This document shows, one piece after another, positions 1 through 39,818 of a DNA stretch of 39,818 nt (position 1 is the stretch's first letter; each line of letters starts with the position of its first letter). The notes beneath the pieces are model-generated. The model ran no database searches and was not told where the DNA came from. It saw only the letters and a program-made list of their open reading frames with translations. A program made the translations under genes and the position numbers. Origin of the DNA: a virus (Duplodnaviria > Heunggongvirae > Uroviricota > Caudoviricetes); IMG/VR virus record IMGVR_UViG_2734482548_000013; one strand, written 5' to 3'.

Positions 1-1236
1 CTACGATAACCGCGCATTCAACATGGCTACCTGTTCGTCGTTCATGTCATCAATCCACATACCGTAAATTTCATACACCATCTGCGCAGTTTCATGCCCC
101 ATCTGGCTGGCTATAAACGCCGGGTTCGCTCCTGCCGTCAACAGCCAGCAGGCAAAAGTATGCCGCGTATGGTACGGATTACGGCGGCGAATACCAGCAC
201 GTTTTACTGCTGCATTCCATCTCGCACCCAAACTGCTTACCGAGTAATAAGGTTTCTGTTTTCCGTTACACACTCTGGGCATGAAAACAAAATGCAGTTT
301 TTGCTTTTCGGTTCTGCCGTACTCCCGATGATAAAAAGTGATTTCGCTTTTGCGATGATGCCCGGTCAGTTTGTATTGCTCCTTCAGTGCTTCAAGAGCA
401 GGCTGCAGTAGTGTTACCGTCCGGATCCCCGCATTTGTTTTTGGGGGACCGAACATATCCAGTATCGTCAGGTTTCTTCTGACATTCACAACTCCCTTCT
501 CGAAATCCACATCCTCCCACGCCAGAGCAGCCAGTTCCCCGTGACGAAGCCCGGAGTATACGGCAAATTTCCACAAGTTCTGGCTCTGTCCTTTTTCACT
601 TTCCATTAATGCATTGAATTCTGTTTTAGATAACGGGTCAGGCTTTATTCTGTTTCTCTGTAATTTCTTTACTCCTTCAAATGGTTTGGTTGATATAAAT
701 CCCGACTGATACGCAAAACGTAACAACGAACAGAGCAGGGCGATATAGTTATCAACTGTGCGCACGGTTCTTCCTTTTTTGTTGGATCTTGGATTATCCA
801 GGTAAAGCGTTTCTCCATGCAGCAGTTCATTCCGGTAGTTTAAGATATCGCTATAACGAATATGCGATATCGGAGTACTCTCACAAATTATTATCCTGAG
901 TGTTTTTAATTGTGATTTCGTTTTCTTCATTGTGTTTGTTGTTAACTCTGTTTCTTTAATTTTTGTCCAGATATCACAAAGCTCCCCGAACGTTTTTATG
1001 ACCCTCGTTGTCACCATTTTTGCCCCAGTGCTGGACTGGGGAAAACGTCTTAAATACTCAAACTCACCGGAATTGATTTCATGAACTATCAACGCTCTTA
1101 AATTCCCGGCTTTTTTAATGTTACTGTTAGTAACCTCCCAGCCTTTCAATGTTTCCCGACATCGTTTTCCTCGAAACATGAACCAGATGCGAATGTATTT
1201 ACCTCGAATCTCGACACCTGTTGGTAATTTAGACAT
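1..1236 (-). CDS. intR: Phage tyrosine integrase (Rac IntR-like); stop codon sits at the window edge
   Basis: 411-aa ORF from the track; C-terminal catalytic region with HTRHT...VYEIYG (His/Arg/Tyr signature of tyrosine recombinases); N-terminus MSKLPTGVEIRGKYIRIWF typical of lambdoid integrases; directly followed by an excisionase-like gene. Confidence 0.93.
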   Translation of the reverse strand: MSKLPTGVEIRGKYIRIWFMFRGKRCRETLKGWEVTNSNIKKAGNLRALIVHEINSGEFEYLRRFPQSSTGAKMVTTRVIKTFGELCDIWTKIKETELTTNTMKKTKSQLKTLRIIICESTPISHIRYSDILNYRNELLHGETLYLDNPRSNKKGRTVRTVDNYIALLCSLLRFAYQSGFISTKPFEGVKKLQRNRIKPDPLSKTEFNALMESEKGQSQNLWKFAVYSGLRHGELAALAWEDVDFEKGVVNVRRNLTILDMFGPPKTNAGIRTVTLLQPALEALKEQYKLTGHHRKSEITFYHREYGRTEKQKLHFVFMPRVCNGKQKPYYSVSSLGARWNAAVKRAGIRRRNPYHTRHTFACWLLTAGANPAFIASQMGHETAQMVYEIYGMWIDDMNDEQVAMLNARLS

Positions 1237-1237
1237 A

Positions 1238-1453
1238 TCATGAGTCTTTGATAAACTGATTTATCTTTGGATAGTTATACCAGATAATCCCTCGCTTACT
1301 GTCTGGCTTCCCTAAAGGAGATACTCGTTTGAAGTGGAAGCCTTCCACCCAACAGTTCTGGCGGTATGCTTCAATTTGTCTGGCCCCCAGACCAGTGCGA
1401 AGCATCAGGCCGTATTCAACCATCCACTCTTCATTAAAGATTACTTGTGCCAT
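1238..1453 (-). CDS. Excisionase-like small protein (YdaQ/Xis family); start chosen at internal ATG with GAGGTG SD
   Basis: Small ORF immediately upstream of int on the same strand; internal Met [10 protein letters not shown] preceded by GAGGTG; resembles Rac ydaQ from memory. Confidence 0.6.
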
Positions 1454-1552
1454 CGCATCACCTCTGGCAGGCGCCAATGTTAGACTTAAATTGACGCCCG
1501 ATGTTGATTATTAATAATCAGCTATGAAGTTTTAATTTGAATACAATGCAAT

Positions 1553-1741
1553 TCACGAGGACTGAAGTTTCTCGCAATTAAAATTTATCAGTTTTACTTT
1601 CTGCTCTCTGGAAACGCCTGCTTCTTTTTTACCTGAGAGCATTTTTTCGCATTCTGATTTCGTTAGTTTAGATTTTGAATATCTTGTCCAGTTAGTAGGA
1701 GTGCCACCTTCCTTTTCAATAGTGGCGGTAATTTTATACAT
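1553..1741 (-). CDS. ydaC: YdaC-like small protein (Rac prophage, function unknown)
   Basis: ORF in track; start placed at MYKITATIEKEGG with GGAGG SD upstream; synteny between lar and int. Confidence 0.55.
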   Translation of the reverse strand: MYKITATIEKEGGTPTNWTRYSKSKLTKSECEKMLSGKKEAGVSREQKVKLINFNCEKLQSS

Positions 1742-1778
1742 GAACACCTCCATTATTATTTCCAGTGGTTCGTTTATT

Positions 1779-1940
1779 TCATCGTTCGAGTGCTTCTTTT
1801 TCACTTCCACCATAACCGGTTCGGGATTCGCATCCGTTACACTTCGCTCGGTAATATCCTGAAATGGCTTTCACCGTTACTGATGGACAACCACAAAATG
1901 GACATGGTTTAACATTGTCATATCTCATAATTTTTCTCAT
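1779..1940 (-). CDS. ralR: Lar/RalR restriction-alleviation protein (type I toxin RalR); reads 53 codons before an in-frame TGA
   Basis: Hand translation of minus strand: MRKIMRYDNVKPCPFCGCPSVTVKAISGYYRAKCNGCESRTGYGGSEKEALER then TGA; shorter than 60 aa so absent from ORF track; sits between ydaC and recT as in Rac. Confidence 0.6.
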   Translation of the reverse strand: MRKIMRYDNVKPCPFCGCPSVTVKAISGYYRAKCNGCESRTGYGGSEKEALER

Positions 1941-1983
1941 AAAAATATTTCAAGTTGGCGGTGCATTACACCGCCAGGCTGAA

Positions 1984-2793
1984 TTATTCCTCTGAATTAT
2001 CGATTACACTGTATTCCCCGGTTAATACAGAGGAATCTGCAGGATCGATTGTCAGTGGTTCCTTTTCATCCATTGATACTGCACGCTGGATCTCAATTGA
2101 TACGGGCAGATATTTGAACAGGCGACGAATAGCCGTTTTCTTTGCCATTTCTTCCCAGTGAGTTACCCACGGCCCGTTATTACCAGCTTTACTCTGGCTG
2201 CGCACCAGCTCAATCTGTTTGCGCGTCATAACTTCAAACTGAGTACCTCCGTCTTTCAGTCTTGCGACAGCATAGACGTGGGTAACAGGGGCATCTTCGT
2301 TTTCTCCTGGGCGGTGTATTAACTTTTCATCAAGGCCAAATTCGAAATTAAACTCGTCACCTTCACGGACAACACGGGCTGACAGGCTGGCGATTTGACC
2401 TGAACGGCGAGCCAGATCAATCATGCCGCGATAGCCAATGATTAGCTGAACGTTTTTTTTACCGCTCTTTTCGTTTTTATTACCAAAAGGCAGTAAATAT
2501 GCATGACCGAGGGCGCTACCGGGCTCAAGTCCGAGCTGTGAACACTGTACGATTGCACTGACAAAACTCATAGTGTCACAGTTTCCTAACGCCGGAACTT
2601 TACGAATTTCTGTGGTGGCGATACGGATCATACGTTCAGCCGTCATATGGCGTGGAAGAGCTGCTGCCAGTTGCTCTTTCATTGATGGCTGGTTAATAAA
2701 ACTAATCACGTCGTTATTTTTAATTGCTGCTGGTGCACGGTTTCCCTGAGTTTTTTGCAGATCGGCTTTTGCGATTGGTGGTTGCTTAGTCAT
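1984..2793 (-). CDS. recT: RecT single-strand annealing recombinase
   Basis: Track ORF; start at [14 protein letters not shown] (269 aa), overlapping the recE stop by a few nt; sequence matches Rac RecT as remembered. Confidence 0.93.
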
Positions 2794-5386
2794 TTGCATA
2801 TTCCTTAGCCCAGCGGGGCAGTGATAACGTCTTAATAGCTGGCCATTCATCGGTATTGAGGCAGTCAGCCAGGGTTCGCAGATTGCGGTGATATTCCAGC
2901 TGACCTGCCAGTTTTGCTTCTTCGCCCATCATGAAAATTTCAACCGGATAACGTCCGCATTCAATAGTTGTGCTGGCAACCAGAAAAACGAAAGTTGGCT
3001 GCACTCCAAACTGTGCTTCATAACCGTCACTGTAGAATGCATCCTGAACGTGATAGCGGTAGTCGTAATAAGCGGTTTTGAATCGTTGAATATCCGCCGT
3101 AGTTTTCACGTCCATGATCCAGTGAAATTCAGGGATAATTTTGTCCGGACGGCACCGACACAAAATTGCTGTTTCAGGATCTTCCCAGTAAATTGATGAT
3201 TCAGCGTGTCCGGCGCTTTCAACAAGCCATTGCCCCAGCGGCAAAGCCATAACGCTCTGATACATGAGTTCAATTTTCCGGCCTTCTTCGGCAGTGATAA
3301 CCGTTTTTCCTGTGCTTGCGCATTCCCTCAGAAACGCTTTCTCTTCTTCTTTTCCGGAGTTTGTCCGGCGGTTAAATTCAGGTGCTACGATAAAGCGGTT
3401 ACTGAATTCTTCCGGCTCAAGTACCCGGCAGTGGAAAGCGGTTCCTAAATCGAGCGTTTTTGTCTTTGTGGTGTCCACGGGGGCATTTTTACGCCACAAA
3501 TACAGTGCCGGAGTATCAGCAATGTCATCGAGCTGAGACTTACTGACACCGGGACCCGCGTGGTAATTCTCATTCGAAATTCCGTAATAAATACCTGGCT
3601 CTATGTCTTCTACGATTACGGGATCTGCGACTTCGCCAGTTTCATCACTGCAATCGCGATGCGGATCGCTGCCAGCATTCTCATTGTGCGGATGTTCAGC
3701 GCCTTCCATTTCCTCCGGATCATTTTCCTTAGCTTCAACCTGACTCTCTTCATCGAATGTTTCCTGGTATGTTGCGTCGCCCATCACCGCACCACAGTCA
3801 GGGCAGTTATCCCCGCCAGTCTGGCCGCAGGCATTGCAGGCTATTTCCGGTTCCTGTTGCACTACTGGCTCAGGTTGATTCATATCCGGGCTGGTTTTTT
3901 CCGTTTCTGGCTGGTTCTGGTACACACAATCGCGAGTCTGGATCCCCTTTACCCATTTCGGATCGTTCGGGTCGCTAATTCCGTCAACAAATTCACCACG
4001 TGATGCAGCAAGCAATTTATCGGCATCGACAGGATTTTTTGATGGAATGTTTTTCCGGGCTTCATGGAGTTCTGCCCGCAGTTCCTGATATTTCGCATCA
4101 ACAGAATTTACCTGTGACTGAGCATCCAGCGGCTGCGTGTCCTGATGATGTTCAGTTGCGTCCGGTTCCATTGTTTCAGCCTCTCCCTGTTCAACTGCCG
4201 TTGTTCCAGATGGTTGCGGTTTTTCTTCATCATCCTGTTTTCCTTCTTCTGTTACTCGCTGCGGCATCGGGGCAGAGGAGCGACCGCAGGCAATATCCAC
4301 GATTTCCGGATCAGGGTTGGCATGATCGGTTTCAGTCAGTACTTTGTTCAGATATTCAGTGACGTGCGCGGGGATGACCTCGATCCCAATTGGTGCTTCT
4401 TTTACGGACGCAACCACGATGGCGCGGGAATAATCCAGCCCGCCAGGCATGGTGATGAATTTGTCGCGGAAAACAGAAAAGGGCGGTTTATTTTCAGCGA
4501 TAATTTCCTCAATGCGTTTAGCGTGTGCCGGATGAAGGTTATAGATGTCCAGATCCATTGAACGGGCCAGTACGCCAGTGGCTACGTCCCGCGCCAGTGA
4601 CGTCAGATCGTGTACGAAACCTTCGCCGCGATCGGTGAGGTTTCCGCCGCCAGCATTAGCACCGGAAGCCGTGCGAGTGATGTGTGAAACACGATTACCC
4701 TTCATCCACTCTTTTGTCAGCAGTCCTCGATCGGTGTAGTCAGCGTTCAGGTATGCTTCGAAAAAAGCAGTTATCAGTCCCAGGTTTGAATTACCAGGAT
4801 TAGGGAAAACTTTGTCAGTGTCACGAACCAGTTTGTGGAGTTCGCGAATTTCCAGCGGGTCGAGCAGGCTGGTTTTGTGGGAAACAGCCAGGGCAGTAAC
4901 AGCCGGTAGTTCTTCAGCCCGAGCAATGTGTAATGCCTGGAGTCCGTCGCGTGAAACGTGCGTTACCGGTTTTTCGCTGCCGTGTTGAGCAAGCCAACGA
5001 ATGGGCAGTTCCTGGCCAGAAATTGGGAGTAGCATATTCTCCTCAATCTCAGTCATGTCTTCGCCGTTGACGTTGGTATTGCCTTGATAGTGAGCGTTGT
5101 CTGGTGCTGCTCCCGGTTTTAGTTCCCATGTCATGGAGTCTTTGCTGAGTTGATAGCGTTCACTCCAGGTAAAATCGATCTCACCTTCAGCGGGCAGGTC
5201 ATTAACGACAGGAAAATTCGTGGCAACAGCTTTAAAATAGCTGCTCAGTTTTTTACCTGACTTAACGATCAGGTAGTCCAGAGTGGCACAGGTCGATTCA
5301 AAATCGTTGCTTGCCCACAGGACGACGTCAGGTTCACCGGATGATTTTTTCGCTTTCCGTAACAGGAAGAGTGGTTTTGTGCTCAT
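2786..5386 (-). CDS. recE: RecE exonuclease VIII (full length, 866 aa)
   Basis: 866-aa ORF; acidic middle region and C-terminal nuclease domain; immediately upstream of recT on same strand. Confidence 0.93.
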
Positions 5387-5487
5387 TGTTTTTTAACCTC
5401 AACTCAGATTAAAATTCGTTTTGTTCAGTGAATGATCTTGCCGGATACACACTGTTCATAGCCTGCGCCATACGCAGGCTATTTCTT

Positions 5488-5763
5488 TCAGATTTCACCT
5501 TTTAATTTCATTGCAATTAGAGTTGCCAGAAATTCGGCTTTTTTTTCTGCGGGCAGATTCTTTCCGATATGCACCAGGCACATTTTTTTGACACCTTCAT
5601 CAAGTGTTTTTACGTTGCCTGATGGACCATCGATATCAACCACAGTGAATGGGGTTTCTTTATTTTCTGTTTTAATTACGTAGCCAATGCGCTTTCCTTC
5701 CAGATTCACCTCGTGAACAATGTCATCGGTAGTTACAACAGTGGCTTCATAATTGGTAATCAT
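5488..5763 (-). CDS. racC: RacC small protein
   Basis: Start at MITNYEATVVTTDD with GGAG SD; 91 aa; synteny recE-racC-ydaE-kilR. Confidence 0.8.
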   Translation of the reverse strand: MITNYEATVVTTDDIVHEVNLEGKRIGYVIKTENKETPFTVVDIDGPSGNVKTLDEGVKKMCLVHIGKNLPAEKKAEFLATLIAMKLKGEI

Positions 5764-5837
5764 GTTTTTCTCCTTAATTAAGGTTGAGCGAATACCTGCC
5801 ATTTCTGGCATAAATTCAGTTTCGAATAGTCAATTAA

Positions 5838-6008
5838 TTAAAGTTCATGTGCCATCTGGTCTTTTTCGGCACAAGCTTCACTGCAATATTTTCTCGGTTC
5901 GTCTTTTGATAAAATCCCGTGCATGAAGTGAAGCATTCTTTCAATAGCTTTGCTTTCTTCAACGTCTTTTTTGCAAAGGTGGTAAGCACATTTTATTTTC
6001 TTAGTCAT
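5838..6008 (-). CDS. ydaE: YdaE-like zinc-binding small protein (56 aa)
   Basis: Hand translation: [56 protein letters not shown]; Cys/His-rich; ATG overlaps the kilR stop (ATGA); below the 60-aa track cutoff. Confidence 0.7.
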   Translation of the reverse strand: MTKKIKCAYHLCKKDVEESKAIERMLHFMHGILSKDEPRKYCSEACAEKDQMAHEL

Positions 6009-6229
6009 CACCATGACTCCGCCTTTACAGGTAAACCATCACGACCGAGGAAGACTTTAATCATGCGGTCAGTAATGCATGTTTTTGTGGTCAGGTTACG
6101 AATATATAGTTTTCGCTTTTTAATATTGTTTGCCGAGGCAATATATGTCCGGCCTTCATGAAGAACATAATCGCCAGGAGTCACACACTGACGTGGTATT
6201 TCATCAGTTCCGAAGTGATGTGCAATCAT
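6008..6229 (-). CDS. kilR: KilR (FtsZ-inhibiting killing protein of Rac)
   Basis: Start at [15 protein letters not shown] (73 aa) with GGAG SD 6 nt upstream; synteny. Confidence 0.85.
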
Positions 6230-6670
6230 AATTATCTCCATTTTTACAAATGAACTTTGTTGATGCGGTGCCTGGTGCCTCCAGGTGACTGCAACCAGTT
6301 AACAATTACAGTCGGCTTTCCCACCCAAACCAATAAGGACTAACATGACTTTTAACTGTGCCACGTGCGCTTAGCCGCATTCACCGCATCACAAAATTCA
6401 CTTTAAAAAGGGCGGACATCAGCCGAACTTCAAGAAAAAAACTGATGCCGCCAGGACTACACACAGCAATGTCGTTATTTACAACCGGAGGCGCACTCCC
6501 ACCATTTAAATTTAACAGACAAGACCGACTCTTTATGGATATCGGAAATGCGCCTTCGTGTTGTGCCCGGTTTTATTTCACCACCTCCGGGCTTCGGTGG
6601 TCTCGGCTATACCCCTACAGCGAGAGCTTGTGTTAACATTTCAATACCCTTACAGTTGAGAGTTATTGAT

Positions 6671-7159
6671 ATGTTGGATGTATTTACTCCATTGTTGAAA
6701 CTTTTTGCTAACGAGCCACTCGAAATACTTATGTATACGATTATCATTTTTGGTCTCACTCTCTGGCTGATACCGAAAGAGTTTACTGTCGCATTCAATG
6801 CTTATACTGAAATACCTTGGCTCTTTCAGATTATCGTTTTTGCCTTTTCTTTCGTGGTCGCCATTTCCTTCTCAAGATTGCGAGCACATATTCAAAAGCA
6901 TTATTCATTACTACCAGAGCAACGAGTATTGCTTCGTTTATCTGAGAAAGAAATCGCTGTATTTAAAGATTTCCTTAAAACAGGAAATCTTATTATCACT
7001 TCTCCTTGCCGTAACCCGGTTATGAAAAAATTAGAACGGAAGGGCATCATTCAACATCAGAGTGATAGCGCAAACTGTTCTTATTATCTCGTCACCGAAA
7101 AATACTCCCATTTTATGAAGTTATTCTGGAACAGCAGGAGTAGACGTTTTAATCGTTAG
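6671..7159 (+). CDS. sieB: SieB superinfection exclusion protein
   Basis: Start at MLDVFTPLLKLFANEPLEILMYTIIIFGLTLWL; N-terminal transmembrane segments; 162 aa; AT-rich like known sieB. Confidence 0.85.
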   Translation: MLDVFTPLLKLFANEPLEILMYTIIIFGLTLWLIPKEFTVAFNAYTEIPWLFQIIVFAFSFVVAISFSRLRAHIQKHYSLLPEQRVLLRLSEKEIAVFKDFLKTGNLIITSPCRNPVMKKLERKGIIQHQSDSANCSYYLVTEKYSHFMKLFWNSRSRRFNR

Positions 7160-7311
7160 CTTACTGTGTGCTTCTCCAACCATCGGCGCGCACCAGTTTC
7201 GGTTTTAAATGTTTTGCTTTTGGTATACGTCATGGCAGTGAACGTTCCATCCTGGTTGGGGAACACGCCGCACACCAGGGATTCGTTGTTGCCGAGGTCG
7301 ATTTTTTGCAT
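7156..7311 (-). CDS. ydaF: YdaF-like small protein (51 aa)
   Basis: Hand translation MQKIDLGNNESLVCGVFPNQDGTFTAMTYTKSKTFKTETGARRWLEKHTVS; overlaps the sieB 3' end convergently by 4 nt. Confidence 0.6.
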   Translation of the reverse strand: MQKIDLGNNESLVCGVFPNQDGTFTAMTYTKSKTFKTETGARRWLEKHTVS

Positions 7312-7321
7312 TTTGCGAATC

Positions 7322-7456
7322 TCACATCTTGTTGCTGTGTATAGCGACTTCTGCCTGCCAGAGATCCCAGTCGTTGCTGCGTAAAGCCTGCACAGCCTGG
7401 TTGTAAGTGATACCGCAACAATCCATCAAATACTGAACTACTTCGTAATGCACCAT
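7322..7456 (-). CDS. ydaG: YdaG-like small protein (44 aa)
   Basis: Internal start MVHYEVVQYLMDCCGITYNQAVQALRSNDWDLWQAEVAIHSNKM within track ORF 7322..7504. Confidence 0.6.
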   Translation of the reverse strand: MVHYEVVQYLMDCCGITYNQAVQALRSNDWDLWQAEVAIHSNKM

Positions 7457-7630
7457 CTTATCTCTCCCCTTAACGCCGGGTGGCGGAACTGAAACCTGCT
7501 GCACTGCAAAATCTGAACCCTGCCGTCATGTTCATACGCCTCGGGCTGGCTACTTAACCCCTGACCACTGCCTGGTAACTCGAAGTATTGCCCTGCGTTC
7601 TGTGGGGCGGGGTGGGTTGGTAGGTATATA

Positions 7631-7671
7631 ATGTACTTTGTGTTCATTGATGTAAAGTACTATAAGTACAT
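7631..7671. promoter_or_regulatory. Candidate operator cluster (OL-like): ATGTACTTT ... AAAGTAC tat AAGTACAT inverted repeats downstream of racR
   Basis: Seen directly: inverted and direct copies of the TGTACT core within about 40 bp, in the region that must hold the leftward early promoter. Confidence 0.4.
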
Positions 7672-7746
7672 TTTGTGTGTAAAAAAATGAGATGGGATAA
7701 AGTGAAGCACAAACCCGGAGGGGGACGCTACCGGATTTATGCTGGT

Positions 7747-8166
7747 TTAAGAGGCTTTTTGTTTTTTCTTTCGTGCTAGCTCTTCGTAAATTGCATTGTA
7801 CTTCTGTTTTTTCTCCTCAAGAGTTTTTAAAAGTTCATCTGTCTCACTGTCAGGGAGCTCGTCCAGAAGGTCAATGATGATTTTTTGTCTTGGATTTAAC
7901 TCCTGATAGAAACGTACCTGTCCACTTTCTTCTGTATCCTCTCCCAAAAGATAGGTTGGTGTTGTTCCAATGAGTGTTGCTAATTCCCTTAATTTCTCTC
8001 GGCGAGGAATTGTTTCGCCATTAAACCATTTGCTAACCGCTTTTGGTGTTAATTTCATTCGACGGGCAATTTCTGCCTGCCTTCCATGTTGTTCATAACC
8101 AGCGTTTTCACAGGCTAGCGCAAGCCTACTGGCGAACTCTTTACGCGCTTTATCTTCATGAACCAT
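7747..8166 (-). CDS. racR: RacR prophage repressor (CI-like HTH)
   Basis: HTH segment QAEIARRMKLTPKAVSKWFNGETIP; divergent from the ydaS/ydaT operon; start ambiguous between ATG at 8166 and GTG at 8184. Confidence 0.8.
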   Translation of the reverse strand: MVHEDKARKEFASRLALACENAGYEQHGRQAEIARRMKLTPKAVSKWFNGETIPRREKLRELATLIGTTPTYLLGEDTEESGQVRFYQELNPRQKIIIDLLDELPDSETDELLKTLEEKKQKYNAIYEELARKKKQKAS

Positions 8167-8190
8167 AAGTTCAATGATATTCACTCTTGA

Positions 8191-8221
8191 ATGTACTGTC
8201 AGTTCTGTTATAGCATGTACT
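8191..8221. promoter_or_regulatory. Candidate operator pair (OR-like): two direct ATGTACT copies 24 bp apart in the racR-ydaS divergent intergenic region
   Basis: ATGTACT at about 8191..8197 and 8215..8221, the same core as the cluster at 7631..7671; placement mirrors the CI-flanking operator layout of lambdoid phages. Confidence 0.4.
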
Positions 8222-8245
8222 CAAAGTTCACATTGTGAGGGTGAT

Positions 8246-8500
8246 ATGAACCAGAAAACACTTGAAGATGTAATCAAAACTGTTCGCGTTTCTGTTGTGG
8301 CCGACGTTTGTGGTGTCAGCCAAAGAGCAATCTACAAATGGATGGATAACGGAAAATTGCCTCGCACAGAATATACCGGCGAAACAAATTACGCTGAAAA
8401 AATCGCTCATGCATCAAACGGATTATTTTCTGCTGATGTAATTTTAACTATTGGCAGAAATAAAACTACTACGAAAAAGCTGATGGGAGTTGATTCATGA
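8246..8500 (+). CDS. ydaS: YdaS (Cro-like HTH protein)
   Basis: Start at MNQKTLEDVIKTV with GAGGGTG SD; HTH VADVCGVSQRAIYKWMDNGKLP; first gene of the rightward operon. Confidence 0.7.
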   Translation: MNQKTLEDVIKTVRVSVVADVCGVSQRAIYKWMDNGKLPRTEYTGETNYAEKIAHASNGLFSADVILTIGRNKTTTKKLMGVDS

Positions 8501-8919
8501 AAATCAAGCATGAGCACATCGAGTCAGTGTTGTTAGCCCTGGCAGCCGAAAAAGGGCAGGCATGGGTAGCCAATGCCATTACTGAAGAATATCTGCGCCA
8601 GGGGGGCGGCGAATTGCCCCTGGTACCAGGCAAGGACTGGAATAATCAGCAGAATATCTATCACCGTTGGTTGAAAGGTGAAACGAAAACGCAAAGAGAA
8701 AAAATTCAGAAGCTGATCCCAGCAATTCTGGCAATCCTTCCGCGCGAGCTGCGTCACCGACTCTGCATCTTCGATACCCTGGAACGCCGTGCATTACTGG
8801 CGGCGCAGGAAGCGTTAAGTACGGCAATTGATGCGCATGATGATGCAGTCCAAGCCGTTTACCGGAAAGCGCATTTCAGCGGCGGCGGGTCTTCCGACGA
8901 TTCTGTCATTGTTCATTAA
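8497..8919 (+). CDS. ydaT: YdaT (Rac prophage protein, reported toxic on overexpression)
   Basis: 140-aa ORF whose start overlaps the ydaS stop; sequence matches YdaT as remembered. Confidence 0.7.
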   Translation: MKIKHEHIESVLLALAAEKGQAWVANAITEEYLRQGGGELPLVPGKDWNNQQNIYHRWLKGETKTQREKIQKLIPAILAILPRELRHRLCIFDTLERRALLAAQEALSTAIDAHDDAVQAVYRKAHFSGGGSSDDSVIVH

Positions 8920-8931
8920 GCAAAAGTTTCC

Positions 8932-9789
8932 ATGCTGTTTGTGCTTATTCTAAGCCACCGGGCAGCATCATACGGGGCAATTATGGCCGCATTACCATAC
9001 ATGCAACTGTACATAGCTGATTACCTGGCTGACACCATGCATTTGTCAGCAGAGGAGCATGGTGCGTATTTGTTGCTGATGTTCAATTACTGGCAAACAG
9101 GAAAGCCAATACCTAAAAACAGGCTGGCAAAAATTGCCCGTCTGACTAACGAGCGATGGGCTGATGTTGAACCATCCTTGCAGGAGTTTTTTTGCGATAA
9201 CGGCGAGGAATGGGTGCATCTTCGGATTGAGGAAGATCTGGCATCAGTCAGGGAAAAATTAACCAAAAAATCAGCCGCAGGAAAAGCATCTGTTCAGGCC
9301 AGAAGAAGCAGAAAGGAAGCAGATGTTCAAACAAAACAAGAGAGAAATTTAACAGGTGTTCAAACAGATGTTGAAGTGGTGTTTGAACATGATGTCAACA
9401 CAAAGGCAACTAATAAAGATACAGATAAAGATCTAAAAACAGATCCCCCCCTAAATCCCCCCCGGGGGAATCGAGGTGTCAAAAAGTTTGACCCTCTGGA
9501 TATTGCTTTGCCGAACTGGATTTCTGTCTCGCTTTGGCGTGAGTGGGTTGAATTTCGCCAGGCATTGCGAAAACCGATTCGAACGGAGCAGGGCGCTAAC
9601 GGGGCGATACGGGAGCTGGAAAAATTCCGCCAGCAGGGTTTTTCACCTGAGCAGGTGATTCGACACAGCATCGCCAATGAATACCAGGGCTTGTTCGCGC
9701 CGAAAGGTGTTCGACCTGAGACGTTACTCCGACAGGTTAACACCGTCTCGTTACCGGATAGTGCGATCCCGCCAGGCTTCAGGGGGTAA
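8932..9789 (+). CDS. ydaU: YdaU (replication-module protein, DUF1376-like)
   Basis: 285-aa ORF immediately upstream of the DnaC-like gene; position equivalent to a replication initiator. Confidence 0.7.
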   Translation: MLFVLILSHRAASYGAIMAALPYMQLYIADYLADTMHLSAEEHGAYLLLMFNYWQTGKPIPKNRLAKIARLTNERWADVEPSLQEFFCDNGEEWVHLRIEEDLASVREKLTKKSAAGKASVQARRSRKEADVQTKQERNLTGVQTDVEVVFEHDVNTKATNKDTDKDLKTDPPLNPPRGNRGVKKFDPLDIALPNWISVSLWREWVEFRQALRKPIRTEQGANGAIRELEKFRQQGFSPEQVIRHSIANEYQGLFAPKGVRPETLLRQVNTVSLPDSAIPPGFRG

Positions 9790-9795
9790 CTGACC

Positions 9796-10542
9796 ATGAA
9801 AAATATTGCGACAGGCGACGTTCTTGAACGTATCCGCAGACTGGCCCCGTCACATGTAACCGCGCCATTCAAGACGGTAGCGGAGTGGCGCGAGTGGCAA
9901 CTTTCCGAAGGCCAGAAACGTTGTGAGGAGATCAACCGTCAGAATCGTCAGTTGCGGGTGGAAAAAATTCTGAATCGCTCTGGCATCCAGCCATTGCACC
10001 GCAAATGCTCGTTTTCGAATTACCAGGTGCAGAACGAAGCGCAGCGATACGCGTTGAGTCAGGCGAAATCCATCGCTGATGAACTGATGACCGGGTGTAC
10101 AAATTTTGCGTTCAGCGGAAAACCTGGTACCGGGAAGAACCACTTAGCGGCAGCTATCGGGAATCGCCTGCTGAAAGACGGTCAGACAGTGATTGTGGTT
10201 ACCGTGGCTGATGTTATGAGTGCCCTGCACGCCAGCTATGACGATGGGCAGTCAGGCGAAAAATTTTTGCGGGAACTATGCGAAGTGGATCTGCTGGTTC
10301 TTGATGAAATTGGCATTCAGCGCGAGACGAAAAACGAGCAGGTGGTGCTGCACCAGATTGTTGATCGCCGGACAGCGTCGATGCGCAGCGTGGGGATGCT
10401 GACAAACCTGAACTATGAGGCCATGAAAACATTGCTCGGCGAGCGGATTATGGATCGCATGACCATGAACGGCGGGCGATGGGTGAATTTTAACTGGGAG
10501 AGCTGGCGTCCGAATGTCGTCCAGCCAGGAATTGAGAAGTAA
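9796..10542 (+). CDS. ydaV: DnaC-like helicase loader / IstB-like AAA+ ATPase (YdaV)
   Basis: Walker [14 protein letters not shown] and Walker B LLVLDEIG present in the translation. Confidence 0.85.
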
Positions 10543-10564
10543 TTTTTACCGGGAGGAAATTTTT

Positions 10565-11326
10565 ATGGAGACTGTTTTTGACGCACTGAAAGCAATGGGA
10601 AAAGCCACATCCATAGAACTTGCTGCGCGACTTGATATCAGTCGTGAAGAAGTGCTGAACGAACTATGGGAACTGAAAAAAGCTGGTTTCGTTGATAAAA
10701 GCGCGTACACCTGGCGTGTGGCTGATAACAACGTTCAGCAGGAACAGCCAATGCAGGCAGAACTGCCGGAAGAAACCACCACGGCAACTGTAGTGAAAAT
10801 CTCAGAGTGCGATTTAACCGCGACGATTGAACAACGCGGACCACAAACGGCGGATGAACTGGCTACGCTGTTCGGTACAACATCCCGCAAAGTTGCTTCA
10901 ACGCTGGCAATGGCAATCAGCAAAGGACGCCTGATTCGCGTAAACCAGAACAGTAAATTTCGTTACTGCATGCCGGGCGATAATTTACCAGCAGAGCCGA
11001 AAGCTGCATCGGTAGCGGAAACTGATGGTAAAGCCTTTCCTCAGCCAGCCGGTGTTGCGTTACCAGTACAGGAAGCGGCAACACAGGAAGATATTAAAAC
11101 AGAAACTGTGGCGGACATTGTGCAGTCGCTGCCATCGTTTACTGAAACGCAAGCGGATGACCTAGTTTTACCATCGCTGCATATGGCAAACCGCGAACTG
11201 CGTCGGGCGAAAAATCATGTCCAGAAGTGGGAGCGAGTCTGCGCCGCGCTGCGGGAGCTGAACAAGCACCGGGATATTGTCCGACAGATTGTCGATTCCT
11301 CCAGTCGTATTGTGTCGGAAAAGTGA
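10565..11326 (+). CDS. YdaW-like protein, apparently intact (N-terminal winged-helix-like region)
   Basis: Start at [13 protein letters not shown] with GGGAGG SD; continuous ORF; the K-12 ydaW is a truncated remnant as I recall. Confidence 0.5.
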
Positions 11327-11341
11327 TTGCCGGAGGCGCTT

Positions 11342-11758
11342 ATGGCAAAAGTTTTTACACAGGAAGAGCGTGAAAAAATTAAGGAGCAGGTTGTTGAGTT
11401 GGTACGCCAGAGTGGGCGCGAGACGTTAAGGCAACTGGAGGCCAAGACAGGTGCGACAAGATATCTGATGAGCATTCTTGCCAGAGAGTTGGTTGCCAGT
11501 GGCGATGTATACAACTCTGGCTATGGGTTATTCCCGTCTGAACAGGCTCGTAAGGATTGGAAAAACGCCCGCAAAAAACTATCCAGGGCAAAGGTGAAAA
11601 AAACGGTTGTGGTTGATCCTGACCTTATCTGGTCATTACCAGACGGAGAAATACGCCGCTATGACAGGCGTCAGAACATAATCTGTCGCGAGTGCCGGAA
11701 GAGTGAAGTTATGAAACGTGTACTGGCATTTTATCAAGGAAATCTTCGGTATTTATAG
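11342..11758 (+). CDS. Hypothetical phage protein
   Basis: ORF with GGAGG SD before ATG at 11342; basic C-terminus with CRECRK; no family recognised. Confidence 0.45.
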   Translation: MAKVFTQEEREKIKEQVVELVRQSGRETLRQLEAKTGATRYLMSILARELVASGDVYNSGYGLFPSEQARKDWKNARKKLSRAKVKKTVVVDPDLIWSLPDGEIRRYDRRQNIICRECRKSEVMKRVLAFYQGNLRYL

Positions 11759-11914
11759 ACGTTACTAGATCAAAGAGCATTAGTTCATATGTAAATTGAC
11801 ATTTTTCTGGCACAGGGGAGAGCTAGCGTGGTTGTCCGCTTTGTGCCAATAGCGGACATTGCTGGCTCATGGTATGTTAGTTTAAGGAGGCAGGTTATGC
11901 CCTGTATTTCGCTG

Positions 11915-11923
11915 TGGTATAAT
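11915..11923 (+). promoter_or_regulatory. Extended -10 element TGgTATAAT, candidate promoter for the low-GC cassette
   Basis: Exact TATAAT with upstream TG seen in sequence about 34 nt before the GTG start and 18 nt before the AAGGGAG SD. Confidence 0.4.
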
Positions 11924-11956
11924 AGTTGCGCAATTGATACAAGGGAGCGTTACATC

Positions 11957-12919
11957 GTGAAAATTGTTTTCGAGGTTAATGGAAAGAAAGTTCCACTAAA
12001 ATCTTTAAAATACATAAGCAAAAAAGATCAACTCGAAGTAATGAAAAACTGGTTCTTTGAAAACTTTGAAGATCCGGCAAATGCTTGTCCGTATGAAAGT
12101 AGAGAAGGTGGCTATGCTTACATATATGGCGGGCCGTATGATGCGAGCGAAGAACTACAATCCATCTTCGGTCAATATGTTAAATCTGAGTATATTGAGG
12201 AATTAGTAGATGAATTACAAACACAATGTTTTGACTGGTCTGGAAACTCAAATAATATAGATGATTGGTACGATGATGATATCTACGACGCTGTAACGTC
12301 TTCCGGTAATCCGTATTTAAAATTCATTGATAATATCGATAAAATAAAAAAACTTGCAAAAGATAAAACTGAACAACAGCAAAAAAACCACTTGCTTAGT
12401 TTGCTCTACACGAATGTTATTACAGCTTTGGAAACGCTTTATGTTGAGCTATTCATTAATTCTATAGAGAAAGATGATGTCTACATAGCCAATTGTATAG
12501 AAAAAGGTAAGACTGAATTTAAAGTAAGCAAAGATATTGCTGCGTTGCCTTTCAAGGGTGAACCCATCGAGAAAATTAGGGGAGAGCTAATCAGGTCAAT
12601 CAAGGAACACTTGATCAGTGCAAGCTGGCATAGCACTAAAAAGGTAATCGACCGCTATGAAGCTACATTCGATATAAAAGTACAAAAAGACTGTCCGATA
12701 GAAGCTATTGAATTGGCAACCCTCAATCGAAATCACTTAGTGCATCGTGGTGGAAAGGATAAAGAAGGGAACCTCGTAGTGATTACAGACCAGGATCTTG
12801 AAACGCTGATTGAAAATGCATCGAACCTGGCAATTATGCTCTACAACAGTTTAAATGTAGCAACGAATAAAACCACCATTTTGCAACCAGATGACAAACC
12901 GTTCATTCATGAATTTTAA
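11957..12919 (+). CDS. Unknown protein A of the low-GC two-gene cassette (about 320 aa); family not recognised; possible HEPN-like R-x4-H (NRNHLVHRGG)
   Basis: Long ORF in strongly AT-rich DNA (14 of 60 G+C on the line starting 12301); GTG start at 11957 after an AAGGGAG SD; alternative ATG at 11897 after AAGGAGG; the track start 11828 is probably an upstream read-through. Confidence 0.6.
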   Translation: MKIVFEVNGKKVPLKSLKYISKKDQLEVMKNWFFENFEDPANACPYESREGGYAYIYGGPYDASEELQSIFGQYVKSEYIEELVDELQTQCFDWSGNSNNIDDWYDDDIYDAVTSSGNPYLKFIDNIDKIKKLAKDKTEQQQKNHLLSLLYTNVITALETLYVELFINSIEKDDVYIANCIEKGKTEFKVSKDIAALPFKGEPIEKIRGELIRSIKEHLISASWHSTKKVIDRYEATFDIKVQKDCPIEAIELATLNRNHLVHRGGKDKEGNLVVITDQDLETLIENASNLAIMLYNSLNVATNKTTILQPDDKPFIHEF

Positions 12920-12934
12920 TAGCGCAGGTCATAC

Positions 12935-13936
12935 ATGGATATTCGCACACGAAAGACAAAATTTTTAGAGTCGTTAGATTCAACTGAAGTGATACGCAAA
13001 GCAGTAAGTCTCGCTATAGATTGCATTATTGATAATCATAATAGTAATGAAGATACCCCCTTAGTTATTACCAGCTATGATGATCTCTGTAGAATCCAGG
13101 TGCTAAATTATGTACAGGAGTTTTGCGAAGCTGCATTCCCTGATATGGATGAATATTACTTTAGTCCTAACATACTTCGCATCAACGGCAAGACTAGTGA
13201 AGAAGCTTGTATTAACTTAATTAAACTCTTAAGAAGTACAAAAGGCATGCTATTCTGGTCCGATGCCCCATCGTGGTTCGCTAGCCTCCCCGACGGATTA
13301 TTCCATGTTGTTAACATTGATCAAAAAATCGTTACTCGCGGCCTTAATAAGAAAAACTCTAAGCCGACAATAATCAATAAAGATTACAGTGTAGATACAC
13401 TACTATCAGAGCTATTTTTGAATGGCGCACACATGGAGCAACCCAACGTACACAACGTTTCTGAGGGAAACATGAAGTTCTATGATGAATGCCATGCTGG
13501 ATTAATCAGACCAATACCCGCTCCAATAGGCGCGTCATACGATGAAGAGATCACAATTAATTCTCCAGATTGGCAAAAGCTCGCGTGTGTAGCTTTACGC
13601 CGCTATCAGTCGAAGGAATGTCATGACGGAATGCAATGGGATACAACCGATCATGGTTGGACTGATGTAATCGCGTATCCATTCGTCGAAGAAATACAAT
13701 CAATGGATAATAGTGGTTATCGACAATGTTTAGTTGGGCTGGTCACAATAAACAATTCAAATGCAAATTCTCCGTACCTATCTACCGTTTGGATACATCC
13801 ATTTTATCGCAGGAGAGGGTTATTAAGTAAGTTATGGCCAAAATTACAAGAGTTATATGGAAGTAACTTCGAAATTGAGCGACCTAATGAAAATATGAAA
13901 GCATTTCTGAAAAGTGCGAAACACGCAGATTACTAA
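12935..13936 (+). CDS. Unknown protein B of the low-GC cassette (333 aa) with a C-terminal GNAT-like acyltransferase motif
   Basis: ATG 15 nt after the gene A stop (operon); C-terminal segment CLVGLVTINNS...VWIHPFYRRRGLLSKLWPKLQEL resembles GNAT motif A; AT-rich (18 of 60 G+C on the line starting 13021). Confidence 0.65.
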   Translation: MDIRTRKTKFLESLDSTEVIRKAVSLAIDCIIDNHNSNEDTPLVITSYDDLCRIQVLNYVQEFCEAAFPDMDEYYFSPNILRINGKTSEEACINLIKLLRSTKGMLFWSDAPSWFASLPDGLFHVVNIDQKIVTRGLNKKNSKPTIINKDYSVDTLLSELFLNGAHMEQPNVHNVSEGNMKFYDECHAGLIRPIPAPIGASYDEEITINSPDWQKLACVALRRYQSKECHDGMQWDTTDHGWTDVIAYPFVEEIQSMDNSGYRQCLVGLVTINNSNANSPYLSTVWIHPFYRRRGLLSKLWPKLQELYGSNFEIERPNENMKAFLKSAKHADY

Positions 13937-14490
13937 TTTATGAATCAGTCTGTGGAGTTAGGGTTGGTGTGAACAAGTAGGGTAAGAGCCTCAACGTGAT
14001 GCTATGCCGACCTGCTCCCTGAGAATTCACACAGAAGGCTGCTAGCAATGTCTGCAGATCGCTCAAAGCGGACTAAAATGTTGGCTTGTTTCTGACTTAG
14101 AGCATTTAAGGAAGTGCTGGTGGTGACTGGTTGTTGTGTTCCATTTCTACAGAATAAAATCACAGAAACTATACCCAATAGTTGTATTGAATCACTGACG
14201 AGACAGCCTCATATTTATCAGGACTGGTGTGCGTCTAATACAGGGGGTTGTCGTGCTGGTTCTCAAATGTGCGCTGGCTATTGCGGCTGTAATGGCAATT
14301 TATTGTCTTGCTGTTGTTCTTATGGAGCGGCTTTCTGATTGATTACATACTGGCTAGAAAAAAGGTGTTACCTTGGTTTATCTTTGTCCGGCAAGGTGCG
14401 CTCATTAATCTTAAGTAAATTTATTGCTCAAGTATTCAGATTACTTCTTATGGTTGAAGTCTCCTGTCAATGTAGAACCAATATATTTAC

Positions 14491-14528
14491 AAAAATGAGA
14501 CCCGTCGGGGATAGCCCTGCCGGGTCTG
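14491..14528 (-). terminator. Rho-independent terminator downstream of the yeaR-like gene
   Basis: GAGACCCG ... CGGGTCT stem with inner GGGG/CCC pairing, followed on the minus strand by a U-run. Confidence 0.5.
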
Positions 14529-14556
14529 ACTGTTAAAGCATTTTTAATATGATCAT

Positions 14557-14895
14557 CTATTTTTTGGTGCTATAGACTTTTTCGCCCGAAAAGTCTGGAG
14601 CGACCCAAAAGTTAATATTAAACTGAGCATCATCGCTTAGTTCAACACGGTGCCAGTATTGTGGTGGGCTTGTTGCAAAAGCGCCAGCATTAATGACTAC
14701 TTTTATCTCCGGTTCAGTAGCATTCTCATCAGTAAAACCATAATATGTTACAGTGCCTTCCATTACGCACAACTGCCCAAAAACACCTGCTGCTGTATTA
14801 TGATGTGTTAATAACGCTGAAGGTACGTTCTCTTTTGTGAAGAACGGAGTTGAGCGTTTGATTACCCAATCTTTAGGAATTCTCTTGTGTGTCAT
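14557..14895 (-). CDS. YeaR-like DUF1971 protein
   Basis: Start at MTHKRIPKDWVIKRSTPFFTKENVP with GGAGGAGG SD; resemblance to E. coli YeaR (RSTPFW..., FNIDFFV motifs) recalled from memory; opposite strand to the flanking phage genes. Confidence 0.6.
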   Translation of the reverse strand: MTHKRIPKDWVIKRSTPFFTKENVPSALLTHHNTAAGVFGQLCVMEGTVTYYGFTDENATEPEIKVVINAGAFATSPPQYWHRVELSDDAQFNINFWVAPDFSGEKVYSTKK

Positions 14896-15708
14896 AACCA
14901 CCTCCTCCAAAACATGCATTAAAAATGCATCTTTTGGAGGGTTATGTCAAGCTGTTATGAAACACATAATTGATATGTTGATTAGAGGAGAAGATAGAAT
15001 AAATATGGTTGTTTTTCGTATAACTATTTGTTTTACTTTTAGTTTATGCATTCTGTGTGTTAGGAATAAGTTATTAAAGTTTAATCAAAAAATCTCGATG
15101 TAGTCCACATAGATTACTGTTACTGAACCTTATTGTGTGTATTAGTTGTGTTCTGAAATTTCAGCTTAATTATTTATGATGTATTTTTTAACGATAAATA
15201 TTTTCCCAGGATACCTTTACTGTGTATATAAATAAATTATATACGCATAAATAATGTAAAGGCGTCCTTTTAGATATATCTTATCAAATGTTAATGACTT
15301 GAGTGGGAAATATGATTCCAGCAACTTATCATGTGGCTACTTTATAAAAATAATGCCCATATAAAACAACAAGCGAAAAGGATTACGGATAAAAAAGGAG
15401 CGAGATGTGCGAACTTGTTATTTTCCATGTTTAACCACCTTAAATAATTGATGATGACGGGATGATTGCATCTGTAATGCTTTTATTGAAATGTTATGAT
15501 AAAAAAGAACTTTTGCATAACATTAAAATGTAATTTATCTAATCGTTTTTAATAATAAGTGTCGTATTTCTATCCTTGTACCAGCTATTTGATATGTAGT
15601 GTTTGTTCATGCTATGTGGGGCTTTACACCATAGCCAGTTTATTTATACTTTATTCGTCAGCCTGAACAACTGGCATCTGCTGCGCTGCGCCATCGAGAG
15701 ATTGAGAA

Positions 15709-16308
15709 ATGGCGCATATACAACTGGTCAAACAAACCTCTTCTGGTTTACTTCTCCCGGCGACGCCGGAGAGTTGCGATTTTCTGCATCAAATCAAAAT
15801 AGGTGAGTGGATACACGCAGACTTTAAGCGTGTGCGTAACTACGCATTCCACAAGCGTTTTTTCAAACTCCTGCAACTGGGATTCGATTACTGGACTCCG
15901 GTCGGTGGGGCGATCACGCCTCGCGAACGAGAACTGCTGTCTGGTTTCGTTGATTACCTGTGCGAATCAGTTGGTCGGGAACACACGCCAGCCCTGAGTG
16001 ATGCCGCAGAGCAATACCTTAACACCGTTGCGACTCGTAGAACCCGGGATACGGCGTTGCTAAAGTCGTTTGAGGCTTTCCGCGAGTGGGTAACCATTCA
16101 GGCCGGATTTTACACCGAGCATATTTATCCGGACGGTAGCCGTGGGCGTCGGGCAAAATCCATCGCTTTTGCGAATATGGACGAAGTCGAGTTTCAGCAG
16201 GTTTATAAATCTGTACTGAATGTGCTGTGGAACTGGATTCTGTTCCGTAAATTCTCCTCTCAGGAGGAAGTTGAAAATGTGGCCGCACAACTACTGGAGT
16301 TTGCGTAA
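15709..16308 (+). CDS. Conserved lambdoid nin-region protein (DUF1367-like, tentative)
   Basis: 199-aa ORF directly upstream of, and overlapping, the YbcO-like gene; family name from memory only. Confidence 0.5.
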   Translation: MAHIQLVKQTSSGLLLPATPESCDFLHQIKIGEWIHADFKRVRNYAFHKRFFKLLQLGFDYWTPVGGAITPRERELLSGFVDYLCESVGREHTPALSDAAEQYLNTVATRRTRDTALLKSFEAFREWVTIQAGFYTEHIYPDGSRGRRAKSIAFANMDEVEFQQVYKSVLNVLWNWILFRKFSSQEEVENVAAQLLEFA

Positions 16309-16598
16309 TGGTGAATTTACGTAAAGCGGCTAAAGGCCAGATGTGCCAGATCAGAATCCCTGGCTACTGCAATCACAATCCCGAAACCTCTGTGCTGGCG
16401 CATTACAGGCTGGCGGGGACGTGCGGAACAGCGACAAAACCACATGATATGCAGGCGGCGATAGCCTGTAGCTCATGCCACGATCTAATCGACGGGCGGG
16501 TAAAAACCAGCGATTACACCAAAGAAGAATTGCGCCTGATGCATGCTGAAGGGGTTTTTCGCACACAAGAAATCTGGAGAAAGAAAGGTCATTTATGA
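16308..16598 (+). CDS. YbcO-like DUF1364 putative nuclease (Cys/His-rich)
   Basis: 96 aa with CQIRIPGYCNHNPETSVLAHYRLAG...ACSSCHDLID metal-binding pattern; ATG overlaps the upstream stop. Confidence 0.55.
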   Translation: MVNLRKAAKGQMCQIRIPGYCNHNPETSVLAHYRLAGTCGTATKPHDMQAAIACSSCHDLIDGRVKTSDYTKEELRLMHAEGVFRTQEIWRKKGHL

Positions 16599-17137
16599 TT
16601 TACCCAACGAATACAGGAAAAAGCGGAGAACACCTTCGCCTCACCACGCTGGAAAGTGTCTGGATTCAGGGAAAACTACGTATGTGGGGGCGCTGGTCGT
16701 ATATTGGCGGTGGCAGGTCAGGGAATATGTTCAATCAGTTGTTGGCATCCAAAAAACTGACGAAAACAGCCATTAATGAAGCCCTGCGCAGAATGAAAAA
16801 AGCGGGAATAGAGAAAGCTGAGCTGGAAGCGTTTTTGCGAGAGATGATCAACGGCAAGCAAAAGAGCTGGCTGGCGCATTGTACTGATGCAGAGGCGTTA
16901 TGTATTGATCGAGTCATAAGTGAGGTGCTGGCAGAGCATCCAGGATTGATTTGCATTCTCCGGCAACGCTATGAAGGGCGGGGGATGACTAAGCGCAAAA
17001 TGGCTGAATTGCTAAATGATGCACACCCAGAGTGGTGTTTTAGCACATGCGAAAAACGGATTGCTAATTGGTTAGCTGTTGCTGAGTATGCCCTATATAT
17101 TCCCATGCGTGAATCATTTGCTGAGAAAATGGCTTGA
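16595..17137 (+). CDS. Putative late-gene antiterminator (Q-like), assigned mainly by position
   Basis: 180-aa ORF that is the last gene before a strong intrinsic terminator and the lysis module; ATG overlaps the upstream stop. Confidence 0.45.
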   Translation: MIYPTNTGKSGEHLRLTTLESVWIQGKLRMWGRWSYIGGGRSGNMFNQLLASKKLTKTAINEALRRMKKAGIEKAELEAFLREMINGKQKSWLAHCTDAEALCIDRVISEVLAEHPGLICILRQRYEGRGMTKRKMAELLNDAHPEWCFSTCEKRIANWLAVAEYALYIPMRESFAEKMA

Positions 17138-17217
17138 TTTCTTACGTATAAACTGCTTCAATTTTGCTATGCTTCGCAAAGCTGTATCGCGAGGCGGATT
17201 GCAGACATGGACATCGT

Positions 17218-17246
17218 AAAAAAACCGCTTAATGCGGTTTTTTTAC
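17218..17246 (+). terminator. Intrinsic terminator (tR'-like) about 85 nt after the Q-like gene
   Basis: AAACCGC ttaat GCGGTTT hairpin followed by a T7 run. Confidence 0.7.
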
Positions 17247-17564
17247 GTCAGGAAAGCAGGGGAGAATGCTGCTAGTTGGGCAACTGGTCTTTCTGCTCCA
17301 AATTATAACAGAGACCAGTTATAGTTTCGGTGCTGTGTTTTTTTTACAATATTGTGATAACACATTGCTGGCGGGAGTTTTGATATTTCTTGGCAGGGGC
17401 TGATGATGCGTTATCCTGATGTCGTCAACTCATATAAAATGAGATGAGAGATCATTGCAGGGTGGTTTGTAATTCGCTGTTTAGCGGGACAATATGTTGT
17501 CTGATACAAGACACCCGACGCCTCAGATTACTATAATAAAGACGAAGCATCCTTTGTATTGACC

Positions 17565-17590
17565 AACCGCCTGTTTAGGCGGTTCTTTTT
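17565..17590 (+). terminator. Second intrinsic terminator
   Basis: AACCGCCT gttt AGGCGGTT hairpin followed by TTCTTTTT. Confidence 0.6.
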
Positions 17591-18122
17591 GGGCTGGTTT
17601 ATTGTATGCCAAATGATTATTAAAAAGGTTGTGTTAATAACAAGATCCGAAATAATATGCCTGCATATTTTTATCTTGCTTATATTCTGCATATTGTGCA
17701 TAGCAGGCTCATCCCTGCAATCAAAACTGTATGATGAGTATTTTTTGTTTTCCTTTTTTCCAGTCATCTGATGATGACCTGCTTCTTTTTAATCCGGATC
17801 GACATCAGTTTTTTAAGATAATTCCTGCGAGTTATATGCATAAATGCCACAAACTCCGCATTTTATGTGGTTGGGAGTTGCCGGGCGCGCAGTGAGTTTG
17901 CTAAGAAAACTCCTGCATGGTGAATCCCCCTGTGCGGTGGGGTGATACCATTAACCTTTTCTGTCGCCGACAGGTATCACGAACATTTTGTTCACCGGGA
18001 GGCACCCGGCACCATGCACTTCAATAGATTCTCTCCACATTATGGATATTCTTTCAGAATATCCCACGCAGACTTTGTGTAAATGTTAACAAATGTGCGT
18101 TTTATTTGATCTGATTCGCTGT

Positions 18123-18152
18123 TTGAGCGTCCAAAACAACGGTATATATAAT
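18123..18152 (+). promoter_or_regulatory. Candidate sigma-70 promoter for the lipoprotein moron
   Basis: TTGAGC, 18-nt spacer, TATAAT, about 30 nt upstream of the ATG at 18182. Confidence 0.45.
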
Positions 18153-18181
18153 CCTTTACTATATGACATATGTGAGGAAAA

Positions 18182-18610
18182 ATGGGTTTTCGTAGCGCAT
18201 CAATTCTTACGTTGATTATTAGTGGGATTATTATCGGGTGCACTGATGCTGTATCGACAAATTATCATGACCGTACATCATATTACTCCGATAAAGCAAT
18301 AGAGACACAGTATGTGAGTTCATCTGAACGTACTTCTGATGTTAGTGAGGATATCCGTCTGTATGCCCATCAAATCAAGAGCGCCATCGAAAAACAGTTC
18401 GGGGATGCGAGTAAGTATTCAGGAAAAGAGTGTACACTGAGAATGCATATGGCCCCGAATGGCCTTCTACTGGAGGTTAAAAGAGAAAGTGGAGACCTCG
18501 ATTTATGTCGTGAAGCGATGAATGCGATAAAGAATGCTGATATACCTGCCCCCCCTTCGCCGGAAGTATATAAAGTATTTCAAAATGGGGTGCTGGATTT
18601 TAAACCCTGA
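18182..18610 (+). CDS. Lipoprotein with a TolA domain III-like C-terminus
   Basis: Signal peptide plus lipobox IIGC; C-terminal segment YAHQIKSAIEKQFGDASKYSGKECTLRMHMAPNGLLLEVKRESGDLDLCREAMNAIKNADIPAPPSPEVYKVFQNGVLDFKP aligns closely with the TolA C-terminus (...CTLRIKLAPDGMLLDIKPEGGDPALC...AVYEVFKNAPLDFKP) as remembered. Confidence 0.75.
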   Translation: MGFRSASILTLIISGIIIGCTDAVSTNYHDRTSYYSDKAIETQYVSSSERTSDVSEDIRLYAHQIKSAIEKQFGDASKYSGKECTLRMHMAPNGLLLEVKRESGDLDLCREAMNAIKNADIPAPPSPEVYKVFQNGVLDFKP

Positions 18611-18760
18611 TATTTATTGTTTTGTAATAAACGGTTTCGGCTTAGGTTTGTTCTGACACAGCTACGGCACTGAGCTAAATTTAGCGGATAGTCAGCTCTG
18701 AGCCAGTGGCGGACGTAACAACTACTATTGCTGAGATTTTAATGGATTGAGGAGCAAGAA

Positions 18761-19156
18761 GTGGGATTAAAGAAAATCGTTATGTTGACTTTTTGGGTCG
18801 GTTTTGTTGCGGGATGCACACCTTTACACCCTTCAGATTGCCACAAAACTACTGCTACAGGTAGTTGCAGTTCAGGACGCTGGGATGATCAGGATGAATG
18901 GGGGGCGCAAGCGCGGGGAATCAGAGCTGCAATTAATGCCAAACTTGATGAGCCGCATAACTGGAAAGGGAAAAAATGCAGGTTGCATATGGAATTCTCT
19001 CAGGATGGCACGGCGTTAAAAATATCTACCAGTAACGGTGATAAAGCCTATTGCGAAGCGATAAAGTCCGCAGCTCATAAAGCCAAATTTCCGGCCTTCA
19101 ACAATCCGGAAGTCTACAGAGATTTTCAGAAATCTGGCTTTGACATGCGAGGTTAG
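18761..19156 (+). CDS. Second, more divergent TolA domain III-like lipoprotein (paralog)
   Basis: GTG start after GAGGAG SD; lipobox VAGC; C-terminus KKCRLHMEFSQDGTALKISTSNGDKAYCEAIKSAAHKAKFPAFNNPEVYRDFQKSGFDMRG shares the two-Cys and PEVY pattern with the upstream gene. Confidence 0.6.
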   Translation: MGLKKIVMLTFWVGFVAGCTPLHPSDCHKTTATGSCSSGRWDDQDEWGAQARGIRAAINAKLDEPHNWKGKKCRLHMEFSQDGTALKISTSNGDKAYCEAIKSAAHKAKFPAFNNPEVYRDFQKSGFDMRG

Positions 19157-19281
19157 CTCTTCAATTACTATATCTCATTCATAGCAAACTGACAGATTTG
19201 ATGATGTTCTATATACGAAACCTGTGATGTCAAGTCTGAGCTAATACAAATAAACATAATATCAGAGAAATACATTTTATT

Positions 19282-19304
19282 AGCTCGCTACGGCGAGCTT
19301 TTTA
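19282..19304 (+). terminator. Intrinsic terminator closing the lipoprotein moron
   Basis: AGCTCGC tacg GCGAGCT hairpin followed by TTTTTAT. Confidence 0.65.
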
Positions 19305-19407
19305 TATTGCATCGTCTCCAGCATATATATCAATTAAGGCTCTGATTGATGTGTCTGAAAGCCTACACATAATAACTATGCCATCCGTTCCGTGCGGAGG
19401 TGAGGCT

Positions 19408-19623
19408 ATGAAATCCATGGACAAAATTTCAACAGGCATTGCCTACGGCACCTCCGCAGGCAGTGCTGGCTACTGGTTTTTACAGTTGCTCGATAGAGTA
19501 ACTCCGTCACAGTGGGCTGCAATCGGTGTGCTGGGTAGTCTGGTATTTGGCCTGCTGACGTACCTGACAAACCTTTATTTCAAGATTAAAGAAGATAAGC
19601 GCAAGGCTGCGAGAGGTGAATAA
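19408..19623 (+). CDS. Phage 21-type class II holin (pinholin S21-like) with dual-start motif
   Basis: [26 protein letters not shown]...; Met1-Lys-Ser-Met4 dual start; two transmembrane segments; GGAGGTGAGG SD. Confidence 0.85.
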
Positions 19624-20120
19624 TGCCTCCATCATTACGAAAAGTCGTTGCTGCTGCTATTGGTGGCGGAGCAATTGCTATAGCATCAGTGTTAATCACT
19701 GGCCCAAGTGGTAACGATGGTCTGGAAGGTGTCAGCTACATACCATACAAAGATATTGTTGGTGTATGGACTGTATGTCACGGGCATACAGGAAAAGACA
19801 TCATGCTCGGTAAAACGTATACCAAAGCAGAATGCAAAACACTCTTGAATAAAGACCTTGCCACTGTCGCCAGACAAATTAACCCGTACATCAAAGTCGA
19901 TATACCGGAAACAACGCGCGGCGCTCTTTACTCATTCGTTTACAACGTGGGTGCTGGCAATTTCAGAACATCGACGCTTCTTCGCAAAATAAACCAGGGC
20001 GATATCAAAGGCGCATGTGATCAGCTACGTCGCTGGACATATGCTGGCGGTAAGCAATGGAAAGGTCTCATGACTCGTCGTGAGATTGAGCGTGAAATCT
20101 GTTTGTGGGGTCAGCAATGA
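19623..20120 (+). CDS. SAR endolysin (phage 21 R-like lysozyme)
   Basis: N-terminal Gly/Ala-rich signal-anchor-release segment [18 protein letters not shown] followed by a lysozyme domain; starts at the holin stop. Confidence 0.9.
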
Positions 20121-20581
20121 ACAGAGTAACCGCGATTATCTCCGCTCTGGTTATCTGCATCATCGTCTGCCTGTCATGGGCTGTTAATCATTACCGTGAT
20201 AACGCCATTACCTACAAAGCCCAGCGCGACAAAAATGCCAGAGAACTGAAGCTGGCGAACGCGGCAATTACTGACATGCAGATGCGTCAGCGTGATGTTG
20301 CTGCGCTCGATGCAAAATACACGAAGGAGTTAGCTGATGCGAAAGCTGAAAATGATGCTCTGCGTGATGATGTTGCCGCTGGTCGTCGTCGGTTGCACAT
20401 CAAAGCAGTCTGTCAGTCAGTGCGTGAAGCCACCACCGCCTCCGGCGTGGATAATGCAGCCTCCCCCCGACTGGCAGACACCGCTGAACGGGATTATTTC
20501 ACCCTCCGGGAACGACTGGTAATGATGCAGGCCCAACTTGAAGGTGCTCAGCAATACATAACCGAGCAGTGTTTAAAGTAA
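20117..20581 (+). CDS. Rz i-spanin
   Basis: N-terminal transmembrane segment then coiled-coil periplasmic domain; start overlaps the endolysin stop. Confidence 0.8.
20337..20522 (+). CDS. Rz1 o-spanin lipoprotein, embedded in the +1 frame of Rz
   Basis: Lipobox VVGC and proline-rich tract [15 protein letters not shown]; entirely nested within Rz. Confidence 0.75.
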
Positions 20582-20718
20582 AATCTTAACTACAATATGA
20601 TTCATTTTGATGATTGTTTCATAAGGAACAGTGAAGTAAGATCTAAGAGGAGTTAAATTTTATACAGTATAATCATAATATTGCAGCAAGGTGGTTATAA
20701 TTGAAAGAATATTTAGAT

Positions 20719-22176
20719 ATGAATACATCTCATGTAAGAGTTGTTACTCATATGTGTGGGTTCCTGGTTTGGCTCTATAGTCTTTCAATGTTGCCACCAA
20801 TGGTTGTAGCATTGTTTTATAAAGAAAAAAGCCTGTTCGTTTTCTTTATAACTTTCGTTATATTTTTTTGCATTGGTGGCGGAGCGTGGTATACAACTAA
20901 GAAATCTGGCATTCAATTACGTACCCGTGATGGGTTTATTATAATTGTAATGTTTTGGATTTTGTTTTCTGTTATTAGTGCATTCCCTTTATGGATTGAC
21001 TCAGAACTTAATTTAACGTTCATTGATGCTCTGTTTGAAGGGGTTTCTGGAATAACAACAACAGGAGCAACTGTAATTGATGATGTTAGTTCATTACCTC
21101 GGGCATATTTGTACTATCGGTCACAGTTAAATTTTATAGGTGGTTTAGGAGTTATTGTTCTGGCGGTTGCAGTATTGCCATTATTGGGTATTGGTGGTGC
21201 AAAGCTTTATCAGTCAGAAATGCCGGGGCCATTTAAGGATGACAAACTCACTCCCCGCCTGGCCGATACGTCACGGACACTGTGGATAACTTATTCTTTA
21301 TTAGGTATTGCTTGTATTGTCTGTTATAGACTTGCAGGAATGCCTTTGTTTGATGCTATTTGTCACGGGATTTCCACAGTTTCGCTTGGTGGTTTCTCAA
21401 CTCATAGCGAGAGTATCGGATATTTTAATAACTATTTGGTTGAGCTGGTGGCTGGTTCTTTTTCCCTGCTATCGGCTTTCAACTTCACTCTTTGGTATAT
21501 TGTTATTAGCAGAAAAACGATAAAACCTTTAATCAGAGATATTGAACTTCGTTTCTTTCTGTTAATAGCCTTAGGGGTGATCATTGTTACCTCTTTCCAG
21601 GTCTGGCATATAGGTATGTATGACTTGCATGGAAGTTTTATTCATTCGTTTTTTCTTGCCAGCTCCATGCTCACTGATAATGGTTTAGCTACGCAGGATT
21701 ATGCAAACTGGCCCACGCACACGATAGTGTTTTTGCTGTTGTCAAGTTTCTTTGGGGGATGTATAGGTTCAACCTGTGGTGGAATTAAGTCACTTCGATT
21801 TCTTATACTTTTCAAACAAAGCAAACACGAGATAAATCAGCTTTCTCATCCCAGAGCGTTGTTGAGTGTAAATGTAGGAGGGAAGATAGTTACAGATCGT
21901 GTAATGAGGTCTGTATGGAGTTTCTTTTTTCTTTATACTCTCTTCACGGTGTTTTTTATACTGGTGTTAAATGGTATGGGATATGATTTTCTTACATCAT
22001 TTGCAACAGTGGCTGCATGTATTAATAATATGGGATTAGGTTTTGGGGCTACTGCATCGTCATTCGGAGTGCTTAATGACATTGCAAAATATTTAATGTG
22101 CATAGCTATGATTCTTGGTCGCCTTGAAATTTATCCTGTTATTATATTGTTTTCAGGTTTTTTTTGGCGCTCCTAA
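20719..22176 (+). CDS. trkG: TrkG potassium uptake protein (Rac cargo gene)
   Basis: 485-aa polytopic membrane protein starting MNTSHVRVVTHMCGFLVWLYS; AT-rich; sits between the lysis and ParB-like genes as in Rac. Confidence 0.9.
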   Translation: MNTSHVRVVTHMCGFLVWLYSLSMLPPMVVALFYKEKSLFVFFITFVIFFCIGGGAWYTTKKSGIQLRTRDGFIIIVMFWILFSVISAFPLWIDSELNLTFIDALFEGVSGITTTGATVIDDVSSLPRAYLYYRSQLNFIGGLGVIVLAVAVLPLLGIGGAKLYQSEMPGPFKDDKLTPRLADTSRTLWITYSLLGIACIVCYRLAGMPLFDAICHGISTVSLGGFSTHSESIGYFNNYLVELVAGSFSLLSAFNFTLWYIVISRKTIKPLIRDIELRFFLLIALGVIIVTSFQVWHIGMYDLHGSFIHSFFLASSMLTDNGLATQDYANWPTHTIVFLLLSSFFGGCIGSTCGGIKSLRFLILFKQSKHEINQLSHPRALLSVNVGGKIVTDRVMRSVWSFFFLYTLFTVFFILVLNGMGYDFLTSFATVAACINNMGLGFGATASSFGVLNDIAKYLMCIAMILGRLEIYPVIILFSGFFWRS

Positions 22177-22313
22177 TATATGGCTGATTTATAATTGTGA
22201 GTTTAATATTATGTTGACTCACTCATTGATCCAATACCTAACTTTACCAGCAACACCTCCGCCCCCAGTAGCACTGGCTGCTGGGGTGCGTTTTATTCAT
22301 AAAGCAAGGCTGT

Positions 22314-23102
22314 ATGAGCGAGAAATTAAAGATAGTCTATCGCCCATTACAAGAATTGTCACCGTATGCGCACAACGCCAGGACGCACAGTACTGAGCAG
22401 GTGGCACAACTGGTAGAAAGTATTAAGCAATTCGGCTGGACTAATCCGGTGCTGATTGACGAAAAGGGCGAAATTATTGCGGGTCACGGTCGTGTTATGG
22501 CGGCTGAAATGCTCAAAATGGATTCTGTTCCGGTCATTGTTCTGTCTGGCCTGACGGATGAGCAGAAAAAGGCGTACCGCCTGGCAGATAATCGCCTGCC
22601 GATGAATGCTGGCTGGGATGAAGATCTGTTGCGGATGGAGCTGTCGGACCTAATCAATGCTGATTTTGATGTCTCCCTGACAGGCTTCATCCCGGCAGAA
22701 ATTGATGAACTGTTGACGGATGTTTTGCCCGGTACAGGAAATGAGGAGGAGCCGTATACGACGAAAATTGATACGCCTGTTTATGAGCCGTCAGGCGGTA
22801 AACCGGATATCAGTGAACTGTACGACGATACGAAAACTCAGGAGCTGATCAGCCGGATACGTTCGGCGTCCCTTGATCCTGATATTGAGAAATTCCTCCT
22901 GTGTGCAGCAGAACGTCACACGGTGTTTAATTTCAGCAGAATTGCGGACTATTACGCTCATGCCCCCGCTGAAATTCAGTGCCTTTTCGAGGAGTCGGCG
23001 CTGGTGATCATTGATTATCAGCAGGCTATTGAAAATGGATTTGTCCGAATGACGCAGCGCATGGTGGAGATCATGCATGGCGGGGAGGAGGAATATGCGT
23101 GA
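22314..23102 (+). CDS. ParB-like nuclease-domain protein (the short K-12 ynaK appears to correspond to its N-terminal part)
   Basis: ParB/Srx-type motif EIIAGHGRVMAA in the N-terminal domain; acidic C-terminal half. Confidence 0.75.
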   Translation: MSEKLKIVYRPLQELSPYAHNARTHSTEQVAQLVESIKQFGWTNPVLIDEKGEIIAGHGRVMAAEMLKMDSVPVIVLSGLTDEQKKAYRLADNRLPMNAGWDEDLLRMELSDLINADFDVSLTGFIPAEIDELLTDVLPGTGNEEEPYTTKIDTPVYEPSGGKPDISELYDDTKTQELISRIRSASLDPDIEKFLLCAAERHTVFNFSRIADYYAHAPAEIQCLFEESALVIIDYQQAIENGFVRMTQRMVEIMHGGEEEYA

Positions 23103-24027
23103 TGATTTTTGCGCCTTTATTCTGACTCACGGGCGACCGGACAAAGTTCTGACTTACCGGACGTTGCGTCGTGCTGGCTATACCGGGAAAATTTTTATCG
23201 TTGTTGATGATGAAGATAAGACACGGCATCAGTACATGGCTGAATTTGGTGAACAGGTGCTGGTATTTTCCAAAGCCGATATTGCTAGTCGTTTTGACGA
23301 AGCCGATAATTTTAGTGACCGCCGCTCAATTTTTTACGCCCGTAATGCCTGTTTCGACCAGGCAAAACTGGTCGGGTGTAAATACTTCATTCAGCTCGAT
23401 GATGATTATCACGAGTTCCAGTTTCGGGTGGATCGCAACTATGACCAGGCCTATTTCCCGATAAGGAAACTGGATGAGATCCTTTCTGAAATGCTTGCGT
23501 ACTACGAATCAATACCTGCTCTTTCCATCGCTATGTCGCAGGGCGGGGATTTTCTTGGTGACAATGGCGGCCATGCTTCGTGGGTGAAACGCAAGGCAAT
23601 GAACAGCTTTATCTGTTCGGTTGATCGACCGTTCTCATTCATGGGGCGCATTAACGAGGATGTGAATACGTACACGAATCTCGGTCGCTGTGGTGAATTG
23701 TTTATGACGATCGGTGCTGTCCAGTTAGGGCAGAAACAGACGCAGAAAAACAGCGGCGGAATGACCGAGCTGTATCTGGATTCCGGAACCTACGTTAAAA
23801 GTTTTTACTCCGTCATGTATGCGCCGTCGTGCGTAAAAATCTCACTTATGGGTGCCAGTCATAAACGCATTCACCATCAGGTCACCTGGAACAACGCTGC
23901 AGTAAAAATCCTTCACGAAAAATACAGGAAGAAGACACCCTGCATATCAATGGGGGTGACAAATGATTCCGTATTCGAAAGTCGAGTCTCTGGCAGCGTG
24001 CCGGATGACTGCACAACAAATCGCTGA
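23095..24027 (+). CDS. Putative GT-A-fold glycosyltransferase-like protein (DxD motif), substrate unknown
   Basis: Start overlaps the ParB-like stop after a GGAGGAGG SD; N-terminal ILTHGRPDKV...FIVVDDED Rossmann-like start and FIQLDDDYHEF DxD-type motif; assignment from motifs only. Confidence 0.45.
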   Translation: MRDDFCAFILTHGRPDKVLTYRTLRRAGYTGKIFIVVDDEDKTRHQYMAEFGEQVLVFSKADIASRFDEADNFSDRRSIFYARNACFDQAKLVGCKYFIQLDDDYHEFQFRVDRNYDQAYFPIRKLDEILSEMLAYYESIPALSIAMSQGGDFLGDNGGHASWVKRKAMNSFICSVDRPFSFMGRINEDVNTYTNLGRCGELFMTIGAVQLGQKQTQKNSGGMTELYLDSGTYVKSFYSVMYAPSCVKISLMGASHKRIHHQVTWNNAAVKILHEKYRKKTPCISMGVTNDSVFESRVSGSVPDDCTTNR

Positions 24028-24214
24028 CGTTCTGGATGTTGATCTGAACCGACTGAAAGAAAATCGGGAAGCAATGACAGATTTTTATGCGGCCATCCGT
24101 AAGGGCAGAGCGAAAGGTGAAGCCGAGTTACGAGCGGCATTGTTTAAGCTTGCCAGAAAAGGGGATGCCTTTGCTCTGCGCGAACTACTCAGGGTGGATA
24201 AAAATCAGGACTAA
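23963..24214 (+). CDS. Small helix-rich protein, possible DNA-binding protein of the packaging module
   Basis: 83-aa ORF overlapping the 3' end of the upstream gene; start uncertain (internal Met at 24005 possible). Confidence 0.35.
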   Translation: MIPYSKVESLAACRMTAQQIADVLDVDLNRLKENREAMTDFYAAIRKGRAKGEAELRAALFKLARKGDAFALRELLRVDKNQD

Positions 24215-24217
24215 CTG

Positions 24218-25312
24218 ATGAGCAGACCGGACTGGGGGGCGTTGCAGCAGGAGTATATTGCTGAATACACCCGCTCCGGTATATCTCCGGTGGCATGGTG
24301 TGAAGCAAGGGGACTGAATTACGCAACAGCCCGTCGTTACATCAAAAAAACTCCGAAAAATGCGCAGACAGAAATGTGCAAAACTGCGCAAAAAAGTGCG
24401 CAGAAAAAATCTGCGCAGACTGCACAAAAGCGGAACGAAAAATCTCAGGAAAAAAAGCCAGTATTCGATGCGGGCCTGAATGAGGGCGACGCGGAGGAAT
24501 TTTCGTTCTGTCCCGATGAATTCGGCATTTCTGACCAGCAGGCTAAGTTTGCGATGCTTGTTGCTCAGGGTAAAAAGCCGACAGAGGCGTACCGACTAGC
24601 CGGTTATGAGGGGCAAGGTGCGACAGCTAACAGCAACGCCAGTCGTATGCTTAGAAATGCCAGGGTTTTTCGCGCTATCAGCTACTTCCGCAATCAGTAC
24701 CAGAAACGCTATACCGCAGACCTGGATTTACTAGTGAGTCAGTTGATGGCTATTGTCCTGGCCGACCCCAATCAGCTTGCACAATTTCGCCGTGTTAACT
24801 GCCGTTATTGCTGGGGCGAGAATCATCTCTACCAGTGGCGCGATATAGCAGAATTCGACAAGGCAGCGGCGCAGGCTTCCAGAGATGGCAAACCCGAACC
24901 GGAATATGGAGGCCTCGGCTTTGTTGATAACGCCATACCCAATCCGGACTGCCCGAAGTGCTGCGGTGAGGGAACGGGACAGCTTTATATGGCTGATACC
25001 ACTCTGCTTGATGGGGATGCGCGGCAATTATATGCAGGGGCAAAATTCGGAAAATTCGGCGTTGAGATCCTGCTGGAGGATAAGGCTGCCGCCCGGCGTG
25101 AATTGTTGCGTTTGTTTTCTGCTGGCGGGGCTTTATGTGCAGATAAGCGGCTACGGGAACTGGAAATTGAACGGCGCAGAATGGAAAACCAGAAGCTGCG
25201 CAAAGAGATCGAAACGGTGGAAGATAATGAACATCCCCAGCCTGTGGCGATCAATATTAATGTGGTTGATGCCAGAGTAAGGAGTGATGAAGATGATCTC
25301 TCCGACGCTTAA
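24218..25312 (+). CDS. Terminase small subunit (large variant with N-terminal HTH and C-terminal Cys4 zinc-ribbon-like segment)
   Basis: N-terminal HTH GISPVAWCEARGLNYATARRYI; terminase-small-subunit-like block FAMLVAQGKKPTEAYRLAGYEG...ANSNASRMLRNARVFRAI; CRYCWGE...CPKCCGEG; directly upstream of the large terminase. Confidence 0.7.
   Translation: MSRPDWGALQQEYIAEYTRSGISPVAWCEARGLNYATARRYIKKTPKNAQTEMCKTAQKSAQKKSAQTAQKRNEKSQEKKPVFDAGLNEGDAEEFSFCPDEFGISDQQAKFAMLVAQGKKPTEAYRLAGYEGQGATANSNASRMLRNARVFRAISYFRNQYQKRYTADLDLLVSQLMAIVLADPNQLAQFRRVNCRYCWGENHLYQWRDIAEFDKAAAQASRDGKPEPEYGGLGFVDNAIPNPDCPKCCGEGTGQLYMADTTLLDGDARQLYAGAKFGKFGVEILLEDKAAARRELLRLFSAGGALCADKRLRELEIERRRMENQKLRKEIETVEDNEHPQPVAININVVDARVRSDEDDLSDA
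24361..24426. repeat. Six palindromic hexamer repeats (five TGCGCA-type, one TGCACA) inside the terS coding sequence; candidate pac or TerS-binding site
   Basis: Seen directly: TGCGCA at 24361, 24385, 24397, 24412; TGTGCA at 24375; TGCACA at 24421; they generate the KTAQKSAQKKSAQTAQK protein repeat. Confidence 0.5.
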
Positions 25313-26594
25313 TGTGCCTCAGGCGCGATTTCTTTCAATGCCCCATAAATTTAAAGCCTATATTGCTGGTTTTGGCTCGGGCAAAACATGGGTTGGGTGT
25401 GGCGGCATATGCAAGGGGATTTGGGAGCATCCAGGTATAAATCAGGGATATTTTGCGCCAACGTATCCCCAAATTCGCGATATTTTTTACCCTACAGTGG
25501 AAGAAGTTGCTGCTGACTGGGGATTGAACGTAAAAATTAATGAGGGAAATAAAGAGGTTCACTTTTATTACGGACGCCAGTATCGGGGAACCACTATCTG
25601 CAGATCGATGGAGAAGCCACAAACGATCGTCGGTTTCAAAATTGGTAATGCGTTGGTGGATGAACTGGACATTTTGCCGAAGGAAAAAGCCAGAACGGCG
25701 TGGCGCAAGATAATTGCACGTATGCGTTATAAGATTGATGGACTTCGCAACGGTATTGACGTTACAACCACGCCGGAAGGATTCAAATTTGTCTACGAGC
25801 AGTTTGTTAAAGCCGTGCGTGAAAAAACAGAGCTGGCCTCACTGTATGGTCTGGTGCAGGCATCTACTTTCGATAATGAAAAGAACCTGCCAGCAGATTA
25901 CATTCCTTCGCTTCTTGAATCATACCCTCCAGAGCTGATTAAAGCCTATCTTCGAGGACAGTTTACTAACCTGACAAGTGGTACTGTTTACCATCAGTTT
26001 GACCGGAAACTGAATAATTGCGAAGAAGTGGAGCAGCCAGGGGAGCCGATTTATATTGGGATGGATTTTAACGTTGGAAAGATGGCGGGAATCGTCCATG
26101 TGCTGCGTTTGGGGCTTCCATGTGCGGTAACTGAAATCATCAATGCCTACGATACGCCGGATATGATCCGCATCATTAAAGAACGCTTCTGGCTGTATGA
26201 TGGGAATGATTACCGGAAAGTGAGGGAAATTTATATTTATCCAGATGCTTCCGGGGATTCCAGAAAATCAAGTAACGCAAGTACGACGGATATAGCCCAG
26301 CTTAAGCAGGCTGGTTTTAACGTTGTGGTGAACAGCTCGAACCCGCCAGTAAAAGATCGCGTTAACTCAATGAATGCAATGTTCTGCAATGCCAATGGTG
26401 AGCGTCGCTATAAAGTTAATGTGAAGCGTTGCCCGTTATATGCCGAATCTCTGGAGCAACAGGTCTGGGATGAGAAGGGGGAGCCTGATAAAAAATCTGG
26501 CAATGATCACCCGAATGATGCCGGAGGTTATTTCATCGTTAAGCAATTCCCTATTGTCAAACCGACCGGAAGAGTCACATCACTTCGGATTTAA
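25293..26594 (+). CDS. Terminase large subunit
   Basis: Walker A GFGSGKT near the N-terminus; C-terminal nuclease-like acidic residues; start chosen at the ATG 8 nt after AAGGAG. Confidence 0.85.
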   Translation: MISPTLNVPQARFLSMPHKFKAYIAGFGSGKTWVGCGGICKGIWEHPGINQGYFAPTYPQIRDIFYPTVEEVAADWGLNVKINEGNKEVHFYYGRQYRGTTICRSMEKPQTIVGFKIGNALVDELDILPKEKARTAWRKIIARMRYKIDGLRNGIDVTTTPEGFKFVYEQFVKAVREKTELASLYGLVQASTFDNEKNLPADYIPSLLESYPPELIKAYLRGQFTNLTSGTVYHQFDRKLNNCEEVEQPGEPIYIGMDFNVGKMAGIVHVLRLGLPCAVTEIINAYDTPDMIRIIKERFWLYDGNDYRKVREIYIYPDASGDSRKSSNASTTDIAQLKQAGFNVVVNSSNPPVKDRVNSMNAMFCNANGERRYKVNVKRCPLYAESLEQQVWDEKGEPDKKSGNDHPNDAGGYFIVKQFPIVKPTGRVTSLRI

Positions 26595-26596
26595 TT

Positions 26597-28003
26597 ATGG
26601 CTGATATATCAACACCCAACCTCGACTATAACGATATGCTGGAGGCGTGGGATATTAACGACGCACTGATGGGCGGTACGCTTGAAATGCGCAGGCAGGG
26701 GGAAAATTATCTCCCAAAATGGCCTAACGAAGATGAAGACGCTTATAAAAAACGCCTGTCTGTGGCTACGCTACTTCCTGTGTATGAAGAAAGCATCAAG
26801 CAAAATATTGGGCGCATATTTGCAGAGCCGACAGTATTGAGTGAGGAAACGCCGGCAAAAATCAGGGAATATGCAGAAAATATCGACATGGAGGGGAGCC
26901 GACTGGATGTGTGGGCGCAGCAATTTTTCAGCCTCGCATTTCAGTATGGTGTGGCACATGCGCTGGTGGACTATCCACGAACGGATATGAAAGAGATTCG
27001 GACAAAAGCCGATGAAAACGCGACCGGTGGTCGTCCGTACGTTACGATGCTGAATCCACGCCAGGTTATTGGATGGAAATCGAAAGTTGAAAAAGGGAAA
27101 GTTGTTCTCACTGATTTGCGTATAAAAGAGGTCATCATTATTGATGGTGATGATTTCGGGCAGAAGAAGGTGGAGCAGATCCGCCATATTATGCCCCGTC
27201 GAGTTGAAATTTATCGACGTAGCGAAGGCACTAATGGCGAATCTGTCTGGACGCTTCATGAGTCATGGAATACCAGCCGTGATGATATTCCTCTGGTAAC
27301 ACTGTACACGAAGAAAACAGGATTTATGCGTGGTACACCGCCATTGCTTAATCTTGGCTTGCTGAATATCAAGCACTGGCAAAGCCAGAGCGAGCAGGAC
27401 AATATTCTTCATGTTGCCCGCGTTCCATTGCTGGTGGCCTACGGGCTGGACAGGAATGAAGAACTGACGGTTGGTGCATCCACCGCTACGATTTTTGAGG
27501 ACAGAACAAAAAATGGCCTCGAATATGTTGAACATAGTGGCGCAGCGATAGAATCTGGCGAAACATCACTTGAGAAGCTGGAAAATCAGATGCGTCATGC
27601 CGGCGCTAAACTTCTGCGTGCTGAAAATACATCCACCAAATCTGTTGATCAGACTAATGAAGAGCGAATGCAGGAAAACTCGCCGCTTTATACAATGGCG
27701 AACTCCCTCGAAGATGCCCTCGATAATATTCTCCAGATAATGGCGGAATGGATCGGAGAGAGTTGCGGTGGCAATGTGGATGTGCGCACTGAACTGGATG
27801 TATCTGCCCAGGTGTTTGACTCATCCTCCGCGCTGGCTGTTCAGTCATTGCGTCAGGGCGGTGATATACGTCAGATTGATGCGGTTCGGGTGTTGCAGGC
27901 GTTGAAATTTATCGATCAGGATTCCCGTCCAGAGGAAGTGATCGATGAATTAAAAAATCAGAGTGTAATGCTGATGGAAATCAATGATGCAAACCGTGAA
28001 TGA
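26597..28003 (+). CDS. Portal protein (by position and size)
   Basis: 468-aa ORF immediately after the large terminase. Confidence 0.65.
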   Translation: MADISTPNLDYNDMLEAWDINDALMGGTLEMRRQGENYLPKWPNEDEDAYKKRLSVATLLPVYEESIKQNIGRIFAEPTVLSEETPAKIREYAENIDMEGSRLDVWAQQFFSLAFQYGVAHALVDYPRTDMKEIRTKADENATGGRPYVTMLNPRQVIGWKSKVEKGKVVLTDLRIKEVIIIDGDDFGQKKVEQIRHIMPRRVEIYRRSEGTNGESVWTLHESWNTSRDDIPLVTLYTKKTGFMRGTPPLLNLGLLNIKHWQSQSEQDNILHVARVPLLVAYGLDRNEELTVGASTATIFEDRTKNGLEYVEHSGAAIESGETSLEKLENQMRHAGAKLLRAENTSTKSVDQTNEERMQENSPLYTMANSLEDALDNILQIMAEWIGESCGGNVDVRTELDVSAQVFDSSSALAVQSLRQGGDIRQIDAVRVLQALKFIDQDSRPEEVIDELKNQSVMLMEINDANRE

Positions 28004-29099
28004 ACGGCTGCGTGATGAATCAATTGCTCATGCAGTCTGGATATCCCGCTATAGCACTGGCGTGGCTGCCAGAATGGTGAAAATACTGAATGACAGCGAT
28101 GCGGAACTTACTGCTCGCCTGCTGATAGCACTGGACAGCCTCGATCCAGGTAGTTTTACCGTTAAGCGCCTGGAGTCACTTCTGGCGAGCGTCAGAGAGG
28201 TTAACCGCACTGCTATTAACAGCATGTTTACCAGTCTCTCCGGAGAGCTGAACGAGCTGGCAATTTATGAGGCTGGTTATCAGTTAAGTCTGTTTGATTC
28301 TATGCTACCTGATTTTGTTGCTGATGTTCACCCTCTGGTTGGTATCTCTCCTGATGCACTTTATGCCGCTGCAATGGCGCGACCATTCCAGGGACGACTG
28401 CTCAGTGAGTGGGCCTCAGATCTTGAGGCGGATCGGCTCAGACGCATAACAAATACAGTGCGTCAGGGTTTTTTGCTGGGGGATACCAATGAGCAGATCG
28501 CAAGAAAAATTCGGGGACATGTCAGTAAGGGATTTCAGGATGGTGCATTGCAGATGAGCCGGGCTAATGCGGCCAGCATTGCAAAAACAGCGGTTGGACA
28601 TCTTGCTGCTACTGCCCGTGAGAGTTTTGCCAGCGCGAATAATGATTTGATTAAGGGTAAGCAATGGTTATCAACGCTTGATAATCGTACTACGCCACAA
28701 TGTCGAATCAGGGATCGCCTCAAATATACGCTGAATAATAAACCTGTAGGTCACAGCGTGCCTTATTTGCAGGGGCCGGGAAAAATTCATTTCTGCTGCC
28801 GCTCAACGGAAACGTTCATTCTGAAATCAGCGAAGGAACTGGGTATTGATGTTCGCGATATTTCCCCGGCTGAGCGGGCCAGCATGGATGGCGTGGTGGC
28901 CGGAGATACAACCTACAGGGAATGGTTTTTGCGTCAGCCTTACACCAGACAAAAACAGATTGTGGGGGAAAGCCGAGCAAAGCTGATTCGGGATGGTGGT
29001 ATGTCGCCAGATGAATTTTACACCGATAAAGGCGAATGGCTGACGCTGAAGCAGCTCCGTGAGCGTGATGCACAGGTATTCAGAAAAGCAGGGATTTAA
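27984..29099 (+). CDS. Head morphogenesis / minor capsid protein (Mu F- or SPP1 gp7-like)
   Basis: 371-aa ORF after the portal gene; family assignment from gene order and general resemblance. Confidence 0.55.
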   Translation: MMQTVNERLRDESIAHAVWISRYSTGVAARMVKILNDSDAELTARLLIALDSLDPGSFTVKRLESLLASVREVNRTAINSMFTSLSGELNELAIYEAGYQLSLFDSMLPDFVADVHPLVGISPDALYAAAMARPFQGRLLSEWASDLEADRLRRITNTVRQGFLLGDTNEQIARKIRGHVSKGFQDGALQMSRANAASIAKTAVGHLAATARESFASANNDLIKGKQWLSTLDNRTTPQCRIRDRLKYTLNNKPVGHSVPYLQGPGKIHFCCRSTETFILKSAKELGIDVRDISPAERASMDGVVAGDTTYREWFLRQPYTRQKQIVGESRAKLIRDGGMSPDEFYTDKGEWLTLKQLRERDAQVFRKAGI

Positions 29100-29119
29100 A
29101 TAAATCATTTATTACAACA

Positions 29120-29143
29120 GGCTACCTTCGGGTGGCCTTTTTT
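29120..29143 (+). terminator. Intrinsic terminator with UUCG tetraloop inside the head gene cluster
   Basis: GGCUACC uucg GGUGGCC stem (one G-U pair) followed by TTTTTT, just after the morphogenesis gene stop. Confidence 0.55.
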
Positions 29144-29203
29144 ATTGCTGCGATCCGGATGGTGAGCAGCGTAACTGTCGGAAGACTTAAACCAGGTACT
29201 AAT

Positions 29204-29968
29204 ATGAAACTGAAAACGGTCGAGATTAACGGAAAACAATACGCAGAAATTGATACTGCTGGCCTGCCAGTTTATGTGCACGACGATGGTAAAGAAATTG
29301 GCTTCGATGCACCGCTGGCGACAAAAAAAATTACAGAGCTTAATGGCGAGGCAAAAAATCATCGCCTGGCTAAAGAAGCTGCAGAGGAAAAACTGGCTAA
29401 GTTTGCCGCTATCGAAGACCCGAAGAAGGCGATCGAGGCACTGGAAATGCTGTCAAAAATCGACCAGAAAAAGCTGCTCGATGCGGGACAGGTTGACCAG
29501 GTTAAGGCAGAAATTACGAAAAATTTTCAGCAGCAATTAGATGAAGAAAAGCAACGCTCTCAGATGCTGGAGAAGCAGCTTTACGATTCTATGATTGGCG
29601 GTAGTTTTGCGGGTTCAAAATATATTGCCGATAAAATTGCGATCCCGGCAGATTTATTACAAGCCCGCTTCGGGCAGGCATTCAAAGTGGAAGAAGGGAG
29701 GATCGTTGCTTATGACGCTTCCGGCAACAAAATTTATTCCCGCGCGAAGCCTGGCGAACTGGCGCAGTTTGATGAGGCGCTGGAGTTCCTTGTCGAAAAT
29801 TACCCTCAGAAAGACTACATCCTGAAAGCCAGTGGCAACAATGGCGGCGGCTCCCGTCCGACACAGCATGATATTGGTCAGAAAACGATGAAACGCTCTG
29901 CTTTTGATGCACTGGATGTTGCAGGTAAGCAAAACGCATTGAAAGACGGTATCACAATCGTTGATTAA
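29204..29968 (+). CDS. Putative head scaffolding protein
   Basis: Charged, helix-rich ORF immediately upstream of the major capsid gene; start at internal Met MKLKTVEINGK. Confidence 0.5.
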   Translation: MKLKTVEINGKQYAEIDTAGLPVYVHDDGKEIGFDAPLATKKITELNGEAKNHRLAKEAAEEKLAKFAAIEDPKKAIEALEMLSKIDQKKLLDAGQVDQVKAEITKNFQQQLDEEKQRSQMLEKQLYDSMIGGSFAGSKYIADKIAIPADLLQARFGQAFKVEEGRIVAYDASGNKIYSRAKPGELAQFDEALEFLVENYPQKDYILKASGNNGGGSRPTQHDIGQKTMKRSAFDALDVAGKQNALKDGITIVD

Positions 29969-30066
29969 CACATTTGTCAGCTTCCGGATGGGAGCTGGTG
30001 TCAGGGCTGGATAGCTCATTACTCCATCTATTCACAATTACGCAAATTTTTAAGGAATATTTAATT

Positions 30067-31206
30067 ATGGCTGGAAATACCCTGACCGGGTTGATCCCGA
30101 CTATTTATACCGCCCTGGATGTTGTATCCCGTGAGCAGGTAGGTTTTATCCCTGCGGTAGCAAAAAACGCAAAAGCTGACGCCGCAGCAAAAGATCAGAC
30201 GGTAACCGCGCCAGTTGCGCCTGAGGCGAAAACCGAAGATATCGTACCGGGGCCGTCAGCTCCGAATACCGGTGATCAAAATATTGGCACTGTTGATGTA
30301 AAAATTACTAAATCCAAAATGGCACCGGTTAAATGGAATGGTGAAGAACAACTGGCTCTTGGCCCTTCAGGGACTTACAACACCATTCTGGCTGATCAGT
30401 TCAAGCAGGCTTTTCGCGCCCTTGCAAACGAGGTTGAGGCTGATCTTGGTGCGTTGTATTTCGGTGCTTCCCGCGCCGTGGGAACCGCAGGGACAACGCC
30501 GTTTGGTGTTAAAGATGATCTTTCTGATGCTGCTCTGGCTCGTCAGGTTCTGGAGGATAACGGCGCACCGACAACCGATCTGCAGATGGTGCTTGGCTCC
30601 ACTGCCATTGCTAATTTGCGCGGAAAACAGTCTGTATTGTTTAAAGTGAATGAATCCGGCACTGAACAGCTACTGCGTGAGGGCGTGTTGGGGCGTCTGG
30701 AGGGATTCAATATTCACAGTTCGGCAGGTGTGAAACGAGCGCCAAAGGTTGCTGCAACTGGTTATCTCGTGAATGGAGAGAAAAAAGAAGGCGATGTTCT
30801 TATTTCCATTGATACTGGTTCGGGGAGTATTTCTGCAGGTCAGATTGTTACGTTCGCTGGTGATCCGAATCAGTATGTTGTGGCAGCAGCGACCAGCAAT
30901 CTGATTACTCTTGCAGCGCCCGGACTGCGTCAGGATCTGGCCGATGATACTGCCATCACAGTTGTTGGGGCCTTTACTGCAAATATGGCGTTTGATCGCA
31001 ACGCGTTTCTGCTGGCATCCCGTACTCCGGCAATGCCGGAAGGTGGCGATAATGCTGATGATGTAATGAATGTTACGGACCCGATTTCAGGGATTACGTT
31101 CCAGATTGCACTGTATCGTCAGTATCGCCAGGTGCGCTATGAAGTTGGACTGGCATGGGGTGTTTCATCAGTGAAGCCGGCACATGGTTGTCTGATTCTT
31201 GGTTAA
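30067..31206 (+). CDS. Major capsid protein
   Basis: About 380 aa starting MAGNTLTGLIP after an AAGGA SD; follows the scaffold gene. Confidence 0.65.
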   Translation: MAGNTLTGLIPTIYTALDVVSREQVGFIPAVAKNAKADAAAKDQTVTAPVAPEAKTEDIVPGPSAPNTGDQNIGTVDVKITKSKMAPVKWNGEEQLALGPSGTYNTILADQFKQAFRALANEVEADLGALYFGASRAVGTAGTTPFGVKDDLSDAALARQVLEDNGAPTTDLQMVLGSTAIANLRGKQSVLFKVNESGTEQLLREGVLGRLEGFNIHSSAGVKRAPKVAATGYLVNGEKKEGDVLISIDTGSGSISAGQIVTFAGDPNQYVVAAATSNLITLAAPGLRQDLADDTAITVVGAFTANMAFDRNAFLLASRTPAMPEGGDNADDVMNVTDPISGITFQIALYRQYRQVRYEVGLAWGVSSVKPAHGCLILG

Positions 31207-31248
31207 ACATTCAAACGGGGCTTCGGCCCCATTTTTAATGGGGGGCAT

Positions 31249-31425
31249 ATGGCCGGATTAACTAAAGAGCAAAGAGCACAGCGTGAAGCCGCACAAAAAA
31301 CGCAAATTGAGTTAGTGGTTATGGTGACCGATTATCAGATGTTTCCCGGCGCACCAACTATCGCTAATGTTCATCCTGATGAAGTTGACAACTGGAAGGC
31401 TATGGGCTGGAAAACTCAGGAGTAA
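31249..31425 (+). CDS. Small hypothetical head-region protein (58 aa)
   Basis: Hand-translated ORF MAGLTKEQRAQREAAQKTQIELVVMVTDYQMFPGAPTIANVHPDEVDNWKAMGWKTQE filling the gap between the capsid gene and the next gene; below the track cutoff. Confidence 0.3.
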   Translation: MAGLTKEQRAQREAAQKTQIELVVMVTDYQMFPGAPTIANVHPDEVDNWKAMGWKTQE

Positions 31426-31428
31426 CAC

Positions 31429-31824
31429 ATGATCACTTACGTGACCTGTGATGACGTTGATAATGCGTTTGGGAACGCCTGGACGAGTGAGAACGCTAAA
31501 AATAAAGCTGTTTTAATGGCTAATGCCTGGCTTAATGGCTTCAACCTGAAAATTAACCCATCCCGTATTCCGGAAGAGGTAAAACTTGCGGGAGCATATG
31601 CAGCCAGAATTGCCTCATTCGGTAAGTTGTTTCAGCAGAAAAATGATTCTGGCGTTGTTATCAGTAAAGCCGTGTCGGCTGACGGGGTCAGTGTATCGAA
31701 ATCATTTTCTGAGTTGCCAGCAAACAGCACTGCATTGCTTGAACCCGATTTACAGCTTGCGATAGCACTGCTGAAACCGTACGGACTTAGTCGCTCACAA
31801 GTCAGGGTTGTGAGGGGGGGATAA
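31429..31824 (+). CDS. Head-tail connector / head completion protein (by position)
   Basis: 131-aa ORF in a tightly packed head-tail joining block. Confidence 0.4.
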   Translation: MITYVTCDDVDNAFGNAWTSENAKNKAVLMANAWLNGFNLKINPSRIPEEVKLAGAYAARIASFGKLFQQKNDSGVVISKAVSADGVSVSKSFSELPANSTALLEPDLQLAIALLKPYGLSRSQVRVVRGG

Positions 31825-32207
31825 TGGGGCTTCGTGAAGAGATTCAGTCAGAGGTTGCCGCTGCTTTTGATGAGGATTTAGCGGACGCCGTGAGTGATTT
31901 TTCTGGTTCTTACGTTACGCACCGGCACTGGGATCCTGTGACGGAAACTGGCGGCGAATCCACCGCAATCTATACCGGGCGAGGCGTGTTGACACGTTAT
32001 AAGCTGGGCAGAATTGATGGGATTAATATTTTGCATGGTGACCTTAAATTAACCGCTCTGGTATGCGAGGTTACGGATAAACCAGCTGTCGACCATATTA
32101 TTGAGATTTATGATCCTGTATCAAGGCAGTTACAACGATACGAGGTAATTACAGCAAGTGTAGATCCTTCCGCATCAGTTTACTCTATCCAGTTAAGGAG
32201 AGCGTAA
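31824..32207 (+). CDS. Head-tail joining protein (by position)
   Basis: 127-aa ORF whose start overlaps the upstream stop. Confidence 0.4.
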   Translation: MGLREEIQSEVAAAFDEDLADAVSDFSGSYVTHRHWDPVTETGGESTAIYTGRGVLTRYKLGRIDGINILHGDLKLTALVCEVTDKPAVDHIIEIYDPVSRQLQRYEVITASVDPSASVYSIQLRRA

Positions 32208-32588
32208 ATGGCAAAGGCATGGGATATAGAACCGTCAATATTTGCCGGGATGATTGAGGAAGATGTAGGGCTGAAGATTCGCTACATCGCTATGCAGATT
32301 CTTACTGCTATTGATATTGCTGCTCCGGTTGATACCGGACGTTTCAGAAATAACAACCTGGTGTCGTTACAGCATCCCGATTTTGGTATATCTGATAACG
32401 TGGATCCGAACGGTACGATTGCTGTTCAGCGTGGGATCGGGGTTATTTCGAAAGCTGCAAATTACGGGGTTATTTATATCCAGAATAACCTTCCTTATGC
32501 AGAGGCTCTTGAAAACGGTCATTCACAACAAGCGCCAACTGGCGTGTATGCCAACGCTTTTCATGGTGTTTTACAGGCTTACAAATGA
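32208..32588 (+). CDS. HK97 gp10-like tail component
   Basis: DTGRFRNN motif resembling the gp10-family signature; position before the tail tube gene. Confidence 0.55.
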   Translation: MAKAWDIEPSIFAGMIEEDVGLKIRYIAMQILTAIDIAAPVDTGRFRNNNLVSLQHPDFGISDNVDPNGTIAVQRGIGVISKAANYGVIYIQNNLPYAEALENGHSQQAPTGVYANAFHGVLQAYK

Positions 32589-32977
32589 AGTTTACTGAAA
32601 TCAGAAATACGGTTATTTCCAGAATGACGGCACAGACGATTATTGATGGAAAAGACGTATTGTATCCGAACGGGCCAACGTTCGATCCTTCCGGTAAGTT
32701 AATCTGGGCGCGGTTAAGTAATATTCCCGGGCAGGCTGGAGTTAATGAAATTGGCGCGGGGCCGGTTGTTTATCGCACGGGGATAATCATTATTCAGTTA
32801 TTTGTCCCCGCAGGTTCTGGTTCAAAACTCATTACTGAGACAGCCGATAAATTGCGGGAACTGTTTGAGTTTCAGGATGACGATCGTCTCAGTTACCAGG
32901 CTGTTTCCTCAATAGCCGTTGGCGAAAAGAATGGCTGGTTCCAGCTTAATCTTCAAATTCCATATCGCGCGCTCTAG
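32585..32977 (+). CDS. Tail completion / terminator protein (by position)
   Basis: 130-aa ORF immediately upstream of the major tail gene. Confidence 0.45.
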   Translation: MKFTEIRNTVISRMTAQTIIDGKDVLYPNGPTFDPSGKLIWARLSNIPGQAGVNEIGAGPVVYRTGIIIIQLFVPAGSGSKLITETADKLRELFEFQDDDRLSYQAVSSIAVGEKNGWFQLNLQIPYRAL

Positions 32978-33003
32978 CGCAATTAATGACATAGGAGGCT
33001 CCT

Positions 33004-33966
33004 GTGAGTTCAGGTGCAAAGGTTATCTCGGCATTTATCCGGGAGACGGTTGCAGGCACTACGCCAGCAAGTGGTGACTGGAGTTTATTAAAACGCACAA
33101 GCTGGGGAGTAAAACCCACCCAGAATAAAGGCGAAAATAATGAGATTGGTGGCTCCCGGATGGCTCAGGGGGCGACGCCTGGCACTGTGGATGTCGGCGG
33201 TGATGTTGGTACCAAATTTCGCTGGGGTCAACATGATGATTTTCTTGCATCCTGTTTCGGCGCGGAATGGTCAGGCGATTCTCTGACAATGGGGAATGAG
33301 CGAATAACATTTTCTCTGGCGACCTATGCGTCCGATGTCGGAATTGCCTCTGTCGTCAGAGGAGCGCAGGTTGGCTCATGGAAAATGCAGATCCCTAACG
33401 ACGGCGATATTACAGCGACCGTAACCTTTGCCGGACTGGACTGGGAATCAAAGGCCGATGATACGAATTTTATCAAAGGCGAACCTGTGGATAGTGCAGG
33501 AAAGCTACGTTATTCGTTTAAGGAGGTTTCAGCAGTAAGCCTGAATGGTGTTGCCGGAGGTAACGGTTTTTGTATCGACAGTTTTGATATTCAGTTCGAT
33601 AACAAACTCCAGACACAGCGTTGTATCGGGACTGGCTCGCCTTATGCAGGAGCAAATATTCCGACTACTTTTACACCGTCCGGTACGGTGACGCTTTCAT
33701 GGTCTAAAGCCGCGTGGGAAATCTGGAGTAAAACACTGACTGGAGAAACAGTTCCGTTCAGCTTCACGCTTTCGAATGGAGAGGGGGCATACACTTTCAG
33801 TTTCCCGAAGGTTCAGGTGTCAGGTGAATGGCCTGATGGGGGTAATAGCGACATTATCCAGGTTCAATTGAGCATTACCGCAGCAGATGAAGCACCTACG
33901 ATAACCAGAAAAAAAAATTCCCCGGCTGCCGTGATCGCAAAAGCCAGTGCTGAGGCGATTAGTTGA
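33004..33966 (+). CDS. Major tail (tube) protein
   Basis: GTG start after AGGAGG SD; 320 aa; position equivalent to lambda V. Confidence 0.55.
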   Translation: MSSGAKVISAFIRETVAGTTPASGDWSLLKRTSWGVKPTQNKGENNEIGGSRMAQGATPGTVDVGGDVGTKFRWGQHDDFLASCFGAEWSGDSLTMGNERITFSLATYASDVGIASVVRGAQVGSWKMQIPNDGDITATVTFAGLDWESKADDTNFIKGEPVDSAGKLRYSFKEVSAVSLNGVAGGNGFCIDSFDIQFDNKLQTQRCIGTGSPYAGANIPTTFTPSGTVTLSWSKAAWEIWSKTLTGETVPFSFTLSNGEGAYTFSFPKVQVSGEWPDGGNSDIIQVQLSITAADEAPTITRKKNSPAAVIAKASAEAIS

Positions 33967-34080
33967 TTTTCCGTTATTCCTCCTGTGGTACTGCCCTACA
34001 GGGGGACGCATTGAATGAGGTTATGGATGTTTATTCTTAATCAGAAAATTATCATTGGTGGAGAACGCTGGTTTACGCCA

Positions 34081-34291
34081 ATGAAGGACTTAAAACCTGT
34101 AGACGGGTTAAAACTGTTGGTGGCAAGCAGCGATAACGATCAGTATCGCTCCCGTAATGCATTAATCCGTCGCCACATTGAGAAAATGGATGCCAGTTTG
34201 CACGTCGGAACGAAGGAGTTTGATATTTCAAAGGTTTCCGAGGTGGATTCTGTTGATGATTTACTCATTGATAATGCCGCTCGTTATCTGC
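34081..34291 (+). CDS. Tail assembly chaperone, 5' part, truncated by the assembly gap
   Basis: ORF starting MKDLKPVDGLKLLVASSDNDQY running into the N-run; position equivalent to lambda G. Confidence 0.4.
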
Positions 34292-34565
34292 NNNNNNNNN
34301 NNNNNNNNNNNNNNNNNNNNNNNNNNNNNNNNNNNNNNNNNNNNNNNNNNNNNNNNNNNNNNNNNNNNNNNNNNNNNNNNNNNNNNNNNNNNNNNNNNNN
34401 NNNNNNNNNNNNNNNNNNNNNNNNNNNNNNNNNNNNNNNNNNNNNNNNNNNNNNNNNNNNNNNNNNNNNNNNNNNNNNNNNNNNNNNNNNNNNNNNNNNN
34501 NNNNNNNNNNNNNNNNNNNNNNNNNNNNNNNNNNNNNNNNNNNNNNNNNNNNNNNNNNNNNNNNN
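34292..34565. other. Assembly gap (274 nt of N)
   Basis: Uninterrupted run of n characters in the sequence. Confidence 1.
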
Positions 34566-34812
34566 AGAAAAACTCAGGTTGCCACCGATACCGGAACCAG
34601 AAATAGACCCGGTGCTTAAGGAGTTGTTGTACGCCTATTCGGTAATATCCCGTGCCCGACGTTATGCTGGAATGGCTGGGGTGCCTTTGCCTTTATCTCT
34701 GACAGAGATAAATGAATATTTAGCCACTCATCCGGTATTGATTGAGCGCGATGAATTTGAAGCAGTGATCTTTGCACTGGATGACCAGTATTTTCAGGAG
34801 CAGTGTGTGTAG
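34566..34812 (+). CDS. Tail assembly chaperone, 3' part (possibly the frameshift-extension T-like portion), truncated by the gap
   Basis: Open frame resuming after the gap, ending ...DDQYFQEQCV before the tape measure gene; frame relation across the gap unknown. Confidence 0.35.
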
Positions 34813-34933
34813 TTGTTAATTACGTACACTCTGTTACAGAGATGTGATGGTGTCTTTAATTAAATCGATGATGCTCCTGGAGAAAAGCATTGCGTGGCCT
34901 CGTAATCGCTATATCTACTATTATGTCGCCTGA

Positions 34934-34958
34934 AACCCACTTCGCGGTGGGTTTTTTG
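34934..34958 (+). terminator. Intrinsic terminator-like hairpin upstream of the tape measure gene
   Basis: AACCCAC ttcgcg GTGGGTT followed by TTTTTTG. Confidence 0.5.
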
Positions 34959-34977
34959 TTGTCAGGAGTTTTAATAA

Positions 34978-37900
34978 ATGGCAGAGCAAACCTCGCGTCT
35001 CGCAATAATTATTGATAGCACTGGAGCGAAAAATAATGCTGACAATCTGACCTCCTCATTAGTCAAAATGACGCAGGCTGGGGAAACTGCTGCAAATAGC
35101 GCAGGGAAAGTGACTAAGGCAACAGAAGATGAGAAGAACGCGCTCGCAAAATTAAAAGCAGCTATTGATCCAGTTGGTGCCGCAATTGATACTGTCGGTC
35201 GACGCTATTCTGAATTAAAGAAATTTTTCGATAAAGGGCTTATTGATAAAGAAGAATATGAATTTCTTGTCCGTAAACTTAATGAAACCACAGAGGAATT
35301 GAGCGGGGTTGCGCAAGCGCAGAGAGAAGCCGAGAAGGCCGGAAAACTTGCTGCCGCCCAGCAGGAAGCGCAGGCTCAGGCCTTTCAAAGAATGCTGGAC
35401 AAGATCGACCCTCTGGCTGCGGCGCTAAGAAATCTTGAACAACAGCATGATGAACTTAATGCTGCGTTTGCATCCGGGAAAATAAATGGTTCTCAGTTTG
35501 AGAATTATAGCCGAAAAATACAGGAAACACGGCGAGAGCTTACCGGAGAGGCTCAGGCAGAGCGAGAAGCAGCAAAAGCGCATGATGAACAGGTTGTTGC
35601 TTTGCAACGTCTGATTGCTCAACTTGATCCTGTCGGAACTGCTTTTAATCGTCTGGTAGAACAACAGAAACAGCTCAATGAAGCAAAAGCTAAGGGGATG
35701 CTTTCTCCTGAAATGTATGAGGAGCTTTCTGGAAAACTTCGTGCTATGCGGAGTGAGCTTGAGGTTACTCAATCACAATTAAGCAAAACCGGAATGTCGG
35801 CAAAACAAACGGCTTTTGCTATGCGCATGTTGCCTGTACAAATGACGGATATTGTTGTTGGGTTGTCCACTGGTCAGTCGCCATTTATGGTGTTAATGCA
35901 GCAGGGCGGCCAGCTAAAAGATATGTTCGGTGGGATTGGCCCGGCGATCAAAGGTGTAGGTTCTTATGTGCTGGGATTAATTAATCCTTTTACCCTGGCC
36001 GCAGCAGCCGTTGGGGTCTTAGGACTGGCTTACTATAAAGGCTCTCAGGAGCAGGACGAATTTAATAAATCTCTTATTCTTACCGGAAATCAGTTGGGGA
36101 CAACCAGCGGGCAATTGGGCGATATAGCTCAACGTGCCGGGAATGCGGCTGATTCGACAACTGGTGCTGCGGCGGCAGTATTAAATCAGCTTGTGCGTTC
36201 GGGAAAGGTAGCGAGCAGTTCGCTGGAGCAAGTGACGACAGCGATAGTAAAAACGAGCGAAGTAACAGGAATATCAACCGAACAACTGGTTAATGACTTC
36301 AATGAAATTGCAAAGGATCCTGTCAGTGCCATATCAAAACTTAATGATCAGTACCATTTTCTGACACTTGCGACTTATAACCAGATTAAGGCGCTACAGG
36401 ATGAAGGGAACCAGCAGGAGGCCGCCCGCATTGCGACAGAAGAATACTCATCCTCAATGATCCAGCGCACCAACCAGATTAAAGAAAATCTTGGTTATCT
36501 TGAGACTGCATGGAAAGCTGTCGCAGACTCCGCAAAATGGGCATGGGATTCCATGCTGGATATTGGCCGTGAGGCCTCCCTTGATCAAAAAATCTCAGAT
36601 GTTCTCCGTCAAATTGATGAAATAGAAAAAAATACCCGACCCGGAGTTTTCGGGTTAGGTGGCATTGGAGATGGCGGAGCTCAAAATAAAAGGCTGGCAC
36701 GATTAAAGCAGCAATTGGGCGTACTTCAAGCAGAAAAAATTGCTCAGGACGTACTAAATTCATCAATAAACGATTACAACAAGCGACAACAGGAAGGAAT
36801 TGAACTCAGACAGAGAGCAGATGCCTTTTCAAAACAATATCAGACCCGGGAGCAGCAGAGAGCTAGTGAACTTGCAAAACTGGAAAAGCTAAAGAATCAG
36901 TATTCAAAGGAAGAATATAATAATCTTATCGCTCAAATAAATGAGCGTTATAAAGATCCAAAGCAACCAAAGGCGAAAGGTTATTCTGATGATGCAGCCC
37001 AACGAATGATTGATCATCTGAATCAACAGAATGCGTTACTAAGTTCACAAGCTGAGTTGACCGTTAAATTAAGTTCCTCTGAACAGGAACTGGTTAAGTG
37101 GCGTCAGCGGATTGCCGACCTAGAGTCACGACCATCATCGAAATTAACCCAGGATCAGAAATCGCTTCTCTTACACCGGGAAGAAATAACCACGTTGATG
37201 GAGAAAAATGTTGCGATTGAAAAAAATAACAGGCTAATCAAGGAATCCGCCGAAATAACAGCATGGCGTGATTCATTGCAGGCTTCGATTGATAATCGTC
37301 AGCAGGGGTATGATATTCAGATTGCTGGTTATGGGGTTGGCGATAAAAATCAGCAACGCCAGCAGGAATTACTGCGGATTGAACATGGATATAACAATCA
37401 GCGTCTGCAACTTGAACGTGACTATGCAGATAAATCCCGTGGAATGTCAGATCATGTTTTTCAAGAGAAAATGCAGGCTCTGAATGATGCTCTGGAACGG
37501 GAAAAAGAAATTGTCAGACAGAAAAACGAGCAGCTCGATATTCAGGCAGGAGACTGGGTTAGTGGTGCCTCCCAGGGATTCAATAACTGGCTGGATGACA
37601 CTAAGGATATCAGTGAGCAGATAAAATCAACCACGACTCAGATGTTTGATGGGATGACCGATGCGCTGGGTGATTTTGTCACGACAGGCAAGGCAAATTT
37701 TCGTTCTTTCGCTACTTCCGTGATTTCGGATCTTAGTCGAATAGCATTAAAGGCTTCAATTACTGGGATTTTCGACAGCATTAGTAACAGTTCTTCTGGG
37801 GGGATTTTAGGAACTATCGGGAGTGCTATTAGTAAATTTATTCCGAATGCAAAGGGCGGTGTTTATGAGTCTCCGTCATTGAGCACGTATTCGAACGGTA

Positions 37901-38211
37901 TTTATGATTCCCCGCAATTTTTTGCTTTTGCAAAAGGGGCTGGTGTTTTTGGTGAGGCTGGACCGGAAGCCATTATGCCATTAACACGAACTTCCGATGG
38001 TTCTCTTGGTGTCAGAGCTATTAATAGTAAAAGTGGTAATGGAGGCGGAGATATTACCTATGCCCCTGTATACCAAATCACTATTCAAAATGACGGCCAG
38101 AATGGAGAGATTGGCCCTCAGGCAATAAAAGCACTTATGGGGATGGTTGATCAGCGGGTGCAGGGCAATCTGTTAAATATGCGACGTGATGGGGGAATGT
38201 TAAGTGGCTAA
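34978..38211 (+). CDS. Tail tape measure protein
   Basis: 1077 aa; long coiled-coil N-terminal region, central hydrophobic segment, lambda H-like position before M, L, K. Confidence 0.9.
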
Positions 38212-38542
38212 TACGGAAGAATTTCACTGGTTACCAGAGGATGGAATGAAAACAGAAAATAAACCATCGATAAAAACTGTAAGATTTGGTGATGGTTATG
38301 AGCAACGAAGTCCAAATGGACTTAATCATTCTCTGCGCGTTTTCACCTGTGATTTCAAAGTTGAGGCGAATGAACGTGATTCATTTGAAAAATTTTTAGC
38401 CCGGCATGAAGGCTATAAATCTTTTTTTTGGCGCCCGCCGGGTATTAACAGAAAAATCAGAGTGGTGTGTCGAACGTGGTCAGCGACAGAACATATCACC
38501 TATACCGATTTTTCGTGTCAGTTTGACGAAGTGGTGATCTGA
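38204..38542 (+). CDS. Minor tail protein M (lambda gpM-like)
   Basis: [12 protein letters not shown]...FFWRPP...FDEVVI matches the gpM pattern as remembered. Confidence 0.85.
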
Positions 38543-39240
38543 TGCAGGACATACAACAGGAAACGCTGAATGAATGCATTCGTGCGGAGCAGTCGGCCAG
38601 CGTGGTGCTCTGGGAAATCGACCTGACCGAGGTAGGCGGGGATCGCTACTTTTTCTGCAATGAGCAGAACGAGAAAGGAGAGTCTGTCACCTGGCAGAGT
38701 CGGCAGTATCAGGCCTATCCCATTCAGGGGAGTGGATTTGAGATGAACGGCAAAGGTGCCAGTGCAAGGCCAACGCTGAAAGTCTCTAATCTGCACGGCA
38801 TGGTCACCGGGATGGCGGAAGACCTGCAGAGTCTGGTCGGCGGAACGGTGGTCAGGCGTAAGGTTTACGCCCGTTTTCTGGATGCGGTGAACTTCGTCAA
38901 CGGAAACAGTGACGCCGATCCGGAGCAGGAGGTGATCAGCCGCTGGCGTATTGAGCAGTGCAGCGAACTGAGCGCGGTCAGTGCCTCCTTTGTACTGTCC
39001 ACGCCGACGGAAACGGACGGCGCTGTTTTTCCGGGGCGCATCATGCTTGCTAATACCTGCACCTGGACCTATCGCGGTGATGAGTGCGGTTATCACGGTC
39101 CGGCTGTCGCGGATGAATATGACCAGCCAACGTCCGATATCACGAAGGATAAATGCAGCAAATGCCTGAGCGGTTGTAAGTTCCGCAATAACGTCGGCAA
39201 CTTTGGCGGCTTCCTTTCCATTAACAAACTTTCGCAGTAA
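38542..39240 (+). CDS. Minor tail protein L (lambda gpL-like)
   Basis: 232 aa with C-terminal Cys cluster CTWTYRGDECGY...CSKCLSGC typical of gpL. Confidence 0.85.
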   Translation: MQDIQQETLNECIRAEQSASVVLWEIDLTEVGGDRYFFCNEQNEKGESVTWQSRQYQAYPIQGSGFEMNGKGASARPTLKVSNLHGMVTGMAEDLQSLVGGTVVRRKVYARFLDAVNFVNGNSDADPEQEVISRWRIEQCSELSAVSASFVLSTPTETDGAVFPGRIMLANTCTWTYRGDECGYHGPAVADEYDQPTSDITKDKCSKCLSGCKFRNNVGNFGGFLSINKLSQ

Positions 39241-39245
39241 ATCCC

Positions 39246-39818
39246 ATGACACAGACAGAATCAGCGATTCTGGCGCACGCCCGGCGATGTGCGCCAGCGG
39301 AGTCGTGCGGCTTCGTGGTGAGAACACCGGAGGGGGAAAGATATTTTCCCTGCGTGAATATTTCCGGTGAGCCGGAGGAGTATTTCCGGATGGCTCCGGA
39401 GGACTGGCTGCAGGCAGAGATGCAGGGTGAGATTGTGGCGCTGGTCCACAGCCACCCCGGTGGTCTGCCCTGGCTGAGTGAGGCCGACCGGCGGCTGCAG
39501 GTGCAGAGTGATTTGTCGTGGTGGCTGGTCTGCCGCGGGGCGATTCACAAGTTCCGCTGTGTGCCGCATCTCACCGGGCGGCGCTTTGAGCACGGGGTGA
39601 CGGACTGTTACACGCTGTTCCGGGACGCTTACCATCTGGCGGGAATTGAGATGCCAGATTTTCATCGTGAGGACGACTGGTGGCGTAATGGTCAGAATCT
39701 CTATCTGGATAATCTGGAGGCTACAGGGCTGTATCAGGTGCCGTTGTCAACGGCGCAGCCGGGCGATGTGCTGCTGTGCTGTTTTGGTTCATCGGTGCCG
39801 AATCATGCCGCCATTTAC
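39246..39818 (+). CDS. Tail assembly protein K (lambda gpK-like), 3' end beyond the window
   Basis: Hand translation MTQTESAILAHARRCAPAESCGF...VHSHPGG... (JAMM-like HSHP motif) with no stop before the window end. Confidence 0.85.
   Translation, partial: MTQTESAILAHARRCAPAESCGFVVRTPEGERYFPCVNISGEPEEYFRMAPEDWLQAEMQGEIVALVHSHPGGLPWLSEADRRLQVQSDLSWWLVCRGAIHKFRCVPHLTGRRFEHGVTDCYTLFRDAYHLAGIEMPDFHREDDWWRNGQNLYLDNLEATGLYQVPLSTAQPGDVLLCCFGSSVPNHAAIY

Follow-up and report, generated by a model that had tools for sequence, protein, structure and literature searches.

According to our analysis, the AT-rich pair of plus-strand genes that we followed up in the window (the whole stretch of 39,818 nucleotides of Caudoviricetes DNA, IMG/VR virus record IMGVR_UViG_2734482548_000013) corresponds, judged by its protein sequences, to the already known anti-phage system DS-33, the system 33 discovered with DefensePredictor (DeWeirdt et al., Science 2026, PMC13092281; preprint 10.1101/2025.01.08.631726). 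It is very probable that in this DS-33 cargo the product of gene A works as a single-polypeptide sensor and effector, and that gene B is a co-transferred accessory standing outside the core mechanism. The main parts of the cassette are as follows:

11861..14058, plus strand: DS-33 cargo cassette, about 2.2 kb, GC 0.387
11957..12919, plus strand: gene A (DS-33A), 320 aa, GTG start at 11957, HEPN/RES-NTD1 and HEPN domains
12920..12934, plus strand: A-B intergenic spacer, 15 nt
12935..13936, plus strand: gene B (DS-33B), 333 aa, family-specific N-terminal domain and C-terminal GNAT fold

Protein A of the window is 100% identical to DS-33A of Table S8 (PMC13092281) over 320/320 residues, and the RefSeq accession of the identical A locus, WP_014639476.1 (PGAP), is the same as that of DS-33A; the list of open reading frames gives a longer frame of 363 aa from 11828, and PGAP annotates the 320-aa version. 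Protein B agrees with DS-33B (WP_000354965.1) at 332 of 333 residues, the sole difference being P289 in the window versus L289 in DS-33B. The order of A and then B, the single transcription unit and the 15-nt spacer are also those of DS-33, and the earlier statement that the second gene starts 15 nt after the first one stops is exact (A end 12919, B start 12935). Literature searches found none of the WP accessions in main texts, and the match to DS-33 came only via supplementary tables, where its transcription unit is scored defensive = TRUE (Table S6, PMC13092281). The earlier note had proposed here an undescribed anti-phage system. Its anti-phage nature is borne out by the published protection given by a near-identical clone, and the claim of novelty falls, as DS-33 has been published and validated, deletions and the arginine mutation included. 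A reading of the letters alone had nevertheless picked out a real defence system together with its catalytic motif.

Published plaque data credit DS-33 with 2-6 logs of protection against T7, T3, Bas67 and Bas26 (PMC13092281). The log10 protection of the wild type is 3.2 for T7, 2.9 for T3, 3.0 for Bas67 and 5.5 for Bas26; it is about 0 when gene A is deleted and 0-0.6 in the A R258A mutant, in which defence is abolished, and it stands at 4.5, 3.3, 3.7 and 5.0, respectively, when gene B is deleted (Table S7, PMC13092281; two replicates, means computed in the present analysis). B alone, with A deleted and in the L289 allele, gives no protection against T7, T5, T3, Bas67 or Bas26, and the B-deletion strain was built and plated normally (PMC13092281). 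Gene A has been shown in this way to be the defence effector, necessary for defence and dependent on R258, a dependence which is compatible with any HEPN-type chemistry. The idea of a functionally obligate two-gene system has to be given up, as A alone defends, deletion of B is harmless to defence and the genes stand apart in most other genomes. Relative to the wild type, loss of B shifts protection by a mean of +0.54 log, which is not significant (t-test p = 0.06, Wilcoxon p = 0.16), and the slightly stronger defence could be an expression artefact. The DefensePredictor log-odds are 9.45 for A and, positive but low, 1.08 for B (Table S8, PMC13092281).

The predicted native promoter region was included when each transcription unit was cloned, the insert ends upstream of the CDS not being stated (PMC13092281). 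The tested unit sat on a plasmid in MG1655 and its B carried L289, whereas the copy in the window lies inside an apparently complete Rac-type prophage and has the consensus P289; the defence phenotype discussed here is taken from that published near-identical clone and not from the window's own copy.

The domains of protein A lie at the following positions:

12032..12232, plus strand: HEPN/RES N-terminal domain 1, aa 26-92 of A (Pfam PF18870)
12374..12880, plus strand: HEPN domain, about aa 140-308 of A
12728..12748, plus strand: catalytic-type motif R258-N-H-L-V-H263-R264 (R-x4-H)

What had been noticed earlier as a weak HEPN-like R-x4-H (NRNHLVHRGG) is indeed present, and it contains the arginine whose replacement abolishes defence. 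All 64 homologs of A, down to 26% identity, keep R258, H263 and R264; R258-NHLV-H263 follows the R-x4-6-H pattern of the HEPN superfamily, and A has the all-alpha up-down helical bundle of this fold (AF2 model pLDDT 88). Against PF18870 the window protein scores 22.2 bits (E = 1.9e-4), with a gathering cut-off of 27.4 bits, and the family is matched by 58/64 homologs at E<=0.01. HEPN/RES-NTD1 is elsewhere also fused to PIN nucleases and represents a portable module; from this domain shuffling only, we presume it to be the sensor or regulatory module of A. The window protein has no match to PF18735 (RiboL-PSP-HEPN) at E<=1, and 31 of the 64 homologs do match it (best E = 7e-11), which would place A in PF18735 by transitive homology only. 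A full-length Foldseek search of A against PDB gave no significant match and the NCBIfam scan no match for A. For A and B together, profile-versus-PDB sequence searches returned nothing meaningful, the PADLOC scan gave weak chance-level matches without a functional name, and the PHROGs matches, 17908 and 16994, are both labelled 'unknown function'.

Among known systems, A shares with AbiD/AbiF (Abi_2) the stand-alone HEPN architecture, the R-x4-H motif and the phage resistance conferred, and the RiboL-PSP-HEPN family has been called distantly related to AbiD/AbiF (Anantharaman et al. 2013, PMC3710099). AbiD/AbiF are single-gene abortive-infection proteins, and A is likened to them by motif and phage resistance, not by an abortive phenotype; Abi_2 (PF07751) is matched neither by A at E<=1 nor by any of the 64 homologs at E<=0.01. 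From RiboL-PSP-HEPN proteins A differs by the HEPN/RES-NTD1 N-terminus in place of the L-PSP fusion. In HHblits, DS-33A has been reported to match remotely a PD-T4-2_B cluster of RiboL-PSP-HEPN proteins (probability 96.1, 55% coverage; Table S8, PMC13092281), and the PD-T4-2 A and B HMMs of PADLOC-DB v2 match neither A nor B at E<=1. The phage spectra are different as well, PD-T4-2 having been found by T4 selection (Vassallo et al. 2022) and DS-33 acting on T7, T3, Bas26 and Bas67.

We infer that the N-terminal HEPN/RES-NTD1 would keep the HEPN domain of A inactive before infection, and that infection by T7-like phages or certain siphophages may supply the triggering cue. Probably acting as a dimer, the HEPN domain would then cleave RNA (mRNA, tRNA or rRNA), and phage production would be halted either by abortion of the infected cell or by degradation of phage transcripts. 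B, whose N-terminal domain is private to its family, would be an acyltransferase of the GNAT fold, most likely acetylating a protein or a small molecule, and this acetylation might tune the activity of A (mild damping) or act against other phages or under other conditions.

The genomic distribution of the two genes is consistent with this division of roles. Full-length relatives of A, examined at 57 genome loci that span Proteobacteria, Acidobacteriota, Chloroflexota, Cyanobacteria and others, stand without B in 55 of them and with B in 2; no conserved partner of A is seen among the neighbours at these loci, and no other family recurs in more than three. Such a pattern shows A as an autonomous and widespread stand-alone HEPN/RES-NTD1 plus HEPN module. 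The A-B pair is limited to the Enterobacterales/Aeromonas lineage, where the spacer is exactly 15 nt in 28/28 paired loci, the Aeromonas copies (86%/79% protein identity) included. Relatives of B without A occur in several genera, in an ICE, in a Mu-like prophage and in defence-island-like neighbourhoods, next to Abi_2, Mrr_cat, TerB/BrxC-like/helicase, HEPN_Toprim_N, ParE and SIR2/cREC genes, and all B-relatives that could be located belong to mobile elements or defence-type neighbourhoods. A truncated A precedes an intact B in Citrobacter/Enterobacter. Purifying selection acts on B (dN/dS 0.24-0.36), whose dS equals that of A, and these comparisons show B to be a lineage-specific add-on, yet one co-inherited with fixed spacing.

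The same data bear on the suggestion that A and B form a toxin-antitoxin-like pair, in which B would neutralise the HEPN toxin A by acetylation or binding and infection would relieve the inhibition; a model for the acetylation is offered by MNT antitoxins, which AMPylate HEPN toxins. Strict 15-nt spacing and equal dS for A and B across E. coli, Serratia and Aeromonas speak for it, the equal or somewhat stronger protection after B deletion goes in the direction of a negative regulator, and the L289 allele may be a hypomorph hiding a larger effect. The deletion effect, however, is not statistically significant, the occurrence of A with neither B nor a conserved neighbour in 55/57 loci implies that A needs no antitoxin, and B is found without A in several genera. 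Moreover, it is A and not B that has been lost in Citrobacter/Enterobacter, the opposite of what addiction logic would give for a mere antitoxin, and the B-deletion strain plated normally. An obligate toxin-antitoxin pair is rejected, because A is solo in nearly all loci and the B-deletion clone is viable and defends, and we regard even a looser relation of this type as decidedly improbable. From type VII HEPN-MNT systems the pair differs in that the partner has a GNAT fold rather than that of a nucleotidyltransferase, is dispensable, and leaves A mostly solo.

The features of B itself are the following:

13547..13933, plus strand: GNAT-fold domain, about aa 205-333 of B, with RRRG acetyl-CoA-type motif
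13799..13801, plus strand: codon of residue 289 of B, P here and L in the published test clone

The GNAT-like motif pointed out earlier near the end of B, VWIHPFYRRRGLLSKLW, is present as written, and the GNAT fold is supported, as B has the expected alpha/beta fold (AF2 pLDDT 90.4). Against Pfam Acetyltransf_1 it scores 19.9 bits with a cut-off of 20.7, and 19/47 homologs match. The motif R292-R-R-G295-L-L compares with R/Q-x-x-G-x-G/A, the last position being L and not G/A; R292 is invariant among the homologs and G295 is kept in 38/47. An exhaustive HMMER search for other architectures with the N-terminal 200 aa recovered only the same family of ~330 aa plus fragments, with just 21 representatives that contain this domain. 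The family of B is small, with 66 matches at 90% clustering, and occurs in Gammaproteobacteria only.

GNAT-RHH toxin-antitoxin systems (TacT, AtaT, ItaT) combine a GNAT protein with an RHH partner. B is likewise a GNAT-fold protein on a mobile element, but it has 333 aa with a unique N-terminal domain of 200 aa and is accompanied by no RHH or other small partner gene; no evidence of toxicity was found, and the reading of B as a TacT-like GNAT toxin was rejected.

Position 289 of B is P in 46/46 aligned homologs and in 43/43 loci, and L in WP_000354965.1. B is dispensable for the defence measured so far, the tested allele being L289, and the sufficiency of A rests on a B-deletion construct from the clone whose B bore this residue. 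Because the tested allele is mutated at the invariant P289, the published test does not gauge the contribution of B. It is conceivable, and in our view unlikely, that B with the consensus P289 regulates the HEPN effector, or the immunity of the prophage to it, and that L289 masked this in the published test. If so, consensus B would acetylate A, its trigger or its target and set the activation threshold, could spare the resident prophage of Rac type while it is being induced, and would parallel, by acetylation, the AMPylation of HEPN-MNT systems.

A somewhat better chance, still a tentative one, may be given to B as a second, independent defence or counter-counter-defence gene, acting on other phages or on phage inhibitors of A. 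Solo relatives of B beside defence-type genes and inside ICEs and prophages, the purifying selection on B and its positive DefensePredictor score (though a low one) are in line with this; the failure of B alone, in the L289 form, to protect against any of the five phages, the lack of a PADLOC match and the small family restricted to Gammaproteobacteria are not. The dispensability of B for DS-33 defence would also suit an unrelated passenger outside the phage-host conflict, for instance a metabolic or detoxifying acetyltransferase. This we consider to have little probability, since all located B-relatives are in mobile elements or defence-type neighbourhoods, the private N-terminal domain is found nowhere else, and B keeps its operonic distance to a defence gene across genera. 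In the part of the text of PMC13092281 that was accessible, the stand-alone distribution of A, the mutation of the B allele and the junctions of the slot are absent.

Upstream of gene A three signals had been considered as the cassette's own:

11834..11857, plus strand: inverted repeat GTCCGCT-N10-AGCGGAC, last conserved backbone element after the DUF977 gene
11915..11923, plus strand: putative extended -10 promoter element TGGTATAAT of gene A, exact match
11941..11947, plus strand: Shine-Dalgarno AAGGGAG, 9 nt ahead of the GTG start of gene A

This view holds for the extended -10 and the Shine-Dalgarno sequence, which are conserved with gene A, but not for the inverted repeat, which belongs to the backbone at the junction. 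TG-n-TAyAAT upstream of gene A is kept in the Serratia grimesii and Aeromonas caviae copies, together with the AGTTGCG after the -10, the GTG start and the Shine-Dalgarno sequence, which reads AAGGAG or AATGGAG in other genera. The motif TGGTATAAT as such is not rarer than chance (2 observed vs 1.36 expected in the window), the promoter scanner called no -35 element for gene A and thus missed the extended -10, and the scan for consensus promoters and terminators gave no excess over the shuffled expectation; from the conservation we infer a promoter role of this element for gene A. The inverted repeat occurs once in the window, where chance would give 0, and would fold into a hairpin of -22 kcal/mol (z = -2.7), and it is not a canonical terminator, because no T-run follows it. 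Prophages with unrelated cargo share it, and their homology stops just after it, at ~11860. The repeat is, on this alignment evidence, the mark of the left junction of the cargo slot and a part of the backbone rather than of the cassette; its interpretation as a cassette-specific regulatory element was rejected.

The low GC of the plus-strand pair, noticed earlier, is confirmed: 0.387 for the cassette, 0.361 for A and 0.391 for B vs 0.498 and 0.491 for the flanks (ydaU..DUF977 and the nin genes, respectively). The AT-rich tract is wider than the cassette, because the adjoining 1.65 kb (14059-15708) has a GC of 0.359. The left border at ~11860 was set by alignment with four prophages carrying different cargo, and the right border is the point at which about 2000 genomes again match the backbone (query position 123 of 13937-15708). 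Low GC, sharp borders and a variable content of the site agree with the earlier idea of acquired cargo in a lambdoid prophage: a Rac-type prophage has gained the cassette by horizontal transfer in the variable slot that follows its DUF977 gene. K-12 Rac, as stated earlier, is without this region and reads ydaV, truncated ydaW, rzpR', trkG. Rfam scans (gathering thresholds and E<=1) gave no credible match within the cassette or next to it. In the phage collection, Megablast matched only the 100-bp backbone leader and no sequenced phage that carries the cassette; the cassette is found on IMG/VR prophage contigs and is complete in 205/5426 complete E. coli genomes. In Rac/Qin-type prophages the slot that follows the DUF977 gene has sharp junctions and a conserved hairpin on its left. 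Other cargo in this slot, with WP_001678528.1 and WP_000161640.1 as examples, is unannotated and could be mined for further systems.

The cassette of two genes proved to be an already known anti-phage system, DS-33. The earlier note had regarded it as a candidate for an undescribed one, and its functional reading was largely right, but the system has been published. PADLOC, which had been proposed as a check of the locus, as well as NCBIfam and PHROGs, gave no name for protein A or protein B. A search of full texts and supplements led to the DefensePredictor paper (PMC13092281), which contains precisely the accession WP_014639476.1. Its Table S6 names a transcription unit 'GNAT' (WP_014639476.1 + WP_000354965.1) DS-33, with defensive = TRUE, and classes it as a 'predicted novel defense gene'. 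A of the window is identical to DS-33A in 320/320 residues and B to DS-33B in 332/333. In the main text, DS-33 is not discussed individually and is only counted among validated systems with HEPN domains (PMC13092281).

According to annotation and Pfam, the window holds a lambdoid prophage of Rac type, integrated beside ttcA, with intR/xisR, ralR, recET, kilR, sieB, a cI/cro-type switch, ydaT, ydaU, ydaV, DUF1627 and DUF977 genes and then nin-type genes. The cassette features are as follows; both genes are situated between DUF977 and the nin module.

11834-11857: 7-bp inverted repeat
11915-11923: -10 element TGGTATAAT, by sequence match
11957-12919, plus strand: gene A, 320 aa, GTG start with AAGGGAG 9 nt before it
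12935-13936, plus strand: gene B, 333 aa, beginning 15 nt past the stop of A

The layout is thus as described from the sequence: the cassette has a GC content of 0.387 versus 0.498 and 0.491 in the flanking phage modules, and the 15-nt gap, the extended -10, the Shine-Dalgarno (SD) sequence, the repeat and both quoted protein motifs are all present. Elsewhere in the prophage, Rfam places the RalA antitoxin sRNA (1557-1735, 225 bits) and the sRNA STnc100 (17885-18071, 86.6 bits).

The full cassette occurs in 205 of 5426 complete E. coli genomes, always annotated as 'hypothetical protein (x2)', and about 700 more match only the first ~100 bp of the stretch given in the earlier note (from 11760). 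In the alignment of the window with four prophages of this latter class, backbone homology extends past DUF977, covers the inverted repeat and ends at ~11860; beyond this point the prophages differ from one another, having a 945-nt or 810-nt minus-strand hypothetical gene and then hokD, or a truncation of the prophage into chromosomal genes. On the right side backbone homology is back at ~14059, which makes the cassette an insert of ~2.2 kb (11861-14058) within a cargo slot of variable content. K-12 Rac lacks the entire region, having there ydaV, truncated ydaW, rzpR' and trkG, in agreement with the earlier note. Of the signals ascribed to the cassette itself, the hairpin of the inverted repeat (-22 kcal/mol, z -2.7, without a T-run downstream) is the final backbone element and not a cassette signal; the -10 element, SD and GTG start are kept adjoining gene A in Serratia and Aeromonas, and so travel with it.

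Several minor observations concern the slot. Directly right of the cassette, an unannotated segment of ~296 bp (14059-14354), in which neither an Rfam match nor a convincing ORF is present, has ~90% identity in ~2000 E. coli genomes regardless of the preceding cargo. It may be the right-hand junction of the slot or have a regulatory role there. A very AT-rich stretch of ~750 bp (~14900-15650, GC 0.27-0.31) without annotated gene separates the divergently oriented DUF1971/TehB-like gene (14557-14919, minus strand) from the DUF1367 nin gene (from 15709). Other Rac/Qin-type prophages have, in this slot behind DUF977 and the conserved hairpin, different unannotated 'hypothetical' genes, WP_001678528.1 and WP_000161640.1, which are candidates for further cargo or defence genes:

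L002, 5134-6078, minus strand: slot cargo gene
L003, 5151-5960, minus strand: slot cargo gene
L004, 5145-5954, minus strand: slot cargo gene

A 3.3-kb contig of an actinobacterial MAG (JAIHTM010000277.1, labelled Collinsella sp.) contains the E. coli cassette with 100% identity and is most likely a binning contaminant.

The phage challenge and mutation of the A motif that the earlier note proposed are already published.

Mean log10 protection, computed here from the two replicate plaque assays of Table S7 (PMC13092281); phages in the order T7, T3, Bas67, Bas26, T5
Wild-type DS-33: 3.2, 2.9, 3.0, 5.5, about 0.4
HEPN gene (A) deleted: about 0, about 0, about 0, about 0.4, about 0.3
R258A: 0.6, 0.0, 0.3, 0.6, 0.3
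GNAT gene (B) deleted: 4.5, 3.3, 3.7, 5.0, 1.1

Against the first four phages R258A leaves 0.0-0.6 of the wild-type 2.9-5.5 log10. Taken together with the present work, these data show that defence requires A and its R258 and does not require B; the fold of A is HEPN, with an invariant R-x4-H, and that of B is GNAT. We propose that A would be a self-contained sensor-effector, in which a phage cue would be sensed through its N-terminal HEPN/RES domain (NTD1) and RNA would then be cleaved by the HEPN domain, while B would serve as an accessory acyltransferase.

Deletion of B changed protection by +0.54 log on average relative to wild type, which is not significant (t-test p = 0.06, Wilcoxon p = 0.16). 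Residue 289 of B (codon 13799-13801), directly before the RRRG acetyl-CoA-type motif, is P in the window, in 46/46 aligned B homologs and in 43/43 loci, and L in the assayed allele WP_000354965.1. The published comparison of wild type with B deletion may therefore have used a B already impaired (hypomorphic). A negative regulator or antitoxin-like role of B seems to us the least probable of its readings.

Full-length relatives of A were compared in 57 loci from Gammaproteobacteria, Acidobacteriota, Chloroflexota, Cyanobacteria, Desulfobacterota and others. B adjoins A in only two, both near-identical copies, and no other neighbouring family recurs in more than three, so A is normally a stand-alone gene, in agreement with the published B-deletion result. 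Given that A stands alone almost everywhere and that the strain with B deleted is viable, an obligate toxin-antitoxin pair was rejected. NTD1 also occurs in fusion with PIN nucleases (PIN_8/PIN_12; L074, 376-1623, a Babeliaceae MAG) and perhaps with an S1/RNase E-G region in a Bradyrhizobium ORF (L069, 5941-8043), although this ORF could consist of two genes or contain a frameshift. Such fusions fit the view of NTD1 as a portable module that gives RNA-targeting effectors a regulator or sensor.

In all 28 paired loci the spacer is exactly 15 nt; 55/57 loci have A without B, and B is solo in several genera. The dS values of A and B are alike (0.41 and 0.46, E. coli vs Aeromonas), and purifying selection acts on both genes (dN/dS 0.13-0.16 in A and 0.24-0.36 in B). 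Hence the two genes move together as one unit in which B is maintained, though the measured defence does not need it. That B is only a passenger is improbable. In Aeromonas caviae the pair lies within a relaxase-bearing mobilisable element directly next to SIR2 and cREC_REC genes (L116-L118, about 7200-8300, minus strand), which looks like a small defence island. In Citrobacter/Enterobacter islands just the C-terminal ~77 codons of A remain upstream of an intact B (L112-L115, about 4752-4982), the defence gene having been lost and the GNAT gene retained. Solo B occurs in a Serratia ICE, a Motilimonas Mu-like prophage, Marinomonas (beside Abi_2), Idiomarina and Shewanella, and on one metagenomic contig B is flanked by TerB/BrxC-like/helicase genes and by Mrr and HEPN_Toprim_N genes. 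An independent defence or counter-counter-defence function of B, to be weighed in these settings, is a more serious alternative to the accessory acyltransferase than the other two, and still a doubtful one.

A HMMER search with the N-terminal 200 aa of B also returned P0197, a protein of 570 aa with 10 repeated matches to B residues 160-199; either a repeat protein or an artefact of low complexity may lie behind them.

Follow-up and report, generated by a model that had tools for sequence, protein, structure and literature searches.

A cassette of two TolA domain III-like lipoprotein genes in a Rac-type Escherichia coli prophage: candidate decoys of the Tol import pathway

The cassette and its expression signals

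The window, i.e., the whole stretch of 39,818 nt that was analysed, contains a cassette of two small genes whose carrier is a Rac-type E. coli prophage. Gene A (18182–18610) encodes a protein of 142 residues in which a lipoprotein signal is combined with a TolA domain III (TolAIII) copy, and gene B (18761–19156), which starts with GTG, encodes a protein of 131 residues with a lipoprotein signal and a TolA domain III-like fold. These genes and all features described below lie on the + strand. Upstream is the gene of a Q-like late antiterminator (16595–17137; DUF1133; phrog_753, 2e-79), listed in RefSeq as a DUF1133 family protein, and downstream are the holin (essD), the endolysin (rrrD), and Rz with embedded Rz1 (19408–20581), recognised by annotation and profile matches. 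The placement of the pair between Q and the lysis genes, given in a preliminary description of this DNA, is thus borne out.

An STnc100-like sRNA or leader element (17885–18071) lies directly 5′ of the cassette, scoring 86.6 bits with Rfam RF02076, for which the gathering score is 47. A sigma-70 promoter-like site, TTGAGC-18-TATAAT (18123–18152), lies 30 nt 5′ of the start of gene A, with 10 of 12 positions matching in a consensus scan, and is identical in mEp460. The scan found 11 promoter-like matches in the region, where 6.2 ± 2.7 were expected, which is no significant enrichment; such matches are common here, and the site is therefore taken as a consensus match only. Shine-Dalgarno sequences were read 4 nt 5′ of the ATG of gene A (GAGG, 18174–18177) and 6 nt 5′ of the GTG of gene B (GAGGAG, 18749–18754). 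Between the two genes, no structured terminator was found (z = 0.06), and the consensus scan gave only a weak 9/12 promoter-like match. The intrinsic terminator behind gene B (19282–19304) comprises a 7-bp GC-rich hairpin (19282–19299) and a U tract, reading UUUUUAUAUU after the hairpin, with a folding energy of −13 kcal/mol and a z of about −4.5 relative to shuffles. Thus, of the earlier view that the unit has its own promoter and a clean terminator, the terminator hairpin stands, and the promoter is reduced to a promoter-like match. In position and layout, the cassette resembles lambda Bor/Lom and stx, the late-region cargo of lambdoid phages, as a small unit inside the late operon bounded by a promoter-like site and a terminator of its own; the proteins and their functions are unrelated to A and B.

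The initial designation of the pair as a moron is borne out only in part: neither a genome with joined flanks nor a clear GC shift was found. A joined-flank query of 5,426 E. coli genomes returned no copy in which the two flanks are contiguous without the insert, and the GC content is 0.37–0.48 in the cassette vs. 0.44–0.52 in the flanking phage genes, i.e., the shift is small. Modularity is seen otherwise. In mEp460_ev081, which shares 17894–19624 at 96.9%, the same cassette stands behind a different Q, and the STnc100-like element travels with it into this phage. A variant of A occurs alone in the exact stx slot of a Stx-like prophage, after Q, methylase, and tRNA genes and before nanS-p, and B occurs alone on pO157.

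Two lipoproteins with the fold of TolA domain III

Both open reading frames and their lipoboxes (IIGC and VAGC) were found as first described. In A, the signal peptide spans residues 1–19, with Cys20 as the predicted lipidation site and Thr at +2, and the N-terminus, MGFRSASILTLIISGIIIG-C-TD, shows the positive n-region, hydrophobic h-region, and lipobox of a lipoprotein, with no Asp at +2. A disordered, S/T/Y-rich tether of 30 residues follows (residues 21–50), and residues 51–142 form the TolA domain III copy, in which residue i of A corresponds to TolA i+279. The resemblance of this C-terminus to that of TolA, noted earlier by eye, is firm: A scores 82.6 bits (E 2.4e-23) with the Pfam TolA_C model PF06519 (gathering threshold 25 bits), and in a phmmer search against the PDB its residues 55–142 align ungapped with E. 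coli TolA 334–421 at 52/88 identities (59%; E 5e-28, far above chance). In the AF2 model, the pLDDT exceeds 90 at residues 51–140 and is below 50 at residues 18–50. The predicted structure matches 2x9a_B with an rmsd of 0.6 Å over 88 residues and a TM of 0.96 (Foldseek).

In B, the signal peptide spans residues 1–18, with Cys19 predicted to be lipidated and Thr at +2, and the N-terminus, MGLKKIVMLTFWVGFVAG-C-TP, carries the same set of lipoprotein features, again with no Asp at +2. In RefSeq, the start of B is set at ATG 18782, by which the signal peptide loses its Lys-Lys n-region. Residues 20–42 form a nearly invariant two-cysteine motif, and residues 43–131 the TolA domain III-like fold (residue i of B corresponding to TolA i+290). 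The match to PF06519 is 54.6 bits (E 1.3e-14); residues 51–129 align with TolA 341–419, likewise far above chance (E 5e-9, phmmer against the PDB), and identity to E. coli TolA is 27/88 (31%). The AF2 model is confident from about residue 43, with a pLDDT above 90 in the domain, and the predicted structure superposes on 3qdp with an rmsd of 1.1 Å over 86 residues and a TM of 0.92 (Foldseek).

For both proteins, the best Foldseek matches are thus E. coli TolAIII, and both models show the α/β fold of the solved domain (about residues 325–421; PDB 1S62, 3QDP/3QDR, 1TOL, 2X9A), with a three-stranded sheet and helices. The TolA cysteine pair C363/C388 is kept as C84 and C109 in A and as C73 and C98 in B; both alignment columns are invariant, and the disulfide itself is a prediction.

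While structurally similar, A and B differ from genuine TolA in three respects. First, they have neither the inner-membrane anchor (domain I, which couples TolA to TolQR) nor the long helical domain II, reportedly the docking site of CpoB, which the preliminary description had placed on domain III; in their place stand the lipoprotein signal and a linker of only 20–30 residues. Second, they lie outside the tolQRA-tolB-pal operon, in the prophage late region between the Q-like gene and the holin. Third, TolA reaches out from the inner membrane, whereas A and B are predicted to hang from the outer membrane and so could not transmit proton-motive force. This location is suggested by the lipoboxes, whose lack of Asp at +2 predicts Lol sorting to the outer membrane, and we infer that both proteins face the periplasm. 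With the NCBIfam TolA equivalog model NF007065, A and B score 107.8 and 53.7 bits, both under the cut-off of 213. With TIGR02794 (cut-off 59.45), B remains under at 47.2, and A passes at 75.6, yet only model positions 265–362 are matched. The RefSeq name "TolA" for A is an over-annotation.

In TolA, strand β3 is the binding site of the TolB N-terminus, of colicin N, and of g3p-N1, and all of these interactions are lost with D418P or K420P (PMC4339652; PMC7391070); the colicin A site lies on β2 (PMC3365938). Residues 138–142 of A, LDFKP, are an exact copy of the β3 strand (TolA 417–421), and its α1 is near-identical to that of TolA (QIKSAIE). The colicin A site on β2 is likewise largely kept in A (LLDIKP to LLEVKR, with K379 and K396 retained), and the position of TolA K368 is occupied by His. 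In B, β3 reads F-D-M-R-G, of which FDMR is a conservative variant of LDFK, and Glu, Ser, and His replace the three lysines that contact ColA. With these changes at β3 and at the lysines, B may not bind the known TolA ligands. The dN/dS is 0.29 for the A domain and 0.03–0.13 for B, and B, having diverged at each of the two known sites, probably binds another target, itself conserved. The N-terminal B motif SG.W....WG was also considered as a colicin TolB box and set aside: its Trp spacing is unlike that of ColE9, and the second Trp lies in modelled helix α1.

The divergence of B bears on one alternative in which the fold, that of B especially, has become a re-targeted β-augmentation module that clamps some other periplasmic peptide, e.g., a TonB box or the periplasmic turn of a receptor. 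The receptor would then be inactivated in cis, as FhuA is by Cor/Llp, resulting in receptor-specific exclusion of phages and bacteriocins. B is unlike TolA at both mapped sites yet highly constrained, and it has the invariant two-cysteine N-terminal motif; A also scores on the TonB_2 model; the TolA and TonB C-domains share fold and binding mode (PMC7391070; Foldseek), and Cor provides a precedent (PMC3594210). However, no candidate target is at hand, no conserved neighbour gene points to a partner, and A is so near TolAIII that re-targeting would be needless for it; we regard this reading as improbable.

Families, distribution, and origin

B had been regarded as a diverged paralog of A, and this relationship did not hold up: the two proteins share 28% identity, and neither is closer to the other than it is to TolA. 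With this low identity and with separate distributions, tandem duplication was rejected. B belongs to a family of its own, under strong constraint, whose members in Citrobacter, Enterobacter, Serratia, Klebsiella, and further genera are 78–89% identical. It travels as a lone gene and has reached at least 12 genera of the Enterobacteriaceae. Besides its copy on pO157, B occurs as a solo chromosomal gene in Enterobacter and Serratia. A search for a conserved neighbour or partner gene of B found none, and there is no synteny across genera.

Among complete E. coli genomes, 17% carry A and 23% carry B, and copies at least 99% identical occur in about 780 genomes. A blastn search with A in "distant" mode gave matches in 898 genomes. 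The same approach misses host tolA, which is present in all 5,426 genomes, so a recent capture of A from host tolA was rejected. A homologue search with the A domain alone returned only A-family proteins; in a representative set, the genuine TolA closest to A is that of E. coli (59% vs. ≤56%). These data bear on the view that both genes are functionless hitch-hikers, i.e., remnants of captured tolA genes that decay within a mosaic late region. The databases do contain many truncated copies, and no phenotype is known. However, both frames are intact and have newly acquired lipoprotein signals, the dN/dS values are well under 1, near-identical copies are abundant, A is not a recent capture, and B is kept at unrelated loci in at least 12 genera; we consider this view very improbable.

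The genes were first labelled prophage-borne. They do lie in a prophage here, but they are not specifically prophage genes, as many short TolA-C lipoproteins are found elsewhere: lipoproteins with an orphan TolA-III domain form a broad class whose genes lie on plasmids and chromosomes as well as in prophages. Of 96 short relatives, at least 59 show a lipobox, and in none of them is Asp at +2; in this class, the disulfide cysteines of TolA and the L-D-F-K motif are no less well conserved than in full-length TolAs. The first description knew of no characterised function for prophage-borne TolA-C lipoproteins, and our full-text literature search likewise found no paper characterising A or B. Neither A nor B nor the homologue from a Klebsiella plasmid matched a model in PADLOC-DB v2, so A and B are not recognised defence genes.

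A proposed decoy role

With somewhat less than an even chance of being right, we propose that A and B may act as outer-membrane-tethered TolAIII decoys against Tol-dependent colicins and filamentous phages. The two proteins would be made in the lysogen from the putative promoter of the cassette, and read-through by Q-modified polymerase would raise their amounts in the late phase. Their place just beneath the outer membrane would be the one at which group A colicin translocation domains and g3p-N1 first emerge, and they would capture these ligands by β-strand addition, the same mode used by real TolA. A TolAIII copy unconnected to the TolQR motor would transmit no force, and import would stall. 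The lysogen would thereby be tolerant and keep its own Tol-Pal function, because the parasites bind TolAIII much more tightly than TolB does (KD about 1 µM for ColN–TolA vs. about 40 µM for TolB–TolA; PMC4339652). The steps that we infer are that the lysogen expresses the genes, that the proteins bind the ligands, and that the cell is protected. Support for the decoy comes from the TolAIII fold and sequence, from the lipoboxes and the disordered tether of A, from the conserved binding strands in A together with published dominant-negative precedents, from the cysteines and L-D-F-K kept across the class, from the purifying selection on both genes, and from the carriers, elements that profit from host protection (Rac-type and mEp460 prophages, the stx slot, pO157, IncF Klebsiella plasmids, and a klebicin Col plasmid).

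The precedents are of several kinds. Levengood-Freyermuth and colleagues reportedly found in 1993 that export of the TolA C-terminal domain to the periplasm makes cells colicin-tolerant and leaky, and a periplasmic TonB C-domain is said to have served Howard and colleagues (2001) as a dominant-negative construct. In these cases, as proposed here, a free periplasmic C-domain competes with the energised full-length protein; those constructs are soluble, overproduced, and laboratory-made, whereas A and B are natural, predicted to be lipid-anchored, and mobile. The same TolAIII–ligand interaction is exploited by filamentous phages, as periplasmic g3p-N1 or pIII sequesters TolA and confers resistance to colicin A and to Ff entry (PMC10424213). 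pIII is the mirror image of the proposal: there, excess ligand saturates TolA and causes tol-like defects, whereas A and B would supply excess receptor domain. Llp of T5 is a phage-encoded outer-membrane lipoprotein that inactivates FhuA. Cor, a lipoprotein moron of φ80, N15, and HK022, also blocks FhuA, and it confers protection from both phages and colicin M (PMC3594210). Cor and Llp are, like A and B, small phage-borne lipoproteins; they are made in the lysogen or infected cell and close an entry route common to phages and colicins, as A and B would do, and they have no sequence relationship to A and B. They act on one outer-membrane receptor, whereas A and B would mimic a periplasmic hub downstream and thus affect a whole import pathway.

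Several observations count against a decoy. The TolA lysine replaced by His in A, K368, is the partner of ColA Tyr58 in the most important cation–π contact. The very strong conservation of B in many genera, with solo sites on the chromosome, would be expected of a protein with a conserved endogenous partner rather than of one in an arms race with fast-evolving toxins. If a decoy bound TolB as well, the resulting tol phenotype could be costly. The region is rich in matches to the promoter consensus, of which the site before gene A is one, and PADLOC has no model for either protein.

Binding of TolB is central to another alternative, in which the TolAIII copies modulate Tol-Pal: by binding the TolB N-terminus, they would partly uncouple TolB–Pal from TolA and loosen the outer membrane. 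The lysogen would then shed more vesicles or, at late-phase expression levels, the outer membrane would be disrupted and virions released more readily; on Col plasmids, the release of bacteriocin would be helped. The cassette indeed lies within the late operon, directly 5′ of the holin, endolysin, and spanins, and a related gene adjoins a bacteriocin and lysis operon. The TolB-binding strand of A is identical to that of TolA, a blocked TolA–TolB interaction gives a full leaky tol phenotype (PMC4339652), and the strong conservation of B would fit a conserved host target, e.g., TolB. However, the outer membrane is already handled by the spanins, the cassette is parted from the lysis genes by the terminator and has its own promoter-like site, and B is also found solo on the chromosome, far from lysis or release functions. 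In addition, the TolB–TolA affinity is weak (40 µM), and tol-like sensitivity to bile and detergent would be costly in the gut, yet the genes are present in 17–23% of E. coli genomes. We regard modulation of Tol-Pal as unlikely.

Should the decoy proposal be correct, the cassette would confer mobile tolerance to a whole class of bacteriocins and to pilus-dependent filamentous phages through mimicry of a host hub, a route distinct from both receptor loss and specific immunity proteins. The proposal predicts that proline substitutions in β3 would remove the effect. It would bear on competition in the gut, given the share of E. coli genomes with A or B and the carriage of B on pO157 and of relatives on many Klebsiella plasmids, on colicins, klebicins, and engineered bacteriocins as therapeutics, and on phage display and Ff biology. 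Even without a decoy role, a strongly constrained TolA-III lipoprotein that is mobile among at least 12 enterobacterial genera points to a new Tol-Pal interaction.

A wider and more speculative possibility, to which we give a lower probability than to the decoy role itself, is that orphan TolA-III lipoproteins, with secreted TonB-C partners on some plasmids, make up a widespread unrecognised class of mobile "import-hub decoys". Hosts would then receive outer-membrane-tethered copies of the very domain on which colicins, klebicins, and filamentous phages depend for entry, and a toxin-independent, pathway-wide tolerance would spread horizontally, with A and B together covering different ligands. 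Such a class could account in part for the frequent insensitivity of natural E. coli isolates to colicins, and for why pO157 has retained the gene. Relatives are found on IncF Klebsiella plasmids, and on a Klebsiella klebicin Col plasmid the gene of a TolA-C lipoprotein adjoins that of a secreted TonB-C domain protein.

TolA domain III in two lipoproteins

The preliminary description had reported two tandem lipoproteins that mimic TolA domain III (TolAIII), and both open reading frames were found where it had placed them. Gene A (18182-18610) encodes a 142-aa protein with the N-terminus MGFRSASILTLIISGIIIG-C20-TD. Gene B (18761-19156) is preferably read from the GTG at 18761, which lies 6 nt downstream of the Shine-Dalgarno sequence GAGGAG and yields a 131-aa protein with the N-terminus MGLKKIVMLTFWVGFVAG-C19-TP; RefSeq starts B at the ATG at 18782, by which the basic n-region of the signal peptide is lost. 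The lipoprotein signals were also borne out, each protein having a canonical lipobox with Thr at +2. In E. coli, Asp at +2 keeps a lipoprotein in the inner membrane (the Lol rule), and the Thr at this position thus predicts, from the sequence, that A and B are sorted to the outer membrane.

The similarity of both proteins to TolA is far from marginal. The Pfam TolA_C domain scores 82.6 bits in A and 54.6 bits in B (cut-off 25). In comparisons with PDB sequences, residues 55-142 of A align without gaps to residues 334-421 of E. coli TolA (E = 5e-28), and residues 51-129 of B match residues 341-419 (E = 5e-9), the identity to E. coli TolA over the 88-residue domain being 59% for A and 31% for B. 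AF2 models show pLDDT above 90 within the domain of both proteins and a disordered linker (A 18-50, B 1-42). Using Foldseek, the A model was matched to the solved E. coli TolAIII structure 2x9a_B (rmsd 0.6 Å over 88 residues) and the B model to 3qdp (rmsd 1.1 Å over 86 residues). In A, a lipid anchor is followed by an S/T/Y-rich tether of ~30 residues and a domain that closely copies the TolA tip.

This domain similarity is already apparent in existing annotation (the RefSeq entries concerned, for the B start and the A name together, are WP_001348108 and WP_000506936), where A is named "tolA: cell envelope integrity protein TolA". Since A and B lack domains I and II, lie outside the tol-pal operon and score under the NF007065 cut-off, this name is an over-annotation of a protein in which domain III alone is present; both are members of the Pfam TolA_C domain family but are not TolA. 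PHROG 5772 holds the family, listed as function unknown, and no PADLOC model covers these proteins.

Ligand sites and a possible receptor role

The known ligand sites of TolA were mapped with A residue i corresponding to TolA residue i+279. By β-strand addition, the TolB N-terminus, colicin N and g3p-N1 of filamentous phage bind to strand β3 of TolA (L417-D418-F419-K420), and the D418P or K420P substitution leads to a complete tol phenotype (PMC4339652; PMC7391070). This strand is identical in A (L138-D139-F140-K141-P142). The colicin A site on β2 comprises residues 375-380 plus K368, K379 and K396, with K368 pairing with the critical Tyr58 of ColA (PMC3365938); in A this site reads LLEVKR vs. 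LLDIKP in TolA, with K379 and K396 retained and His at the K368 position. B is altered at both sites, K368, K379 and K396 being replaced by Glu, Ser and His, and its β3 reading F-D-M-R-G. For B chiefly, a re-targeted β-augmentation clamp on another periplasmic peptide is conceivable, though quite unlikely.

The anatomy of A and B suggests dead-end receptors for Tol-dependent ligands, a reading that we favour tentatively and consider likelier for A than for B. A TolAIII domain sitting beneath the outer membrane, not coupled to TolQR, would capture incoming group A colicins or g3p by their TolA-binding epitopes ahead of the real TolA and would be unable to pull. The affinities of 1 µM for ColN–TolA and 40 µM for TolB–TolA (PMC4339652) make the selectivity of such a decoy plausible. 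A precedent is the Cor lipoprotein moron, which guards against colicin M and phages that depend on FhuA (PMC3594210); in a mirror-image precedent, periplasmic g3p-N1 or pIII sequesters TolA, resulting in colicin A and phage resistance (PMC10424213). A and B would then represent exclusion or tolerance lipoproteins borne by phages and plasmids, and the novelty would lie in the biology, i.e., an import-hub mimic that occurs naturally, is mobile and carries a lipid anchor. As a third precedent, work by Levengood-Freyermuth in 1993 and Howard in 2001 reportedly found constructs of TolAIII and of the TonB C-domain to be dominant-negative when periplasmic.

Distribution and conservation

The A family is limited to E. 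coli and Shigella prophages, and A occurs in 898 of 5,426 complete E. coli genomes, chromosomally in nearly all. A variant with 80% identity and another signal peptide and upstream region stands alone in the stx slot of a Stx-like prophage (Q, methylase, tRNA-Ile/Arg, A variant, nanS-p); between it and A, the domain has a dN/dS of 0.29 vs. 0.40 for the signal peptide plus linker. Among the sampled representatives, the genuine TolA nearest to A is that of E. coli. A recent capture of A from host tolA was considered and rejected, because blastn with A as the query misses host tolA.

B, which had been taken for a diverged paralog of A, turned out to belong to a separate family, with just 28% identity to A. 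This family comprises 368 clusters with 78-89% identity across genera (Citrobacter, Enterobacter, Serratia, Klebsiella, Raoultella, Kluyvera, Leclercia, Lelliottia, Buttiauxella, Yokenella and Pantoea). In Enterobacter kobei B stands solo between gpx and ridA, in Serratia it adjoins a GmrSD/HEPN pair, and no common synteny was found among the B neighbourhoods compared across genera; from host to host, the homology covers only the ORF and ~35 nt upstream (18724-19158). B is present in 1,269 of the 5,426 E. coli genomes, with 826 places on chromosomes and 536 on plasmids; the orthologue on pO157 and related plasmids has 92% identity in the domain. Selection is strongly purifying in the B domain (dN/dS 0.03-0.13), and the first 30 mature residues show dN/dS of 0.01-0.08. 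The mature N-terminus, C-[AT]PLHPSxCHKTTATGxCSSGRWDDQDEW, contains two extra cysteines and is near-invariant in at least 12 genera; this motif (residues 19-43; 18815-18890), modelled by AF2 with low confidence, may serve as a second functional epitope or form a loop closed by a disulfide.

Such selection and distribution contradict the idea that A and B are junk, which is highly improbable. The main rival to the dead-end receptor is modulation of Tol-Pal via TolB, which would cause vesiculation or aid lysis or bacteriocin release. The conservation of B agrees with this role, as does the late-operon position of the cassette (A and B with the flanking promoter-like site and terminator), whereas the cost of a tol phenotype and the solo chromosomal copies of B fit it poorly; we regard it as rather unlikely.

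Two 8-kb contigs in MAGs binned as Lachnospiraceae and Treponemataceae encode a protein differing from pO157-type B at 1 of 143 residues, and most likely stem from enterobacterial plasmids that were mis-binned into these non-proteobacterial MAGs.

When 1.84 billion representative proteins were searched with a profile, 596 matches were obtained, and among the best 150 of these, 96 are at most 170 aa long. A lipobox is present in at least 59 of the 96 short relatives, in no case with Asp at +2; ordinary signal peptides occur in a few. In this group, the cysteine pair and the L-D-F-K strand are preserved as well as in full-length TolAs or better. TolA-C matches were found by tblastn in 1,300 plasmid records, e.g., a lipoprotein with the lipobox ITAC on a K. 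pneumoniae IncF plasmid. On a 10-kb ColE1-type K. pneumoniae plasmid (NZ_CP028788.2) with tRNase klebicin, immunity and lysis genes, a TolA-C lipoprotein (lipobox LTAC) at 5908-6641 overlaps, within this interval, a secreted TonB-C domain protein, both adjoining the klebicin genes. The full klebicin/TolA-C/TonB-C arrangement recurs in 238 records, mainly of one plasmid lineage, and sister plasmids instead carry an Exc2 lipoprotein or CloDF13 proteins K and L.

The cassette in its prophage

Over the 1.5 kb around the cassette, the sequence matches with 100% identity the Rac-type prophage that adjoins ttcA in numerous strains, among them E. coli SE11. The cassette is preceded by a Q-like antiterminator (16595-17137; phrog_753, E = 2e-79) and followed by holin, endolysin and Rz/Rz1 genes and then trkG. 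Its description as a promoter-to-terminator moron stands in part. A TTGAGC-18-TATAAT site is present at 18123-18152, which is to be read as a consensus match only, since 11 promoter-like matches were seen across the region vs. 6.2 ± 2.7 expected. The hairpin at 19282-19299, followed by a U tract, makes a good terminator (dG −13 kcal/mol, z −4.5), and a search of the A-B interval revealed no terminator-like structure. However, no empty site lacking the cassette was found among the 5,426 genomes, and the GC shift of the cassette is slight. Modularity is shown instead by mEp460, in which the same cassette is placed behind another Q.

An STnc100 sRNA match directly upstream of the cassette (17885-18071, + strand; Rfam, 86.6 bits, gathering score 47) accompanies it into mEp460. 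Pieces of this element (17894-18018) recur at least eight times in the late region of the Stx-like prophage (L014, 5495-8376); possible roles of the element are a repeated leader or a boundary at which late-region cargo recombines. Downstream of the Q-like gene, an AAGACA-18-TATAAT promoter-like site (10/12) is followed after 28 nt by a terminator-like hairpin at 17565-17584 (together 17508-17584, + strand), a layout expected of a late promoter PR′ with a short leader and tR′, which are putative here.

From intR on, the window is collinear with the SE11 Rac prophage except for one exchanged cargo segment (11828-13936, + strand), in which two genes replace DUF262, TPR and IS3. They encode a 363-aa protein with a weak HEPN/RES N-terminal-domain match and a 333-aa protein with a weak GNAT match, and PADLOC gave no matches for these cargo genes; the segment resembles a variable slot in which defence or toxin-like systems could reside. 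Directly downstream of the spanin genes lies trkG (20701-22176, + strand), with a markedly low GC content of 0.32-0.41 vs. ~0.5 for the lysis genes; within the late region, it is a second piece of foreign cargo. On the opposite (−) strand, the early-right region encodes a DUF1971 protein (14557-14919; PF09313, E = 2.6e-26), and the RalA antitoxin sRNA of the RalR/RalA type I toxin-antitoxin system (1557-1735, + strand; 225 bits) is present, as expected for Rac.

Follow-up and report, generated by a model that had tools for sequence, protein, structure and literature searches.

A pair of overlapping genes lies ahead of the terminase genes in a Rac-like prophage, and the locus raises the question of what a glycosyltransferase paired with a ParB-like protein would modify at this place in a phage genome. 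The window, meaning the whole 39,818-nucleotide stretch analysed, is called Rac-like from recET, racC, kilR, sieB, ydaT/U/V and trkG among its genes, and 1607 of the 5426 complete E. coli genomes contain the region. In a scan of IMG/VR, most matches were near-identical E. coli prophages, so that little diversity was gained. The original prediction proposed a DNA-modification or anti-restriction module. Our leading explanation, held with middling confidence, is that the two genes, here ORF A and ORF B, encode a two-subunit, late-expressed phage glycosyltransferase, most likely sugaring the phage's own DNA around replication and packaging.

The gene pair between trkG and the terminase

All features described here lie on the plus strand. 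ORF A (22314..23102) encodes an acidic protein of 262 amino acids (pI 4.5) with a ParB/Srx N-terminal domain followed by an unnamed C-terminal partner domain. ORF B (23095..24027) encodes 310 amino acids from an ATG at 23095 to a stop codon at 24025-24027. The TGA of ORF A occupies 23100-23102, so the two reading frames overlap by exactly 8 nt, as had been predicted. A strong Shine-Dalgarno sequence for ORF B, GGAGGAGG (23084..23091), is found inside the 3' end of ORF A, and the two genes would be translationally coupled, with their products made in matched amounts. Both are real genes, with homologues numbering in the thousands for ORF A and likewise for ORF B.

A terminator-like hairpin (22263..22286), a match to consensus only, separates the trkG stop codon (22176) from the start of ORF A; its 10 bp stem with 7 G-C pairs is followed by TGCGTTTTAT. 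This hairpin would probably insulate the module from the trkG moron. The module lies downstream of both the lysis genes and the hairpin, and the late operon of Lactobacillus phage phi jlb1 opens with this gene pair; both placements argue for late expression. On the other side, the last ~22 residues of ORF B are an Escherichia-specific extension overlapping a small ORF of 83 amino acids that begins at 23963 (23963..24214) and is similar to a portion of a terminase small subunit (phrog_309). RefSeq starts this small ORF elsewhere, giving 69 amino acids from 24005. The genes for the terminase small subunit (24218..25312) and large subunit (25284..26594) complete the genomic context.

According to the original prediction, K-12 Rac keeps only the short remnants ynaK and ydaY at this position, and the RefSeq label 'ynaK' for ORF A fits such a remnant. 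ORF A is the full-length form of YnaK, but RefSeq annotates only an 86-aa pseudogene fragment over identical sequence; the database thus partly mis-annotates the invariant partner as a pseudogene. In an intact relative, ydaY belongs to the tail module about 11 kb downstream, so that only a deletion would have brought it next to ynaK in K-12.

The glycosyltransferase and its family

ORF B is a soluble, DxD-type GT-A glycosyltransferase of the Pfam TAGT family (TET-associated glycosyltransferase, PF20691). Its residues 8-222 cover profile positions 4-205 of 205 with E=3.7e-34 and 118.9 bits, against a gathering cut-off of 27.5 bits. TAGT was reportedly first defined by Iyer et al. in 2013. The predicted LDDDY motif is found at residues 101-105, and its DxD core, D102-D103-D104 (23398..23406), is invariant among 48 diverse homologues together with R14/R83 and E188-D189. 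These residues fit the R...DDD...ED motif shared by JGT and the 5hmC glycosyltransferases of phages, although the third element is EDV in ORF B and EDY/F in the enzymes described previously (bioRxiv 10.1101/2023.12.21.572611). With its intact catalytic motifs and basic charge, ORF B is the catalytic subunit of the proposed enzyme.

The fold is consistent with this assignment. Foldseek searches of the PDB return GT-A enzymes as top matches, such as SpsA (best, E=7e-5), ColGalT1, K4CP and glycogenin. A sequence search of the PDB found no solved TAGT relative. AlphaFold2 models residues 1-150 confidently but the acceptor half poorly, with pLDDT below 50 across much of residues 154-263, which precludes any reading of the binding groove. 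Across the family, the acceptor-side half is conserved to the same degree as the donor-side half, and the E. coli prophage protein shares 40-59% identity with homologues in Firmicutes, Bacteroidota and archaeal viruses.

Membrane segments are lacking in both proteins. In Kyte-Doolittle scans over 19 residues, the maxima are 1.08 for ORF A and 1.25 for ORF B, with no window above 1.6, while the TrkG control gives 72 such windows. The original prediction was right to set O-antigen conversion aside: a gtrABC-type system is rejected by the lack of membrane segments and of gtr partners or a flippase, the neighbours being trkG and the terminase. A broader version of this idea is that the acceptor is a small molecule or envelope precursor, such as a signalling molecule, a nucleotide or an intermediate of LPS or teichoic acid, modified for counter-defence or seroconversion. 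Some prophage GT-A enzymes, TarP for one, act on wall polymers, and TarP heads the PDB matches reported for related phage GT-A enzymes (bioRxiv 10.1101/2023.12.21.572611); SpsA, WrtF and GtrB are among the Foldseek matches of ORF B. We nevertheless give this explanation only a small chance, given the absence of membrane segments and of gtrA/gtrB-type neighbours and given that it leaves both the ParB/Srx fusion and the replication and packaging context unexplained. Moreover, the 40-59% identity spans Gram-negative, Gram-positive and archaeal hosts with unrelated envelopes, and the terminases of module-carrying phages fall in different families. Together with the even conservation of the two halves, these observations favour a universal acceptor over a lineage-specific one such as a surface glycan or a structural protein.

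The characterised members of the TAGT family, namely the TET-linked GT-A enzymes of phages and the T2/T6 beta-glucosyl-HMC-alpha-glucosyltransferase, attach sugars to hydroxymethylated bases in phage DNA (PMC13216743; bioRxiv 10.1101/2023.12.21.572611). Like ORF B, the T2/T6 enzyme, ggt, is a soluble phage protein that combines a GT-A fold with a DxD motif, and T6 ggt, the biochemically defined member, also matches PF20691 (E=1e-8). The two are nonetheless very distant. Direct profile comparison with hhalign gives a non-significant E=0.47, T-even phages are absent from the tblastn matches of ORF B at E<=1e-5, and the likeness is detectable through the Pfam model alone, which counts against our leading explanation. 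T6 ggt lies between dCMP hydroxymethylase and uvsX with no partner-domain gene, and it needs alpha-glucosyl-hmC supplied by gp42 and the alpha-glucosyltransferase, neither of whose genes is found in the Rac-like prophage. The product name that ORF B would take from PHROG 842 (beta-glucosyl-HMC-alpha-glucosyltransferase; E=7.5e-104) is therefore probably an over-annotation. A literal T6-type second-glucose transferase is rejected, as there is neither an hmC pathway nor direct similarity to T6 ggt.

The TET/5mYOX-associated phage GT-A enzymes (Burke et al.; bioRxiv 10.1101/2023.12.21.572611) and the kinetoplastid base-J glucosyltransferase share with ORF B the GT-A clan and the R...DDD...ED motif. 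Both the TET-associated enzymes and the ORF B family are accompanied by secondary glycosyltransferases and sugar-tailoring enzymes, and a metagenomic survey of the former noted ParB-like and terminase neighbours (bioRxiv 10.1101/2023.12.21.572611). Long TAGT homologues carry extra SAM-methyltransferase, sulfotransferase or second TAGT domains, and some loci hold tandem TAGT genes or a cluster of CofD and a nucleotidyltransferase. By analogy with known DNA hypermodification clusters, these arrangements would point to glycan elaboration. Fusions of ParB to TAGT were considered and rejected, the long homologues having the other domains just named.

The ParB/Srx domain and the acidic partner domain

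The N-terminal domain of ORF A (about residues 1-135; 22314..22718) is placed by Pfam and by alignment with Spo0J. It matches ParB_N (PF02195) with E=8.7e-7 and 29.3 bits, above the cut-off of 26.3, and in the alignment with Spo0J (1vz0) the GERR box of the latter corresponds to GHGR in ORF A (residues 57-60), the motif named in the original prediction. The whole protein matches phrog_620 (E=1.7e-90), and residues 3-141 match phrog_498, the ParB-N-fused phage DNA methyltransferases (E=6e-51). Conserved positions of the domain are N21, R23, G57, R60, D92, N93, W101 and D102, of which N21, R23, G57, R60, D92 and N93 were read over 39 family members. As judged from the alignment, the residues of the predicted ParB/Srx nucleotide pocket are retained.

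This domain does not make ORF A a partition protein, even though phage records use the label 'chromosome (plasmid) partitioning protein'. The helix-turn-helix, dimerisation domain, ParA and parS context of Spo0J partition proteins are all lacking. Its acidity and its constant pairing with a glycosyltransferase gene also speak against partition, and this candidate is rejected. The proposal that the ParB-like protein is a DNA-binding partner is likewise weakened. ORF A is unlikely to bind DNA itself since it has no recognisable helix-turn-helix and both of its domains are strongly acidic, with a median pI of 4.5-4.6 across the family.

The predicted pairing of the two genes is real and conserved across phyla, and the constant partner of the glycosyltransferase is the acidic C-terminal domain of ORF A, not the ParB domain. 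In all 52 loci with upstream DNA, the ORF immediately preceding the TAGT gene encodes the partner domain. The stop and start codons overlap by 8 nt (16 of 51 loci) or 11 nt (25 of 51), so that 41 of 51 follow one of these two patterns. The loci come from many bacterial phyla, and among them are those of phi jlb1, Vibrio phage pv27 and the haloarchaeal virus HHTV-2. In many phages the partner domain stands alone as a protein of 130-140 amino acids. Its complementary charge (pI ~4.5, against ~8.7 for the transferase, the family median of which is 8.7) also speaks for the partnership, and the acidic domain is the obligatory partner of ORF B. The two proteins presumably form a heterodimer.

The partner domain, of about 115 amino acids (about residues 142-261; 22737..23096), is absent from Pfam, and a structure search returned no match. 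It includes a four-helix core (residues 167-230) and the strand SALVIID (S228-D234; 22995..23015). Near its start, the peptide YTxKIxxPxYEPxGxxP (Y148-P164; 22755..22805) is conserved, with Y148 and Y157 invariant and P155 nearly so, and has low confidence in the AlphaFold2 model. This peptide may serve for docking or may itself receive the sugar. In the first case, the conserved YTxKIxxPxYEPxG and SALVIID segments, disordered in the monomer model, would dock on the poorly modelled acceptor half of the transferase.

Two other systems place a ParB/Srx module with a nucleic-acid-modifying enzyme. The ParB-N-fused phage DNA methyltransferases have the same type of N-domain as ORF A, and the pair IbrB (ParB-like) and IbrA, which we take to be similarly composed, likewise lies ahead of terminase genes. 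The effector here differs from both in being a glycosyltransferase on a separate polypeptide, joined to ORF A through a dedicated partner domain that is able to exist without ParB-N. In small temperate phages, the fused ParB/Srx domain may add a step of regulation or targeting that depends on an NTP; large lytic phages would manage without it. Literature searches on ynaK, on ParB with TAGT and on HHTV-2 returned nothing on function, and no description of an acidic partner of a TAGT enzyme was found in the literature searched.

The acceptor of the sugar

Family membership and genomic context are what suggest that the module modifies DNA. It lies mostly immediately before the TerS, TerL and portal genes and, in the remaining loci, beside DNA polymerase A, a primase-helicase or an SNF2 helicase. 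At several loci, C5 and N6/N4 DNA methyltransferases share the pre-terminase island. This placement, the methyltransferase neighbours and the fusion of ParB-N to DNA methyltransferases elsewhere argue for a DNA-centred role, in which the sugar would shield packaged DNA from host nucleases.

The prediction of a DNA-modification module holds as far as the family is known to glycosylate DNA, but falls short on the acceptor. No enzyme making 5hmC or 5hmU, the usual acceptors, was recognised in the prophage. Neither the window nor the complete genome of phi jlb1 has a recognisable TET/JBP protein, thymidylate-synthase-like hydroxymethylase or DNA methyltransferase. Enzymes making hydroxymethyl-pyrimidines are also absent among the Pfam-scanned neighbours of module loci; one large gut-phage contig has SHMT and a weak Thy1 match 8-10 kb from the module. 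TET-associated enzymes, by contrast, obtain their 5hmC or 5hmU from an adjacent C5-methyltransferase plus TET or from a thymidylate-synthase homologue, and the constant neighbour of ORF B is instead the unnamed acidic domain. The absence of the only acceptors known for the TAGT family counts against DNA glycosylation. Without a recognisable 5hmC/5hmU route, the sugar would go either onto some feature of ordinary DNA or onto an acceptor still to be recognised. To our knowledge, known DNA glycosylation is always built on a hydroxymethylated pyrimidine, and we know of no precedent for glycosylation of a canonical base.

The prophage is not alone in this. Hundreds to thousands of "solitary" TAGT-type genes occur in phages without such a pathway and have been left without an assigned function (PMC13216743; bioRxiv 10.1101/2023.12.21.572611), and ~65% of phage glycosyltransferase contigs have no neighbouring base-modification enzyme, a figure that a small-molecule or envelope acceptor would also accommodate (bioRxiv 10.1101/2023.12.21.572611). 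A bolder form of our explanation, which we advance tentatively and consider rather doubtful, is that the heterodimer of partner and TAGT enzyme acts on ordinary DNA free of hydroxymethylation and places the sugar on a canonical base, on the backbone or at the ends that terminase makes. This would be a widespread, undescribed class of modification directed against host nucleases in temperate phages of bacteria and archaea.

The missing-acceptor problem disappears if the enzyme acts on a protein, either the partner itself, for example at Y148 or Y157 in the manner of glycogenin self-glucosylation, or another conserved protein. The partner is the sole protein to match the enzyme in conservation and constancy of linkage, its invariant tyrosines lie within a predicted disordered segment, and glycogenins are among the Foldseek matches. 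RefSeq and UniRef name ORF B a 'GREB1-related protein', and GREB1, an animal O-GlcNAc transferase with a TAGT-like domain from the same clan, O-GlcNAcylates a protein and not DNA (PMC7968844), which counts against a DNA acceptor. GREB1, however, is a 1949-aa multidomain cytoplasmic protein acting on the oestrogen receptor, and the shared name denotes homology only. A docking peptide is equally expected to have invariant aromatics, the basic pI of the enzyme fits a polyanionic substrate, and three of the four characterised clan branches act on DNA. The ParB/Srx fusion, the replication and packaging placement and the nearby DNA methyltransferases point the same way, and we consider a protein acceptor unlikely.

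A further explanation retains DNA as the acceptor but changes its owner. The enzyme would be directed at T-even-like phages entering the cell and would glycosylate their hydroxymethylated or glucosylated DNA, serving prophage defence or superinfection exclusion. Such bases, hmC and glucosyl-hmC, are the known acceptors of the family and are met by the cell only in invading phages (PMC13216743), the possibility has been raised for prophage-encoded glycosyltransferases (bioRxiv 10.1101/2023.12.21.572611), and the module adjoins the trkG moron. Against this stands its late-gene position, after the lysis cassette and the terminator-like hairpin and before the terminase. The module is also found in apparently lytic phages, adjoining their own DNA polymerase, and phages of Lactobacillus, Bacteroides and Haloarcula would seem an unlikely common setting for encounters with hmC phages. 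We regard defence as improbable and retain modification of the phage's own DNA as the preferred reading.

What is new here is the C-terminal partner domain, the 8/11-nt overlap pattern and the placement of the module without an acceptor pathway recognisable in the window or in phi jlb1. The minimal unit to express is now defined as the transferase with its invariant acidic partner, and the locus offers a tractable case for the solitary TAGT genes, being part of an inducible prophage that almost one in three complete E. coli genomes carries. If the pair instead glycosylates its partner protein, the DNA role assumed for the TAGT family would need revising. If it modifies ordinary DNA, it would represent a new chemistry of epigenetic or anti-restriction marking, belonging to a class that is invisible to current annotation and a possible source of sequencing and restriction artefacts.

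The Gene Pair and Its Prophage Setting

The host element is a Rac-like prophage with recET, racC, kilR, sieB, ydaT/U/V, a lysis cassette and trkG, after which come the ORF A/ORF B pair, the terminase, and the portal, head and tail genes. ORF A (22314-23102, + strand; 262 aa) ends with the TGA at 23100-23102, and ORF B (23095-24027, + strand; 310 aa) has its best start at the ATG at 23095, with GGAGGAGG at 23084-23091, 3 bases ahead of it. The coordinates of this stop and start place both reading frames where the original prediction had them and confirm their 8-nt overlap. Both predicted motifs are present, GHGR at residues 57-60 in ORF A and LDDDY at residues 101-105 in ORF B. ORF B had also been described as free of obvious membrane segments, which is borne out: hydrophobic segments are absent from both proteins and present in the neighboring TrkG. 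Of 5426 complete E. coli genomes, 1607 contain the 2-kb region, 867 of them at least 80% of it, and ten deposited phage records contain it as well. A terminator-like hairpin lies downstream of trkG in the window, and the pair is the first in the late operon of Lactobacillus phage phi jlb1; the pair is therefore likely expressed late, alongside packaging.

A small ORF (23963-24214, +) shares 23-65 nt with the 3' end of the glycosyltransferase gene, according to which start is used, and sits ahead of a 364-aa terminase small subunit (TerS). Its match is confined to the middle of a TerS profile (phrog_309 positions 145-218). It may be a piece of a split TerS or else an accessory DNA-binding protein. 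Elsewhere in the prophage, adjacent early-region hypothetical genes of 363 and 333 aa (11828-12919 and 12935-13936, +) have only weak Pfam matches, to HEPN/RES N-terminal domain 1 (E=2e-4) and GNAT acetyltransferase (E=9e-4), and could be a defense or toxin-type moron; the second is frameshifted in strain EC2. A DUF1971 gene (14557-14919, −), on the opposite strand of an otherwise rightward early/late region, is probably a further moron. Just upstream of the lysis cassette, two genes (18182-18610 and 18761-19156, +) encode TolA C-terminal domains (E=2e-23 and 1e-14) that may be decoys against TolA-dependent phages or colicins. The Rz-like spanin gene (20105-20581, +) contains a +1-frame lipoprotein ORF (20337-20522), the classical Rz/Rz1 arrangement.

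A GT-A Glycosyltransferase of the TAGT Family

ORF B matches the TET-associated glycosyltransferase (TAGT) family, Pfam PF20691, at E=3.7e-34 and PHROG 842 at E=7.5e-104; in RefSeq and UniRef it is named "GREB1-related protein" or left as hypothetical. AlphaFold2 models residues 1-150 with confidence and the remainder poorly, and GT-A enzymes, among them SpsA, ColGalT1, chondroitin polymerase and glycogenin, are the best PDB matches. Together with the PF20691 match, these bear out the GT-A fold first proposed from the LDDDY motif. No solved structure of a relative was found in the PDB. In 48 homologues drawn from many phyla, conservation reaches at least 95% at 56 positions, including R14, R83, D102-D103-D104 and N187-E188-D189, a set that fits the R...DDD...ED signature known from phage 5hmC glycosyltransferases and the base-J glucosyltransferase (bioRxiv 10.1101/2023.12.21.572611). 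The family and its naming are already known. The classical T6 beta-glucosyl-HMC-alpha-glucosyltransferase, ggt, also matches PF20691 (E=1e-8); direct profile comparison found no significant similarity between it and the ORF B subfamily, and the PHROG-derived product name, that of the T6 enzyme, is probably an over-annotation.

A Constant Partner Domain

One genome per species was scanned, giving 49 loci with ORF B relatives (39-99% identical) from Proteobacteria, Bacteroidota, Firmicutes, Desulfobacterota, Saccharibacteria, Kiritimatiellia and others, to which deposited phages were added (Lactobacillus phi jlb1, Vibrio phage pv27, halovirus HHTV-2, Nocardia phage NTR1 and L. delbrueckii phages). 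At all loci having upstream DNA, the ORF immediately upstream of the TAGT gene encodes the equivalent of ORF A residues 142-261 (52/52). The ParB/Srx N-terminal domain is also present in 41 of these 52, and at least 6 are genuine stand-alone partner proteins of about 133 aa. The constant partner of TAGT is the C-terminal domain of ORF A. A profile search with this domain found at least 3069 proteins, the top scorers being stand-alone, 130-140 aa long and devoid of Pfam annotation.

The N-terminal domain scores barely over the Pfam threshold and aligns with Spo0J, whose GERR is GHGR in ORF A. Its family-conserved residues (N21, R23, G57, R60, D92 and N93) point to a preserved nucleotide pocket. 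Some phage DNA methyltransferases carry the same type of domain as a fusion (phrog_498, E=6e-51), and the "partition protein" label is probably an over-annotation. In strain EC2 (locus L001, 20115-20903, corresponding to window 22314-23102), RefSeq/PGAP shows ynaK as a pseudogene of 86 aa ("missing C-terminus"); the identical sequence encodes an intact 262-aa ORF, leaving 523 nt for the partner domain unannotated, likely because the truncated K-12 YnaK served as reference.

The AlphaFold2 model of the partner has a confident four-helix core (residues 167-230) and two highly conserved segments of low confidence, Y148-TxKIxxP-x-Y157-EPxGxxP, in which Y148 and Y157 are invariant, and S228-ALVIID-234. 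The partner stop and TAGT start overlap by 8 nt in 16 of 51 loci and by 11 nt in 25. Median pI across the family is acidic for the partner domain (4.48) and ParB/Srx domain (4.61) and basic for the transferase (8.74). This acidity speaks against the original casting of ORF A as the DNA-binding subunit; the transferase is the better candidate to contact DNA. Constant linkage, recurrent overlaps, opposite pI and the structure models point to a heteromeric enzyme whose subunits are produced in fixed proportion. The disordered but conserved partner segments plausibly fold together with the acceptor half of the transferase, which is itself poorly modelled.

Most pairs lie directly ahead of the TerS, large terminase subunit (TerL) and portal genes. 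The neighboring terminases come from several families (Sf6-like TerS with T7-like TerL, lambda gpA-like, PBSX-like), tying the pair to a position and not to one packaging machine. In apparently lytic genomes, by contrast, a stand-alone partner and TAGT sit beside DNA polymerase A, Toprim-DnaB primase-helicase, SNF2 helicase, or primase plus helicase. The invariant unnamed domain, the conserved overlapping arrangement, and the split between ParB-fused form before the terminase and stand-alone form in the replication module all appear undescribed in the literature surveyed, which leaves aside Iyer et al. 2013.

The Acceptor

"Solitary" TAGT or GT-A genes, in some cases close to ParB or terminase genes, are numerous in recent reports, which leave their function undefined (PMC13216743; bioRxiv 10.1101/2023.12.21.572611). 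A small-molecule or envelope acceptor is a rival reading; the very high conservation despite unrelated host envelopes and unrelated virion proteins argues for something universal. Just two candidates are that universal: one is DNA or nucleotides, the other the partner protein. In a further rival reading, by analogy with GREB1 and glycogenin, the enzyme would glycosylate the partner's invariant tyrosines or some other protein.

Several loci have C5 and N6/N4 DNA methyltransferases within the same pre-terminase island. Tandem TAGT paralogues, SAM-methyltransferase and sulfotransferase fusions, and a cluster of CofD, a nucleotidyltransferase and two TAGT genes suggest that the sugar is elaborated further, as in known DNA hypermodification clusters. 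Fusions to a carbohydrate-type sulfotransferase (PF03567), class-I SAM methyltransferases or a second TAGT (database proteins P0290, P0248, P0252, P0266 and P0268) imply sulfated, methylated or disaccharide products. On the 123-kb gut-phage contig L055 (10001-14631), a stand-alone partner gene is followed by CofD-family, IspD/NTP_transf_3 nucleotidyltransferase and two TAGT genes, while SHMT and a weak match to Thy1 (ThyX) are encoded 8-10 kb upstream. Together they may make up a larger hypermodification cluster with an unusual activated donor. At locus L037 (2857-4897), the interval that separates a C5-cytosine methyltransferase gene from the ParB-TAGT pair encodes two conserved proteins (324 and 330 aa) that lack Pfam matches and are candidates for an unrecognized base-preparing step.

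Characterized TAGT-clan enzymes act on 5hmC, 5hmU or glucosyl-hmC. No TET/JBP, thymidylate-synthase-like hydroxymethylase or DNA methyltransferase was found in the window or the complete 38-kb phi jlb1 genome. One rival reading is that the enzyme modifies, in trans, the hydroxymethylated DNA of invading phages. The best reading, to which we give about even chances, is a partner-dependent DNA glycosyltransferase that would act on the phage's own DNA, and the interest of the pair would be much greater if ordinary DNA proves to be glycosylated.

Follow-up and report, generated by a model that had tools for sequence, protein, structure and literature searches.

The window, by which we mean the whole 39,818-nucleotide stretch of DNA that was analysed, is a Rac-type lambdoid prophage of Escherichia coli. 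It carries genes for an integrase, RecT/RecE, SieB, a repressor, YdaT, a Q-like antiterminator, lysis proteins, TrkG and a ParB_N protein. Next come a TET-associated glycosyltransferase, the terminase genes, a DUF4055 portal, a Mu-F-like protein and a P22-type coat. The glycosyltransferase gene, upstream of the terminase genes, stands without a TET or methyltransferase partner.

Both terminase subunits can be assigned by similarity to known families, and the features that concern us lie in the gene for the small subunit, TerS (Table 1). Pfam Terminase_2 (PF03592) matches TerS at residues 122-321 with E 3.8e-8 (34.5 bits against a cut-off of 26.1), and scores for this family among TerS relatives reach E 7e-30. 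TerS also matches PHROG 51, ‘terminase small subunit’, with E 7e-75. The first 343 nt of terS, array included, are present in 891 of 5426 complete E. coli genomes (~16%), in which RefSeq labels the product ‘terminase small subunit’. Lysogens with this prophage include E. coli W and strain 7/2, which is 100% identical over these 343 nt. The TerS proteins of phages F116, Bcep22, PEp14 and related phages are 33-41% identical to ours (F116, 36%), and all of these proteins start at the core. Relatives of the large subunit, TerL, are found mainly in Jersey-like siphophages (43-44% for the Jersey-like TerL) and Kagunavirus siphophages, and also in Pseudomonas phage Medea1.

A sequence search of the PDB found no solved relative for the N-terminal domain of TerS (N-domain) or for TerL, and gave a weak match between the TerS core and the small terminase of Pam5 (E 0.22). 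The AlphaFold2 (AF2) model of TerS has a mean pLDDT of 51 and is too poor for a fold search, so we used it solely for domain boundaries and predicted disorder. In this model, pLDDT is 75-90 at residues 99-160 in the core and 74-80 in the N-domain, where three helices are predicted at residues 3-20, 24-30 and 35-38.

Table 1. Features of the terminase region, with positions numbered from the first letter of the window
Feature	Position	Strand	Description
terS, small terminase, 364 aa	24218..25312	+	N-terminal helix-turn-helix (HTH), disordered linker, Terminase_2 core
N-terminal PacA-type (IS66 TnpA-like) HTH, aa 1-44	24218..24349	+	candidate hexamer reader
Codon 39, CGT (Arg), in predicted recognition helix ..TARRYIKK	24332..24334	+	separates the TGCGCA class from the TGCGAA class
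Predicted disordered K/A/Q-rich linker, aa 44-94	24347..24499	+	hosts the array; AF2 pLDDT <50
Hexamer array, candidate pac recognition element	24361..24426	none	six words in 66 nt
Individual hexamers	TGCGCA at 24361, 24385, 24397, 24412; TGTGCA at 24375; TGCACA at 24421		exact pattern search
10-bp perfect palindrome TCTGCGCAGA	24410..24419	none	surrounds fifth hexamer; inverted-repeat search
Terminase_2 core of TerS	24512..25180	+	own HTH and oligomerisation region with CxxC-containing insert; Pfam
terL, large terminase (nuclease/ATPase)	25284..26594	+	Pfam Terminase_6N, Terminase_6C

A previous reading of the sequence alone (hereafter, the sequence-only reading) had reported a cluster of six TGCGCA-type words within 66 bp of terS, spaced 9-15 bp apart, and an exact pattern search confirmed these positions. 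The start-to-start spacings are 14, 10, 12, 15 and 9 nt. The array occupies nt 144-209 of terS, i.e., the 5' part of the gene, and encodes the peptide K-T-A-Q-K-S-A-Q-K-K-S-A-Q-T-A-Q-K. The same reading described the hexamers as self-complementary. This description is correct for the four copies of TGCGCA, but TGTGCA and TGCACA are reverse complements of each other rather than palindromes. Each of these two variants is one transition away from TGCGCA, and because most E. coli relatives have TGCGCA at both of the variant positions, the ancestral array is one of six perfect copies. It had further been suggested that the gene accommodates a cis-acting site. The location of the array is in keeping with this suggestion, as it lies within the coding sequence of a linker whose predicted disorder would fit a gene that hosts such a site. 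Besides the hexamers themselves, the sequence TGCGCAGA at 24397-24404 forms an 8-bp inverted repeat with the TCTGCGCAGA palindrome. On the minus strand, this palindrome also scores as a terminator-like hairpin.

TGCGCA occurs 18 times in the 39.8-kb window against 15 expected, yet four of these are packed into 57 nt. Simulating the sequence 300 times with a first-order Markov model gave at most 2 copies of TGCGCA per 66 nt, and a window-wide Poisson estimate gives ~6e-5 for the four TGCGCA and ~1e-7 for the six-word cluster. We also resampled synonymous codons, drawn from the phage’s own usage, with the peptide at residues 45-72 held fixed. This procedure yields a mean of 0.43 copies of TGCGCA, with P(>=4) = 2.5e-4 and, for at least 6 of the three words together, P = 5e-5. 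The word TGCGCA is not forced by the peptide. Because resampling with the peptide fixed so rarely gives the word, codon choice is bent towards it.

Conservation of the array in related terminase genes

The comparison drew on 160 related loci, retrieved from IMG/VR and from a GTDB set in which each species is represented by a single genome, and on annotated phages. Approximately 100 non-redundant relatives, in more than 25 genera, have 3 to 10 copies of TGCGCA after the same 44-residue N-terminal HTH. In the 156 nt that follow the residues ..RYIK, the 106 non-redundant genes of the ARRY class have a mean of 4.95 copies of TGCGCA, where ~0.065 are expected from a background of 0.42/kb, measured in ~3.5 kb of flanking sequence per locus, although the relatives share kinship and counts of this kind overstate the number of independent events. 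Plotted by position in the gene, the copies of TGCGCA form a single sharp peak between +120 and +240. Genes of the ARRY class with fewer than 3 hexamers are few, and all are broken or truncated. Approaching the question from the word, we examined 120 stretches in IMG/VR with at least 3 closely spaced copies of TGCGCA. Of these, 73 adjoin the N-domain and 2 more are the same array, cut off at the end of a contig. The remainder comprise simple tandem repeats rich in GC and unrelated clusters between genes, and none of the 120 is clearly a satellite with a copy of the array.

The hexamer is retained where the protein differs. Klebsiella prophages whose TerS is 37% identical have six copies of TGCGCA directly after ..ARRYIKK, in three codon phases. 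Among the relatives, the word is found as xxT-GCG-CAx (phase 3) in 400 cases, as xTG-CGC-Axx (phase 2) in 86 and as TGC-GCA (phase 1) in 28. Around 30 peptide contexts carry it, the first T being supplied by codons for 12 amino acids, and xTG by Leu, Val and Met. Among 29 unique sequences from many genera, nucleotide diversity is 0.046 in the hexamer columns and 0.246 in the spacers (P = 2.5e-4), a difference of ~5x, and it is 0.341 at third codon positions of the N-domain. Conservation independent of codon choice in related terS genes, which the sequence-only reading had put forward as a check, is thus what we observe: the hexamers recur in three phases, ~30 peptide contexts and more than 25 genera, and are steadier than the spacers. 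That diversity is so much lower in the hexamers than in the spacers points to purifying selection on the DNA word, and not on the peptide. From these comparisons, we conclude that the TGCGCA array is a conserved signal at the level of DNA, not a by-product of the protein sequence.

The N-terminal domain and its homology to PacA

No Pfam family matches the N-domain, and the NCBIfam model of the IS66 TnpA HTH matches it with E 2.5e-5, below that family’s cut-off. The domain is present at residues 1-45 in nearly all of the best 150 of 190 cluster representatives. A second class of genes (AKRY, 25 genes) has no copies of TGCGCA, and has instead a mean of 5.2 copies of TGCGAA/TTCGCA at the same place, a word whose fuller form is TGCGAA(T)/(A)TTCGCA. 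Residue 39 is Arg (once His) in 69 unique domains of the TGCGCA class, and Lys in 17 unique domains of the TGCGAA class. No other column of the N-domain is disjoint between the two classes. Both classes are found on three TerS cores (PHROG 51, 32222 and 370), and in intact genes there is no mismatch between residue and word, which suggests that domain and array move as one module.

Where the same core lacks the N-domain (F116, Parlo, LASTA and Stean; n=4), there is no array within ~2 kb. In a single anecdotal case, a gene fusion in Rac-SA53 has lost the N-domain, and 3 of the 5 remaining hexamers are mutated, with spacers identical to those of relatives. The covariation with residue 39, together with the lack of arrays in homologues without the N-domain, points to this domain as the reader. 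On this basis, the hexamers are most likely read by the N-domain of TerS, and we predict that it binds them.

A weaker second cluster of TGCGCA is found in genes of the Klebsiella type at nt 360-403, ~160-200 nt downstream, where codon bias points to constraint at the DNA level. The PHROG-32222 core retains a comparable pair of words in genes whose N-domain belongs to the TGCGAA class, too.

The N-domain resembles the N-terminus of PacA from phage P1. In a comparison by hhalign of the N-domain profile with the N-terminus of PacA and two PacA relatives, the two profiles align end to end over 39 columns with a probability of 96.8% (E 3e-10, for that single comparison). Residues 6-80 of TerS match PHROG 1711, the PacA family, with E 3.8e-5, and reciprocally PacA matches PHROG 370 with E 1.9e-4. 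PacA is not matched significantly by a narrow HMM built from the N-domain by itself (E 0.29), and a pairwise BLASTP comparison is marginal (E 0.047). On the basis of hhalign and the PHROG profiles, we regard the N-domain as homologous to the PacA N-terminus.

The layout of the two genes is also alike. In pacA, the P1 hexamers, TGATCA/G, form clusters at nt 194-233 and 324-380, a short way downstream of the HTH, and the annotated cleavage at approximately nt 276-285 lies between the two clusters. The analogy with P1 pac that the sequence-only reading had drawn has thus proved to be one of homology, given the match to the PacA N-terminus and hexamers at the equivalent place in pacA. Two P1-like relatives with more distant PacA-like genes (L295 and L296) have the same layout with TGATCR, and L295 apparently joins this layout to a core similar to PHROG 370. 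Synonymous disruption of the P1 hexamers lowers phage yield by ~9-fold (PMC10028697).

Proposed function and alternative explanations

Judging from the comparisons above, we consider three points to be established: selection at the DNA level, the linkage of array and N-domain with its covariation at residue 39, and homology to PacA. The explanation that we favour, with a probability of roughly 0.65, is that TerS recognises a pac site of the P1 type through this array, which its PacA-type domain reads. TerS would act as an oligomer, so that several flexibly tethered N-domains could bind neighbouring hexamers together. Such joint binding would create high avidity for the cluster, which occurs nowhere else in the phage and is very unlikely to be found elsewhere in the host. 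The bound complex would then position TerL for a cut nearby, and headful packaging would begin. Physical contact between TerS and the hexamers, the site of the cut and packaging by headful are our inferences. The last of these is based on membership in Terminase_2, the relatives of TerL and the packaging modes of F116 and the Jersey-like phages.

The N-domain could also bind the array for a purpose other than packaging, namely autogenous control of the terminase genes, or a roadblock or pause inside terS. All of the evidence for binding by the N-domain fits such a regulatory role equally well, the sites lie inside the gene’s own coding region, and the related class of HTH (IS66 TnpA-like) is not confined to packaging. 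However, the equivalent hexamers in P1, the sole characterised homologue, are pac, with the mapped cleavage between them, and the module is seen solely on small terminases. As we also found no promoter-like sites near the array, we consider regulation unlikely. Another factor might read the hexamers instead (a host protein, the upstream 83-aa TerS-like ORF or a recombination system), or the array might be a hot spot at which short homologies allow modules of terS to be exchanged. The array does coincide precisely with the point at which N-domains and cores have been reshuffled, and the second, weaker cluster of TGCGCA travels with the core and not with the class of the N-domain. However, the one-to-one covariation with residue 39 and the absence of arrays from homologues without the N-domain favour this domain as the reader. 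The upstream ORF is not conserved beside Klebsiella and Yersinia relatives that keep their arrays, and a pure recombination hot spot needs no base-by-base conservation of hexamers in two alternative versions. Given the covariation at residue 39 in particular, we judge explanations of this kind less likely, and give them a low probability.

The remaining two explanations both seem to us very improbable. Replication slippage in a low-complexity linker would produce an AQK-type peptide repeat with no function in the DNA. Tandem Repeats Finder indeed reports repeats with periods of 12 and 36, the predicted disorder of the linker would make it tolerant of change, copy number is variable (3-10), and a deletion is seen in one relative. 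However, slippage does not explain a word that persists at 37% protein identity in its several phases and peptide contexts, hexamer columns ~5x more conserved than the spacers of the same linker, an alternative word that is seen only together with R39K, or the outcome of codon resampling (P = 2.5e-4). On these sequence comparisons, we regard neutral slippage as effectively ruled out. The array might alternatively act through secondary structure, either as mRNA hairpins that tune translation of terS or as an intrinsic terminator of antisense transcription. Predicted folding beats that of shuffled sequences both for the array in the window (z = -5.5) and for a Klebsiella array (z = -4.2), and two terminator-like hairpins with T-runs lie on the minus strand at 24397-24428. 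However, stable folding is automatic for repeated palindromes. Relatives pair different hexamers with no common architecture, other members have z of only -1.6 to -2.4, the T-run hairpin is missing from the Klebsiella-type arrangement, and a search of Rfam was without match. The predicted structures thus appear to be a by-product of repeated palindromes and A-runs.

If the PacA-type HTH and its array form a portable module, as proposed below, sequence alone could reveal the location of pac, the specificity of packaging and the start of lateral transduction in a large class of Enterobacterales prophages, among them the ones carried by ~16% of complete E. coli genomes. To our knowledge, the pac site is unknown for most temperate phages, and this gap blocks the prediction of generalised and lateral transduction. 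For example, the pac site of ES18 is still unidentified (PMC11260489). For the prophage family described here, in E. coli and more than 25 other genera, sequence alone yields a specific candidate. Searches of the open full-text literature gave nothing relevant on TGCGCA arrays in terminase genes, and for this TerS family, including the Yersinia relatives and vB_EcoS records, we found no report on end mapping, binding or packaging.

A broader proposal, whose chances we consider evenly balanced, is that the PacA-type HTH and its array form a portable module, a reader plus its address. This module would sit on at least three unrelated TerS cores in addition to P1 PacA, and its specificity would have been re-programmed more than once, to give TGATCA, TGCGCA and TGCGAAT, with R39K as the single recognition-helix change between the second word and the third. 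The P1 pac/PacA system, known since the 1980s and long isolated, would now be tied to a wider modular family. As far as we know, three aspects are new: the PacA HTH and its array as a portable module across many Enterobacterales prophage terminases, at least two further word specificities, and a single-residue candidate determinant that separates them. Residue 39 is therefore a candidate specificity determinant. It is important to note, however, that P1 and the TGCGCA class have the helix core TARRY in common and yet differ in the inner dinucleotides of their words, so other residues must contribute. Packaging specificity might be engineered by swapping modules if this broader proposal is correct. 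The hexamers that follow the HTH are a possible rule for annotation, and might also give a handle on transducing particles with orthogonal packaging specificities.

Comparison with known packaging sites

Bacillus phage SPP1 has a pac site (pacL/pacC/pacR) and the protein G1P, which is the archetype of Pfam Terminase_2, the family to which the TerS core also belongs. In SPP1, pac lies in or near terS, and the several HTH motifs of an oligomeric ring engage repetitive, A-tract-rich DNA. Recognition there is by the core’s own HTH, uses different short boxes and has been described as largely sequence-independent. SPP1 has no additional PacA-type domain, whereas the array in our terS is a discrete hexamer that is conserved base by base.

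The R sites of lambda cosB are likewise several short elements near the terminase genes, and are read by the N-terminal HTH of gpNu1. Three 16-bp R elements and an IHF site lie upstream of Nu1 and serve cleavage at cos, which leads to cohesive ends. Thus the R sites lie outside Nu1, whereas our array lies inside the gene, and the HTH of lambda is a winged helix unrelated to the N-domain.

The pac site of P22 lies inside the reading frame of gene 3 (terS) and is attenuated by wobble mutations (PMC11260489). It is a single asymmetric site of ~22 bp and not an array, and the P22 TerS is unrelated to ours and lacks a PacA-type domain. For Gally of E. coli LF82, pac maps inside the phage’s own terS (PMC9928086). 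We considered Gally as experimental support and rejected it, as its TerS is an unrelated protein of 140 aa.

The closest likeness is to P1 pac. In both systems, hexamer repeats occupy the 5' third of a small-terminase gene, right after an HTH, both words have the form TGNNCA, and spacings are irregular (7-15 nt in P1 and 9-15 nt here). Even the way in which the word is fitted into the reading frame is parallel, namely xxT-GAT-CAx in P1 and xxT-GCG-CAx in terS.

There are also clear differences. The word in terS is TGCGCA, with TGCGAAT also used by relatives, whereas P1 uses TGATCA/G, which contains a Dam site (GATC). We considered and rejected a P1-like control by Dam: GATC is absent from the terS hexamers, and none of the 26 ORFs of the window scanned with Pfam gave a methyltransferase, so methylation of the Dam type probably does not control packaging or its timing here. 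P1 has two clusters (4 + 3) that flank the cut, whereas terS in the window has a single cluster of six, with no second cluster in the gene when one mismatch is allowed. A scan of 23392-26797 for the IHF consensus WATCAANNNNTTR with at most 1 mismatch gave no match, although a divergent site could escape such a scan. In addition, the TerS core is of the Terminase_2 family and bears no relation to the remainder of PacA, TerL belongs to the Terminase_6 type and is unrelated to the PacB of P1, and the host element is a lambdoid Rac-type prophage rather than a plasmid prophage. Judged on these features, the array departs from a P1 pac in the strict sense in three defining respects, while the working principle and the reader domain appear to be shared.

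The array in damaged terS genes and on the opposite strand

Frameshifted or truncated copies of terS, the small-terminase gene, occur in several related prophages (loci L054, L067, L139, L164, L168, L171 and L172, among others), and the hexamers are still kept in most of them. In L054, one A has been added in the A-run directly ahead of the first hexamer. The hexamers are separated by long A-runs, which appear liable to slippage. In Escherichia phage Rac-SA53 (L012, KU052037, region 820-950), a deletion joins terS to an upstream gene and takes away the first hexamer together with the N-terminal HTH. Five hexamers are left, of which three carry single substitutions (TTCGCA, TGCGCT and TGCCCA), and the spacers between hexamers are identical to those of its relatives.

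Read on the minus strand, the array has at 24397-24428 two hairpins that score as intrinsic-terminator-like, with T-runs after each, e.g., TGCGCAGA-TTTTT-TCTGCGCA, then CTTTTTTG. These predicted hairpins could stop antisense transcription. The terminator-like feature is not kept in Klebsiella-type arrays.

A second TGCGCA cluster within terS

A second, weaker TGCGCA cluster lies at terS nucleotides 360-403 in L007, L008 and L010, and is also present in L011 and L143-L150. It sits in the HTH region of Terminase_2, where the peptide reads [VI]AQAIAQQQ or FAQN[IV]AQ. Codon choice is biased in the codons that form the hexamers, while the adjacent Ala codon is free to vary. The PHROG-32222 core, one of the three TerS cores that bear the N-domain, keeps these words even beside an N-domain of the class with TGCGAA in place of TGCGCA.

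Genes around terS and elsewhere in the window

Features of the window outside terS
Feature	Position	Strand	Match or location
Two neighbouring early-region ORFs, 363 aa and 333 aa	11828-13936	+	Weak family matches
ParB_N-domain protein	22314-23102	+	Between trkG and terS
TET-associated glycosyltransferase (TAGT, PF20691)	23077-24027	+	Between trkG and terS
83-aa ORF adjoining terS upstream	23963-24214	+	PHROG 309 'terminase small subunit', E 8e-23

The PHROG 309 match of the 83-aa ORF covers only positions 145-218 of the 319 in the profile, and the ORF could be a relic of another small terminase or a stand-alone part of one; an overlapping shorter ORF is a 'hypothetical protein' in RefSeq. RefSeq names the TAGT protein 'GREB1-related protein'. 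The scan of window ORFs turned up no TET/JBP dioxygenase and no cytosine methyltransferase.

In the early-region pair, the 363-aa ORF weakly matches HEPN/RES N-terminal domain 1 and the 333-aa ORF a GNAT acetyltransferase; the pair could be prophage-borne cargo of a defence or toxin type. The tail-gene region includes 274 N (masked or unknown bases) at 34292-34565, because of which ORF calling is broken around 34015-34812.

TGCGCA and N-domain-like HTHs in other contexts

In L284, an IMG/VR contig, three TGCGCA copies (3705-3740) overlap with the beginning of a 104-aa ORF whose sequence (..KGKPNKRTV..), by eye, resembles a small-terminase N-terminus. No PacA-type domain was found in this contig near the trio, which may be an independent case of TGCGCA near a putative packaging gene. 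In our representative protein library, 4-7 tandem N-domain-like HTH copies make up the whole of P0164, P0217 and P0251, with the pattern W..I.E...SG.S...WC.E.GI...TF..W. These proteins tie the TerS N-domain to the IS66 TnpA-like HTH superfamily.
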